A DNA stretch of 61,983 nt, counting the filler, from Globobulimina sp. (lineage: Eukaryota): NCBI GenBank assembly GCA_003354225.1. It is 15 parts of 15 records of this genome, joined end to end, with 100 filler letters (N's around TTAATTAATTAA, not from the genome) between each part and the next. Parts side by side here need not be neighbours in the genome. Positions count along the whole stretch, not along the records: positions 45,544 to 49,579 come from PIVH01001703.1; 14 more parts are not named here. One strand, written 5' to 3'. The notes under the pieces were generated by a model, which ran no database searches, was not told the DNA's origin, and worked only from the letters and a program-made list of their open reading frames with translations. The first letter of the stretch is position 1, and every line of letters begins with the position of its first letter. Positions 1-61,983 of this stretch are shown piece after piece. The position numbers were made by a program, and so were the translations under genes.

Positions 1-76
1 ATCATATGCGTATCTCTTATCGGGAACACTACTGTACTAGTACCTAGTGCTTCATTTTGAAAAAAAATATTAGTCC

Positions 77-144
77 TTTTTCACTAAGTAATTTTTCACT
101 AAGAAATTTTTCACTAAGAAAGTTTTTCACTAAGAAGTTTTTCA
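77..144. repeat. Short tandem repeat, ~15-16 bp unit TTTTTCACTAAG(A/T)AA, about 4.5 copies
   Basis: Units visible at ~77, 92, 107 and 123, plus a partial copy at ~138. Confidence 0.85.
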
Positions 145-383
145 TTCATATTTCTTACATATTTCATATGAATGAAAAATGAAAAATGTGGCCGTAAGAT
201 TGCCTAATTGTTGAGAGCAATTCAATTAAAATATGAGTAAGCACAATATCCGATCTATGATTCCATAGCAAGTAAGCATGGAATCTCTGGGGGATTCTCT
301 GCATTTGATATTGTATTGTTGAGCGAACCTGCGATTTAGGTTTAGGTTGGTGATAAAAAAATGTTGAAAACGGACTTTGTGAA

Positions 384-953
384 TCATTCAGTGGGTCTTT
401 GTGGGTTTCCCATATCTTTTGCTAAGATAGGCATTCCAACAAATTTTGACCATCTCTTAATTTTATCAGGATGTGGTTCATGCGACGATGCATAGGAACT
501 CATATAAGTTGGTTTATATCCAAAACTGCTTGGCATATTTCCCTGTATTTGTGTCAATAGTCTCCATTCATTTATATCACACTCACCATTCAAATACTTA
601 TCATTATTCTCGTCTGGCGGTATTAAATGCGGATAAAATCCATGTAATTTTTGTGTTTGCCATGCATTTGCAATGCCGTCCGCTCCAATTAAATATACAT
701 TATTTGGATCATTATCATCCTTTTGCTTATTTTGGACAAATGCCACTGGCGGACAGCGTGCAGCAACTTCATTATTGCACAACTGTTGAATGTAATTTTG
801 TATTAACTGTCTATTACCAAAGCCATCCAATGGAATGTTTTCATATTTTATACCCAATGTATCCAGAAATTTAACTGTATGATGACAAAAGGGACACGTC
901 GTATCACTGAATAATACAAATAAATTGTTCTCTAAATACGTATTTACAATCAA
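384..953 (-). CDS. Glutaredoxin-like protein (main exon; a probable upstream exon ends at 1016)
   Basis: FVLFSDTTCPFC active-site motif in a thioredoxin-fold context, PPVAFV cis-Pro region and IGADG. A GT..AG intron at 1015-962 would join an upstream exon (..PNTIR) in frame. Confidence 0.7.
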   Translation of the reverse strand: MIVNTYLENNLFVLFSDTTCPFCHHTVKFLDTLGIKYENIPLDGFGNRQLIQNYIQQLCNNEVAARCPPVAFVQNKQKDDNDPNNVYLIGADGIANAWQTQKLHGFYPHLIPPDENNDKYLNGECDINEWRLLTQIQGNMPSSFGYKPTYMSSYASSHEPHPDKIKRWSKFVGMPILAKDMGNPQRPTE

Positions 954-1304
954 TTCGGCCTCTTGTTATTATATTTAGTTTATTTTTTTATAGCAACACA
1001 GAATAAATAAGTAACCTCTAATTGTGTTTGGCAATGAAAGCATCACAGAACGACCAATATTTTTAGGTTTTTCTTTTGGTTTTATGGATTCTTCCATTTT
1101 ATATTTCAATTTGAATTTATTTGCCAATGCTAATGCATCTAACATGTCATTATTAGATCGGATGTTTTTTTGATGAAAACGAATTGAAATTGCAATAAAT
1201 TTCTGTTTGGTATTATTAAAATATGTTGATGTATTTAGCAAAATTCGTGAACACATTTTAAGTGTAACAGAAAAACTTTCAAGTAACAGACATTATTAAA
1301 GTAC

Positions 1305-1937
1305 TTATAATTTAGCTCTGTGAAAGTCTCTGCTAACAATATAATGATATAAAGCAGTGATTGAATCAGGACAATATGGCACACCATTCCTAAATCCTTG
1401 CAGTATTTCCTCAATTGTTTCCAAATGAACACTCTCAACCTCAGTGTCTTGGATTGCAATTTGTTTCGACCAAACACATGAATATAGGTTGCCCCAAACA
1501 CATGTTTTACTGACATCATCTGCATGAAAGAAGCATCCATGATAGCTTAGTTTCTGATCATTGTTTAACAAATCTATTCCCATTTCTTCCATTAATTCTC
1601 GATATGCATTGTCCTCATTAGTTTCTCCAGCATCAACAATACCTCCTGTACACGGATCAAAATATCCAGGACAATAATCCTTTGTTGTTACTCTCTTTTG
1701 AACATACAATTGATTCTTTTCATTGAATATTAGAATATAGCTTGCTCGATGAACTAAATTCTGTGCTCTCATTTCTTGCCTTGTAACAGCTCCAATAATA
1801 TTATTATTTTTATCCACATGCATTATTAGTTCTTCATCTGATTTTTTTCGCGCTGAAATCAATTCTTTCATTGTTGCTGCTGTGCTGAATGGGCGTAACA
1901 TGTTTGATATCACTCGTAGCCGTATTAATGACATCAT
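1305..1937 (-). CDS. Nudix hydrolase (YfcD/IDI-like subgroup), possible N-terminal targeting peptide
   Basis: Nudix box GGIVDAGETNEDNAYRELMEEMGI, plus HRASYILIFN and QKRVTTKDYCPGYFD motifs. Confidence 0.9.
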   Translation of the reverse strand: MMSLIRLRVISNMLRPFSTAATMKELISARKKSDEELIMHVDKNNNIIGAVTRQEMRAQNLVHRASYILIFNEKNQLYVQKRVTTKDYCPGYFDPCTGGIVDAGETNEDNAYRELMEEMGIDLLNNDQKLSYHGCFFHADDVSKTCVWGNLYSCVWSKQIAIQDTEVESVHLETIEEILQGFRNGVPYCPDSITALYHYIVSRDFHRAKL

Positions 1938-1994
1938 GTTTCACTTATTTTTTCCGAAAAGCTGTACTGTGAAATACCATTTCTTTTTCGGATA

Positions 1995-3920
1995 ATGTCT
2001 TCCGCAATGTTGTTCGTGTTTGTATATTGCACCTTTTCTGTATTACTCCACCTCATAAACTCCCAAGAATTGATCCAATCCGCTCATTTAAAACCATCAT
2101 CTATTTCAACATTATCCGGTATTTCGGTGTACACCGGTTCAGGAATAACTGTTGTGGATGATAAATGGAGTGTGAATGTGGTATCACAACAAGGAGCAGA
2201 TCTGCACATAGCAATGGGTCCAAGCTGGGGTTTCCATCCATTATACCCGTCATCAATACAGTTATATATCCAAGGCAGTACATCTGCGGAAACCTATAAC
2301 AACGATGGCGAAATATTATTTGTATTCAGTGTTGACAATGAATATTTTGCTGAAATGATATCAATTGATACAAAAAAAATGTCGTTTAAAGAATGTCCGA
2401 GGAGTAATACAGATTTAATACGCCGCAATATATCACAAATGATTAACACTCTGAAACCAGACCGTTATTACAGATTTTGTAAAAACGCTATAAATACACA
2501 ACAAAACATTGATTATTGGGATAATGTTGCTTCAACGTATAAGAAACCTGCATATTGGCCAATGTGTATAACAATTACATATAATCCAATATTAAATGTA
2601 ATATCATATTCATGGACAGACTCAAATGTAACAAGCAACAAAGTAACATCGCAATACACCTCTCCACTGGATATAGCTCAGAAAGCAATCAATATCTATC
2701 TATCCGGTGATAGTATACACGAGGATTTCTATATATTTTCAATCGATGTCGGTTATAGCCATAATATTACTGCTAACCCTACAACAGATCCAACAAAATA
2801 TCCAACGGCATATCCAACAACGCCGCCTACAACAAATCCCACAGCATATCCAACAGCATATTCTACCGCAAATCCCACAGCATATCCAACAACATATTCT
2901 ACAACAAATCCAACAGTGTTACCCACTATGTTACCAACTGCATATCCAACTTATTTGCCAACTGCATTGGCAACAAACCCTCCAATTTGGATAGTTAACA
3001 CTACAAATATATTTATACAAACCTCAAAGTATAAAAAGTATACAACTTTTGCGAGAGAATCACCATCAGATAATACGTTGTACAATACATTAATAAATGT
3101 AAATGAGAAAGAATATTATGAATCAACCACAGAAATACCATCTAATTACGATTCTGAAGAATTTGCGAAAATAGAAGATAATGCAAAATCATCGTGGCTG
3201 TTTCATGATTTTCAAGCAATGCTGGTAATGGTATTTTTCATTAGTTGGTTGCCGTTGTTTGGTGTTGCATATTACAAAAAGAAATGCACTAAAAAGAAAA
3301 TAAAGAAATTGAGTATACATAAAGTTGACTATGTGGATGACAACAATGACAATGACAGCAATTGTAATAATATTAATGTTAATGATATAGAAATAATAGA
3401 ATCAACGTTTGGTGGTCATGGTAGTTGCTACAAATCAGAATCTGCAATGATTGCTCGTGAGATTACTGAGGATGTTACGCCTGATATTATGCCTGGTGTT
3501 GAGGAGGACGTGGATGATGTTATTGGTGATGATTTGACAATAAATGTAACAAAAAATAGTTCAATATCAGAGCTGGGAGCTAGTAATACTATGAATAATT
3601 CATCATCAACATCGGTATCCTCCTCACCCTCAACATCGTCATCCTCAAATTTGCCAATGCTAAAATGGCATAACTCGACACGATCAGAAACAGAATGGAA
3701 TGATGGCGAAAAATCAGAGACTGAGTGGAGATTATCACCGAAAGAACTAAAAGAAGGTAATAGTAAAAGTTTAAACAATTTACATATTAAACATTCATTA
3801 ATCCAACAACAATTTTGTCAACAATACAAGTCAGCGAGCAACCATTCATTCCTCAAACAGAAAACCAAAAAGAAAAAAGCGAGAACATACAAACAAAGCA
3901 TTCAAAGTCTGGATATTTAA
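1995..3920 (+). CDS. Type I membrane protein with signal peptide, PTxxPT mucin-like stalk, one TM helix and acidic/Ser-rich tail
   Basis: Hydrophobic N-terminus, PTAYPT repeats at ~2770-2980, TM segment AMLVMVFFISWLPLFGVAYY followed by KKK. Confidence 0.8.
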   Translation: MSSAMLFVFVYCTFSVLLHLINSQELIQSAHLKPSSISTLSGISVYTGSGITVVDDKWSVNVVSQQGADLHIAMGPSWGFHPLYPSSIQLYIQGSTSAETYNNDGEILFVFSVDNEYFAEMISIDTKKMSFKECPRSNTDLIRRNISQMINTLKPDRYYRFCKNAINTQQNIDYWDNVASTYKKPAYWPMCITITYNPILNVISYSWTDSNVTSNKVTSQYTSPLDIAQKAINIYLSGDSIHEDFYIFSIDVGYSHNITANPTTDPTKYPTAYPTTPPTTNPTAYPTAYSTANPTAYPTTYSTTNPTVLPTMLPTAYPTYLPTALATNPPIWIVNTTNIFIQTSKYKKYTTFARESPSDNTLYNTLINVNEKEYYESTTEIPSNYDSEEFAKIEDNAKSSWLFHDFQAMLVMVFFISWLPLFGVAYYKKKCTKKKIKKLSIHKVDYVDDNNDNDSNCNNINVNDIEIIESTFGGHGSCYKSESAMIAREITEDVTPDIMPGVEEDVDDVIGDDLTINVTKNSSISELGASNTMNNSSSTSVSSSPSTSSSSNLPMLKWHNSTRSETEWNDGEKSETEWRLSPKELKEGNSKSLNNLHIKHSLIQQQFCQQYKSASNHSFLKQKTKKKKARTYKQSIQSLDI

Positions 3921-4044
3921 TGCAATAAATGCATGAAGATGCTTCTCTCATTTTTTTTTTGAATTGTACTTTGTAATATTATTTATTTTTTCAATACTAG
4001 CTTTTTTTATTTTATTTTATTTAGTTATAGCAATTCTTTGACTA

Positions 4045-4144
4045 NNNNNNNNNNNNNNNNNNNNNNNNNNNNNNNNNNNNNNNNNNNNTTAATTAATTAA
4101 NNNNNNNNNNNNNNNNNNNNNNNNNNNNNNNNNNNNNNNNNNNN
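4045..4144. other. Artificial contig linker N44-TTAATTAATTAA-N44 (first of 14). Contigs: 1-4044, 4145-8187, 8288-12329, 12430-16471, 16572-20612, 20713-24753, 24854-28892, 28993-33031, 33132-37169, 37270-41307, 41408-45443, 45544-49579, 49680-53714, 53815-57849, 57950-61983
   Basis: The identical 100-nt spacer, with stops in all six frames, recurs every ~4.14 kb. Contig lengths never increase, as expected for a length-sorted assembly. Confidence 0.98.
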
Positions 4145-6527
4145 AAACATCTATTTCATTTTTAAAACCTCTTTTATTCCATTCCCTCGTTTCGATCTCT
4201 TTTATAATTTCTTTTTCAATATCAATGAAATTGCATTTTGAATATGTATTTATTAGATTATTTTGAATGGATAAATCATATAACAAACAATACTCATTAT
4301 TGTATTTCATTTGTTCAATTCTAAAATATATATTTTCATCAAAATGAACAGATACATTACATTCAGTCAATGCTTTTAAAACTATAGCATACGATATATT
4401 ATTTGGTTCAAAATTGCATTTATCAAACAATTGAATACAATCAAGGTATAATTTATTAATAAAATAACAATTTATCATCGAATTATAGCTAACAATATCT
4501 TTATTTTCATCTGCTATGGATTTAAATATGTTAATTGCATTTAAAATATGTCCGTTTTCGCCATAGAAATTTATCAAACAATTAGTTAACTCCACACTTT
4601 GTATATTGATATCGAATGCATTGTTTTGTTTTATGTGCGTGATAATTTCCTTTCCCTTTTTAAAATTACCGGTGTGATTACATAATGTCAATGCAATGAC
4701 ATGTGATATATCATCACGTTCATACATATTATCATAAATAGATAAGGTTGAAACATAATCGTTGTTATTATAATATTGTTTCATTAAACAATTATAAGTA
4801 TCAACTGTTTTATTTTTAATTTTATTAAATACATTTATTGCATTATTCATATCTCCAAAATGGCCATAAAAATTAATCACTGTATTTATTAATTCCATAT
4901 CGCTCACATACTCCCTCTCTTTCTCATTTATTAACAAATTATTATTAATGATATCAGCACCCATTGCAAAATTATTTGCAGTGATACATGTTTTTAATGC
5001 CAGCATATTTGTGACTGAGTTATGATTTGCATTATGTTTATGATATAATCTCAAGGCTGCTTCAGGTAATTGATTATTTATTAGACATTTCATCATAGCA
5101 CCAACACATACAACGTCAATCATATTCATACAATGTATATTGTCAAATATTTTCTGTGCAGATAGTACATCTCCAAAATGACCGTAAAAATCAATCAATG
5201 TATTCATTAAACCAACACTATGCTTATTATTTATGTTTATATCCATATTACAATCAATTATTTTATTTCCACGCTCAAAATCATTTAAATTTTTGCACGC
5301 TTTGATGGCCAATATGTAAATGACATCGTTCTTCTCTTTATTTGCAAAAAATGCATTATCAAATAACAACAATGCTTTTTCATTTTGACGATGATTAATA
5401 AAACATTTCATCATCACACCAATGCATACAATATCCATCTTTTTATTAGGAATAGAATTAAAAATATTCAATGCTTGGTCTATTTCTCCGCACTCACAAC
5501 TGCCATAAAAATCAATCAAACTGTTTTTCAATTCAACACTCAAATATTTATTATTTTTATTGTTTAAAATATTTGTTTCAATCAATATTTTGCCAGTTTT
5601 ATGATTATTACTCTTCATCAATGCTTGAACCAGCAAATTGTTGGATATATTGTCATGTTGCAATGGATGCAGTGTGTGATGCAATTTTATGGCTTCTTCA
5701 TATTGAACATTATCGATGCAACATTTCATCATGACACTGATTGATACAATATCAATATTATTTTTCTTTACATATTTAAACACATTCCACGCAGTGTCTA
5801 TCTCTTTAAAATGACCATAAAATGTAATTAATGTGTTTAACAATTCAATATTTACATTTTCATTGCTTTTATAATCTATATTGTCATTAATGATATTTAT
5901 TCCTTTTTCATATTGGTTGCCATTTATACACGCTACAATCACTAAATTATGCAAAATATCATTATGCAAATATTTATACTTTTGGTATAATGATATTATT
6001 TGTTCATTTTTATTGTGGTTTAAAAGGCATTTCATTATTGTTCCAACGCAAACATTATCTTTTTCTGTCGGCGCAATGTTATTAAATATGTTTAATGCTT
6101 TGTTTGCTTCGCCAAATATCCCATATCCATTCATTAAATTTGTTTTCGTTGCAAGTGAGAGATTATTAATATCATTGTTTTGTATGTAATCTAATATTTT
6201 AACATATTCATTCTTGTTATTGTTGTTATTCCTATTTTCTTGTTTGCTGGCATTAACACAACATTTTATTAATAATGTATGAGACATTCCATTTATTTTT
6301 GAGTTCATAATGTCCTCAGAGATAGTAAGTATTTTATGAGGCGAATGACAGGAAAATATGTTTAATAGTCCATTGATTGAATGATAGTTTTTCTTACCAT
6401 TAATATTATGATAAATATTTAAAGCTTTCATTACAATTAATCTTTTATCATTGGACACACACAATTTTTTCATCAATTCCACTGCTTCAAAATTTGTAAG
6501 CTTTTGAGCCACTTTATCCATTATCAA
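4145..6527 (-). CDS. Pentatricopeptide-repeat (PPR) protein, 3' end truncated by contig edge
   Basis: Many ~35-aa repeats of the form NTLIDFYGHFGD..A..IF..I...D.V....MMKC. Confidence 0.9.
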
Positions 6528-6650
6528 AATAACTTAATAGATACCAACAGCAGTTAGTGAAAAGAAACATTAATTTCCATACTTTTCAGTTCTGCAGTGA
6601 CATGCTTTTAAATTGTTCCACAAGTTTTTTTAATAATAATAAATAAATAA

Positions 6651-8171
6651 ATGGTGCTATCAATGTCCACTTTAGAAACCATATGGTCGCTAATATTCAT
6701 TACCTATAAAACTCACATTACTGAATGCCAACTAAATGAATGGATGAAAGAAACGGGGCCAAATGGTGAGGAGATATGGCGATCAACCTCCGATTTTGTG
6801 CCAGTCGAATCGCAGTCATTTGGAAACATCACACTCGGACAAATAATGAGCATGGAATTTGATTTTACCTTTTGGGGAAGAACCAATTATCCACAAAGCG
6901 GATTTTATGAAATGTTTTTTCGCGTTGGCTATGACGCCGCCCTTAGTCGCGGCTGCAATGGAGAAGGTTCACGATATCCATCGTTTTGGCTCACAAACAA
7001 CGCGGATACAATGCACGTGTCCGTATCTTCAGGCACCTCCTGTCAACCATTGCAGTCACTCAGTGACTACGGCACAATCACCATCGGCGCGACCTACCAC
7101 ATCAACATTGCATTCAACAACACCGAGTTACAGGTCACTGTCAACGACAACTGGCATAAAAGCTGGAGCAGGCAACCTATTCCAAAAACGTATCTCGGTG
7201 ACACTGTTCCAATATGGTTCATGTCCAATAAATACGCCGGTGCTTTCAACCTCGGCAACGCCACTTTGAGCAACATAACGCTCACATCGAATATGTTCAG
7301 TATCGCACCCACAAATGCGCCTACAAATCCGAGCAGAACTCCAACAAAGATGCCATCGCTTGCACCCGCTATGACGCCCACTATGACGCCTACTATGAGG
7401 CCCCCTATGAGGGCAACTCTCGACGGGATAATCTCTGAGAGCACAACTGCCGTACAGCCAGTACAGGGCAATGAGAAGAATAGTTTGCTGGATACGACCG
7501 TGGCCGCAGTGGTTATCGCAGTGATGGCAGGCTCGTGTTGTGTGATCTGTGGCATTGTGATATTGTGTAAGCGTAGGAATAAGATAGAAAAATGTCACTC
7601 AGAGACTGATAATGGAATGCGTGCACACCGAAAACAACAACATATTGAGATGCGGAGTGCAGACAATAAACACGTACACATATCCATAAGCGGCGAAGAT
7701 AAGTATAATGAACCTATTTTTACGCCTGACGGAGTGATAAAAAACCAGATTTTAGGCATTGTGGATACATGTGATCAGGGAGAATATTTATCGCCTGCGC
7801 AGAAGGAGCAGTTATATTCAACTCCCAAAGGACCGGATACAAAGGATATCGATGAGGACAATGGTTTGTATGATGTGTCTTTGAGGAAGGCGCAATGTGA
7901 GCAAACGTTGGTTGATGCTGATGATGATAAGACGAGTGATGAGGAGGTGCTTAGTCTGAGGACAGACGGATATATTGGAGCTGGAGAAATAGACAATGAT
8001 GACAATGATGGCAGCAGTTTGAGTGAAATGAGTGATGTTGTAATAGGGAACAAACTAACCATCGGGGCAGAGGTGGGAGATGATGATGAAAACGAACATG
8101 AATATGAATATGATGATGATAGTTTAAGTGAATTGAATGAAAGTGATGATAATTTTGTTACAATGCAGTAA
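6651..8171 (+). CDS. Type I membrane protein with a beta-sandwich (possibly ConA/LamG-like) ectodomain, PT-rich stalk, TM helix and acidic tail
   Basis: Signal peptide, beta-rich segment (RYPSFWL..TMHVSVS..YHINIAFN), PTMTPT repeats and TM segment VAAVVIAVMAGSCCVICGIVILC. Confidence 0.7.
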   Translation: MVLSMSTLETIWSLIFITYKTHITECQLNEWMKETGPNGEEIWRSTSDFVPVESQSFGNITLGQIMSMEFDFTFWGRTNYPQSGFYEMFFRVGYDAALSRGCNGEGSRYPSFWLTNNADTMHVSVSSGTSCQPLQSLSDYGTITIGATYHINIAFNNTELQVTVNDNWHKSWSRQPIPKTYLGDTVPIWFMSNKYAGAFNLGNATLSNITLTSNMFSIAPTNAPTNPSRTPTKMPSLAPAMTPTMTPTMRPPMRATLDGIISESTTAVQPVQGNEKNSLLDTTVAAVVIAVMAGSCCVICGIVILCKRRNKIEKCHSETDNGMRAHRKQQHIEMRSADNKHVHISISGEDKYNEPIFTPDGVIKNQILGIVDTCDQGEYLSPAQKEQLYSTPKGPDTKDIDEDNGLYDVSLRKAQCEQTLVDADDDKTSDEEVLSLRTDGYIGAGEIDNDDNDGSSLSEMSDVVIGNKLTIGAEVGDDDENEHEYEYDDDSLSELNESDDNFVTMQ

Positions 8172-8287
8172 AATGCTGGATGTCAATNNNNNNNNNNNNN
8201 NNNNNNNNNNNNNNNNNNNNNNNNNNNNNNNTTAATTAATTAANNNNNNNNNNNNNNNNNNNNNNNNNNNNNNNNNNNNNNNNNNNN

Positions 8288-8693
8288 GATCCAATATGTT
8301 ACAATCTCCCTTTTTTGAGGCAATCAATGAGTTATCAAATCTGATCATTTGACCAACGGGTTTTTCCATTGTAATAGCACACCAAAACGCGTTATCACCA
8401 TTCTTTGTGCATACATTCTTATCAATTTTATAAATACATAAAAGATGTTCTTCATCGAATTCATCTTTGTGTCGAAACATAACATCTAATATATCTGTGT
8501 CTGTGCCAGCACAAATCTTTTCATTCTTTGACATAATTTGCTTTTTTAAAAATTTAATAATTTCTTCTTTCTCGAATTCAAGAGCTAATCCTAATAAACA
8601 TTTATCGTTGTCTTCGTCATAAACACCGTAGCATCCAACATATATTTGCCGCTCCAGTATTCCATCATGGTCAATCGGCTTAGATTTCAACAT
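8288..8693 (-). CDS. Exon with ankyrin-like motifs, probably a downstream exon of the XK-related gene; truncated by contig edge
   Basis: LGLALEFEKEEIIKFL and NVCTKNGDNAFWCAI resemble ankyrin repeats. Same strand and ~110 nt downstream of the XK ORF. Confidence 0.4.
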
Positions 8694-8801
8694 ATCCTTT
8701 ATTTATGTGTCAAAAGTTAAAGTGTTAACTCATATTTATGTTGCTTTGTGATCTGAATTCAAGTTATCTTTATACAGTACATATGGCAAGAATTATCAGA
8801 G

Positions 8802-10481
8802 TCATATAGCAATCCTAAAACAAGGTTGTATGTACAACTGTGAATATACTGCAAATATCCGCAAGCCTACAAACACTGTTTGTATCTGACAGTATAACGT
8901 TGTCTCGATCGCGACATAATATATCACTTTGAGATTATTTAAACATACATGTAAAACTCTGGAAGTTGCCGCCTCGTTCTTAAAGACGCGATGTTGAATT
9001 AATATTGAAAAAAGAGTCGGTGATACAAGCACCGCGCCACAGCAATATATAAAAAGCCTATAAGCACTGGAAACATGTCGCGCTAAATCAGCTCTACTGT
9101 CATAATGCGCACATTTTGGACATTCAAATTGAATGAATAACCAAACCCCAATCAATACCAATAAAATAATATTTGTTATTGACCGATAAAGAAAAAGCAG
9201 TCCCGATATACGTTTAGTTTCATTCCCCAACGCCACAGCCAACGCAACCACACTAAATAAAAATTCCCAATGTTTTGTCGCGGCTGAAATTACTACGCAC
9301 ATTGAGAACTCCACAAAAATTATCACAGATAAAGCCAGTCCACCCACTATGGTCCAAATAAGAACCATCATAAACAGCCTCGAAGTGACATCAAGAGCTC
9401 GCCATATAACTCGCAACACATAAAACCATGACAACGGAGGGCGTTCTAATATCATAATACGATCAAAAACTGAATATTTATCAAACCGCCACATAGAAAC
9501 TTTTTTTTTAGCTCTGTCAACTACAGATTTCCGCAGCGATCGTCTTGTAACAACCTCAGCTTTGTCCATAGATCTGAGATACGAATGAGGTCGATCCAGG
9601 TCCTTTACGTGATCTACGTATTCATGACCTTCATAATATATCATATCCATTGCTTTTACAAATATTATAACCGGATACACCAACATCGATGCTATAATTA
9701 CACACATTACGATACAAAAACCAATCAATGTATCGGCCAATGCTTGACATGAAAATTCTATATGAAATCCACGTGCTTTTGCATATTCGTGCACCACAGT
9801 CTTATCATCAGCGATTAATTTAGAAATGATGCTTAACATAGACAATAATAATGATACTATAATAGTTGGACTAAATCCATGCGTATTAACTAAATAAACC
9901 AACTGAATGAGTGCTTGCGGGGTGGATTCCAGCACGGCCTCCATCGCAGTAATCCATCTCTGTGGATTTGATGGTTCCTTTAGACCGCAGATATAATTCG
10001 TATACAAGGTTATATATAATTCAATATCAAAGAGTTGGTATACTAAACGTATGCATTGCCGGTCAGTGTAATGATAGACTAAATATGCACTAAGCACGCG
10101 ATAGAATACTAACGTGGACACTGCCAAATAAAATAAATACCACATATTTAATCCATTGCAGGCAGCCCAATCATTGTGGTATTTGGTTTGGGCTAATTCG
10201 TAGAATTGCAGTGCTACAGAAACGTCAGTGACTTGGTCAAAAATGTGCGCGATAATTGGAATGTAGCATCGTTTTCTTTTTGATAAATCACGACACCACG
10301 CGATAAATTCTTCGAAACATGAACGATCGTGAAAATTGAAACCGTCATGAACTGCACGATAGGAATATACACTTACAATTATTAATAAAATCAAATAAAT
10401 TCCGCCGTACACTATAATAATAGTTTGTGATATTGGGGAAGATACGGAGCAAGATACGGTCGCATCTGCACCTGTGTCCAT
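8802..10481 (-). CDS. XK-related (Xkr scramblase family) multi-pass membrane protein
   Basis: HIFDQVTDV and EAVLESTPQALIQL motifs typical of the XK family, with multiple TM segments. The ORF 3' end probably runs into an intron. Confidence 0.75.
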   Translation of the reverse strand: MDTGADATVSCSVSSPISQTIIIVYGGIYLILLIIVSVYSYRAVHDGFNFHDRSCFEEFIAWCRDLSKRKRCYIPIIAHIFDQVTDVSVALQFYELAQTKYHNDWAACNGLNMWYLFYLAVSTLVFYRVLSAYLVYHYTDRQCIRLVYQLFDIELYITLYTNYICGLKEPSNPQRWITAMEAVLESTPQALIQLVYLVNTHGFSPTIIVSLLLSMLSIISKLIADDKTVVHEYAKARGFHIEFSCQALADTLIGFCIVMCVIIASMLVYPVIIFVKAMDMIYYEGHEYVDHVKDLDRPHSYLRSMDKAEVVTRRSLRKSVVDRAKKKVSMWRFDKYSVFDRIMILERPPLSWFYVLRVIWRALDVTSRLFMMVLIWTIVGGLALSVIIFVEFSMCVVISAATKHWEFLFSVVALAVALGNETKRISGLLFLYRSITNIILLVLIGVWLFIQFECPKCAHYDSRADLARHVSSAYRLFIYCCGAVLVSPTLFSILIQHRVFKNEAATSRVLHVCLNNLKVIYYVAIETTLYCQIQTVFVGLRIFAVYSQLYIQPCFRIAI

Positions 10482-10533
10482 TGTGGATGAAAAGTGAAAA
10501 CCTTACGTTTTTTCTAGTTATTATTTTCTGATC

Positions 10534-12033
10534 ATGCTTGGGAACTTCTTGACTGTAAATAGTATCTGTTCTCTATTTATCGTTATCAGAATATACTATA
10601 CATTTACTACCGACAATACTGATGAGATTCATTTGAAAGATAGGCCATGTGATATAGCGAAATCATACATATTGAATGACACATCACATATGATTGCAAT
10701 CGCTAGCAATACTTCGATTATTTACCCGTTACTATCATGTGGTATTCCATATAAATTAGTAACCATTTATAACAACATAGCACCATTAAAATTGCAAATC
10801 CCTAAATCTGTTAATTTAATGCATTTAATTGCTAAAATGTATTCTTTTGAAGTCTCCTTATTTATGCAAGCATGCTTTGTACGGATTTGTAACTTATTAA
10901 ATATATTTGATGTACAATCATGCAAATTATTATATTGTTCATGTATGATAACAATAACTTTATCAACACATAACATCACATCATATCCATTACAATTAAA
11001 CATGTTAATTATTTTTATATGGTTCATATTGGAATCTAGACCGTATTGTAAAGGAAGTACAATATTATTAGTTTTAAGGTATAAATGTATTATCGGATTT
11101 TGACCAGCTTCAATTAAAAAAAACAAATTAATTACAACTCCGTCAAAATCCGATATAATTCTAAGAAATATGATATGCGGCGTATTTGTAACCGTTGGTT
11201 GTTGGATAAATATAATATTTTTATTTTATTCATACCCATACATTATTTATGTATTTATTGACAATGCGATTATTTGGAAAACTAAATCTGAAAATGCACA
11301 GAAAAGTGTATTTAAAACAACATTAAATTTAACAGTTTGGAGTACATTCTTTGCCTTAACTATAATAATCGTATCAATGTATTTGATGGTAACAGATCTG
11401 AGATATTTTAAAGTGGCAAGAATGGTTCCAATGGATCAATTTGACGCTTTCTGGGATGATAATAATTATAATGATAATACATATCCATTCTATAGTCATT
11501 TAATACATAATATACCATATTTATATTCGTTTTTATTTTTTTATTTAATATATTTTGTGTATCGATATAAGCTTTTTGGATTACAAATTGCTTTGTTTTA
11601 TTCAAAGGAAATAGCAGTTTTAGTAAATAAATTGCAAGCAAACGATAAGGATTTTAACAAGAAAATGCGACCTCCAATTTACTTATTAACTTTTTATTAT
11701 GCATTGTTATTAAATTTATTTACAACAATCACTATTTTTTCATTATTCTCCTATCAATCGCATGAATTATTAATTCCATTGTTAGTGCCAATTATAATAT
11801 TATCATCGGCTGTGTTCAAGCCATGGATAACAAATAATGATATTAAAAATGAAACAGATATTCAAAATGCAAAGAGTGATAAAATAAAAGTTATGCAATT
11901 TATAGCAGCCATTCGAGGGAAAGATATGAAAGGAAATGAGTTGACCGCAGAGAATAAGATTCATGTTTTGTTGGTGCTTTTATGGTTTACAAGTAACATT
12001 GTTGCAGCAAGCTTTGTTTCTAAAACACACTGA
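10534..12033 (+). CDS. Multi-pass membrane protein of unknown function (ORFs 10534-11103 and 11170-12033, probably exons of one gene)
   Basis: Consecutive same-strand hydrophobic ORFs; no family recognised. Confidence 0.4.
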
Positions 12034-12052
12034 CCTATGTTTCATGAATCAC

Positions 12053-12177
12053 AGTTAACTTTTTTGGCTTAGTTTCGTTTCATTTCATTTCAACGATTAG
12101 CAAAGTTTTTGGATTAACTATCACTTAACTTTTTTGTCTTAGTTTCGTTTCGTTTCAACGAATTGGCTAAGCCAAAA
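12053..12177. repeat. Dispersed repeat family A (TTTTTTGGCTTAGTTTCGTTTC...AACGATTAGCAAAGTTTTTGGA), two tandem arms and a short inverted end
   Basis: Near-identical to the arms of the hairpin at 23481-23610 on another contig. Confidence 0.75.
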
Positions 12178-12200
12178 CTGTGTGCTTACTCCCGTTCAGC

Positions 12201-12318
12201 GAGTATGAAGAAGGAAATGCAAAATATGAATTCCTACTCGAAGTAAACACCATACCTGCAAACAATGTTATTTATACATTTTCTTATGACATACCATACA
12301 ATCGAAGATATATAAATA
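12201..12318. repeat. Dispersed repeat family B, homologous in inverted orientation to 16572-16690
   Basis: GAGTATGAAGAAGGA..TGCAAAATATG.ATTCCTACT.GAAG...CATACCTGCAAACAATGTTATTTATACAT is shared by two contig ends. Confidence 0.8.
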
Positions 12319-12942
12319 CTGCTTCTTTANNNNNNNNNNNNNNNNNNNNNNNNNNNNNNNNNNNNNNNNNNNNTTAATTAATTAANNNNNNNNNNNNNNN
12401 NNNNNNNNNNNNNNNNNNNNNNNNNNNNNGCTTCAATTCGAGACTGGTATGGCCCGAATTGAATAAGTTCATGCCAAAAATATGCGATTTTATTAAGATT
12501 ATACATAGATAACAATCGCAGGAGAGAAACAGCAACAAAATGAAGAATGGGAAATGTTTATTGAACCAATACATTGGGCCTGCGCTGTTGCACTTGATTT
12601 TGGGCATATGTGTCATGCAAATAATATTGATGATATATGGGATGATAATTGATGCCACGGCCAGTATAGCAATGGGTAGATGTTTATTATGGTGATAGTA
12701 ATGCATATGGCACACTCGTAAGAGATAGGAATTAGAGTTGCAACAGCAATTTCATTTGGACTTTTAACGTATTTATATATATTACTGTTTTCGGCGTTTA
12801 ATAGTATTGTATTTATAAGGACAGAAACGCGTTGCTGCTTTATTTAAAATGAGCTGTTATTTTTTTCAAAGGACAAACAAATAATATTGATATTCAACAC
12901 AAAATATACAATTTTATATGAATTCGAATTATATCGTGTTTG

Positions 12943-15300
12943 TTAACATGCATTGATTACCAAATGATCTTCTTTGCGGCAATCAGCATCATTATCATAT
13001 CGAACTGTTTCATGAATCTCTATCCTATAATTACAGCCATTGAACATTGACTGAAGCGTTGGTGAGAAAATATTCTTTATCCAGCTACAACTCGCTTGTT
13101 CATAATATTCCCATGAGCCAATCACTCGTATTTGCACATTATGTGATTTAATAAAAAAATATTTTGATTTGATCACTGATAATAAAGCTAACAAATCAAA
13201 TTCATATTGTTCGTCGCCAAAGGAATCTGTTGCATAAATTATTAAATGTTTACAGCTTTTGAATAGATCAAATATTATTGCTTTGATCACATTATTTTCA
13301 GTGATTAACAGATCTTTAAAATCCAGAAATTTCTTATTTAAAAACTCTAAATTTATCACAACCTCTCTCCGGCTATTAACAAAACACTCAAATGTGTCAG
13401 TGACATATTTGTCATATTTGCTTTCACATTGATTTACTTTCAGATTCTGTCGAATTAACTGCGTCAAAATTCGATGCGCTTTGTTAGTTTTAGCGGCCAC
13501 TAAGTCATCGTCGACATCGTTGCCTTTGATAGCACAGTCAAAATAGAATAAGGGTTCGAAGAAAGCCTCAAAATCTTGCAAAGGGTCAATAATCGTAATG
13601 CTCTGTATCCGAATCGTAAAATGTCCGCCAACAAACAACCATTCATCCTCCAGACTAAAGTTAGAAAGCCAGGCACAACCAAATGTTTTTAGCAATGCCG
13701 AGTTTGTATAGCCGTAATTATTCAATTTAAGCAATATGCCGTCCCGCGCTGCGAAACGAGTCGCCACTTCTATTTGTTTGCTGGTCGAGGTGGGACCGCA
13801 TAATTTTATGTTACATTCGGGCACTGTCAACACAATGGACATTCCGCAATAAAATGGGCCCCGAACTCTATTATTTTCTTCATTCCACATTTCATCGTCT
13901 TCGTCGCCAATAATGCCGTCATATCCCTGTTGGCCAAATAATTGAATGCTTTCCCGCAGTAATTTCGACCAATTGGCAAACTCTGCGTTTCTTTCTTTGA
14001 CACTTGATATTGATTCGTACGGCACTTTCTTCCTAAAGGTCGAGGTGAAGGCACTCGACAAATCCGTCCAATCCGTATATAAAAGTATGGCTAAGATATT
14101 AAAGACGGATAACGGCGTTTCGTCCTCAATGTTATAATATAATAAGTCCGGACATTCTGATTTTAAGTGTTTAGCTCGATTGGTCGTTATTAGCTGGTTT
14201 GCTTTTTGCATAGAAACAGTAAACTCTGTCAAACAAAGCGCGAATATGCCATTCTGCAGCAACTCTTCTTTGACATTTTTGTATTTCATGGCAACGTAAA
14301 GCTCATTTTGTGTGTAGCCACAATGATCGTTGCGATTTGCGAAAAACCCCTTTTGTTGCGGTTGCAAAGAGTTAGATGGTGTTTTGTAATAATCCCAATA
14401 ATAGAAAGTGTATCCAGTGTTAAATGAGAATTGGTAAACTGTATACAATTAATATTAATATTAATATCAGGCAATGAATATATGCAAACACATACTTGTG
14501 GAGAGATAAATGTATCTTTTAATGCAATTGTATACATTTCTGTTTTCTAAATAATTTGCAATATTTGAACATGCAAACTCTGCATCACTTTGTACCGAAT
14601 CTGAATCATATTCATCGGCATTTAATTTGTGTTGCAATGTTCGAATGGTTTGCTTTGATATTTTCTGATGTCGCATATCATCATACAATCCATCTAAAAA
14701 TGTTATTTCCTCAGATTTGCAATCTTTGTCTTTGTCTTTATCAATATTATATTTGTTGTTGTTGTTATGTTGCCCATCATTGATATTATTGGCATGTAAG
14801 ACATTTAATTGTTGTTTTAAAGTGTTTCGAATATTTGCAAAAGGAGTATTTGGTTTAACTCTCATTCCCATTTCCCATAAATGTAAAACATGGCAATGTA
14901 TCTGATCCATAATGTTTCTGTAAAATATGTAATTTAAATCTTGTTTCTCATTGTTAATATTTGCATTTCTGTCCGCAAAATATCGTGATGTACATTCACA
15001 ATTATTGCCATCGCATTTAATGAATGACTGATCTTTGATTAATATCTCTGTCATATAACTTAAATCGTTATCGTTATGGTCCATAATAATATGGGTATAA
15101 TCATTTAATAACGATTCATAAGACACATTACAATATTTTGTGAATTGTTCGTGTCCGGTTTTACTATTTACGTCATTTCTAAGTGTTTGGTAATACTTCA
15201 ATGCATCAATCATTCTTAAAACAGGTTTACAGTCTTCCACTGATTTACAATCACACATTGCTTTGTTTTCTTCATCTGAACTAGTTGAGGTTGACGCCAT
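12943..15300 (-). CDS. Two-exon protein with a C-terminal ADP-ribosyltransferase-like (R-S-E clade) domain
   Basis: Start MASTSTSS at 15300. Intron ~14495-14440 (GTATGT..TACAG) joins the ORFs in frame. Motifs FYCGMS, GPTSTS..VATRFA, GILLKL and EDEWLF follow the ART beta1/STS/ExE layout. Confidence 0.6.
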
Positions 15301-15382
15301 TCTCAAAGTAACACAAAGTAACACGTTTTTATTATTAATATTAATTATAACCAAAAAACAACACAAAACAAAAAAAGGAAAT

Positions 15383-16462
15383 TTATTTTTTCTTTACAAA
15401 ATTGGTAATTAATTTATGATAATGATTGGCTTGTCGAGTGTTCATATTATATATGTCAACCACTTGCATTTGTTGCGCAGTTTGGAAATGAATTTTAAAT
15501 CCTTTATTCCTCTCACTATAAATAGCAGAGATTTCTTCAATTTGCTGTCGATTTATGACCAACCATTCCACCCATTTATTATCCTTCAATTTGGTAAAAA
15601 TAATATGTTGAAACACTTTGATGCGCGAAACAACCTCTTCTTCTTTCTCACTTTGTAAATGTACATTTAATTTATCCTTTCCAGCTCGCGTTGATCGCGA
15701 TGATGCCTCAAATCTTCTGCCAAGCACTAAATCATCAATATCGGGATCGCCCTCTTTCCAAACTGTCTGATTGCTGTTACTGACTTGCTTTAAATCCCTT
15801 TTTATAAATCGAGTCAAATGCGATAAAGTTAAGGTATTGGATTTATTTCGATTTCTAAATTGTTTTATTAAACATTGACTAAAATAGCCGCCCTTTGCGT
15901 TTTCGTCCACTTCAACACCCGGACAATTTCCATAAAGACTACAAATCAAATCCATTTTATGTCCGATTGCCTGATCGCCTCTTATTAAATAACCGCCATA
16001 TTCGTCATCGCGACAACAGTCAATAATGAATAAGCGAGGTATTTGCACTGCGGACTGCTTCCATACTCCACTGACCATCGCATGCAATTTCTGAATGGCA
16101 ATATTTTTTGTTTTTTTATTGCCGTCATAGTCGCTCGGATAGATCACATTATTCCCGCCGTGGCCACAGATGATAATCATAAGAGAGTCATAAATAAGTT
16201 GCCGTTTATTATATTTACTGACTAATAATTCCCGGCCATCTTCAATAAAATCAATTACCTCTTCTTGGCGCCACCTTTTTTTACCAAACCACTCTTTGTC
16301 ATCTACGGTCGGATAAATATCATATCCATACTCTTCGTGCCATAGTTGCCGATAATTGTTAATGTCGGTGGGTACACCCGGGAGGTTTTCAAGTTGGTCA
16401 TATTCGGAGATACCAATCAATAAAACCAACACATTCGAAACTAGATTTGCCTCATTCTTCAT
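15383..16462 (-). CDS. Caspase-family (peptidase C14, clan CD) protease; 5' end possibly off-contig
   Basis: VLLIGISEYD..L.NLPG...D, His motif ICGHGG, Cys motif PRLFIIDCCR, and GGYFSQCL. Confidence 0.85.
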   Translation of the reverse strand: MKNEANLVSNVLVLLIGISEYDQLENLPGVPTDINNYRQLWHEEYGYDIYPTVDDKEWFGKKRWRQEEVIDFIEDGRELLVSKYNKRQLIYDSLMIIICGHGGNNVIYPSDYDGNKKTKNIAIQKLHAMVSGVWKQSAVQIPRLFIIDCCRDDEYGGYLIRGDQAIGHKMDLICSLYGNCPGVEVDENAKGGYFSQCLIKQFRNRNKSNTLTLSHLTRFIKRDLKQVSNSNQTVWKEGDPDIDDLVLGRRFEASSRSTRAGKDKLNVHLQSEKEEEVVSRIKVFQHIIFTKLKDNKWVEWLVINRQQIEEISAIYSERNKGFKIHFQTAQQMQVVDIYNMNTRQANHYHKLITNFVKKK

Positions 16463-16571
16463 GTCTGTGTANNNNNNNNNNNNNNNNNNNNNNNNNNNNN
16501 NNNNNNNNNNNNNNNTTAATTAATTAANNNNNNNNNNNNNNNNNNNNNNNNNNNNNNNNNNNNNNNNNNNN

Positions 16572-16690
16572 TATTTATACATGTTCGATTGTATGATGAT
16601 GTCAGAATAATATGTATAAATAACATTGTTTGCAGGTATGTTGATTGCTTCTAGTAGGAATCCATATTTTGCAGCTCCTTCTTCATACTC
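16572..16690. repeat. Dispersed repeat family B copy (reverse complement of 12201-12318)
   Basis: Direct sequence comparison; the ORF track also shows the homologous peptides EYEEGxAKYxFLLE..NxIPANNVIYT. Confidence 0.8.
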
Positions 16691-17030
16691 TGTATACAAC
16701 AAAAAATCACGATTGGTGTATTTGGTTTATGGACAGTGCCATATCATACACGTAATGATACCATACAAGATTGGCATAACTGTACGTTGTTATTTCTGAA
16801 ATGTACATGTATATATTTTGGTATGTCGTTATTAATATCTTAGAATAAACATGTCTACGTAACTACGTATACATGTTCATATTCAAATTAGGCAGATGTT
16901 CATATTTAGTGTGATTATGAAACATACGGTGTATGTAGGTGTGGTGCAAACTTTAGGATGCATTAACGGACCAGTAACAAAAAGAGCTATTTTAAACTAG
17001 GGAGTAAAAAGTTTTTTAAAAAAGTAGCTG

Positions 17031-20000
17031 ATGAATTTTCGCCAACCCATCCGCGCGTTATTCAGCGATGTTGGTTCCTTATATGCATTAGACGACCGAG
17101 CCTGGAAAAAACTCGGCAATGGCAAAATATCACTGATCCACAACGCATACAACCCAACCAAAGTGTTACTATCATTAGAAACCGACATAAATGAATACGT
17201 CTACCAAATGAAGCCAAAAACAAAAAAAAAAGGTCAAACGTGGATATTAAAAGGCGACAACACCAAAACCAACAGCTCTGACATTCTCGCGGTGCGCTTC
17301 TCCGACAAACACATCTCTTCCTACTTCAAGAAAATGTTAGAAAAAGCGGCCAAATTAAAGAAAAAACACGAACAAAGACATCGCCGTCACCCACCACATC
17401 CAAACGTCAACCACGGCGATGGCGGCGGTCCCAACAACGGCGCCCATCATCACCACGGACACCGCCGCCATGGCCATGGCCACCATCCCGCCGGCGATGA
17501 CCGCGACGCCCTTCCTCCCATCAGCAAGTCGGAAATATTTAAACCGATATATACCATCTCATGGCGCTGTCCATTGTGCAAATATATGAATGGAATCGGC
17601 TCTTATAAATGCAATGTATGCCTGACGCCCCAATCCGACCTGAATATAATCAACAGCACACAAGACCAGTTTGTGGAGATTGTAAATATAATCCAATCCT
17701 CGCTACACAATAACCACGACCGCCAACACAAACTATTGAACGATCTGATCTCTTTAACTAAGAAACTAATGAAAAACGACCATGCGCACAAATCCTTGGA
17801 CCTCAACAACCGCGACATCCAACAAAACCTGCTCTCCATTCGCGGCGTGGACCAATTTCTGTCGTGCTTAGGCTTTGTGGAGGATGCGCCGAAGAAAAAG
17901 CTCAAATGCCCCGAGGATAAGCCGCATATTTATGCGGTGATTGCGGCGCAATCGGTGTGTAAACAGTGCATTAACCAGGACGCGGTGCGGCAGATTGACG
18001 AGAAAAAGAAGGAAAATGTATGTCTGTGTCTTATGTGTTGTATATGTATCCTTGCACTCACATATATGCATTGAAAGGAGGGCGAGATTGGATTGAATAA
18101 AACGAAGATATTGAATGAGTGTAACGGCGATATCGAGTATTGTATGAGTGTACGTCGCGTGATTTATGTCTTGAAATATTACCATGAGTTCGTTTGGTTG
18201 AAGGGCGCGCATAAAAGCACGCGGAGAGAAGGCGGCATTTACGATTATTTGTATATTAATAATGATGAGGACATACAGTTTTATTCCAACTCGTTGCTGT
18301 TGAATGATATGATTCATATCTTGCTGGAGCATGACAATAATGGTCAGTTTGAGGAGTTGTATGCGTTTACGGTGAAGGAGTTGGGAGGGAAGGCCTGCGA
18401 TATTGGAACGTGCCAAATCGTGTTACGTAACCACCGCGATCGCAGTGTGTGTGCGGAGAATAGAGAGAGAGTGGAGTTATATTTTGGGTTTAATGGGTCA
18501 AAGGAGGTGAATACGCAGCAAATCATCGATAAGTTGCACTGTTTTATTATGCATTCGTTTGATATGGGATACAAACTGAGGCAGACTGAGAAGAATAAAG
18601 TGAATGAGCAGCGTTTGAATGTAGGCAAATTACATTCGATTTTGAAAGCGAAGAAGAAGGAAAATGTGAAATATATAAATTGTAGCCAGTATAATAGATT
18701 TATTATGCATAGGCAGAGTGACATGGAGATGGATAATGAGGAGAAGGGGAATGAAGATGTTGTCGCAGTGCATGATGTGAATGGAAATGTGGCGTGTTTT
18801 TATGAGAAGAAATATCGCGATTTGAAGGAGGAAATGTTGCAAAATAAAGGGTGTAAAATTAGTAATGAACAATGGATGGATTTGTGGCAAAAAGCAAATG
18901 ACTTTCTGGGCTGTGAGACATTGATAAATATCACATTGCAGACAAGCGTGGGTAATGAGCATTATATGGATGACGATTATAAGCACAATGATGACAGCAT
19001 TTGCATGGAAATTTACCATTTGATATCGGTTTTGTTGTATTGTAATTTTGAGAGATTATGCTATGAGTTCCGATGTACATTGCCATTGAATGCAGATAAT
19101 AACGTAAAAAAATATGAATTTGCAAATTGGTGGCAAATATTGCGCGAAACCGTGGATAGATACGGCATGAAAATGAAATCTAATGATAATAATAAATTGT
19201 ATTATGGCGTAAATGGAGAGATATTGTTTACTGATTTTGCATTATCGGTTGCTGGCACATTATCGGTGTCGAGCGAGTATGTGATACCGTATTTATATAC
19301 AAATACGGATACAAATGGTTTGTTGTTGGAATGCAGTGATAACGGAATATCGTACTTTGTTTGTGACTTTTTATCAGATTTTATGTACGAAAAAGAGAAA
19401 TTATTTCTAAGTCATGACAATGTTGATCGGAGCATTGAAATCAAAAATATTTACAATATGTTATTGAAGCATGACTATAAATATTGTATAAATGCGATAC
19501 AAATTATATTGAAAATGGTTGACGGAAAAGCATTAAACACGCCGATTGGTGAGAATGTGCAGCAAATTCTCGTTAAATGTTTTAAAAAAGAAAAAGAAAA
19601 GGAAAAGAATGGCAATATATATAATAATGATGATGATAAAAAAGATGATGATGAGAATATTTCTGATTATTATTGTAATGATATTTATTTTAAACAAATG
19701 ATGGAGTTCCATTGTAATAAAATAACAGAAATTAAAATTAATTTATTTTTAATGAATATCAATAGTCATGAAATAAATTGCAAACTATGTGGATATTTAC
19801 CACTAAAATCAATATTTTTAGCTCCATTATATGAGAATGCTTGGATTCAATTGAATATATTTTGTAATATATTTAAAAATTTACAGAAAATATATATTTA
19901 CAATGTAAATGTATCGATATTGGCATCAAAACAAAAACAACAAAAAACAATGAATTTATCTAAGAAATTTTTAGATAATTTATGGATTTTTTTAAGTTCG

Positions 20001-20498
20001 AAATCGACGGAAATAGCATTAAATGAGATTGTAATATCAAATGGGAATGAATCAACATTGAGCATACAGGAAGCCGTTAAAATATATAAGAAAGAGTTTA
20101 TTGATATAAATTGGACGATTTCTTGCGATAATATTAATAAAGGAAATAATAATTATAAACAATTAATATTTAAACGAAATAGAATGAATTTTAATAAAGC
20201 AAAATTAAAACAAATTTTGTATGAAATTGATAAAGAAATATACGAATTATCGATAATATTTGAAGATAATGAGTCTGAATCAATAAGTATTTCCAAATCG
20301 TATGGTGATTTTTATAATTTATATGATGAATTATTGAATAAAATGAATATAAAATTTGATGTGGTCTTAGAAACAAATAATAGTAAAGATTTAACCAATG
20401 ATTTGTCTCAATTTTATCAGGAATTATTAATAAAATGTAAAAACAATACCAATGACGCGTTGTTATTGTCAAAAGTTTATAATTTTCTCATTGTTTAA
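17031..20498 (+). CDS. Two-exon multidomain protein: PH/RanBD-like, His-rich linker, RanBP2-type Zn finger, PUB domain, degenerate ART-like domain, possible PX-like C-terminus
   Basis: Intron 18018-18077 (GTATGT..GAAAG) joins the ORFs in frame. Motifs: WKKLGNGKI (RanBD/PH-like), WRCPLCKYMN..CNVC (zf-RanBP), HKSLDLNN..IQQNLLSIRGVDQFLSCLGF (PUB), and FANWWQILRETV, LYYGV, SVSS, EKEKLF (paralogous to 12943-15300). Confidence 0.7.
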
Positions 20499-20712
20499 AA
20501 TGATCGTTCTCTTTCATTTTCTTTTGTGTTTGCTGTTGTTTTTGTTTTGATGCCAATATCGATACATTTACATTGTAAATATATATTTTCTGTAAATTTT
20601 TAAATATATTACNNNNNNNNNNNNNNNNNNNNNNNNNNNNNNNNNNNNNNNNNNNNTTAATTAATTAANNNNNNNNNNNNNNNNNNNNNNNNNNNNNNNN
20701 NNNNNNNNNNNN

Positions 20713-21105
20713 TATGGTGGTGCCGCCAGCCTTAAATATATGACTATAAATTAATTCATTTGATAATATTTTTGTTGATCGAAGTCCTTCAACAAAAGCA
20801 TTAGGTTTTGTATTTGACTTAAAATCACATCGTGAATAATACGGTAACCAGTTATTGTTATTATTATTGTCATCATTGCCATTCCTGCCACATTTTCTGG
20901 GCAATTGTGTTCTTTGTCTAATTAACATTGAAATTGACAACAAATCAGAATCTGTTCTGTTTTGTTGATGTTCATATTGGGAATTTATATTCATAATTCC
21001 TTGCAATTGGTCATTTTGATCGTTGTACGTGTATAGTATATTGAATGTGCAAATGATTGAAATAGAAATGATCAAAAGTAGAGTTTGTAGGTTTGTTTTT
21101 ACCAT
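20713..21105 (-). CDS. Golgi-type sulfotransferase (type II membrane), N-terminal part only
   Basis: N-terminal TM anchor and the 5'-PSB motif YSHIFKAGGTTI just before the contig edge. Confidence 0.7.
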
Positions 21106-21339
21106 TGTTTCATTTATTTGACCGTTTTTTTTTTAGCTGTAAAATAAACATTTCAGACACCGGAGATCCATTCTTTCTTCACCATTGACATTGCATTGGA
21201 ATGGACCAAATCGAACATTTATTGAAACAAAACGACTCAAACAGTGTATGTAATTAATACTATTTAATTTCACGGTGCAAGGACAACCAAACAATTTACC
21301 ACACAGAAAATCGCCGGATTAATTTTAGCAATCAATTAT

Positions 21340-23412
21340 TTGAAAAATGAATCAAAAGACAACGTTGATCGAGATCTTGAAACAATTTATCAAAGCATGG
21401 GTAGAAAATTCTTATTTAAATTACTGTCATCGCCGTTATTTATTACTAATTCATTGCAAATAAACACAACATCAATCACATGCTTTCGAGTCGCTATCTC
21501 AATCACAAAGGCAATGATCTATAATCCATCCATAAACAACCAGATTATTGCTGGAATAGTCCCATTATTCACTAATATCATGGCGCAAATTGCAAACACA
21601 AACAAGGATGCTTTGAATGCTTTGAATAACTCAATTATTGACTGTACCTTTATGATATTGCAATGTTACCACAATTATAATAATCAAAATAATCCACAAA
21701 AACTAATCCAATATTACATAGTCACAAAATCAAACCATTTCAATCAAAAAAATGCTGAAAAGGCAAATGTTTATTCGATGACAATGGCATTCCTCAAATA
21801 TTTGTCATTGAAGCAACCAAAAAATGACAATGAAGAAAAAAAAGATGAAAAAAAAGATTCAGAAACAAATGTTTTCGATCAACACAAAAAAATAATAAAA
21901 ATTATAGAGTTTCTCATTTTAAATTGTTTGAAAGCAAATATTAAGGAGCAAACACAAAATGTATTTATTAAAACTCTCATTAAATCCTACAAAGAATGCC
22001 AAACTAAATTAAAACTGGAATTTCCCAAACTTATTTTATCCGTTTTTTATCATTTATTTGGTGATCAAAAATCAGACAAAGAGCTGTTGGCCGAGTATCT
22101 GATTGAAATCAAAGAGATTTGTGTCAGTGCATTGGTGTCGATGTCAAGGATGTGTGTCCAACACAGATTGGATATCTTCAAATTAATTCAAATGTCGTTA
22201 TTCTTTGAAAAACACAAATGGTTTATCAGCAATATTGAAATCAACAAAATGAACTCAGAAAAACTGTTCCTTTTTGTTTTGAGCAGCGTTTGCAATGAGA
22301 TTCAAAGTGCGTTAGAAATACCATTATGGGCAAAAAACAAATCAAAACATGACAATATAAATATTAATCAATATGATATTTTAAATACAAATTTGAATAT
22401 TTTCGACAAGTTACTATCATTTGTTATCTCTGAAAATGAACAGATTGACGCCTTTATATCGGCATTTTCATCAAAAACAATGCATTCGATACAAGGAAAT
22501 ATTCACAATGTAATACGCTCACTGTTTTACTATTTGACTGAATTAAAATTTGCGGTATTTGAGAAAAATAGCGATATTGCAATTGGAGCACAAAAACAAA
22601 AAAAGAATGCAAATAAAGAAAAGAGTGCCGAGAGTGCCGTGGATAAAAAATTGAAAGTAATTAATAAGAAATTTGAAGCGTTGCAGTTGAATGATATTTT
22701 GAATGATGAATGTTATGTGTTATTAGATAGGATTTTATGTAGTATTTCGTTGTATGTTGGTAATGATTTTAAAACCTTTACAGACGAATTTTGTGGCATT
22801 TTATCATTTATTTTGCGTCAGTTTGGGGATAAATATCTTTGTGTTGTTTGTAATGTGTTGTCCAAAATGTTAACAAACGACATTTCAGAGTCTACGGAGA
22901 ATGATAAAAAATATAAAAAAATGATTATCGACGAGTTATATGTTAATGATTATTTATTTGATATTGCTATAAAAAAAAAGTTAAATGAATTAGCGTTGAA
23001 ATTAACAGGTGGCCATGGACACAAACCGGAATTATCGGAATTGTTTGAATTAGAAAATGAATTTTTGAGTCTTGCTTTGTTGATAAATGATGTCTTTGTG
23101 TTTAGAAACAATAGATTTATATCAAAATTATTGAATGAAGATAATATTAAAAACTGTCAATTTGAGACATTGATTAATATGGTTTGTCGTATCAGCGTCA
23201 CTCGAGAATCACAGGAAATTGTGTTGCCACTAATTTTTGTTATTTTGCGGACCATCAACAAAACAGCAGATGCAAAATTGGATAAATTTGTCAGAAATGG
23301 AATTAAAAATCATATACCAAATCTGATGAAAATCGCAAATGTTTGTCAACAATATGAACATGCGTGGCTCGATGATATTGCTATGGATATCATGCAATTG
23401 CAACAAAACTAA
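21340..23412 (+). CDS. Helical-repeat protein, possibly neurochondrin-like; 5' exon(s) probably upstream
   Basis: IYQSMGRKFLFKLL and DRILCSISLYVG..FTDEFCGILSFIL resemble neurochondrin motifs. Long uninterrupted ORF. Confidence 0.45.
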   Translation: MKNESKDNVDRDLETIYQSMGRKFLFKLLSSPLFITNSLQINTTSITCFRVAISITKAMIYNPSINNQIIAGIVPLFTNIMAQIANTNKDALNALNNSIIDCTFMILQCYHNYNNQNNPQKLIQYYIVTKSNHFNQKNAEKANVYSMTMAFLKYLSLKQPKNDNEEKKDEKKDSETNVFDQHKKIIKIIEFLILNCLKANIKEQTQNVFIKTLIKSYKECQTKLKLEFPKLILSVFYHLFGDQKSDKELLAEYLIEIKEICVSALVSMSRMCVQHRLDIFKLIQMSLFFEKHKWFISNIEINKMNSEKLFLFVLSSVCNEIQSALEIPLWAKNKSKHDNININQYDILNTNLNIFDKLLSFVISENEQIDAFISAFSSKTMHSIQGNIHNVIRSLFYYLTELKFAVFEKNSDIAIGAQKQKKNANKEKSAESAVDKKLKVINKKFEALQLNDILNDECYVLLDRILCSISLYVGNDFKTFTDEFCGILSFILRQFGDKYLCVVCNVLSKMLTNDISESTENDKKYKKMIIDELYVNDYLFDIAIKKKLNELALKLTGGHGHKPELSELFELENEFLSLALLINDVFVFRNNRFISKLLNEDNIKNCQFETLINMVCRISVTRESQEIVLPLIFVILRTINKTADAKLDKFVRNGIKNHIPNLMKIANVCQQYEHAWLDDIAMDIMQLQQN

Positions 23413-23480
23413 TAAGAGTGTGATTTGTTAACTAATGTTTCTCAAATTTCTAGACGTTTCAATATTTTTTGAACTCTCGG

Positions 23481-23610
23481 TTTTTTGGCTTAGTTTCGTT
23501 TCGTTTCGTTTCGTTTAAACGATTAGCAAAGTTTTTGGAAACCACTATAGCTAATCCAAAAAACCTTGCCAATCGTTGAATTGAAACGAAACTAAGCCAA
23601 GAAAAGTTAA
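23481..23610. mobile_element. MITE-like hairpin element, family A
   Basis: Left arm TTTTTTGGCTTAGTTTCGTTTC..AACGATTAGCAAAGTTTTTGGA is complementary to right arm TCCAAAAAACCTTGCCAATCGTT..GAAACGAAACTAAGCCAAGAAAA. A homolog lies at 12053. Confidence 0.55.
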
Positions 23611-23793
23611 TTGCATCGCTATTTTTTGTTTTGTTTGTTTGTATTTATATTGTCGGGATAATTATTACGTATTGTTTTGATTGATTGTCGTGAGATTATC
23701 TGATCAAATGGCAAAAACAAAAATGGATCCTAACTACAACCGTTTAAATGAATTTATAAATATGATCACAGTTTGTATAAATATGAAAAATAG

Positions 23794-24753
23794 TTATTCT
23801 TTTTGAAACGCAGATTGATGAACATAGAAAAATATATACGCATTTTTTTGTGCTTTATTATCGGTTGCAATTTGATCTGAAATATTTGATACATATTGAT
23901 CATCATTTCGTATCCAATTTGCTTTATCCTCCTTCATTGTCAACACATCGGTGATATAATGACCAGATTGATAATTAAGACCTAAATGACGCACAATACT
24001 CCGCAAATTATACTGTGTATAATCTATATTATTCGGCAAACATTCTTCCTCACAAACACTCCGGAATTCATTTATATTGCCACTATTTTCAATATTATTG
24101 TCGTTTTTATTTGCATCATTATTATTATCCGGTAAACATTCCATTGATTCCAATTCCAACGATGCAGCCAATGCTCTTTGTAAATCAGCATCGTTATCAT
24201 CGCCAAAACTGTTATTATTATTATTCTTATTCTCGTTATTCTCATTATGATTTGCTTTCTGTTTATCAAAACATTCCGTAATGGTTATCTGCTTTTTGTT
24301 ATTTATATTATTATTATTCTTTTCCTCCGTTTTTTGTTTTTTACTTTGAGGCTGTTTAAAGTCAGAATCATCACTGTCTCTCTTTCTTTTCTTTTCCTTT
24401 TCCTTTTTTTTATGCAGTTCAATGCTTTTCCAATATCTTAAATACATTTTAGCATATTCTTTGATCTCAGCAACGGAGCCATTTTCGCCTAATATCTCTT
24501 CACATTTAGATTTGGCCCAAATTGCTTGCCAGCACTCGTCCATTGCCGTCCATTCCTTTGCTTGTAGCTCCGCCTGCAGCTCACTCATAAACTCATCATC
24601 ATCCACAGCCATATTAATATTGATATTATTTATATTCTTTATCAATGGCGGAATATTCCCATTCAATATAACGATATCATCATCGTCATCTTTCTCATCT
24701 ATTATATCTTTGTAATCCGCCTTATTTAAAGCAGGCTGCATATCTGCTGCTAA
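23794..24753 (-). CDS. Ubiquitin-specific protease (C19), C-terminal half with UIM, USP26/29/37-like; 5' end off-contig
   Basis: His box YNLRSIVRHLG..SGHYITDV, WIRNDDQYV and AYIFFYVH; UIM DADLQRALAASLE. Confidence 0.85.
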   Translation of the reverse strand, partial: LAADMQPALNKADYKDIIDEKDDDDDIVILNGNIPPLIKNINNININMAVDDDEFMSELQAELQAKEWTAMDECWQAIWAKSKCEEILGENGSVAEIKEYAKMYLRYWKSIELHKKKEKEKKRKRDSDDSDFKQPQSKKQKTEEKNNNNINNKKQITITECFDKQKANHNENNENKNNNNNSFGDDNDADLQRALAASLELESMECLPDNNNDANKNDNNIENSGNINEFRSVCEEECLPNNIDYTQYNLRSIVRHLGLNYQSGHYITDVLTMKEDKANWIRNDDQYVSNISDQIATDNKAQKNAYIFFYVHQSAFQKE

Positions 24754-25192
24754 NNNNNNNNNNNNNNNNNNNNNNNNNNNNNNNNNNNNNNNNNNNNTTA
24801 ATTAATTAANNNNNNNNNNNNNNNNNNNNNNNNNNNNNNNNNNNNNNNNNNNNGGTAAACATTCATGAAAACATTTTTAACATTTTCTTTTTTTATCATG
24901 CTTTCGTCATGTTTGGTATCATGTTTGTTATTGATAAACTAAATGGATTACGTGGTATTAAATATTATGGACATTATTTTGTTGTCTATGTTTTGCCGAT
25001 CCTGGTAGGATCAAGAAAACATGGACACGTGGTATAAATAAAATTATATGGTATTTATTGTGGACGGGCACCAATCCCTACAACTGGTACAAATTTATTT
25101 TAAACGGTGGTATAGATTTTATTATGTTGACGGGCGCCAAACCCTAGAACTGGTACAAATTTATTGTAAGCGAAATTATTTGGAAGGAACGA

Positions 25193-25229
<37 letters not shown>

Positions 25230-25661
25230 ATTTTATTGTTTTGTTGATGTTTTCTATTCTATTCTTATTGATAGAAATAGAAAACATATAAAATTTTGAT
25301 TTATTGTGGGCGGGATGTCGATTGTAATTTTTCACTCCGTTTTTCTTGTTCAACAAGAAAATCAGAGTGTGTTAACACATTTATGTTTGTTATATTTTGT
25401 TTGTATGTTACTTATTATGACGACAAATGTTTTTCTTAAATTTCAAAAAAACTTTACGAACTCACAACTCATCATGACATCTTGTGTGTGTTTTAATATG
25501 TCAGTACGTTTGCAGAATAATACACTGACACAATTTTGTTGAACAGATATGTTTTGTTTATGTATTTTTCTTTTGTGTTTAGACAAATATTTCTTTTTTC
25601 TTTATGCAGTTTTTTTGGGAAATATCAGACGTGGAATTAATTCGTTGGTTGGCTGGCAGAA

Positions 25662-25903
25662 TCAATATATAACATCTATAGCAGGTACATATATTATGGC
25701 GTTTATAGTGGGTACATTGGGCGGTGAGAGATGAATGAGAGCGAATATTATTGCATTTACAGTGAGTAAAATAGGCGGTGGAGAGCGAGGAATAACCGCC
25801 AATATTTTGGCATCTATAGCGAGTACAATGGGCGGTGGAGAGAGCGAGGAATATAACTGCCAATAATATGGCATTTATAGTGAGTACATTGGGCGGTGGA
25901 GAG
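25662..25903. repeat. Tandem minisatellite, ~55-61 bp unit (ATATTATGGCATTTATAGTGAGTACATTGGGCGGTGGAGAG...), 4 copies plus a partial
   Basis: Units start at ~25691, 25745, 25802 and 25863. Confidence 0.8.
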
Positions 25904-26052
25904 ACTATTGGTTGGATTAAAATGGATCGTTTGCACCGATCCAATGTCAGTGCGTTTTGTGAGATTAAATTAGTTTATAATGGATCGATAGCACCGGTCC
26001 AATGTCAGTGCGTTTTACGAGACAGAAATATTTATAAATTGTTTTTCTTTAT

Positions 26053-26084
26053 TTGTTTGCGCCCGAAATTTCGGGCGCAAACAA
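26053..26084. repeat. Perfect 32-bp palindrome TTGTTTGCGCCCGAAATTTCGGGCGCAAACAA
   Basis: The sequence equals its own reverse complement. Confidence 0.9.
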
Positions 26085-26520
26085 CAAAATTAATTTGTTT
26101 ACAATGTTTGTAAAACTTTTCTGTGTTTATATTTTTAGATAATATTTCATATTTTTAACTGTTTCTCCGCTCAATTATGAAAAATAGTTTTTGGTGATGA
26201 TGACTGAGCAATTTTAAGTAAAGTTTTCATCTTTTTTTCACTGAAATTCGCATTCATGTCGCACAACATACGAGTGTATGATATTATTTTATCTGCACAA
26301 CAATTAACAGCAAGTGTATGTTGGATATATATATTTATATTGCATCAACGGAATAAAGGAATAAAAAAACTGAATAAAGGAATAAAAAAAAATAGAAATA
26401 GAATTGATTGAAATATACTGAAATTATTATGTGATATTGAGAGCTATATAGGGGTCACAAATAATATCAATAAAAAAAATAATAAAAAACAGATTCAATC
26501 AATATAATAAAAAAGAATAA

Positions 26521-28786
26521 TTATTGTCCCATATTATAACACTCAAAATCTTCATCAATTGGATAATTCTCAGGGGAAAGTCGTACGTCATTATCATCAA
26601 CATATGTGCTATCAACATCACCGGTACCATCCGTAAGCATATTGTTGTTCTTGTTAATAGCTTCATTTTCATATTCCATTAATTTATCATCTGGTGAACT
26701 AATTACATCTGCATCTAACTTTGATAATTCTCTCGAAATACTAATTGGTGGCGGTGATCCAAACATAGATCCTTGTTGCATATTATTAGCAAATGGTGAT
26801 GGTCTTAATGGACTCAAACATAATTGATTCTGTCGTGGTGGCATACTTTGCATATCTTCATCATCCGCATCACAACTTTCATTGTAATTTGTTAAATTCA
26901 AAACAGTGCTATAAAATACTGATGACGTTATTGTGGGTTGTTGCTGTAACGATGATATCGATGACTGTGGTTGTGCTAATTGTGTGAATTGGGCAGCTGT
27001 TGATTGTGAATTATTATTGTGATTATTATTTCTATTTAATTGGTTATGCAAGGCACTGGATCGCTGCGTCTGTTGGACATACTGCGATTTATTTAAAGTG
27101 AAACCTTGCTGTGTACCTATCGAATGTTGGGATACATTGACTATAGATCCAGACGCAGGTACAATGATTTGATTATTTGGTAAATGTGGTAATTGGGACA
27201 TTTCTAAACCAGATGTTGGTTGCATATCCATATCGCCTACAACATTGTTGTCTGAACTCGCACACATTGATAAAAAATCTTGATAGAGGTGTGGTTGTGC
27301 TTCAGTTTGTTGGTGAGATTGTTGTAATTGTAATTGTGATTGGTGTTGTGGTTGGGATATAACTTGTTGGTGAGCAATATGTTCATCATAATATATTTTG
27401 CATTCATCTTTTTGTAGATATGTTTGGAGATTTGCATTTGCTGATGATTCTATTCGAACATGATCTTGTTTTGTGGCCTTGAAATTTGCTTCATTAAATA
27501 ATATAACTTGTAATTCCGGTAATAATTCCCAACAAGGCATATGCTCTAAAAAAGTAATAACATTTATAGGAATATCATTTTTTGAGCACAATGTAAATAT
27601 CGAATGAGAGACGAATGATTTCAATGCATATATTTTTGCCTATATATACAAATTATTGTTATACACAAAAAAATATATAATATATACAGATATAACACAC
27701 CCTCAATTTTGCAATATCATTGTCTGGGGACACACCATCATTACTAACACTGAACACCGCCATAGTACTCATTGCATCTTCTTCGGGACGTTCTGGTGAA
27801 GGTCCTCGGAAAAATCGATTAACGTCTCTGGGATTGCGTTCATGTGCTACGTTAGCATTTACATTTACAGATTGTGCATTGTCATCATTTTTATTTTCAT
27901 TGTCATCATTATTATGTGCACTGTCATCACTTTTATTTTCAACATTTTCAATACAGTTTTGATATTTCCTCATCCATTCTTTCCCAGCTCCCATGATACA
28001 TAGCGGTATTTTTGGATGTCCACCATGCGATATAAATCTATCTCCTTTCTCTAATCCTGTTTGAATAACTTTCGCCACTTCGATTCGGAAATATGTTGCA
28101 TGTGATTCAGAATCTAATGCGGTCTCAACACCTCTCAGCTTCAAACTTAATAAATATATTATATACAAAAAATTGTACGTTATATATTATAGCAGTGTAT
28201 AGACAAAAATATAAACATACAATTCCATCATTCTGCAAATATAGACAGCAGCACTAGACATTTGTTCAAATCGTGTCGCTACACTAAACTCGAATAATCT
28301 CGTTTTACTTCCTTGTTTAAAAATGAAAACAGGAAAATATGCCGCTCTATAAAACCATGAGAGTTTTACCCGATGTTTCCACACTTTTACCTTTCGCCCG
28401 CATGTTTGAGGAGAATGTGGGAGATTATAATATTTTAAATGATTAACACCAGCCACATGAATGCACCAACTAACCGCTTCAAGTCTCTCGCGTTCTGTTT
28501 CAAAGTCACCATGCAAAGCGTCATAAAAATAAAAATAGCATATGCATGATCCTACCCGGCTTGTTAAAAATAATTCAGATTGCTTTGCTTTTACTTTTTT
28601 CTCTTCTTTTTCATCCTCAATATTCATTTTGAGAGATTTATTGAATTTTTCTTTCAGAGCCGATGGCACTGCTGACGGATTTAATGCCATCTGGGCCCAC
28701 ACTTTGTTCTGTCGTGCATATTCATTGCATTTTTGGAAGCACCATGGGCTATCCTTTGGTATTGGTATTTGTGATGAGTAATTCAT
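26521..28786 (-). CDS. Three-exon protein of unknown function with a Gln/Ser-rich C-terminal region
   Basis: Three consecutive minus-strand ORFs (28187-28786, 27659-28168, 26521-27624) separated by intron-like AT-rich stretches. Confidence 0.55.
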
Positions 28787-29135
28787 GATTGCAGTATAAA
28801 GATGTTGTTGTTTTAAGTTTTTAAATTGGAGTTTTCTTTTCTTAGTGACAAAAAGTCTATCTATACATGATGAAAACGAAATAACTCAAACANNNNNNNN
28901 NNNNNNNNNNNNNNNNNNNNNNNNNNNNNNNNNNNNTTAATTAATTAANNNNNNNNNNNNNNNNNNNNNNNNNNNNNNNNNNNNNNNNNNNNAATATTGT
29001 TTCTCATCTTTGCATGCTGTGCATTTGCAATTTGGTTGACATTTCCTCTCGCTTTGGGTACATAAATTAGTGCGGGAATATTTTATTACATTTGTAGATA
29101 TATATTCTGCAGATAGCATTTGATTTTGATGAGCA

Positions 29136-30104
29136 ATGCATGCAATAACTACGAATGTAATAAAATATCTGGCTATGTATGTATTTTTAAAAGGTATTTA
29201 TGACACTGATGAGATGCCGGAAAGTACCTATTATTGGATAGGTTATTGCTATATATTTATGTCGTCAATATTCTGTTTCATATTGTCCCTAATTGGCACT
29301 TATTGGGTACTAAATCGGTCCGGTGTTATTGATAGAAAACATACCGATGCATTTCGAATATTATCACCAAAAAAACGCATCCAATATCAAAGAATGATCG
29401 CAGCTGCGGGGAAAACGAAAAAGGAGAATTATGTGTCGATTATAGATACCACAAAATCTGTGCAGTCGTCAACTCCCTTAACAGCGCCATTGATAAGCGG
29501 TGGTTGCAGAGATATTACAGGAACGCCAATAAATGATCCAAATACATTGGCTTTGTGGGAATTATTGAGTACAGAATATGGATTTGATGCCTTTATTCAC
29601 CATATTTCACAGGAATTTTGTGTAGAAACGTTATTAAGTTGCGTGGAATTAGTGCAGTTTCAGAGATTGTATGGTGTGGATGAGCAGGATATATTGTTGG
29701 TGTTTCCTGAGTGTATTCCACGATCATCGATTGTGTATAATAAAAACTATTCGTGCTATGATGTGATACGTAAATTATGTGAAAAGTATATATTCAATGG
29801 GTCAGAATTAGAATTGAATATAAGTTATAGATTAAGGAAAGATTTGAGAGAATTGTATCTAAAAATACATCAAATACCGATAACAATTTGTAAAACGTTT
29901 TTTAATGAGGTTATTGTTGATATGATTGATTTGATGCAAGACTCTTTTTATCGATTTAAAAAAACGGAACAATATCAATATCTGAAAATTAATAAACAAT
30001 TCAACAAGAAATTAAGAAAAAATAAAAAACAGTTTAATATTTCAAATAAGAATAATAATAAAACAGAAATACAAATTCATCAATCATTAAATTTTGTTAT
30101 CTGA
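29136..30104 (+). CDS. Transmembrane RGS-domain protein (TM-RGS type), 5' part probably missing
   Basis: TM segments followed by RGS motifs LLSTEYGFDAFIHHISQEFCVETL, KYIFNGSELELNISY and LMQDSFYRF. Confidence 0.8.
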   Translation: MHAITTNVIKYLAMYVFLKGIYDTDEMPESTYYWIGYCYIFMSSIFCFILSLIGTYWVLNRSGVIDRKHTDAFRILSPKKRIQYQRMIAAAGKTKKENYVSIIDTTKSVQSSTPLTAPLISGGCRDITGTPINDPNTLALWELLSTEYGFDAFIHHISQEFCVETLLSCVELVQFQRLYGVDEQDILLVFPECIPRSSIVYNKNYSCYDVIRKLCEKYIFNGSELELNISYRLRKDLRELYLKIHQIPITICKTFFNEVIVDMIDLMQDSFYRFKKTEQYQYLKINKQFNKKLRKNKKQFNISNKNNNKTEIQIHQSLNFVI

Positions 30105-30422
30105 TCGTATTAATTAAATTTTGTTATTTCTTCTTGTCAATTTTTATTTCTTCTTGGCAAAAAGTACATGATCGGCAGCTGATCGACATGGTCCTAAAAT
30201 ATTTCCTATACTAAAAAACTCAAAAACCGCATGGCAACTGTGGCAAAAAATAGATTGAACAAAGTGCTTGGACATTTGACGCATGGTATAGTGTATTTAT
30301 ATTATTCCTTATTGACGACCAACAAATGATTAGAAAATAATTGTAGGAATTGTAAGAATTGCATGAATATAATCCCGGCCAAAACATTTTTAAAGTTGTC
30401 TAGTCATCAAACGTTAATTGAA

Positions 30423-31055
30423 ATGGCGTTCTTCCCACTGTTGATAATTGCAGTGATTAGCACCGTTGGTAACTCTGCAAAAGACATAATTTGTCCATCT
30501 TACCCACCGACAGCGCCTCTCGATCCCAACGTATTCACGAATGTGTTAAATTCAAAAATATCACCAGATGATATAATGGAATTATTAAAATTAGAACCAA
30601 TGGTTGAAGAGGGAGGATATTTCAATCAAACGTATAGAGCTAGAGATATTGGAGAATTTGATGGTGTCAATCAAACAGCATCAACGCAAATATATTATAT
30701 GATTACACCTCAATCATATTCAGCGATGCATAAATTGACAAAGGATGAAGTGTGGCATTTTTATATGGGCGATCCCGCCGAAATGTTATTAATTTATCCC
30801 GATGGAAGCCATAAAATTATAACAATGGGCAATGATATTATGAATGGGGAGATATTGCAGTATGTTATCCTCAAAGGAATATGGTTTGGTGCCAAAATCA
30901 AAAAAGCAAAATGTGGTTATTCACTATTTGGTGCAACAGTAGCGCCTGGATTTGAATATGTTGATTTTACGCTGGGAAACAGAGATTTGATGATTGGAAT
31001 CTATCCCCATTTGGAAAAATTAATCATTGACTACACATTTCCTGTCAATCAATAA
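30423..31055 (+). CDS. Cupin_5 (DUF985) family protein with signal peptide
   Basis: LKLEPMVEEGGYFNQTY, TQIYYMI, HKLTKDEVWHFYMGDP, QYVILKGIWFGA and TVAPGFEYVDF; signal peptide MAFFPLLIIAVISTVGNSA. Confidence 0.88.
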   Translation: MAFFPLLIIAVISTVGNSAKDIICPSYPPTAPLDPNVFTNVLNSKISPDDIMELLKLEPMVEEGGYFNQTYRARDIGEFDGVNQTASTQIYYMITPQSYSAMHKLTKDEVWHFYMGDPAEMLLIYPDGSHKIITMGNDIMNGEILQYVILKGIWFGAKIKKAKCGYSLFGATVAPGFEYVDFTLGNRDLMIGIYPHLEKLIIDYTFPVNQ

Positions 31056-31333
31056 ATAACTATATCTATATACAACAAAATTAATTAACATTTTCAACAA
31101 TACTTTACCGTCGTCATTTTTCCCCTCATCACTACGGTACGGTTAGAAAAGACGATGAAAGGAAGCAAAGGGAGTTCGGATTCAGGTCAGGTTTACTTAC
31201 GCTCAGAAACGCGTTGGAGTGCAAGGATAAAATGTTATCATTTAATTTCAAACAGATACATGTGAACCAAAAAAAAAAGACAATATCAAGACAATTTGAT
31301 TGCTACAATTTGATTTTATAAAATAAATAATTT

Positions 31334-31663
31334 TTACCATTCTGTTTGCGCTTTGTTTGGTTGCGAAAATCGATTATAGCACATAGTAATTCCACCACAG
31401 AGACACATTCCAAACGACAATGACATAAATTGCCAAATTAATAGACCATATAATGAGACTGTCACAAATCCTGAACCTTCTTCATCATATCCGACCATAT
31501 TATTTTGTGATGATTGCTCAGTATCTACATCTACATCCTCCTCATAATAATAATCATAATTGCCATCATCTCCATAAACCATTGACAATAAAACAAATAG
31601 AAATGTAATTATTAAAAACATGTGACGCGGTGCCATCTCGATTGTATTCGTTTTTAGTGACAC
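31334..31663 (-). CDS. Small type I membrane protein of unknown function
   Basis: Signal peptide, acidic ectodomain and one TM helix. Confidence 0.55.
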   Translation of the reverse strand: MSLKTNTIEMAPRHMFLIITFLFVLLSMVYGDDGNYDYYYEEDVDVDTEQSSQNNMVGYDEEGSGFVTVSLYGLLIWQFMSLSFGMCLCGGITMCYNRFSQPNKAQTEW

Positions 31664-31964
31664 TCTTTTTTGACTACCTTAAATAAAATGCATTTTTGCT
31701 CTAAAAATAATGTCCAATCACTGTGCTACTCATATCGATACAACTCATATCTAGATACATCTCCCATTAGTAGTGGGCCACTACGCTCTTAAAAACTATC
31801 ATAAACAAAACTAGCGTACTGAATTTATGCCTGAGTTAGACTATTAAAGGGGATGGTACATTTTTTACACGCAGCTGTCTGATTATGAAATAATATTATA
31901 AAATACTACTAAAAATAGAGCATCTAGCAATATTTGTCAGAAAAACAAACACAAACTCTACAAC

Positions 31965-33031
31965 ATGTCTTTTCTTAGCAAAAGTTCAAAGAGAAAAGTT
32001 TGGTTGGATATGGATTCAATGGCTTTTTTCACAAAAGGTAATTTAATCGACGGTCTTGCAGATCAAGATGATGGATTTGCGGCAATTGCTGTATTGCATT
32101 GTCCTGATTTATTCGATATCCGGGGATTCAGTGCAGTTTATGGAAACGGGTCTATCGATGAAACATATAAATCTCTCAACAAAATTAGAGAAACTTATTA
32201 TGGAAAGGAAAACAAGAAAGCACCTCCAATTTTTAAAGGTGCAGCATCAGATCTGATGTGCAAATTACACACAGGTCAACTAGCACAAAAAAGAGAAATA
32301 AAAGCGGTAGAAAATGAGGCAGCATTAGCGATGATTACTGAACTGAAATCTTTGAAAGAAAATGAGAAATTAGATATTCTGGCCACTGGGCCTGTAACAA
32401 ATGTGGCTGAGATGATTTTATTGTTATCACAGCAGAAAAAATCACATTTATTGAAGAAAGTTGGAACCGTTTACACATGTGCAGGTAGACGAAATGTGGA
32501 TCAATTATTTATAGTAGGCACTGAACAATCAAAAGCATTTCTTGACATGAATTTTGACTTTGATCCACTGGCTTTTGAAACGTTATTACAAAATGATTTG
32601 CATATTGTATTAGCTGGGTTTGAGGTTGCTACGCATTTTTGGATGACACAAGCTGACTTAGATAAATTAAAAAAAAATGGAGATAAAGTTATTGCTGAAT
32701 TGGTTGATAGTAACCCTGTAAAAAATTGGATCAATCATTGGAAAGGATGGAGAAATATGTGGTCACCTACACCGGATCATGACACAGGTATACCAATTCC
32801 TGGGTTTCATCCTTTTGATCTGTTAACTGCGATGTACATGATTGTACCTGAATTTTTTCATTCATATCATCAGAATGCACGTTTAGAGATCAATCATATG
32901 AATGATCCATGTTATAAAGATAAACAAGTGTTTAAAACGTATTTGTTGTGTCCGGCATTACAGAAAACAAAGGTGTCAAGAATTGGTAGAATTACTTATG
33001 TTCATAACATTATGAAGAAAGAAGAATTTAA
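31965..33031 (+). CDS. Inosine/uridine-preferring nucleoside hydrolase; 3' end truncated
   Basis: WLDMD..DQDDGFA, SAVYGN, ILATGPVTNVA, NFDFDPLA and HPFDLLTA. Confidence 0.88.
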
Positions 33032-33131
33032 NNNNNNNNNNNNNNNNNNNNNNNNNNNNNNNNNNNNNNNNNNNNTTAATTAATTAANNNNNNNNNNNNN
33101 NNNNNNNNNNNNNNNNNNNNNNNNNNNNNNN

Positions 33132-33654
33132 GCTGTCTCCTATGATAAGTGTATTGCTCTCGGCGACAACTACAGAAAACTACAGCGAAAACCAAATAAT
33201 ATATTACAGGTAATCCATAAATGAAAATACTTAGTGTAACAAATAAGGCAAACTCTTGCTGCAAATACCCCAAATAATGTCTGCATAGCACCAATGATGC
33301 AATACATACGAAAGCTGTCCCAAACCCAATCCTGGCAATTTTTTTGACTCTATGCGAGATGTTTGAGACTTGGATAAGTATCGTAAACAGGAACACTTGG
33401 ATAGCAGTGGTGAAGCCAGTTTCAAGTGCTCTCCAAATTGCGAAAATTACAGATTTCTCGTCTATGTGAAGACTATGTTTTCCTGTTTTAAAGAAATACT
33501 TAAAGATTAGAAATATACCATTGAATAATACAACAAATAAATAAAACTGTAAGATTCGTTCATAAAATGGTAACAGATTCTGATTTGTATGATAATTGTC
33601 TCGGTTTTTCCTTCTATTGCGATATACCAATAATACAACACAAACTACAACCAA
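33132..33654 (-). CDS. Multi-pass membrane protein (possibly GPCR-like), partial
   Basis: At least five hydrophobic helices. The frame stays open upstream of 33654, and the ORF is truncated at the contig edge. Confidence 0.5.
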
Positions 33655-33826
33655 AAAATCGGCAATTGCTGAGATTAGAATTGAATATCCTTCTTCATCT
33701 AAAGGAGGTATAAATCCATTAATATCATATAGTGACTCACAGATGGAGATGTCTGTTAAATGAATATCAAACCACTCTATAAACTCTGTTTGTTACTCAG
33801 CCATTCACGTCAACTTGCTGGACGTA

Positions 33827-33858
33827 AACGATATATTCCAAAAGATAACCCCACCCCC
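33827..33858. repeat. Solo arm of repeat family C (AACGATATATTCCAAAAGATAACCCC)
   Basis: Matches the arms of the inverted repeat at 49749-49903. Confidence 0.7.
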
Positions 33859-33974
33859 AAAAATATAACATTCTGACGCTGATGAAGCAAAAAGGGGGAA
33901 AGGATCGGAAATGTCACTTATGTGACACTTATTAATAATAATTAAATATAGTACTATACATTCAGTAACATTCT

Positions 33975-34688
33975 TTACAATATAGCAAATTTACAATAAC
34001 GCACAGTTACATTGTTTAGAATTTGCTGATTTTGCTTCAATCTATCCATTACATTCTCTTTGTTAACAACATCATTTCTATGCTCTTTCAAGATGTAAAA
34101 TGCCATGGTCTGAAATATAGCATCAATACCATTGCCAGATAATGAGCTTGTTTCAACATATTTTTTAATATTACTCTGTTCGAGCAATTGCTTAGCACTT
34201 CCCGTTGACACTTTTCTTTCATCCTTTAAATCACTTTTTGCCCCAACTAACACCATTATTGCGTCATCATTACCATGTTCCTTAAAATGTGGCAGCCAAA
34301 ATTCTTTTATTCTCTTCAAACTCTGTTTATTTGTTAAATCAAACACAAAAAATACTCCATTTACACGACTACTATACATTTGATGCGGTGTTTCGTAGCC
34401 GTTATGTCCCGCTGCATCCAAAACAATATAATGTACAATGTCACCATTCACAGAAACAACACGCTCAATTGTATCTACTCCATATGTCCTGTCATACTCT
34501 TCACAAAACCCGCCATTTGCATATCTTAAAACGATACTTGATTTACCAACACCTGATTCACCTATTAACAGTACCCTAATTTGGAATTTTGCCTCTGATC
34601 GTCTGTACTCGCAACTGTATCTATACCTACGATCTCGAGTGCCTTCATTTTCTCCAACCGGTACTTCTTCAAAAGATTCTCTCGACAT
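33975..34688 (-). CDS. Rab-family small GTPase (likely start MSRESFEE at 34688)
   Basis: G1 GESGVGKS, effector TYGVD, G3 DAAGH, G4 GAKSDL and G5 ETSS. G3 and G4 are divergent. Confidence 0.88.
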   Translation of the reverse strand: MSRESFEEVPVGENEGTRDRRYRYSCEYRRSEAKFQIRVLLIGESGVGKSSIVLRYANGGFCEEYDRTYGVDTIERVVSVNGDIVHYIVLDAAGHNGYETPHQMYSSRVNGVFFVFDLTNKQSLKRIKEFWLPHFKEHGNDDAIMVLVGAKSDLKDERKVSTGSAKQLLEQSNIKKYVETSSLSGNGIDAIFQTMAFYILKEHRNDVVNKENVMDRLKQNQQILNNVTVRYCKFAIL

Positions 34689-34741
34689 CTCACTAAATAG
34701 ATTTTTTAGTGTTTCCTGCTCGAAATTCAAACGGTCAGACC

Positions 34742-37169
34742 ATGGCATCCATGATCCCAGCTTTATCAAAAATAAAGCACAAACAACCACCATCCTACCA
34801 CCCAAATGGCCAAACCAATCGTTTTCCGCATCACCAGTCATTCCACCATCCATCGCCCACTAATCAACCTCCGCCCTTACCACCACCACAAGCCACCCAA
34901 CCACCAATAAACCAACCCACGCAATCCTCCACATCCAATCCTACCTCAACCAAACTAAAACAACCCAAACCTAAACCATCCAATCCAACCCAACTAACCA
35001 TTGTATATTTCGGTCATCGCCAATACCAACCCTCTATCGGCAAAACCATGGACGGCGAGATTGTATCACAAATTAAATTCAATAAAATCGTATTTGTGCA
35101 ATCAATCCGCATCTGTAACTTACAAGGTATACTATATACAAATTGCACTCAAATTTTCCAAAATCCCTTCAAAAATCTATCCTTGCGCTTAAATATGAAA
35201 AAAACACTCTGATATGACACAGAAAAGCCTCACGCTCAGTTATTACCGGACTTCATTGGCCGTACACAGCCGCATAGCATTGATTTATTTGTGTCCGCTC
35301 GGGACTGTAGCAATAAAAGCCAGCCCTTTGTTCCTTTGGTGGACAGTCCCTTAAAATTCAACATCAAGGCCGATGGCAAAAAATCCAAACGACGCTCCGT
35401 AAAAAACCAAAAAATTGCCACTAATCATATTTACATTCGTGGCAATTTCAAAACCATTTCATTGATTGTCTATGGATACATTGATGACAAATTGACCCAA
35501 AGTCTAAACAATAAGCGCGGCAAAACACCGTTTGACGCGAATAAATATGACATAAACGGCTCGCTATTATCCATATTGGATGAGTTTGAATTTTATGGCT
35601 TGCAAAACCAGCCTGGCATTCCTAAGCACAGCAATGACGCCGACGGATTGCTATTCGATGCGTCGTTATTAGGCAGTTATAGCAATTTAAAAGTACTACG
35701 CAATGACTATTGGGACATAAATAAGCGGAATAATGGCAATATCGAGCTAGTCATCAATGTCTGTGGCGAGTTATTGGCGTTATATCCAATCGTACGCAAA
35801 ATGCAAACCATTGAAAATATCCAGGCTGCCGACTCTGAGCAAGCTAAATGCAGCAAAAATATGGACAAAATTAAAGCGTTTGAAGATTTGCGAGAAAATG
35901 TGTTGAATTTACTGTGTAATGGTGACATTTGTATGGAACTGGTATTGCATGAAAAGTATAAATGTTTGATGGATGTAATTGATATGTGCTGTGAGCAACT
36001 TTTACAGCGCATTGATGTGATTATTTACTTAGATTTCTTATTTAATGTATTCCAGAAAGGTGAGATTAAAAATGGTGCATTGTTGCTGCAGTATTTTATG
36101 CACAGAAAGCAAGTGAATGGATGCTTGATTTTATATGATTTGATATTGGATAAATCGCTGTCGTGCTTAATACGAGTTGCTGTGGTCAAATTATTGTCGT
36201 TAATCATTGAATTTGAGTGTGGAATGAAAGGTTTCTTGCATCCATATCAGAACAAAATGGATACGGATAGCGATGACGAGGAAGATATTGAAATGAAAGA
36301 AAATACCAAGACCCTGTCAGGGCTGCAGATTTTGGTTGAATTGTGTGTCAAATGTGATAATGAAGAAATTATTGAAGCTATAAAGCCGATATTCCAACAA
36401 GTTACAATTATATCTTGTGTTGATATGTTTTTTTTACATGTTTTTTTTGTTAATAATTGTGCGAAGGTGACGACGTACCGTCGATTGAATGAGTTTTGCC
36501 AATGGAATGAAGAAAACAGCACCAATTTAATCCTCCCAATGACCGATGGTAAGTATTGGGAGAAGTCGTTGAAATTATTGAAAAATATCGGAAATATGCT
36601 GTCCGAGTATTTAAGTGACTGTGAGAAGGAGGACATATATGAGACAGAGACGCGATTATTATTTAAGTCGATGCAGTCCGATCCTTGCTGCTTATTACCG
36701 AAACGCATCGATTTGGAAACGTGGCACATTCGCTATTTCAAGCAATTTAAAATTGTGCCGACTCTAAATAACTATTTAAGCATTTTGGAGAGCAAAATTG
36801 AGAAATTGCAGTCTCCGAAAGATAATATAATATCACATGATATGCCCTCGACAGCATATACACACACCAGACACCAGAAAATAACCTTATTTCGCCAGAT
36901 TAAGAACGAGATTGTCACATTGATATTGTGTCTAACCTCTACGTTGTCGGGTTGCAGTGTTTTAAGTGAATATGATGTCGATTTATTTGGATTGTTTTGC
37001 GGTTTAAATAAACAATTAAAGCATAATAATAACAATGTAATGGAGGTTGATGAGGCCAATGATGATGAGATGAAACATAACAATTCAATAAAAGCACAGA
37101 TATTAAGTTATTACGGCACGCCGAGGCTATCCCAATTACGCGATGATTGTAAAAACAACGTACATGTTT
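34742..37169 (+). CDS. Virilizer/VIRMA-like protein (m6A writer complex subunit), N-terminal part; 3' end off-contig
   Basis: Intron 35127-35222 joins the exons in frame to give IKFNKIVFVQSIRI..GRTQPHSIDLFV..ATNHIYIRGNFKTISLIVYG, which matches the VIR_N pattern (V.F..VV.I.EVRV..GET.P..F.L..TD.LVLRG.Y..LTLAIYG). Confidence 0.65.
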
Positions 37170-37269
37170 NNNNNNNNNNNNNNNNNNNNNNNNNNNNNNN
37201 NNNNNNNNNNNNNTTAATTAATTAANNNNNNNNNNNNNNNNNNNNNNNNNNNNNNNNNNNNNNNNNNNN

Positions 37270-37388
37270 AGAAAACATATTAGCCGATTTAATGTTGCCC
37301 GAAGGCTCTCATTTGCGCGAGACTGACTGGACCTATTTCTTTCTACGCGAGTCAGAAAAACAAACCAATGTGAAACGAAAACGTGGCG
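37270..37388. repeat. 119-bp terminal direct repeat, identical to 41189-41307 (circular or looped contig)
   Basis: Exact match AGAAAACATATTAGCCG...CGTGGCG at both contig ends. Confidence 0.95.
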
Positions 37389-39187
37389 CCACCAAAATGG
37401 ACAACACACAGAACGGTGAACGTTGATCTCCAATGGACAGTCCTCTCCGAAACCGAACTCTTTTGTTCCTTCTACCCGCCGCACGGCAACGCCATGGGTA
37501 TAAAGTTCGACACTTTCAAAGCCTTAAAGCAATGCACCGACATCGTCCAGCAAGTGACAGAGCCGCCACGCAAGCCGGCCATGCCCAAAATCGACAAAGC
37601 CTCCGACCGCAAAAGCGAAGATGTGGTGGACTTATCGCAACAAATCATCGTCTTAAACTTAGTGCGTACACAAAAAGACCCGTCTGTCCCTCGGGGCGCA
37701 GTGGTCAAAGCCATTGCTATTTGTACGCGATTGCACATTTTGGACACCTTCAAACCATTATTGACGTTGGCGTTGGACGATTATTATCGCACCGAGTCTG
37801 AGGACGTGTTGTCGCATTTATATCGCACTTTGAATGAAGTCAACTTTGACGGCTCCTCCATGGCCATCGACGACTCGATGATGGATAATAACAACACGGA
37901 GACTTACAACGTTTCCATCAAGTTCCACGGCATAAATATGCGGCTCTCCGTGCCGCGGCATCTCGGCGTGGACGAAATCAGCGGTATATCCATGCGCAAA
38001 TTGTTCAAAACGTTCAGACGCAACAACGGAATGAGTATACTGTACAACGGGGTGTTCACGCAACGGCGCATTATCTTCGTGGGCCACAATTTGCCATCGG
38101 ACCTGATCGCGAATATGGTTTTGTGTTCGTGTCTGTTGGTCTCGCCCTGCATTTCGGGTACGTTGTCCAGAGCGTATCCCTATGCGTGTCTGACGGCGAT
38201 GCAGTTCCTGTCGGTGAGTGGCTACATTGCGGGAGTCACTAATCCGATATTCGAACAACGCCAGGAATGGTTCGATATACTATGCAATGTGGCCACCGGC
38301 GAAGTTAAATTGAGGTAAATACTGTTTCTGTTTGCGTTGCTGTGTATTGTTGTAATTGTGTGTTGAAATAAAGTGAGTCGTACGAGAAAGAGCTGGAAGT
38401 GCACCAATTAGGTATCAACAAAGTGCAGGCCATTGACAAAATATTGATGAGTGAGATCCGCAATGGTTTGCAGTTGAAATATGGCGAAAAGTACATTCGG
38501 ACAATGTTTCAAGATTACACTGATCACATTGTCAAAATAGCTTTGGATATTGAGGTTTTTGAGGACATTTCCATCAAAAAGCACGATTTTGATGTGAATG
38601 AATGGCGGATCCGAGAATGGGAAAAGACGGACAGTTACTTGTCGACCTTGGAGTTGATGGACAAACATAACCATTCCTCGCCGTTTGGGCTGAAAACAAA
38701 GGAAATGAATTTAATGATTCGGACCATCCAAATTAAGCCGTTGATCGCTGACAAAGCGCGCACTTTTTTGGCGAAGATTGATCATTGGCTGGATAATAAA
38801 GAAAAAATCAAATATTTCATACAGACTTTGAACACGTCGTTGGGCCACAAAATATTGCAATATATGTTCCATTCGGATGAGTTTATATCGGGCAAAGCCT
38901 TGGATATTGCGCTGAAATTAGAGTCTTATACGCATGGCCAAGATAAGTTAGAATGTGCCAATAAGATTATGAAATCATTAAATTTCTTTTATATCATTGC
39001 ATTTGAACGACTTAAATTGGAAAGAAACGCTGGTTTACGGAAACAAAAACAATTAAAAAGAACATTGAAATCAAATGATATGCATACTGGAAAAATTGAA
39101 TATAATAATTATCAAAATATTAACAAACAAATATCGATCAGTACAACAATGCAGAGTGGCATGCAAAATGGTGAATATTTTGACTAA
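37270..39187 (+). CDS. Afi1/MesA-family (DENN-like, SPA domain) protein; its 5' portion lies at the other contig end (41061-41307)
   Basis: LADLMLPEGSHLRETDWTYFFL (Afi1 N domain), LNLVRTQKDPSVPRGAVVKAIAICT, and RAYPY..GYIAGVTNPIFE..WFDILCNV (SPA). An intron follows ~38314. A frame change near 37388 is unexplained. Confidence 0.8.
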
Positions 39188-39718
39188 TATATTTATTCTT
39201 TCTTTCTATTGTTTTACAAAGTAATTGTTTTTTTTCACGTACAGCTCTAAAACAATGAAACCATTATTTGCCAAATAAAGTATGATTGTATAACAACGAA
39301 AAACATAATAAAATGCAAACTTTAGCAAACAAAAGAGAAAGTTAACAGTATCAATGGTAATAAGATGCAGGTTGATCAGTCCTAACATTCTTATTTAAAC
39401 CGCAGAGGTATTTCGTAATGTTTTGGAAATAACGATGGTAATATTGTACCATGTGTTGTTTTCACAGAAATATTGATGTCATATATCTGAAGGACCTCTT
39501 TGGTGGCGGCTGTTTCGCTCTCTCTTGCTTTTTACAAGAAATCTGGATATTTATTTAAACTGACACGCTTTAACATATTTTGAATTACGGGACAATATCA
39601 CAGAAAGAAATGTGTTGGCATATCGCGCGATAACTCGCTTCAATGCTTCGATCAGTTTTGATATCGACTGATCTTTAATTGCCAAATAAACTCATTGCAA
39701 AGCAAGATATAAAGAAAG

Positions 39719-40261
39719 TTATATTTGGGAACAGTAAGACAATGCAATCATTAGTAGGGCAACTCTCATGTATTGATATCTTGAGCCATCACTTGTGTCC
39801 AAAGGAGTTGGTTCCAATGTACTGACTGTGACCATCTTCGTTGGAATAGTTGTAATCTGTGTCATTGTTGGATGCAATGTTGGCTCCATTCCATCGACAG
39901 TAACATTACAATAAGCACAACAATCACAATTGATTTGCTCTCTTTTGTCTGCGGAAATATTCGGAGTCACTCTATCTGCAAAAACGATAAACTCATTTAA
40001 AGACATAAATTGATCATTGTCTGCATCAAACATATAAATAGGAACTGTGCAATTTGCATAACTGATATTAGACAATGCTGCGGCTGCAATGTTCCAGAAT
40101 GAGCACATTTCTTCTTTGTCAATTTGATTATCATTGTTTATCGAATTGGCTATAATTTCAAAGGCATCTACCAATTGATTACAATATGAATTGTCATGAT
40201 TAACAGTCACACATTGCTCGGCATTCGAACTGCCTCTGTAGACAGTGAATTGGCAATTCAC
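39719..40261 (-). CDS. EF-hand protein with PT-rich stalk and C-terminal hydrophobic (GPI/TM-like) tail; start not found
   Basis: EF-hand-like loops NNDNQIDKEE and DADNDQFMSLNEF. No ATG upstream before a GGGGT-rich tract. Confidence 0.6.
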   Translation of the reverse strand: MNCQFTVYRGSSNAEQCVTVNHDNSYCNQLVDAFEIIANSINNDNQIDKEEMCSFWNIAAAALSNISYANCTVPIYMFDADNDQFMSLNEFIVFADRVTPNISADKREQINCDCCAYCNVTVDGMEPTLHPTMTQITTIPTKMVTVSTLEPTPLDTSDGSRYQYMRVALLMIALSYCSQI

Positions 40262-41060
40262 AGAAAGAAATGTGTTATGCCTCGGTGGAGTGTGGTGGTG
40301 GCGGTGGGGTGGGGTGGGGTGGGGTGGTGGTGAGTGGTGGTGATTTGTTGTGGCTGGCAGTTGCCGGTTGTTTGTGACTGCTAATTTTGTTGCAAATTAT
40401 AATCATAATTCGACTAATTTTGTAATCATATATCGAAGGTAGTTAAATTAAAAGATTTGTTTATTAAAGTTGTTTTTAATCTGTGCCGTAAAAAAAACTT
40501 CATCTTCTCGGCTCTTCTTTATTTTTGCATTGATTGGATTAGTCACTATATATACATTTTGAAATTGGAATTAAATCAAATTATAATTAAAAATAATTGG
40601 AATTGACAAAAAAATGTGGATAAAAAAAATGGATTAAACGTTTATCGGCATACTGGTCGCAATTAGATTAGAAGTTTGGGTCATGCCTTTTCTTTTCTTT
40701 ACAACTCAGTGCCTGACCGGTTTTTAATTCGGCTGAGGCTTCCTCGATAACTTAGCGTTTATTTCATTAAATTTTATCCGGATTTTCATTGTTGTTCATA
40801 TTTTCTTCATTCATATTTTTAATGGTTTATGAATTCAATTATCTGGATCTTCATTCTTGTTGTATATATTTTTGTGTGTACGTATTATGATTATATCAAA
40901 TTGATTTTTAGATAAATATCATTTATACATATTAATCATATTCAAATGGTTTTGTTTGTGCTGGTTTTTTAATACGCTATATTTCGCACTGTTAAGTTTT
41001 CTGTTATATTCTTTTTCTTTTTTGTTTGATTGTGTTGAATGCCAAAAACTTTAAGCTTTA

Positions 41061-41307
41061 GTGGCCATGGCTCGGAAATGTCACTATCCAAAGTACGGTT
41101 TGTTTTTTATGTATTTAATTTGGTCGTTGAGTTTATTTATATTTTATACACACGAGACATTGTCGTCCGAATCTCAGAAAACCATCTCAGAAAACATATT
41201 AGCCGATTTAATGTTGCCCGAAGGCTCTCATTTGCGCGAGACTGACTGGACCTATTTCTTTCTACGCGAGTCAGAAAAACAAACCAATGTGAAACGAAAA
41301 CGTGGCG
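41061..41307 (+). CDS. 5' exon(s) of the Afi1/MesA-family gene
   Basis: MARKCHYPK..TISENILADLMLPEGSH; continues across the terminal repeat into 37270. Confidence 0.6.
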
Positions 41308-41744
41308 NNNNNNNNNNNNNNNNNNNNNNNNNNNNNNNNNNNNNNNNNNNNTTAATTAATTAANNNNNNNNNNNNNNNNNNNNNNNNNNNNNNNNNNNNN
41401 NNNNNNNATGACTGCGAAAAAAGTCCAAGTTTTACGAATATTACAAAACAATATATAAGACATTGTTCAACAAAACACACTATACCCAATATTGTTTTGA
41501 TATGAATATCAAAACGGAGACTAAACTGGCAAGAAAACTAAAATTCTATTTTTTGTATCCTCGCACTCAGTGCACAATTTTTTAAGTTTAGAAAATAAAT
41601 ATTAATAAGTTTTAAAATACTTTTAAATTAAACATAAATTGTTCATTTGGTAACCAGCAAAAAAACATGAACCCACAAACAACACAACAACAAAAATTTA
41701 AAAGAAAACATAAAAAATGCATGATGATGGAATATATTTATATA

Positions 41745-42344
41745 TTATGGACAAACTTTATTTTCAATATATGATCTCCATTCCGTGTCTGACATACTGG
41801 CCCCGTTATATGTCCATGTGCCAAATGATGGTCTCATATCAATGTGAATGTAAGTTGCATCTAAACCTAATCCAATTTCTCGTCCATAACTTTGAAATAA
41901 TGGTCTACATTCACAAATAAATACATCTGCTAACTGCGTAATGGAAACGGAAGAATGTGGCTCAACATCGGCAGCTGTCCCTGACATATGATACGAGGAC
42001 GATGCGCCTCCAACATATGTATTATATGAAACAGTCCTATATCCACTGTTTATGCTTGGTTTTTCTAAATTACTTCTCGCCGTTTGTAAACATTCGATTA
42101 ACTCTGGAGCTATTCGTAAAAATTGAGATCCGTCGTTGCATTTAAATTCTGACAGCAAAAAATTAGGTGCTAGATTTACGTCTGGATCTGAATCAAATAA
42201 ATATGTGCCGAGATCATTTGGATCGTCATAATCAGAATCACGAGGCCCACTCTCTAATGCACCGCTTGGAAATACTACCTGACAACCACGAGTATTACGG
42301 GTACTTGCTAATAAGATAAATATCACAGCATAAACTGACGACAT
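41745..42344 (-). CDS. Secreted peptidase M15A-type (Zn D-Ala-D-Ala / peptidoglycan peptidase fold) protein
   Basis: Signal peptide MSSVYAVIFILLA, LAPNFLLSEFKCNDG, INSGYRT..N..VGGASSSYHMSGTAAD and YIHIDMR. Confidence 0.88.
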   Translation of the reverse strand: MSSVYAVIFILLASTRNTRGCQVVFPSGALESGPRDSDYDDPNDLGTYLFDSDPDVNLAPNFLLSEFKCNDGSQFLRIAPELIECLQTARSNLEKPSINSGYRTVSYNTYVGGASSSYHMSGTAADVEPHSSVSITQLADVFICECRPLFQSYGREIGLGLDATYIHIDMRPSFGTWTYNGASMSDTEWRSYIENKVCP

Positions 42345-42438
42345 GTCGGAAATGGAAAAGTGTTTGATTTTCAAGTTGATTTTCAAGTTAATTTTCAGTG
42401 ACAAATTTGTATTGATTTGACGCCAAACAGAGAACAGA

Positions 42439-45422
42439 ATGAAATTTGCAGTCATTTTCTACCATCTGCACTTAGCAATGTCATTAACATCAAACGATTA
42501 TCTAGATGTTCACTCGTCATGCAATGACATAACAACTGATGGGTTATATTACGTGAAACCATCATTAGAAGGCCCAGTCATCCCCGTGTTGTGCAGCAAT
42601 GGTTATACAATGTTAGATGTCTCATTAGATGAAAATTTAAATTCATATCCATACTATTTAACATCATACACATATGCACGAAATAGTTTTAATTGGATAA
42701 TGACCTCATTAGATGATAGATCCACATTTAGAGAGTGGTGGACTCCAACGGATAATAACACTAATTTCCGGGTAGCACCTTCATGTAAAACATGTGTCAC
42801 GTCGGTAGACTTTGGCGATGATGCAGCATATTACACAGATTCTAATTTATTTTGTTTTGCATCAACACCAGAGCCCGGTTGTACTCTTGACTTAAACAGC
42901 GATGCATGCAATATTTGTGATGTTGGTGATGTTCGCTCCGATGATGTCACAGCACGAACATGGATAAAATGTAGTGCATTGCAAATGAAATCCGATACTC
43001 CAATTATTTATGAGCATGATCAGTGTGTTACTCATGGTTTGATATATCGCCCTGTTATGTCATTTTTAGATGATGCATGTACATGCTATAAACCCTCCCA
43101 CTCAATAATCTATAAAGTAGCGATTGATCAATTGCCACCAATCACGATAAGTCGCAAACAATTCGATTTAAAACTAAATTATATTGATGATATGATTATT
43201 TTTGCAAGCAACCATGATGAAAATATTGAGATAACTTGTGATGAGAATATTATTTATTTAACCAATCAAGATTTTATGTATGGAACATATCGGATTACTG
43301 AATGTGGGAAATATGTATTAAATGAAGATATTATATTTAATTTTAACGCACCAACAATTTTAGATAAAAATATCGATGAAAATGGTGATAATTTTTCGCC
43401 GAATTCTATTGATGTTGATGACTTATTTTGGTTTCCAACACAGACGCAAGACGCAGATAATGTATATCCAGGCACATATACATATGCAGGCTCATATTCA
43501 TTGGGTTTTTTTGCAGGAATTACCGTGGAAACAGATAATGTGACAATTGATTTAAATGGATATTCAATGCAAATGGATAATACATTTTATTTACAACAAC
43601 GGTATTTTACATTGATTGAGTGTGGAGCGAAATATTTTTTACCCAATCAAGGACCATCAAATTGGCTTATTTCTGAAGAATTTTATGCATCAAATTTAGA
43701 GATACGCGGGCCTGGTGTTTTAGGACTAAGTTCACATCATTCAATTCATGGAATGAGAAATTATAATTTAAATATTCTCGATATTACAATTAGAAATTTT
43801 GAGGTGGCAGGTATTCAATGTAACGGATGTAACAATGTACATATTAATTCATGCGTAGTTGGTCCACAAAATACAAATATTCCTGTTTTGGGGAGATATG
43901 CGCATGCAAGAGGTACACTGCATATATACTTTAATTTATTTTTTATTTTCTTGGTTTTTTTTTTGCATAGCAATGCTTCCTCGGTTAAAGCAATTAAATG
44001 ATGAGTATGGTTCTGAAACTATTACTTTTTATAACAGAGAAACAGAAACCGTTTCCGATTTAGTTTATAGATTAATAAATCAGATGGATATGGTGTATTA
44101 TCATTATGTATTCGGCGTTGAGTATGACGATGATGATCAAGAATGGATTGCGGCAAAGAAACTCTTTGTTAATCCGAGCGGGTGGATGGATGGGGGGAGT
44201 TCATATGGGATTATATTCAATGGTGACGGTGCAGCTGTGGTTGGTATTGGGTCACGAACACATGATACAGCAAATATTAGTATGAACAATGTTGAAATAT
44301 TTGGAATTTATAATAAAGTCTTAGAGAAAATAAAAGTAAGTATAAATAAGGTTGGCGCCTCGCGGTTAATTTTATTTGATACAATTGATTGGATTGCTGT
44401 TATAGATTCAATTGAAGATGATACACAAATTCAGTATATTGGTGATGCTTATACTGATGTTATATTTGCAATAAAAGAAAATATTAAGTCATGGGCATAT
44501 TTGAATTCGTTATTTATTACAAATGAAGAGTTACAATTTGTATTTGAAGGTAATAATGAACAGAATCATGCATTTCACAGTATTTGGAGCGCTGGATCGC
44601 CAGCACAAAATTCTCAGAGTGCTACCGGGTGTAACACAGGTATCAAAATAAAAAAAATAAAATAATATATTTATTTATTTATATGCATTTACAGATATTC
44701 AGCTACATTCAAGCAAAGGTGCCATTGGCTTAAGATTGGATGGTACAAAAAACATTGATCTAAATAATATTTATATTCATGATGTTATAAATTGGGCAGA
44801 TTTAGGTGGAAATTGGTGTGGGTTGTCTGATGGTCCAGGAGTTAGTAATGAAGATAAAGATATTCAATATGGTTATACTGGAACCAGAGCACATGGCTTA
44901 ATTACTGATTATGTTACTGGTCAGATTAAAAATATACAAATTGAAAATATTCAATCATTGAATGGTGAAGCAATTGCTATCAATATATATAAGGGATGTG
45001 ATTTGAAAATATTGTCGCAAATTGTAATAAATAATGTTATTGCTGGAACAAATTTATCTGTAAATGATATAAATAAATTAAGTTTACCAAATTTGATACC
45101 GAGAGCATGCGGTATTGATATTCATAATGATACAATTGTTGAATTAAATGATATTGATGTTACACAAAATAATATTAATGGATATGATAACTGCATGGAT
45201 GGTGATGCGCAAATTGTTGTTGTTGGTGATGTAGATATAGATGCTGATAATGGTATGCCTGTATATAATATAATTAAAATTATACTTATTACATTATCTT
45301 GCATTGTATTGTTGGTAATCTGCACATGTATTATTGGTCGTCTTTTTTGTAATGGCAATCATGTTGATGATGATGATAAAATGGTAGCAGCAGAACATAC
45401 ACCTCTTTTAATAAATTTTTGA
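42439..45422 (+). CDS. Three-exon large membrane-anchored protein: fibrinogen-like N-terminal motif, Cys-rich region, right-handed beta-helix, C-terminal TM helix
   Basis: Introns 43913-43970 and 44640-44694 join the three ORFs in frame. SSCNDI..DGLYYVKP..PVLCSNGYT; beta-helix-like GIQCNGCNNVHINSCVVG; TM segment IILITLSCIVLLVICTCII. Confidence 0.75.
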
Positions 45423-45543
45423 CTTTTTAATAATATTCTGCACNNNNNNNNNNNNNNNNNNNNNNNNNNNNNNNNNNNNNNNNNNNNTTAATTAATTAAN
45501 NNNNNNNNNNNNNNNNNNNNNNNNNNNNNNNNNNNNNNNNNNN

Positions 45544-45662
45544 TCAGGCTTTTATATACAAATTTTATTATACCATAAACACGTTTTTAGTTTTCTTTAT
45601 ATATTCTGTACAATAGCAATACACTTTTTAGTTTTCTTTCTATATTCTATACACAAACAATA
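45544..45662. repeat. Left inverted repeat (119 bp, perfect reverse complement of 49461-49579)
   Basis: TCAGGCTTTTATATACAAA...ACACAAACAATA compared base by base with the right end. Confidence 0.95.
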
Positions 45663-45704
45663 CACTTTTTAGTTTTCTTTATATATTCTGTACAACACAA
45701 CAAT
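45579..45704. repeat. ~41-43 bp subterminal tandem repeat (ACACTTTTTAGTTTTCTTT.TATATTCT.TACA....CAAT), three copies on the left and two on the right
   Basis: Units start at 45579, 45621 and 45662. Confidence 0.85.
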
Positions 45705-45758
45705 AAATGCATAATACACAAAACACAATGTACAAATAGAATACACATGGTGATGAGC

Positions 45759-47096
45759 TTATTGATGATAATAAACAGTTTTGATCATATTTTGCATGGC
45801 ATAGCCACCTTCCAGCGAGTATGTGAAGCATTTTTCGTACTGTAGAAATACTAAACCAACAACTCCTCTGGGCAATTCTTCTTTAAACTTCACTTCCACG
45901 CTTAGTTGTCCTGAAGGGTCAGGTCTGAGATTGTCACAACAAAATACTCCATAGTGTCCGGCAAAGTCTTGTGCTCTGATTCCAATTGGTTCACCAGTTT
46001 TGAAAGCTTTCGTCGTTTGAATCAATGACATATAGCTTTCAGCATAATCATTATTCTCAAAATCCATTTCGAAAGGCTTTTCCATAATAGGTTTATTGTT
46101 AATATAAAATTGCAACCAACTTAGTTTGTACATTGATGATGGAAAAATCATAGGATTGTTCTCCCAGTTCTTGCCATTGATACTGTCCTCATCACATATA
46201 GCAAAATATATACGTCTTGGAGCACCGCTACCTGGTATCATCTGACGCCAGCTTTGAAATCCTTTACCAATGTTAAAAAATCGTGGCTTTGTTTCTGTAA
46301 ACGGGTATTGTGCAGGAAGCTTCTTGGCTAATAGTTTATCCACACTGCGAAGAATATCTTCATATAATATGGCACGTCCCACAATCAATTTGCAGTCATT
46401 GATAACAACTTTGTATGTATCCGTTATTTTACTACCAAAGAATCGTTCATCGGTTCGTATTAAACAGTTTGCATCTGAGTTTGGTTTCAAAACGATTTGA
46501 ACATCAATGTTGGGAAGAAGAGGTTTCGTTGTTGTGAAAAAATTGTGGTTCAGCTGGCCATACAATTTTAAATGACGACTTTTTGCTATCCTCCAATGAC
46601 GCATTGCACTATTATCTGCTGGATATCCACGATCTTTGTGCCAAACAATAGAATCTGCCAAGATGTCATCCAGAAAGTTATCACTGTTGTTAAGGAGACG
46701 ATGCAACAGAGCAGTTTGGGGATTGTAAGTATTATCGGTTGCAATCATTTGTTCGTTGATCTGTACTGTCACATTAAAAAACAATGCATCGAAAAAGTCA
46801 TTACAAGGTTGTATTTTGCCTTCATCCTCAACAGTCAAGTCTTGGCCATTTTCTTTGAATACTTGTACATCTACTTTGACAAAACAGTTTCTGAGATCTG
46901 TACAATATTCGCGGTCTCGTGGGATATTGAATATAAAGTCTCGTCCTTGACCATATGCAGGTCGGAATTCTTCATAGAATGTACGCTTTATACACTTGTC
47001 TTCATCAGGAAGTTGATCAAAAATGTTCAATGGACCATTGGGATCATTATTTTCATCATCTACAGAGTATGACAAATTTCGCATACGTTTCATCAT
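45759..47096 (-). CDS. Polinton/Maverick-type double-jelly-roll major capsid protein (PY/hexon-like), 445 aa from first ATG
   Basis: Motifs in the order typical of Maverick MCPs: TDLRNCFVKVDVQV, PCNDFFDALFFNVTVQINEQ, YNPQTALLHRLLN, LYGQLNHNFF..KPLLPNIDVQIVL, PRRIYFAI..SING..NNPMIF, YAESYMSL and GQLSVEVKF..LP..VVGLVF. Confidence 0.88.
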   Translation of the reverse strand: MMKRMRNLSYSVDDENNDPNGPLNIFDQLPDEDKCIKRTFYEEFRPAYGQGRDFIFNIPRDREYCTDLRNCFVKVDVQVFKENGQDLTVEDEGKIQPCNDFFDALFFNVTVQINEQMIATDNTYNPQTALLHRLLNNSDNFLDDILADSIVWHKDRGYPADNSAMRHWRIAKSRHLKLYGQLNHNFFTTTKPLLPNIDVQIVLKPNSDANCLIRTDERFFGSKITDTYKVVINDCKLIVGRAILYEDILRSVDKLLAKKLPAQYPFTETKPRFFNIGKGFQSWRQMIPGSGAPRRIYFAICDEDSINGKNWENNPMIFPSSMYKLSWLQFYINNKPIMEKPFEMDFENNDYAESYMSLIQTTKAFKTGEPIGIRAQDFAGHYGVFCCDNLRPDPSGQLSVEVKFKEELPRGVVGLVFLQYEKCFTYSLEGGYAMQNMIKTVYYHQ

Positions 47097-47185
47097 CACA
47101 CAGAGAATTTCAGCCACACAACCGCACAGGAAAATAATATATTAACAATGGTCAATGTTTCAAAGCCATGGCTTTAAGGTTGAGT

Positions 47186-47204
47186 TGACCTAGTGACCTA
47201 CTTT
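47186..47204 (-). promoter_or_regulatory. RevDR2/RORE-like nuclear-receptor element AAAGT-AGGTCA-CT-AGGTCA upstream of the MCP
   Basis: Plus strand reads TGACCTAGTGACCTACTTT, ~90 nt upstream of the MCP ATG. Confidence 0.45.
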
Positions 47205-47220
47205 TTGGAGCCGATACTAA

Positions 47221-47233
47221 CGCCACCTAGTGA
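47221..47233. promoter_or_regulatory. CTCF-like motif CGCCACCTAGTGA, left bracket of the array
   Basis: 12/13 inverted match to TCACTAGTTGGCG at 47794-47806; resembles the CTCF core CCACTAG(G/A)TGGCGC. Confidence 0.4.
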
Positions 47234-47265
47234 GAAACATGGTTTGTACCAGAAATGTAAGTTGA

Positions 47266-47752
47266 GATCCACAAATTTGTGGATCATCATCAGTTTTAAA
47301 CCAGATATTTAAGTTGAGATCCACAAATTTGAGGATCAACGACTGTTTTATAGCAAATAACTGCAATGAGATCCACAAATTTGTGGATCAACGTTTGTTT
47401 TACAGTGGATTTTGTGTTAAGATCCACAAATTTGTGGATCAATAGCCGTTTTTATAGCAAATAACTGCATTGAGATCCACAAATTTGTGGATCAACATCT
47501 ATTTTATAGCAAAGAACTGCATTGAGATCCACAAATTTGTGGATCAACGTTTGTTTCACAGTGTATTTTGTGTCGAGATCCACAAATTTGTGGATCAATA
47601 GCTGTTTTAGAGTATATATCTGTGTTGAGATCAAGAAATTTGTGGATCAATTTCTGTTTTATAGCAGATGTTTGTGTTGAAATCCACAAATTTGTGGATC
47701 TACATCCATGTAACAGCAGCTATCAGTGCTTAGATACACATATTTGAGGATC
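47266..47752. repeat. Array of ten 20-bp palindromes (consensus GATCCACAAATTTGTGGATC) at 51-53 bp period
   Basis: Starts at 47266, 47318, 47370, 47421, 47474, 47526, 47577, 47629, 47681 and 47733. The 31-33 nt spacers are mutually related. Confidence 0.95.
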
Positions 47753-47793
47753 AATTTCTGCTTTATTGTAGAATATATCACTTTGATTTAACG

Positions 47794-47806
47794 TCACTAG
47801 TTGGCG
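47794..47806. promoter_or_regulatory. CTCF-like motif TCACTAGTTGGCG, right bracket of the array; TATA-like TATTTAAA follows at ~47818
   Basis: Inverted partner of 47221-47233. Confidence 0.4.
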
Positions 47807-47889
47807 CTGGGGTAGTTTATTTAAAAGTCTAAAAATTAGCCTGGAGCACATTGTTTATTTATGCTTGGTTTGTGCGGTTGTGTTCTGCG

Positions 47890-48240
47890 ATGGCTGCTGT
47901 TTTTCAATGTATCAAATGCAAGGAAGGTTTTGCTCATTTGACTAACCTCATAAGACATGCCTCTGTACATGAAAGCCTTGATTCGTGTCACGAATGTCCA
48001 CACTGTGGTTTTGTATCCAGAAGAAATGATAGCTTAAAACGACATATTGACAACTATCATAATCAAATTCATACTGAAATGGTTGAATCTAAAGACCCAG
48101 ATTCTGCAAATGACAATGACAACTATATAGATAATGTTTCCCCCTATCCAACGTGGCCTGTTGCGGCGGCCTCCTCTCCCCCTGACAAACAACCAACTTA
48201 TCCTGTTCATATATCAAATGAGCAAATGCCAAGACAGTAA
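47890..48240 (+). CDS. Small C2H2 zinc-finger protein (two fingers, 116 aa)
   Basis: FQCIKCKEGFAHLTNLIRHASVH and HECPHCGFVSRRNDSLKRHIDNYH. ATG at 47890; the stop TAA overlaps the next ATG. Confidence 0.85.
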   Translation: MAAVFQCIKCKEGFAHLTNLIRHASVHESLDSCHECPHCGFVSRRNDSLKRHIDNYHNQIHTEMVESKDPDSANDNDNYIDNVSPYPTWPVAAASSPPDKQPTYPVHISNEQMPRQ

Positions 48241-49383
48241 TGTCAATGGCCTTTGACAAACGCTTCCTACTACCGCACAACTTTCTCTATATTGGTGCTA
48301 CACAAAGTGTAAGTTTATAATATGATCTGCTTCTCCGAATATAATATTTATGTATTACAGGGCAAAACTTCGTTGCTGATCAAAACACTGGAAAATGCTA
48401 GCAAAATGTACAATCCTGTACCCACACGAATATTCTTTTTATATAGCTGTAAGTTTACATTTAGTTATTGTTACATGTTACACAAAATAATAGAATAAGC
48501 TATATTTGTAGGTTTTCAACAAATTTACGAAACACTGCAAGAAAAGTTACATGCCCAAAGCATAATGTGTCAATTCGTCAAGGCTTCTACAGTTTCTGAA
48601 TCAGATATTGAGGCCATGGCTGACCCAAATGGAGGGCAAACTCTGATTATTATTGATGACAGCTCTATTTCGGCTGCCAGCAGCCCTCAAGTTGCTCAAG
48701 TTTTTACAATGGCTCGGCATAAAAACTGTAGTATTATACTACTTTTACATTTTATATTTGGCCCATGGCCAAGTGCCAGGATAATATCGGCAAACACAGC
48801 TTACTTCCTGCTGATGAAATCTCCCCGACTGACAAAACAGGTGTCGATCTTAGGTTCACAACTCGGGAGACAGAAAACTCTTGTTTCGGCCTATGAACGT
48901 GAAATGAAAAAGTCATATGGTTATGTCCTATTGGACTTGTGTACTGCCACTCCAGATTATCTTCGTGTACGAACTGACATTTTCGAAGAAAACTCCAAAC
49001 ATATCACAACTGTTCAAACACAGCCTACTCCAGTAAAAGCTTCATATTCACAAGACGAAGCTGGATATTCCGTAAATGAGGGCAAAAAGCCTTTAGATGA
49101 CAATTTAGTTACGGTCCCAAACCTGGCCACTGCTGAGAAACCAAAAAGAACCTGGGTAAAGTGGGGAGATGATCCAGAAACACCAGACCTTAACAGCGTT
49201 TTGAAATCGAAGAGACTATGGGTTAAAGGTCAACGAAAGACTCGAAAACCGAAAGAAGTAAAGAAAAAGCAAAAAGTAAAAATGGGGGCAAAAATTACAG
49301 AGGACGATGAAGACCTGCTATACTTGGCAAAAATAACAAAACGTTATGGATCCTGGGCTAATAATAAGAAAACAGGATGGTAA
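48240..49383 (+). CDS. A32/FtsK-HerA-type genome-packaging ATPase of Polinton type; exons 48240-48308, 48361-48448 and 48512-49383 (342 aa)
   Basis: GTAAGT..AG introns at 48309-48360 and 48449-48511 give FDKRFLLPHNFLYIGATQS|GKT (Walker A), PVPTRILFLYSCFQQIY, LIIIDD (Walker B), FTMARHKNCSII, ISANTAYFLLMKSPR and YGYVLLDL..TPDYLRVRTDIF. Confidence 0.92.
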
Positions 49384-49460
49384 TGCGCTCAATGATTAAA
49401 CAAAATGTTTTGACACTGTGATCAAGTATATGTAACTGTATGTATGTATTATGTTATTAT

Positions 49461-49579
49461 TATTGTTTGTGTATAGAATATAGAAAGAAAACTAAAAAGT
49501 GTATTGCTATTGTACAGAATATATAAAGAAAACTAAAAACGTGTTTATGGTATAATAAAATTTGTATATAAAAGCCTGA
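49461..49579. repeat. Right inverted repeat (119 bp), containing AATAAA at 49554-49559
   Basis: Reverse complement of 45544-45662. Confidence 0.95.
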
Positions 49580-49748
49580 NNNNNNNNNNNNNNNNNNNNN
49601 NNNNNNNNNNNNNNNNNNNNNNNTTAATTAATTAANNNNNNNNNNNNNNNNNNNNNNNNNNNNNNNNNNNNNNNNNNNNATCCATTTTATGCACCTGTAC
49701 AAGTGCATAATTCCTGTGAAGAATATTATTTGTCTCTTTGTTTGTCTC

Positions 49749-49903
49749 AACGATATATTCCAAAAGATAAACCCCCCCCCTGGGTTTGTTCTGTGTTGTT
49801 ATAACTTTGTCTTGGGTTTGCAAATCCAGAACAAAGTCATAACAAATTTATAATTGAATTTTCGGTATACAAAGGGGGGGGTTATCTTTTGGAATATATC
49901 GTT
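49749..49903. mobile_element. MITE-like 155-bp element, family C, with ~30-bp terminal inverted repeats and an inner hairpin
   Basis: AACGATATATTCCAAAAGATAA(A)C-run at the left end, G-run TTATCTTTTGGAATATATCGTT at the right end. Inner TTGTTATAACTTTGT..ACAAAGTCATAACAA. Homologous arm at 33827. Confidence 0.6.
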
Positions 49904-50057
49904 CAGTGGGAAGTGGAAATTGATATACAACAAAAACAAACTACAATTCATATTGATAAAACTAATAATAATTAATAGTTATGAGACACACACAAAATAA
50001 TGATATTATACAAAATATTATACAGATATTATAGTTAATGATATTATACAAAATATG

Positions 50058-53000
50058 TTAAAAATTTTCATATGTTGATTCTGATAATGTTGAAAATTGA
50101 AGTTTATCGGTTTTTGCACTTGAGGCAGAGCCATGTGTTGTTGGTTTAACATGCATTAATTCAATATTCCGCTGCGTTGCTTCAAAATCTTGAGTTAAAT
50201 TTGCTTGATGCTCCAATACTTTTTTAAATTGTTTATCTTTTCTACAATAGAGACATATTAATACGCCGCAACATGCAAACACACAACAAATAAACACGCC
50301 GACACCAATTAAAATAAATACATAATACGCTTCTAAAACTGCAACAAATGAATCTTTTGATTGGGAATCTGCTTTCTGATTATCAGTAGTATGAATAATA
50401 TTATCTCGTGTAATCATTGTTGTTTCCGTTGTTTTTGAAACTGAATTTGGTGGAAACGTTGAAATACTGCTTGGCGAGGCATGGTCACTCAATGTTGGAT
50501 TATAAGTAATGAACGACTCGGTTGGTGAAGCTGAAGCAGTCAATGTTGGATTGTTCGGGGACTGTGTTGGTGTTGCAGTTGGATCATTTGTAGTAGCCAT
50601 TATTGGACTGTTTGTCGGATATTTGGATGGATTATTGGTTGGCAAATTGGATGGATAATGCGATGGAGCATTAGAAGGGATATCTGTGGGTATTGTTGTT
50701 GGAGAATAGGTCATGGATTGTGATGGAATTTGAAAATTACAAAATTCTTTGTCATCAACATATGAATTAATAAAGGCGGCATCCAATATATTAATATAAC
50801 TTACACATTTACAATCATCTGAGCTCATATATTTACAGCTATCGCCATAATAATAGTTCAATTTCCAATGATCATCCAATGTGACCAAATCTGAACAGGT
50901 CAAATACCAATAATCAAAACATGTGGTTATATTTCTACACAAACCGCAACCATTAAAATATATAATCCAATCATCAAAACCAGAGTCAGTGTCCAAATTT
51001 AATGAGAAACAACCGGCACCGAAACAATTTAAATATGCATTTCTATCGTATGGATATGCTGTATCTTTAGCTGGTGCTTGCATTGTGGATGAAAAACAGG
51101 TATACATAGTGACCTCATTCGATACACAGGTTAAGTTATATGCATTGCTATGCGCTGCAAAGATATGCCCATAATATAAAGCTCTGTCTCCAAATGCTAA
51201 AATATTGACTGTATTTGCATTGTCGCCATGGATTTCATTATGGGAACATGCATAATCACCAAAGCATTGCCAATTAATATACGATGATATATATGAACCA
51301 TATAAACTCAAATGATTGCATGCTGGCTCATTGTTGGAATTATATGATAAACATCGAACATTTGCAATACTGGAATGCTGGACATATAGTAAGAGATAAT
51401 TGCAAGCACTGTTAGTTAAACAATTTAATGATAGATTACTAATATTTTGTGCATATAATACAATATTATTACAAGAATAATTTTTAAAACAATTGATATT
51501 AATTTCATTTGACTTATTGCCATATAGTACTAAATTATTACACGAATAGGCATCATAACAATTAACCTCAATCATACTTGAATTAACACCATATAATATA
51601 GTCTGATCACATGCATTATGTTCATAACAATTTATAGATATATCTTGACTGAAATTCGCATAGATTTCAACATGAACGCAGGCGCTCTCATATTGACAGT
51701 CAATTTTCATGCTTTGATAAAATCCAACATATATTTGAGTATAATTACAGACTGACGCATAATTGATGCTGTTACATTTAATTTTGCAGTAATTATAAAA
51801 AGGACAATATATTAACGTTTTTAAACACGACTCATTGCATAAAACACTTAATGACGTAGATGCTGCGCCGGTTATCGCGCGCTCAGAACATCCATTTGCT
51901 TCATTGCTGCAATCCACATTACAATTTATATCGGACCCGCAAAGAATATCTGGTTTTTCTAATACACACTCATTCACTGTGTCATATGATTCTTGTACTG
52001 AATTAATCAATGATTCACAGCCACAATTTGAATTACTGCAGGTTTTGCCATCAAAAACACTCTGTATATTACCAGCTCCGCACGATATATTCCAATAGAA
52101 AACACTGTTCCGCATGTTTTGGCATTCTTGACAACCATTTATGCTGACATTCCAATCCATAATTCCTTGGGCAGAGTAAATATTTAATGTATTACAGCCA
52201 TAAGCTTCGCAATTTAACACATTCGAGTTTGCATTTCCATAAAATACAGTTTTCCAACACGCATCTACAAAATGGGCAGAATATCTCGACCCGCACGATA
52301 CAGCAAACACATTGGAATTCTGTGCATTTATTATCCCCTTAATATCCGCTTGGGTGCCAATCATAACTGTCGTCACATTGCGTGCATTTTGTGCGTTAAT
52401 GGTGGAATTGACACAGGCTGCCGTACCGTCACAAAGTAAATTTAAATTCTCTTGATATTGTGAATCGATATTTAAATGGTAACAAGTTCCTGTAAACGTA
52501 TCAGATTCCGCTGTAAGTTTGAAATTTTTGATATAAAACGCCGTCTCGTCTTGTACGCCCAGTGCATGCGCATAGACATAAAACCTTATTACTACATTTG
52601 TATTATAATTACACTTTGCTGGCAACGAGAATTGTTTATGAATAACAGTGCCATATTCGACAATGGTGTATCCATTCTGCGTAGAACAGCTATCTCTGCC
52701 TGGATAGCAATATTTACTCATTGTAACATATCCAGCACCGCAGTCATATTGAAATGCTGCGTACCCAAAAGAATACGAATTATATATATCATGCGCAAAA
52801 TCGACATGTAAAACAATATTTAATTGATATCTCAAATCAAACGACTTATACATAGAATGAGATGCCGTCGCGGATTGTGTAGCCGGTCTGGCAGACACTT
52901 CAACGCATTTATGTCCAGTATCTGGACAGTAGTTAACATTCGTTACAAATGCAGCCGAACCAGAACCAGACGAATGCCAATTATTAAAATTATTGTCGGT

Positions 53001-53714
53001 GAAGGTGGATATGAATGTTTTTGGAAGCAAAAGTTGTTCATTAATATACCCATTTGCTACACAATCGATATTGCAATTTATGGTATTATCTGCATATAAT
53101 TGTAAGTAAGTACAAGACAGGAAATTGGAACAAAACAAATTCATTTCATTATCATCATAGGAATATATAGTTGCTTGCCAACAACTGTATGGATCGACGC
53201 AGCCAACAGTACAATTATATGGATCTCCGCCATATTTATGAACCATGTTTCTGGGACAAAAAATTACCGCATCCTGGCAACCACCGGAACTCTGATCTGT
53301 AGAATTACAAATAACATTTAATGAGCTCGCATTCACGGCATCAATTACTTTATTTGCGCAGCCTAATGAACCATACATATGCACACAATCAATGGTACAG
53401 CTTCCATGATCAATATTGTTGTCGCATACAATGTCGCCATATAACCACGGACAGCAACGTTTTATATCGCATTCGAATTCTTGCGTTGTTGCGTTATAAA
53501 ACAAATGCGATGTTCCTCGAGTTGGACAAATAAAACTGACACTGCCTACAGATGTTGTAGTGGCTGTAAAATCGAAATAATCCAACACATAGTCGTCATA
53601 AATATGCACTTTTATACCATAACAACCTGCGGCAGCACAGGAGAGTGCAGTTGAATGATAATTGTCGGTATTTGGATAAATGTCCACAGATGCACAGGAT
53701 TGCGTATTTGCGCC
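50058..53714 (-). CDS. Large Cys-rich repeat cell-surface protein with PT stalk and TM helix; 5' end off-contig
   Basis: Repeats of the form I.C....AC....IY, a PTNxPS stalk and TM segment YYVFILIGVGVFICCVFACCGVLICLY. Confidence 0.85.
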   Translation of the reverse strand, partial: GANTQSCASVDIYPNTDNYHSTALSCAAAGCYGIKVHIYDDYVLDYFDFTATTTSVGSVSFICPTRGTSHLFYNATTQEFECDIKRCCPWLYGDIVCDNNIDHGSCTIDCVHMYGSLGCANKVIDAVNASSLNVICNSTDQSSGGCQDAVIFCPRNMVHKYGGDPYNCTVGCVDPYSCWQATIYSYDDNEMNLFCSNFLSCTYLQLYADNTINCNIDCVANGYINEQLLLPKTFISTFTDNNFNNWHSSGSGSAAFVTNVNYCPDTGHKCVEVSARPATQSATASHSMYKSFDLRYQLNIVLHVDFAHDIYNSYSFGYAAFQYDCGAGYVTMSKYCYPGRDSCSTQNGYTIVEYGTVIHKQFSLPAKCNYNTNVVIRFYVYAHALGVQDETAFYIKNFKLTAESDTFTGTCYHLNIDSQYQENLNLLCDGTAACVNSTINAQNARNVTTVMIGTQADIKGIINAQNSNVFAVSCGSRYSAHFVDACWKTVFYGNANSNVLNCEAYGCNTLNIYSAQGIMDWNVSINGCQECQNMRNSVFYWNISCGAGNIQSVFDGKTCSNSNCGCESLINSVQESYDTVNECVLEKPDILCGSDINCNVDCSNEANGCSERAITGAASTSLSVLCNESCLKTLIYCPFYNYCKIKCNSINYASVCNYTQIYVGFYQSMKIDCQYESACVHVEIYANFSQDISINCYEHNACDQTILYGVNSSMIEVNCYDAYSCNNLVLYGNKSNEININCFKNYSCNNIVLYAQNISNLSLNCLTNSACNYLLLYVQHSSIANVRCLSYNSNNEPACNHLSLYGSYISSYINWQCFGDYACSHNEIHGDNANTVNILAFGDRALYYGHIFAAHSNAYNLTCVSNEVTMYTCFSSTMQAPAKDTAYPYDRNAYLNCFGAGCFSLNLDTDSGFDDWIIYFNGCGLCRNITTCFDYWYLTCSDLVTLDDHWKLNYYYGDSCKYMSSDDCKCVSYINILDAAFINSYVDDKEFCNFQIPSQSMTYSPTTIPTDIPSNAPSHYPSNLPTNNPSKYPTNSPIMATTNDPTATPTQSPNNPTLTASASPTESFITYNPTLSDHASPSSISTFPPNSVSKTTETTMITRDNIIHTTDNQKADSQSKDSFVAVLEAYYVFILIGVGVFICCVFACCGVLICLYCRKDKQFKKVLEHQANLTQDFEATQRNIELMHVKPTTHGSASSAKTDKLQFSTLSESTYENF

Positions 53715-53922
53715 NNNNNNNNNNNNNNNNNNNNNNNNNNNNNNNNNNNNNNNNNNNNTTAATTAATTAANNNNNNNNNNNNNNNNNNNNNNNNNNNNNN
53801 NNNNNNNNNNNNNNTAATTTGGAGTTATTATACATCACCGAAACTATCCTATAGTGCTTAGTGTCAGGTGGTAAAACCCACTTTTCGTTGCTGAGTAAAA
53901 CAAGTGATATATTAACAGTATT

Positions 53923-55599
53923 GTGGTTAAATGCGAAATTCAGAAATTGAAGCGTCAATGCAAACAAAAAGAGAAATTGGAATTAAGACAATTAAAAATT
54001 GAGAAAGTAAGATTGGAAAAAAAAACCAATAAAAATCAAATTAAACGTGAACGTAAAGAAAAAGAGAAATTGCAGCGAGAGGTTAGACAGTTTGAGAGAA
54101 ATCATCGAATTAGCAAAAACATTGCATATTTTAATAGCACACATTGTTGGTGTGTCCGGCAAAAGATCGCTCCGAAGAATTTTATGTTTAACATATCACC
54201 GTCAGACGTTTTTCTTTGTTCATCGTGCAAAACAATAATTTTATGATAAGCAAATCATTCATTTTCGAACAAAAACACATCACAGAACTCATCAAAAACA
54301 AATCAAATGAAGACGAGCAAAGTGCACAATCACATCAGTACAACGAAGCTATCATCGATCAATTGCTTGAACTACAAATAGGTGAATTAGTATATTATAT
54401 TCATGCACGTTCACACAAATTAACCTAAATATTTACCATTACATAGGCACCAAATCGCAAATCATATCTGCTATGCAACAGGTACAAAATAAAAATAATA
54501 TCGAGGAAATTGCGGAATATTTAATGTCAATGACAATGAATGATAAAACTAATTCAACTCAACAAAATAAAGAAAATCAACAAAGTGACAAAATTAATAC
54601 ATTAACTGCAATGGGCTATGATCTCAATTTAGTCAAAAAAGCACTAGAAATATCAAATAATAATATTCAAACTGCAGCACAACAGCTCATTGATGGATTA
54701 ATAGACTATTCAAAATTAAAAGGCATTGAATTTGATGATGTGAATGACAAAAAGAAAATATATAAAGGTGCATTAATACAAATCGTTGGCAATAATCACA
54801 AAAACCCAGTGATTGATTATTGGAATGAGTCAAATATTGGAGCATCATTTCATAGCTCATTGCGTGGATTGGTTGGTATAATAACATATATTGACTCAAA
54901 CAATCAAACCATTAAAATAGAAACAAGTGATGAAAAACAACACATTGTTCCAATTAAAGCATGTTTAGCTATAAAATATGAGACAAAAACAGATAGAAAG
55001 GATAAAGTATTAGTAACTGGTTACATACATTGTTGGTTGAATGCGTATAACAAACCTAATGTTCCTCCATTAATTGTCCAATTATGTTATGAATTTTATC
55101 ATGTTGTTAAGTTATTTGCTTATATTCACACAGAACACACATGCATCCAAACTATTATATTTATAATAAGGTTCGTTTAAGGTTAGTTTGTGATGATTGT
55201 AAAGAAAAAGAGATATTAATAACGAGGAATGCATGCAAATTATCAAACTATTTGAACTCAATCAATATATTAAATAGTTCGCTGAGTGCATTGTATATTG
55301 CAGATTTAAAGTATGATGTAATGGAATTAGTGGTTAAATGGTTATGTTATCACAATGGGATTGAACCAAAAACCATTCCCAAACCAATAACCAGTCTTGT
55401 AATGAAAGAGATTGTCGGTGATATTTGGGATGCGGATTATATTAATTGTATGAGTAAGAAAACAATATTTCAGGTTGTTTTGGCTGCCAATAACTTGCAA
55501 ATCACTCATTTATTAAATTTAGGTTCTGCTAAAATTGCGACGTTGATCAAAGGGAGGTCTCCTGAAGAAATACGCCAAATTTTAGCTGATGATGATTGA
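53923..55599 (+). CDS. Multi-exon protein with UBA-like domain(s) and a C-terminal Skp1 domain; 5' boundary uncertain
   Basis: UBA motif LTAMGYDLNLVKKALEISNNNIQTAAQQL. Skp1 motifs WDADYIN..IFQVVLAANNLQITHLLNLGSAKIATLIKGRSPEEIR. Intron-like gaps at ~54382-54446 and ~55106-55170. Confidence 0.7.
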
Positions 55600-56134
55600 C
55601 AAGATACAAATCAAGCAAATCAAGATGAAAATGTGCAAAAAAAAGTAAAAATGTATCAAATTAATGAGAATAAAAATGACCCAAATTGTGGTGTTGTATA
55701 TTAAGTTGAACTTTGTCCCTAATAAACTACAGTAACATGGCATCTTCGAAAAGAAAACAAAATGCCAAAGCTACAAAAAAACATAAACGAACAATAACAT
55801 CACCGCCAAAAATTGAGACACATAAATTTAAAAAAAGAAAAAATCATACAAGTTTGGAAGAGATACATTATATTGTGTATGTTTTTTAATTTCTATGAGT
55901 AATTTTACGTTGTTGTTCTTTGGAACGCTTTATTAAATATACGTACATTCACGCCTTCATTTACCTGCAACGAAGACAGTTGCTAAATATAAACAATTTA
56001 ATCAGTACTGAATTTTTCTGCTGTTCCAAAACTTTATTATTAAAGGAAAAAAGAAAGAAGAATTCACAACTTAGTGCTCTCAAACGGCTGTCATACACAA
56101 CACCCGCATATCACAACCAATCCTATTCAACAAC

Positions 56135-57849
56135 ATGCTTTATTGCATTGGTAATAATTGGTGTGGTGAATTTGGTGATGGTGATACAAAAGATAAACAA
56201 CAATTAAGTGCACCAAATTGGAACCAAAACCTACGAATTTCACAGATTTATAATGGATTTGGATTCAGTATTTATCAAGATTCAAACAATAGATTTTATT
56301 CTGCCGGACATAATGAGTATGGATCATGTATTCAAGAAAAGAAAGAAGATAAAATGATGAAAGCATGCAATATCAAATCATTACAAGGAATCGCAATTAA
56401 ATCCATATTTTGTAATCCAGTCTATTTATCATATCATGGCTTTATATTAACAAAAGAGAATAAATTATATGGATTTGGCAAGAATGGCCGTGGACAATTA
56501 GGTGATGGTACATTATCAAATAAATATTCATTAACAGAGATCCCATTCAATCATGGCATTATTAAAGATATTAAATGTTCTGATTATTATTCATTATTAT
56601 TAACAATGTCCGGTGAGGTTTATGCCACTGATTATTCTGAGTATGGTGGTAATGGACAAAAAGTAGAAAATGAGAATGGAGAAAAAAGATGGAATTGTAT
56701 CGAATGGACAGTCAAAGATGGATGGTTTACAAATAAAAAGCATAAACTTACAAATATTGCAAAAATCGCCAGTGGTTACGGACATTCTCTTTGTTTAGAC
56801 TCAAATGGCAATGTATTATCATTTGGACTTAATGTTACTGGTTATTTAGGATTAGGTACAAAAGATAAAAATCCACATATTAAACCAACAGTAATTCCAT
56901 TCGAATTCACGATTTCTGTGATTGATATTTGTTGTGGTAGTTCGCATTCACTTTTATTATGTTCCAATGGCAATATATTTACATTTGGATCCAATAGAAA
57001 TGGCAAATGTGGCCATGGATATTCAGGCGAAGCAATAACAAGACATAAAAAAGTGGATAGTTTGAAAGATATAAAAATGAAACAGATATTATGTGGTTCT
57101 TCTCATTCCGCCGCAATCACTGCAAATAATGAAATATATCTCTTTGGATATAATGATGTTAATCAATGTATAATATCCACATACGATGCGTCCACAGATA
57201 AACCAATTATTATTAATAAATATATTGAAGAAACGTATAAGAAACAAGTGATTGGCATAACACTCGGAAGGAACAACACAAAGATCTTATTATCAGATAA
57301 TAAAAATATTAAAGCAAATATTGAAGAAAAAGAAATAGATAAAAATGAGGTATTTGATGTTGAAAGAAAAGAAGAAATGAAATCAGCAGCAACAGAGAAA
57401 TGGAAAGAAAGAAATAGTGTAAATATTTGGTTAAAACAAGTGGTAAAATTAGGAGAATATTGTGAATTATTTGAAGAGAATGGTTTTGATAATATGCTAA
57501 TTATTGCCTCGATGACTGAGAAACATTTAAAAGAGATTGGTATTAAAAAAAGCGGCCATCGAATGAAAATTATGTTTTTTATAAACGAAATGAGAAATAA
57601 ATCAAATATTAATATTAATATCAAAGAGAGAGAGAAAAATGTGGTCAAAGAATGGTTAACAACGACAGTGGGACTCGGACAATATTTTAATAATTTTATC
57701 GAGGATGGCTATGAGGATATGATTACAATTACAAATAGTATCAATGAACAGGATTTAATCGATATGGCCATCCACAAAAAAGGACATCGCAAAAGAATTC
57801 TTATTTTCATTCGAAAATATAAAAATAAAAATGAGCAAATTCATCAATA
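56135..57849 (+). CDS. RCC1-repeat protein with two C-terminal SAM domains
   Basis: RCC1 repeats GFGKNGRGQLGDG, IASGYGHSLCL..GNVLSFG and CGSSHS; SAM motifs WL..VKLGEY..LFEENGFD..LKEIGIKKSGHRMKI (twice). Confidence 0.9.
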
Positions 57850-58185
57850 NNNNNNNNNNNNNNNNNNNNNNNNNNNNNNNNNNNNNNNNNNNNTTAATTA
57901 ATTAANNNNNNNNNNNNNNNNNNNNNNNNNNNNNNNNNNNNNNNNNNNNTATGTGATTGCTAAAATATCTAGCAAATAAATGCTGTTTAATAATGACTGA
58001 TTACGTAACATATTGTCTCAATATGCAATATATAACTCATATTTAAATGAGAATAAGTCGACAACATTTGTGATTTTTCTCACCAAATATTTTGAAGTAA
58101 AAACATTTACACTTGAGTGCAAGGACATGATTAAAAACAACGAACAATGAATAATACAATAAAACATTTAAATCATTACACAATA

Positions 58186-59802
58186 TCACTCATTTACTTT
58201 GACCTCGTCTTCATAATATTCTCTAGACCCTTGCCTTCGTACTAGTTGTTCCTGATTACGGTTAACATCATTGTCCTCATCCTGTGTAGCGACTGCTTGA
58301 TATAAATGATCTTGCATCGGTACATCCGTTGTATCCATTGGCAACAATAAAGAAGCCATAAACGCAACAATTCCCGTACAGCCATACAGCCACATTCCCA
58401 GTGTAATGGCCATATCCTCCGCGGCAAACGTAGTCCCAATGCCTGCAGTCCTCCCCAATGCCACTGCGCCGCCGAGCGCCGACGCACGCACAGTGGTTGG
58501 GTAATATTCGCTGAAATAGATAAATATCATCATATACGACACAGAGATCCACATTCTGGCAAAGAAAACCAGTGCAATGCCAACAATATCGAAATCCTGT
58601 ATCGATTTTATGATCAGTAACAAACAGCAGGTAGCAAACACAAAAAACGACCAAGTGAGTGCCCGTTTCCTCCCAATACGGTCAATTAACAGCACACCGA
58701 CTACCAACGCAGGTATTTCTGAGGCAGTCGTGATCATCATTTGTTGGTACACATCGCCGGAGGCATAGAGCTGCTCAAAATAGCGCTCAGATATGAATGA
58801 AATGCCATAATATCCAAACACGCAGACCCAGAAAATTGTGTATAACTTGGCAGAGGTTGCTCTATACGTTGGCTGCGTGAATATCTCTATGCAGCTAGCA
58901 CCGTTTTCTGGTATTTCCCTTTTCAATGTGCCAGCTGGCAATGGTTTGTTATTGAATGTCGAGACATAGTTCAATTGCTGGACAGCTTCATCGTATTTGC
59001 CCGCTGCGCTCAAATAACGCACTGATTCAGGGACCACCCAAAATAAAAAAGTGACAATCCATAAGGGGATCGATGACAAAGTTACGTAATATCTCCAGCT
59101 GAGGTTCTCCAATGTAACCCATGCTAAAAACACTGAAAACAAGGCACCAAAACTCCAAAAAGCTTGCTGTACGCTGTAGGTGCGGCAGTTGTATGTATTA
59201 CTCACAAATTGTATGATGATACAAACATACACTAAGAGTTTACCGCGTTGTTTGACAGGGAGGTATTCAGCAAATAGTGTGTATCCAACACAGCCGCCAC
59301 CAATGAATATGCCGACTAGGAATCTTATCACTAGCATAGCAGCTAAATTAGGGGCAATACCGGATAGAAAGCCAAATACGGCACAACCTGCGTTTGCAGT
59401 GATCACCACTTTTCTTCTGCCGATTCTGTCCGCGAGTATGGATAGGATGATGCCACCAATTAACATTCCAAAAAATACCACTGCGCCAATGAATGATACA
59501 ACTATACCACTTAACTCCCACTCTTTCGCTAATGTGGGTAAAAGGAAGGATAACAACATCATTTCCATGGCATCTGCGGCCCAGACTGAACCCGTCAAGA
59601 ATAATAAACGAAGCTGAAATAAACCAACTCCTAAAAATGGGCCTTTACCTATGGTGTTTATTGCGTGGTCCACTGAGTATTCTACTTTTATGTCATCTTC
59701 TGAGACAATGCGATGTTCGTTGTTTGGATTATTGTCTTTATTGTCGTCTAATAGTTGTGGATCGATTTGTTTTTGTTCTGGAACAAGTTCAGTTCCAATC
59801 AT
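58186..59802 (-). CDS. MFS transporter, SV2/SVOP-like
   Basis: WAADAMEMMLLS, LADRIGRR, EYLPVKQRG, VPESVRYL, IDRIGRK and EYYPTTVRA. A short in-frame intron is likely at ~59175-59230. Confidence 0.9.
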   Translation of the reverse strand: MIGTELVPEQKQIDPQLLDDNKDNNPNNEHRIVSEDDIKVEYSVDHAINTIGKGPFLGVGLFQLRLLFLTGSVWAADAMEMMLLSFLLPTLAKEWELSGIVVSFIGAVVFFGMLIGGIILSILADRIGRRKVVITANAGCAVFGFLSGIAPNLAAMLVIRFLVGIFIGGGCVGYTLFAEYLPVKQRGKLLVYVCIIIQFVSNTYNCRTYSVQQAFWSFGALFSVFLAWVTLENLSWRYYVTLSSIPLWIVTFLFWVVPESVRYLSAAGKYDEAVQQLNYVSTFNNKPLPAGTLKREIPENGASCIEIFTQPTYRATSAKLYTIFWVCVFGYYGISFISERYFEQLYASGDVYQQMMITTASEIPALVVGVLLIDRIGRKRALTWSFFVFATCCLLLIIKSIQDFDIVGIALVFFARMWISVSYMMIFIYFSEYYPTTVRASALGGAVALGRTAGIGTTFAAEDMAITLGMWLYGCTGIVAFMASLLLPMDTTDVPMQDHLYQAVATQDEDNDVNRNQEQLVRRQGSREYYEDEVKVNE

Positions 59803-59921
59803 GTTGTTATTGCATTTTCTTAAGTGTTTTTTTTGAGTAATGCTGCGGTCGGATTTTTTAACATAAAAAACGCTGGAATGAATCCGATTTTTGTCAAACA
59901 AGGGATGCGTCAGTGGTTCGC

Positions 59922-60908
59922 CTATAATTCATTCTTTGTGAGTTCGAATAATGGGCAAAAATAATGGAATACAGTCGGTGTACAGAGATAAAATTTTAAG
60001 TTTTTATATTTTGTTCCTTTTGAGTATTGTCCATGAGTTTGTTTTTTATGATACACATATTCGATAAATGTAATGTCATTTGCTAACAAAAAATATTGTC
60101 TACGCAATAGGTTAATCACCATAAATAAAACAAAAAACCCGCCAAATACCAAAATAATTGTCCATAAATATGTCAATATCCATTTCACATTCAAAAACAA
60201 TGATATTTTAGTAACTGTTTTATAAGACATTATAATAAATAATATAAACAAATATGGGACGATAAAAAGAGTAAACGCAAAATAGTAATTTAGAAATTGT
60301 ATAAAATGTCTATGCGTATTATATCCAATGCATTTATTTAGCCATAAACAATGATGATCCAGTCGATCAATGCAAATATTACATTGACTGCAATGATGAG
60401 TTCGTGGCGGTTTGTAATGGTGACATATTTCACAGTATTTATGCTCATTATTATTAACTTCCATTTTGTTTTCAATAACATTCATTCTCACACTGCCCAG
60501 GTTATTATCAGTATTTGTTTGACAATGGGTTGGTATCAATGGCATTGTATTTATTTCACCATTCCAATTTTTCCATTTTATGTCAATTGGTCCAGGATGT
60601 TTATATAATACAATTATTGCATTTATCAATGATAAAATAGAGAATGTGCTGACAAATATCAGTGTGATACTAATATATATCGATGGTAATCTATTTGTTA
60701 ATATTGTCGAGGTATACATGATCCAAATGGATCCATTTGATATCCACAATAATGTCCAAAATATTGGCATATAATTTTTATATCTACATTTTAATAAACA
60801 TTTACAACAAAAATAACAACAACAGCATGCATATTTCAGTTGTTCTAAAATGTCCTCAAATCCGGCTTCTTTGATTTCCGTCGTGCGACCAACAAACTCG
60901 TCACTCAT
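59922..60908 (-). CDS. DHHC palmitoyltransferase
   Basis: CEICHHYKPPRTHHCSQCNICIDRLDHHCLWLNKCIG and four TM segments. Confidence 0.95.
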   Translation of the reverse strand: MSDEFVGRTTEIKEAGFEDILEQLKYACCCCYFCCKCLLKCRYKNYMPIFWTLLWISNGSIWIMYTSTILTNRLPSIYISITLIFVSTFSILSLINAIIVLYKHPGPIDIKWKNWNGEINTMPLIPTHCQTNTDNNLGSVRMNVIENKMEVNNNEHKYCEICHHYKPPRTHHCSQCNICIDRLDHHCLWLNKCIGYNTHRHFIQFLNYYFAFTLFIVPYLFILFIIMSYKTVTKISLFLNVKWILTYLWTIILVFGGFFVLFMVINLLRRQYFLLANDITFIEYVYHKKQTHGQYSKGTKYKNLKFYLCTPTVFHYFCPLFELTKNEL

Positions 60909-60976
60909 GTTTCTAGCAATTTATTTTACACTCAAAAACTGCGCAAACACACAATGTGAAACAAAGGTTTTCCTTA

Positions 60977-61922
60977 TCATTGGTCCGATAACTTTGATTT
61001 AGTAAAGAATTTCTTGTCCAATTTAACTTGTTTGGATGTTGATGTAGTGTAAACATTTTGAGTGTTCTTTTTTGGTGGTTTAGCGTTATAAAATATTGCT
61101 TTTACAGTTCTATATGTTAATGACACTCTGTATCCATAGATATCATTTATTATAAATCCATGCTTATATTTATATCTTGAATCACCACTCATAAAATATA
61201 CCGATCGCGGAGGCAATACAACCTTAACCATATCATACGTATTATCTTTGTGTTGAAATGACATTATTGATTTACTGCATAAACTTATTCCACACAATAA
61301 TTCTTCAAAAGCACCTCTTTGATCAAAATGAAGCAATAACTCATTATGTGACTCATATTCATTCACAAATAATTCATTAAAATCATTTGCTTTCATTGAT
61401 AATTTATTACGCAATGAAGCAGAGGGTATATTTGAACACGAATTCCAAAAATTACTGATACGTTTTCCGATCTGTTTGGATAATGGCGGTATTTGTGTAA
61501 AATATTTGCTACTCGACACAACTCGATACATTTCATCCATTGGTGGCCCGTAATGCTGGCACCTGCGCGTTCCTGCGCGATTTAGAATCCCTATTTTTAC
61601 TCCATTTGTGTTGATTTATTTCTGTTAATATATCTTTTGATTCCTGTGCAGTGATAAATTCTTTATATAAATATAAGCCAGGAACAGTTGTTTGGTAGTT
61701 CAAAATATCAAATTTGAATGAATTCGAATGTTTATTTCTTTTATTGTTATCATGAAGAATCCATTTCTTTTTCTCTTCATCGCATTTTAAGTCCAAATGC
61801 ATATTGATTTGAGCCAATAACACTCTGTCACCACATTTTGGACATTTTGTTACTTTATGCTTGGAATTATTGCACTCATTCTTTTTGTTTTTCTTTTTAT
61901 TTTTTAATTTTGGACATTCCAA
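60977..61922 (-). pseudogene. UBZ zinc finger plus AlkB-family 2OG-Fe(II) dioxygenase, frameshifted by a 10-nt insertion
   Basis: CPKCGDRV..INMHLDLKC (UBZ), PGLYLYKEFIT..E, HxD (LHFD), YKHG and RVSLTYR. Removing 10 nt within 61562-61579 restores KSRRCQHYG in one frame. Confidence 0.65.
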
Positions 61923-61983
61923 ATCAATATGAAAATTAATTTGTGTGCTTAGTAATGATTTATTGCATAATGGACATTTAATC

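What the first reader, a model, noticed from the sequence alone, without database searches (positions are those of the whole stretch)
47266..47752. Helically phased array of ten 20-bp palindromes between the divergent viral genes: candidate origin, enhancer or packaging locus
Seen in sequence: GATCCACAAATTTGTGGATC recurs ten times at periods of 52, 52, 51, 53, 52, 51, 52, 52 and 52 bp, about five helical turns. The palindrome is far more conserved than the related spacers (spacer 3 resembles 6; spacers 2, 4 and 5 resemble each other), and copies decay toward the right end. Established knowledge: baculovirus hr regions and the EBV oriP family of repeats are palindrome arrays that act as origins, enhancers or tethering sites bound by dimeric proteins, whereas Polintons replicate from their termini. 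Inference: this is a multi-site platform for a dimeric binder, perhaps the adjacent C2H2 protein, and may be a cis signal shared with partner segments.
Basis: partly seen in the sequence, partly recalled or inferred. Interest (0 to 1): 0.82.

Follow-up and report, generated by a model that had tools for sequence, protein, structure and literature searches.

The report
Zinc-finger address tag in virus-like element
A run of ten evenly spaced DNA palindromes in a small virus-like element spells the sequence that its neighbouring zinc-finger protein is predicted to read, and in related elements finger and palindrome change together, which suggests a self-recognition tag, most likely used to pick the element's DNA for packaging.

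Summary
The array is real: ten copies, six exact, period 51.9 bp. It lies on a 4,036-bp contig with a double-jelly-roll capsid gene on one side, a two-finger C2H2 gene plus spliced A32-type packaging ATPase on the other, and inverted repeats at both ends. The published finger code predicts GTG-GAT, which is the palindrome arm. Of 28 related finger loci, 23 have an upstream array; arms change with the finger residues (118 of 122 scorable positions fit; shuffles reach at most 108). All 127 spacings are near multiples of 10.3-10.4 bp. In 25 of 26 assessable loci the fingers are in frame with the ATPase; this copy is the exception. Similar arrays sit beside T-shaped hairpins on contigs without these genes. 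Binding by the element's own fingers is strongly inferred (about 0.9), not shown. Packaging signal is the best guess for function (0.5); autoregulation and replication/tethering remain. Host and linkage to a polymerase or integrase are unresolved. The scan noted finger-ATPase genes beside palindromes earlier on other pieces of this genome; six literature searches found no description.

The parts
47266..47752 (.). Array of ten 20-bp palindromes (arm GTGGAT, 6-bp A/T centre), period 51.9 bp
47890..48240 (+). Two-finger C2H2 ORF (116 aa); helices HLTNLIR (finger 1) and RNDSLKR (finger 2), predicted site GTG-GAT; its stop overlaps the next ATG
   Evidence: Pfam zf-C2H2 E 1.1e-07 over cut-off; code table PMC3607563 Table 2
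48240..49383 (+). A32/FtsK-type packaging ATPase gene; inferred GT-AG introns at 48309-48360 (inside Walker A) and 48449-48511
   Evidence: read from sequence; Pfam Pox_A32 E 0.009, under cut-off, on the last exon; profile hits are Polinton-type ATPases, many with PF04665; differences to L130 by codon position 29/14/75; no RNA data
45759..47096 (-). [quoted passage not shown]
   Evidence: AF2 model pLDDT 63.9; Foldseek best hits Sputnik 3j26 E 3.2e-15 and PBCV-1 Vp54; no Pfam or PDB sequence hit
45544..45662 (+). Left arm of inverted repeat at the contig end (119 bp exact; true repeat is longer)
49461..49579 (-). Right arm of the inverted repeat; a 646-bp contig of run X1 starts at 49461 and runs 527 bp past the contig end
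   Evidence: table 8, record 8
47871..47883 (+). 13-bp motif TGTGCGGTTGTGT just before the finger ATG; similar motif before the ATG in most relatives
47116..47128 (-). Identical 13-bp motif before the capsid ATG (candidate shared promoter/leader element)

Best explanation
The array is a cis-acting self-recognition site of a Polinton-type capsid/ATPase element. Step 1 (strongly inferred, about 0.9): the element's own two-finger C2H2 domain binds each arm (finger 2 reads GTG, finger 1 reads GAT), up to two domains per palindrome, and the 5-turn period puts all sites on one face of the helix. Step 2 (shown for relatives at DNA level): in this family the fingers are the N-terminus of the A32-type packaging ATPase, so binding would load several ATPase subunits on the array. 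Step 3 (inferred, about 0.5): this selects the DNA for encapsidation, as adenovirus A-repeats do with IVa2, and each lineage has its own finger/array pair, so lineages sharing one cell keep separate addresses; gene-less or other-cargo molecules that keep array plus hairpin can be picked up in trans. Sitting in a promoter region, the same binding may also regulate the two genes. In this copy the finger ORF and the ATPase are not in one frame, so it is either a two-protein version or a damaged copy.
For: Code fit: 118 of 122 scorable finger-base contacts in 23 loci, against mean 94 and maximum 108 in 20,000 re-pairings. Finger-2 position 3 Asn goes with A in 8 of 8 and others in 0 of 15; finger-1 position 3 Asp goes with C in 5 of 5 and others in 0 of 18; finger-1 position -1 Arg goes with G in 5 of 6 and others in 3 of 17; wrong-finger controls p 0.12-0.66; the one finger with Asn at position 6 has A (L065). 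These states change 2, 4 and 3 times on the tree. Phasing: 127 spacings in 21 arrays take only the values 11, 20-21, 29-32, 41-42, 51-53, 62; fit peaks at 10.3-10.4 bp. Fusion: 25 of 26 assessable loci; intronless finger-ATPase single ORFs also exist elsewhere (4 of 150 profile hits; 12 aligned). Distant-clade ATPase loci in G000 have neither fingers nor arrays (0 of 7 with at least 450 nt upstream). Arrays persist on 8 of 8 tested contigs with no finger, ATPase-exon-3 or capsid hit, one of them 3' of an unrelated ORF (L163), and lie about 70-350 bp from T-shaped hairpins on 8 contigs.
Against: No binding or packaging experiment. The window's own finger ORF stops before the ATPase. The window's array is central, more than 1.7 kb from either contig end, whereas the adenovirus packaging domain lies near a terminus (PMC5033970). 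L111 keeps 22 fitting GCGGAT sites although its ATPase is decayed (no exon-3 hit), so finger-array fit can outlast the motor. L109 has intact fingers and no array in 1,000 nt upstream. L137 (4 of 6), L131 (4 of 5) and L044 (5 of 6) fit imperfectly. The tree is poorly resolved; independent pairs on starred branches are only 1, 2 and 2, too few for a sign test. The hexamers were chosen by frequency but after the hypothesis was formed. Most arrays sit 100-250 bp upstream of the finger gene, as an operator would.
Confidence: 0.5

Rival explanations
1. Autoregulatory operator/enhancer: the finger protein binds the array only to control the divergent capsid and finger-ATPase promoters.
For: Array lies between the two divergent genes, 156 bp from the first finger; about 100-250 bp upstream in most relatives; both genes share a 13-bp leader motif; finger ORF is separate in this copy; L111 keeps its array after ATPase decay.
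Against: Arrays on contigs without the finger gene and downstream of an ORF (L163); fusion to a packaging motor in 25 of 26 loci is not needed for regulation; up to 16 phased units per array.
Confidence: 0.25
2. Replication, terminal-resolution or tethering site: the array is an iteron-like origin or an oriP/parC-like tether that works with the hairpin end.
For: Arrays lie next to T-shaped hairpins on 8 contigs; one such contig carries a 763-aa ORF with motifs I recall from rolling-circle initiators; A/T-rich phased spacers.
Against: The cognate binder is joined to a packaging ATPase, not to a replication protein; the 763-aa ORF has no Pfam, PHROG, PDB or Atlas support and its model is unusable (pLDDT 35); no hairpin is seen near the window's array.
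Confidence: 0.17
3. Site for a host factor, or a neutral minisatellite, with the finger gene as bystander.
For: Spacers are related and arise by tandem duplication; the assembly has many host multi-finger proteins.
Against: A host factor would not change its site in step with the element's finger residues; arms change symmetrically on both sides; periods of 2-6 turns but never half-turns; exact unit unique to this contig.
Confidence: 0.05
4. CRISPR-like or guide-RNA array processed at the palindromes.
For: Palindromic repeat of 20 bp with spacers of 31-33 bp.
Against: Spacers are copies of each other, not unique; 0 Rfam matches at gathering score on the contig; relatives use 11-62 bp periods and direct repeats.
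Confidence: 0.02

Closest known systems
Adenovirus packaging domain (A-repeats A1-A7, bound by IVa2 and L4-22K; PMC5033970, passages read)
   Same: Redundant repeated sites, spacing in whole helical turns (21 bp there), recognised by the packaging ATPase machinery, placed just upstream of a promoter.
   Different: Here the sites are palindromes read by C2H2 fingers that are part of an A32/FtsK-type ATPase; IVa2 is a different ATPase class (PMC11071308 passage). The window's array is central, the sequence differs between lineages, and function is untested.
Polintons/Mavericks and adintoviruses (PMC11071308, PMC8502044, passages read)
   Same: Double-jelly-roll capsid, FtsK/A32-type ATPase, inverted repeats; G000 holds many such capsid, ATPase and pPolB genes (24, 32, 34 matches).
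   Different: No polymerase, integrase, protease or penton between this contig's inverted repeats; spliced ATPase with fingers; cognate arrays; T-shaped hairpins in relatives. Stand-alone zinc-finger genes ('Ziftr') are mentioned for some adintoviruses (PMC11071296 passage), with no target site or ATPase fusion in the passages seen.
EBV oriP family of repeats / baculovirus hr / plasmid iterons and parC (all recalled, not looked up)
   Same: Phased arrays of short sites bound by an element-encoded protein, often next to its own gene.
   Different: Binder is a two-finger C2H2 domain attached to a packaging motor; no initiator or tethering domain identified.
Multipartite bidnaviruses such as the up-to-twelve-segment species cited in PMC11071296 (passage)
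   Same: Several short linear molecules with matching ends and different cargo, which is what the hairpin-plus-array contigs resemble.
   Different: Those use parvovirus single-jelly-roll capsids and NS1; here capsid and ATPase are Polinton-type, and segmentation is not shown.

Membership tests
Polinton/Maverick (polintovirus) | [quoted passage not shown] | tested here: met
   Foldseek E 3.2e-15 to Sputnik MCP, E 6.4e-15 to PBCV-1 Vp54
Polinton/Maverick (polintovirus) | FtsK/A32-type packaging ATPase | tested here: met
   Walker A/B readable across inferred introns; weak Pox_A32 hit; profile relatives carry PF04665
Polinton/Maverick (polintovirus) | Protein-primed PolB on the element | tested here: inconclusive
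   None on the contig; 34 PF03175 matches on other contigs of G000, none on C1703; linkage cannot be told from short contigs
Polinton/Maverick (polintovirus) | rve integrase and integration with target-site duplication | tested here: inconclusive
   No such ORF on the contig; flanks beyond the inverted repeat were not seen (one search gives length only); an integrase-like ORF occurs on another capsid contig, L089 (read by eye)
Polinton/Maverick (polintovirus) | Terminal inverted repeats | tested here: inconclusive
   119-bp exact inverted repeat at both contig ends, extending at least 527 bp further in run X1; whether these are the element's termini is unknown
Adenovirus-type packaging domain (works-like) | Repeated sites spaced by whole helical turns | tested here: met
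Adenovirus-type packaging domain (works-like) | Bound by the packaging ATPase complex | tested here: inconclusive
   Predicted from finger code, covariation and in-frame fusion in 25 of 26 loci; the window copy is the exception; no binding assay
Adenovirus-type packaging domain (works-like) | Located near a genome terminus | tested here: not met
   Window array is over 1.7 kb from both contig ends; met only in relatives where it lies about 70-350 bp from a hairpin
Adenovirus-type packaging domain (works-like) | Required in cis for encapsidation | not testable with these tools
   needs particles or a functional assay
Baculovirus hr (features recalled) | Same palindrome repeated at several dispersed places of one genome | tested here: not met
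   Exact unit and the 801-bp region occur only on C1703
CRISPR array | Unique unrelated spacers and a repeat family match | tested here: not met
   Spacers are mutually similar; 0 Rfam hits

The most novel reading that the evidence does not exclude
A multipartite, hairpin-ended double-jelly-roll virus or virus-like system in which each lineage's packaging motor carries its own two-finger reader and co-evolves with a phased 'address' array; capsid, motor and replication functions lie on separate short molecules and gene-less satellites hitch-hike by keeping array and hairpin. It would be the first defined packaging signal for Polinton-type elements and a natural library of finger-site pairs.
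Probability: 0.3. Interest if true: 0.9.

Novelty: new variant of a known kind. Interest (0 to 1): 0.76.

Why it matters
How Polinton-type elements choose their own DNA for packaging did not come up in my searches (one search returned 0 papers for maverick + polinton + packaging signal). Here a candidate cis site and its reader can be named from sequence alone and tested with a 60-residue domain and short oligonucleotides, with built-in specificity swaps from relatives. The family is also a rare natural case where protein and site changes follow the C2H2 code position by position, and it hints at address-based coexistence of many related elements in one genome.

Tried and rejected
Exact palindrome in viral contigs: 0. 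Capsid, ATPase, two fused proteins and the 763-aa ORF in viral contigs: no confirmed relative, so no genomic context was found for the intronless finger-ATPase proteins. Finger ORF alone in the protein database: no hit. Capsid by sequence against Pfam, PHROGs, PDB: nothing. The outer part of the inverted repeat was not found in G000; the matches were the 41-bp repeats behind capsid or ATPase genes of relatives. Sequencing runs: no RNA holder listed; only 1 of 3 runs held the stretch, may be the source sample or a close one, and depth of contigs could not settle copy number. The 763-aa ORF on L163 could not be assigned. Independent-pair tests on the tree had too few pairs. Complex prediction was not used: it does not score protein-DNA binding. 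Rejected: generic minisatellite, CRISPR-like array, baculovirus-hr membership. Also rejected: reading the 119-bp repeat as the full terminal repeat, since another contig in the window has a 119-bp direct end overlap and X1 extends it.

Full report
Observation. The 20-bp palindrome occurs ten times between 47266 and 47752, six exact, and never in 100 shuffles. The period is 51.89 bp, five turns of 10.38 bp. The window is a string of about 4-kb contigs joined by N-linkers; the array belongs to 45544-49579 (G000:C1703). The exact unit, and the 801-bp region around it, occur nowhere else in G000.

The element. Left of the array is a 445-aa ORF on the minus strand whose model (pLDDT 63.9) matches double-jelly-roll capsids, best Sputnik 3j26 at E 3.2e-15. 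Right of it are a 116-aa ORF with two C2H2 fingers and a packaging ATPase with two inferred GT-AG introns; its last exon differs from its closest relative L130 mostly at third codon positions (29/14/75). The contig ends are a 119-bp exact inverted repeat; a 646-bp contig of run X1 begins at its inner edge and runs on outside, so the repeat is longer than the contig shows. No polymerase, integrase, protease or penton lies on the contig. G000 has 24 capsid, 32 ATPase and 34 pPolB matches, on short contigs that do not show linkage to this one. The host is unresolved: neighbouring contigs look like a foraminifer-type protist (my impression and an earlier scan note, untested), but a CTCF-like fragment (L121) points to animal DNA in the assembly too.

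With the helix table of PMC3607563 (Tables 1 and 2 seen in passages: GTG RSDALTR, GTT TSGSLVR, GAT TSGNLVR, GAG RSDNLAR, GCG RSDDLQR, GAC DRSNLTR, AAG RKDNLKN; finger 1 binds the 3' triplet), finger 2 RNDSLKR and finger 1 HLTNLIR predict GTG-GAN. The palindrome arm is GTGGAT. I collected 28 two-finger loci: 20 from G000 including the window (from the 30 loci returned of 53 hits; the remainder were host multi-finger genes or were not fetched, and decayed L013 was left out) and 8 from two public metagenome assemblies (of 13 loci; three lacked the fingers on the contig and two were spurious). Five were dropped for having no array in the upstream DNA held (L109 1,000 nt, L114 419, L112 393, L118 227, L119 77). 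In the other 23 the most frequent arm differs between lineages: GTGGAT, GTGGAG, GAGGAT, GAGGAG, GTGGCG, ATGGAG, GTGGAC, TGGGAC and others, nearly always around a 6-bp A/T-rich centre. Scored with the code (extended from recall for Ser/Thr/Glu/Val at position 3; residues outside the table unscored, 122 of 138 positions), 118 of 122 fit, against mean 94 and maximum 108 in 20,000 re-pairings. Finger-2 position 3 Asn goes with A in 8 of 8, others in 0 of 15; finger-1 position 3 Asp goes with C in 5 of 5, others in 0 of 18; finger-1 position -1 Arg goes with G in 5 of 6, others in 3 of 17; cross-finger controls are not significant. Caveats: the loci are related, the masked-helix tree is poorly resolved, the three traits change only 2, 4 and 3 times, and independent pairs on starred branches (1, 2, 2) never go the wrong way but are too few for a test. 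Arms were picked after the idea was formed; L115 rests on two units; L137, L131 and L044 fit imperfectly.

Phasing. The 127 spacings of 21 arrays (six arrays entered by hand) take only the values 11, 20, 21, 29-32, 41, 42, 51-53 and 62; the circular fit peaks at 10.3-10.4 bp (0.945 for all, 0.87 for distinct values). A crude chance for five period classes all in phase is 0.003. Two loci use direct repeats of the predicted hexamer (L111 GCGGAT, L140 GTGGCG at 21 bp).

Fusion. In 25 of 26 assessable loci the fingers run in frame into the first ATPase exon (L112 and L120 end too early). The window is the one exception: the finger stop overlaps the next ATG. That may be a two-protein form, an unseen splice or damage; this is left open. 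Intronless single-ORF finger-ATPase proteins occur in other lineages (4 of the best 150 profile hits; twelve aligned), without genomic context. Distant-clade ATPases in G000 have neither fingers nor arrays (0 of 7 loci with at least 450 nt upstream of the match; four more were too short).

Arrays without the genes. A degenerate core pattern gives 95 and 98 hits in G000 against 6 and 2 for the reversed control (only the first 100 rows were listed). Eight array-bearing contigs tested had no tblastn hit to fingers, ATPase exon 3 or capsid; they are 1.6-3.3 kb, so genes may lie beyond, and several share DNA with ATPase 3' flanks like deletion derivatives. One (L145) carries two arrays of different types; one (L163) has the array downstream of a 763-aa ORF of unknown family. 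Eight contigs have a T-shaped hairpin roughly 70-350 bp from an array (positions read by eye); L139's folds at -143 kcal/mol, z -29.5. No hairpin is visible on the window contig.

Mechanism. Binding of the array by the element's own fingers is strongly inferred (about 0.9). Because the fingers are normally part of the packaging ATPase, and arrays are kept by molecules lacking the gene, I put genome selection for packaging first (0.5). The working analogue is the adenovirus packaging domain: seven redundant repeats, 21-bp spacing, IVa2 binding, next to a promoter (PMC5033970, passages); IVa2 is a different ATPase class (PMC11071308, passage). Against: the window's array is central, its fingers are uncoupled, L111 keeps a fitting array with no ATPase exon 3 left, and L109 has fingers but no array. 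Autoregulation (0.25) and a replication, resolution or tethering role linked to the hairpins (0.17) remain, and the roles can coexist.

Comparison and novelty. The element has Polinton-type capsid and ATPase, but the defining polymerase and integrase could not be linked, so I do not file it as a Polinton member (definition: PMC11071308 and PMC8502044 passages; PMC5499653 seen only as a listing). Six searches listed no paper whose title or abstract start describes a finger-ATPase fusion or cognate array; I saw most only as listings, the library lacks subscription papers, and no supplements were read. PMC11071296 (passages) mentions stand-alone zinc-finger genes in some adintoviruses. PMC5260074 (passages) was used only for the -1, 3, 6 contact scheme. 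EBV oriP, baculovirus hr, iterons and parC are recalled, not looked up.

Verdict. Real, specific and testable. New variant of a known kind (phased cis array read by an element-encoded protein); interest 0.76.

Noticed in passing
L163 (G000:C3263) 349-2640: 763-aa ORF of no known family, with motifs (NIDVTQD, KIYNK) that I recall from rolling-circle initiators of the Rep_trans type; followed by a three-unit array and a T-shaped hairpin; four more partial copies in G000.
   Followed up: partly
L139:1-231, L131:1-185, L110:50-140, L164:2400-2544, L166:215-345, L145:1770-1896: Long inverted repeats ending in a two-armed T-shaped hairpin, resembling parvovirus termini (recalled), next to arrays; arms differ between lineages.
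   Followed up: partly
L145 (G000:C10810): Gene-less contig with two arrays of different specificity separated by A/T-rich repeats and hairpin-arm remnants, as if cis modules had been stacked.
   Followed up: partly
window 47871-47883 (+) and 47116-47128 (-): Identical 13-bp motif shortly before the start codons of both divergent genes; related GTGCGGT / TTGCGGTTTT motifs precede finger and capsid genes of relatives.
   Followed up: no
window 45579-45705 and 49461-49544; L010:944-1046; L013:760-917; L015: A 40-42-bp repeat follows the stop codon of capsid and ATPase genes in several elements, also internally between capsid and penton-like genes: candidate 3'-end signal.
   Followed up: partly
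L109, L111/L171, L114: Finger genes followed by a decayed Walker A and no ATPase last exon: candidate finger-only derivatives that could compete for arrays.
   Followed up: partly
L015, L017, L018, L019, L026, L030: Several capsid genes of relatives appear to have an intron near the 5' end, whereas the window's capsid gene and L088's are uninterrupted there.
   Followed up: no
L121 (G000:C47156): CTCF-like zinc fingers, suggesting animal DNA in an otherwise protist-like assembly.
   Followed up: partly
window 37270-41307: Another contig with identical 119-bp ends in direct orientation (circular or tandem unit, or assembler overlap).
   Followed up: no
window 25691-26027: Imperfect 58-61-bp tandem repeats on an unrelated contig.
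   Followed up: no
L038:1-186; L013:60-230; L016:207-281; L015:150-1020: Other short palindromic tandem repeats downstream of ATPase, penton or capsid genes, different in each element.
   Followed up: no
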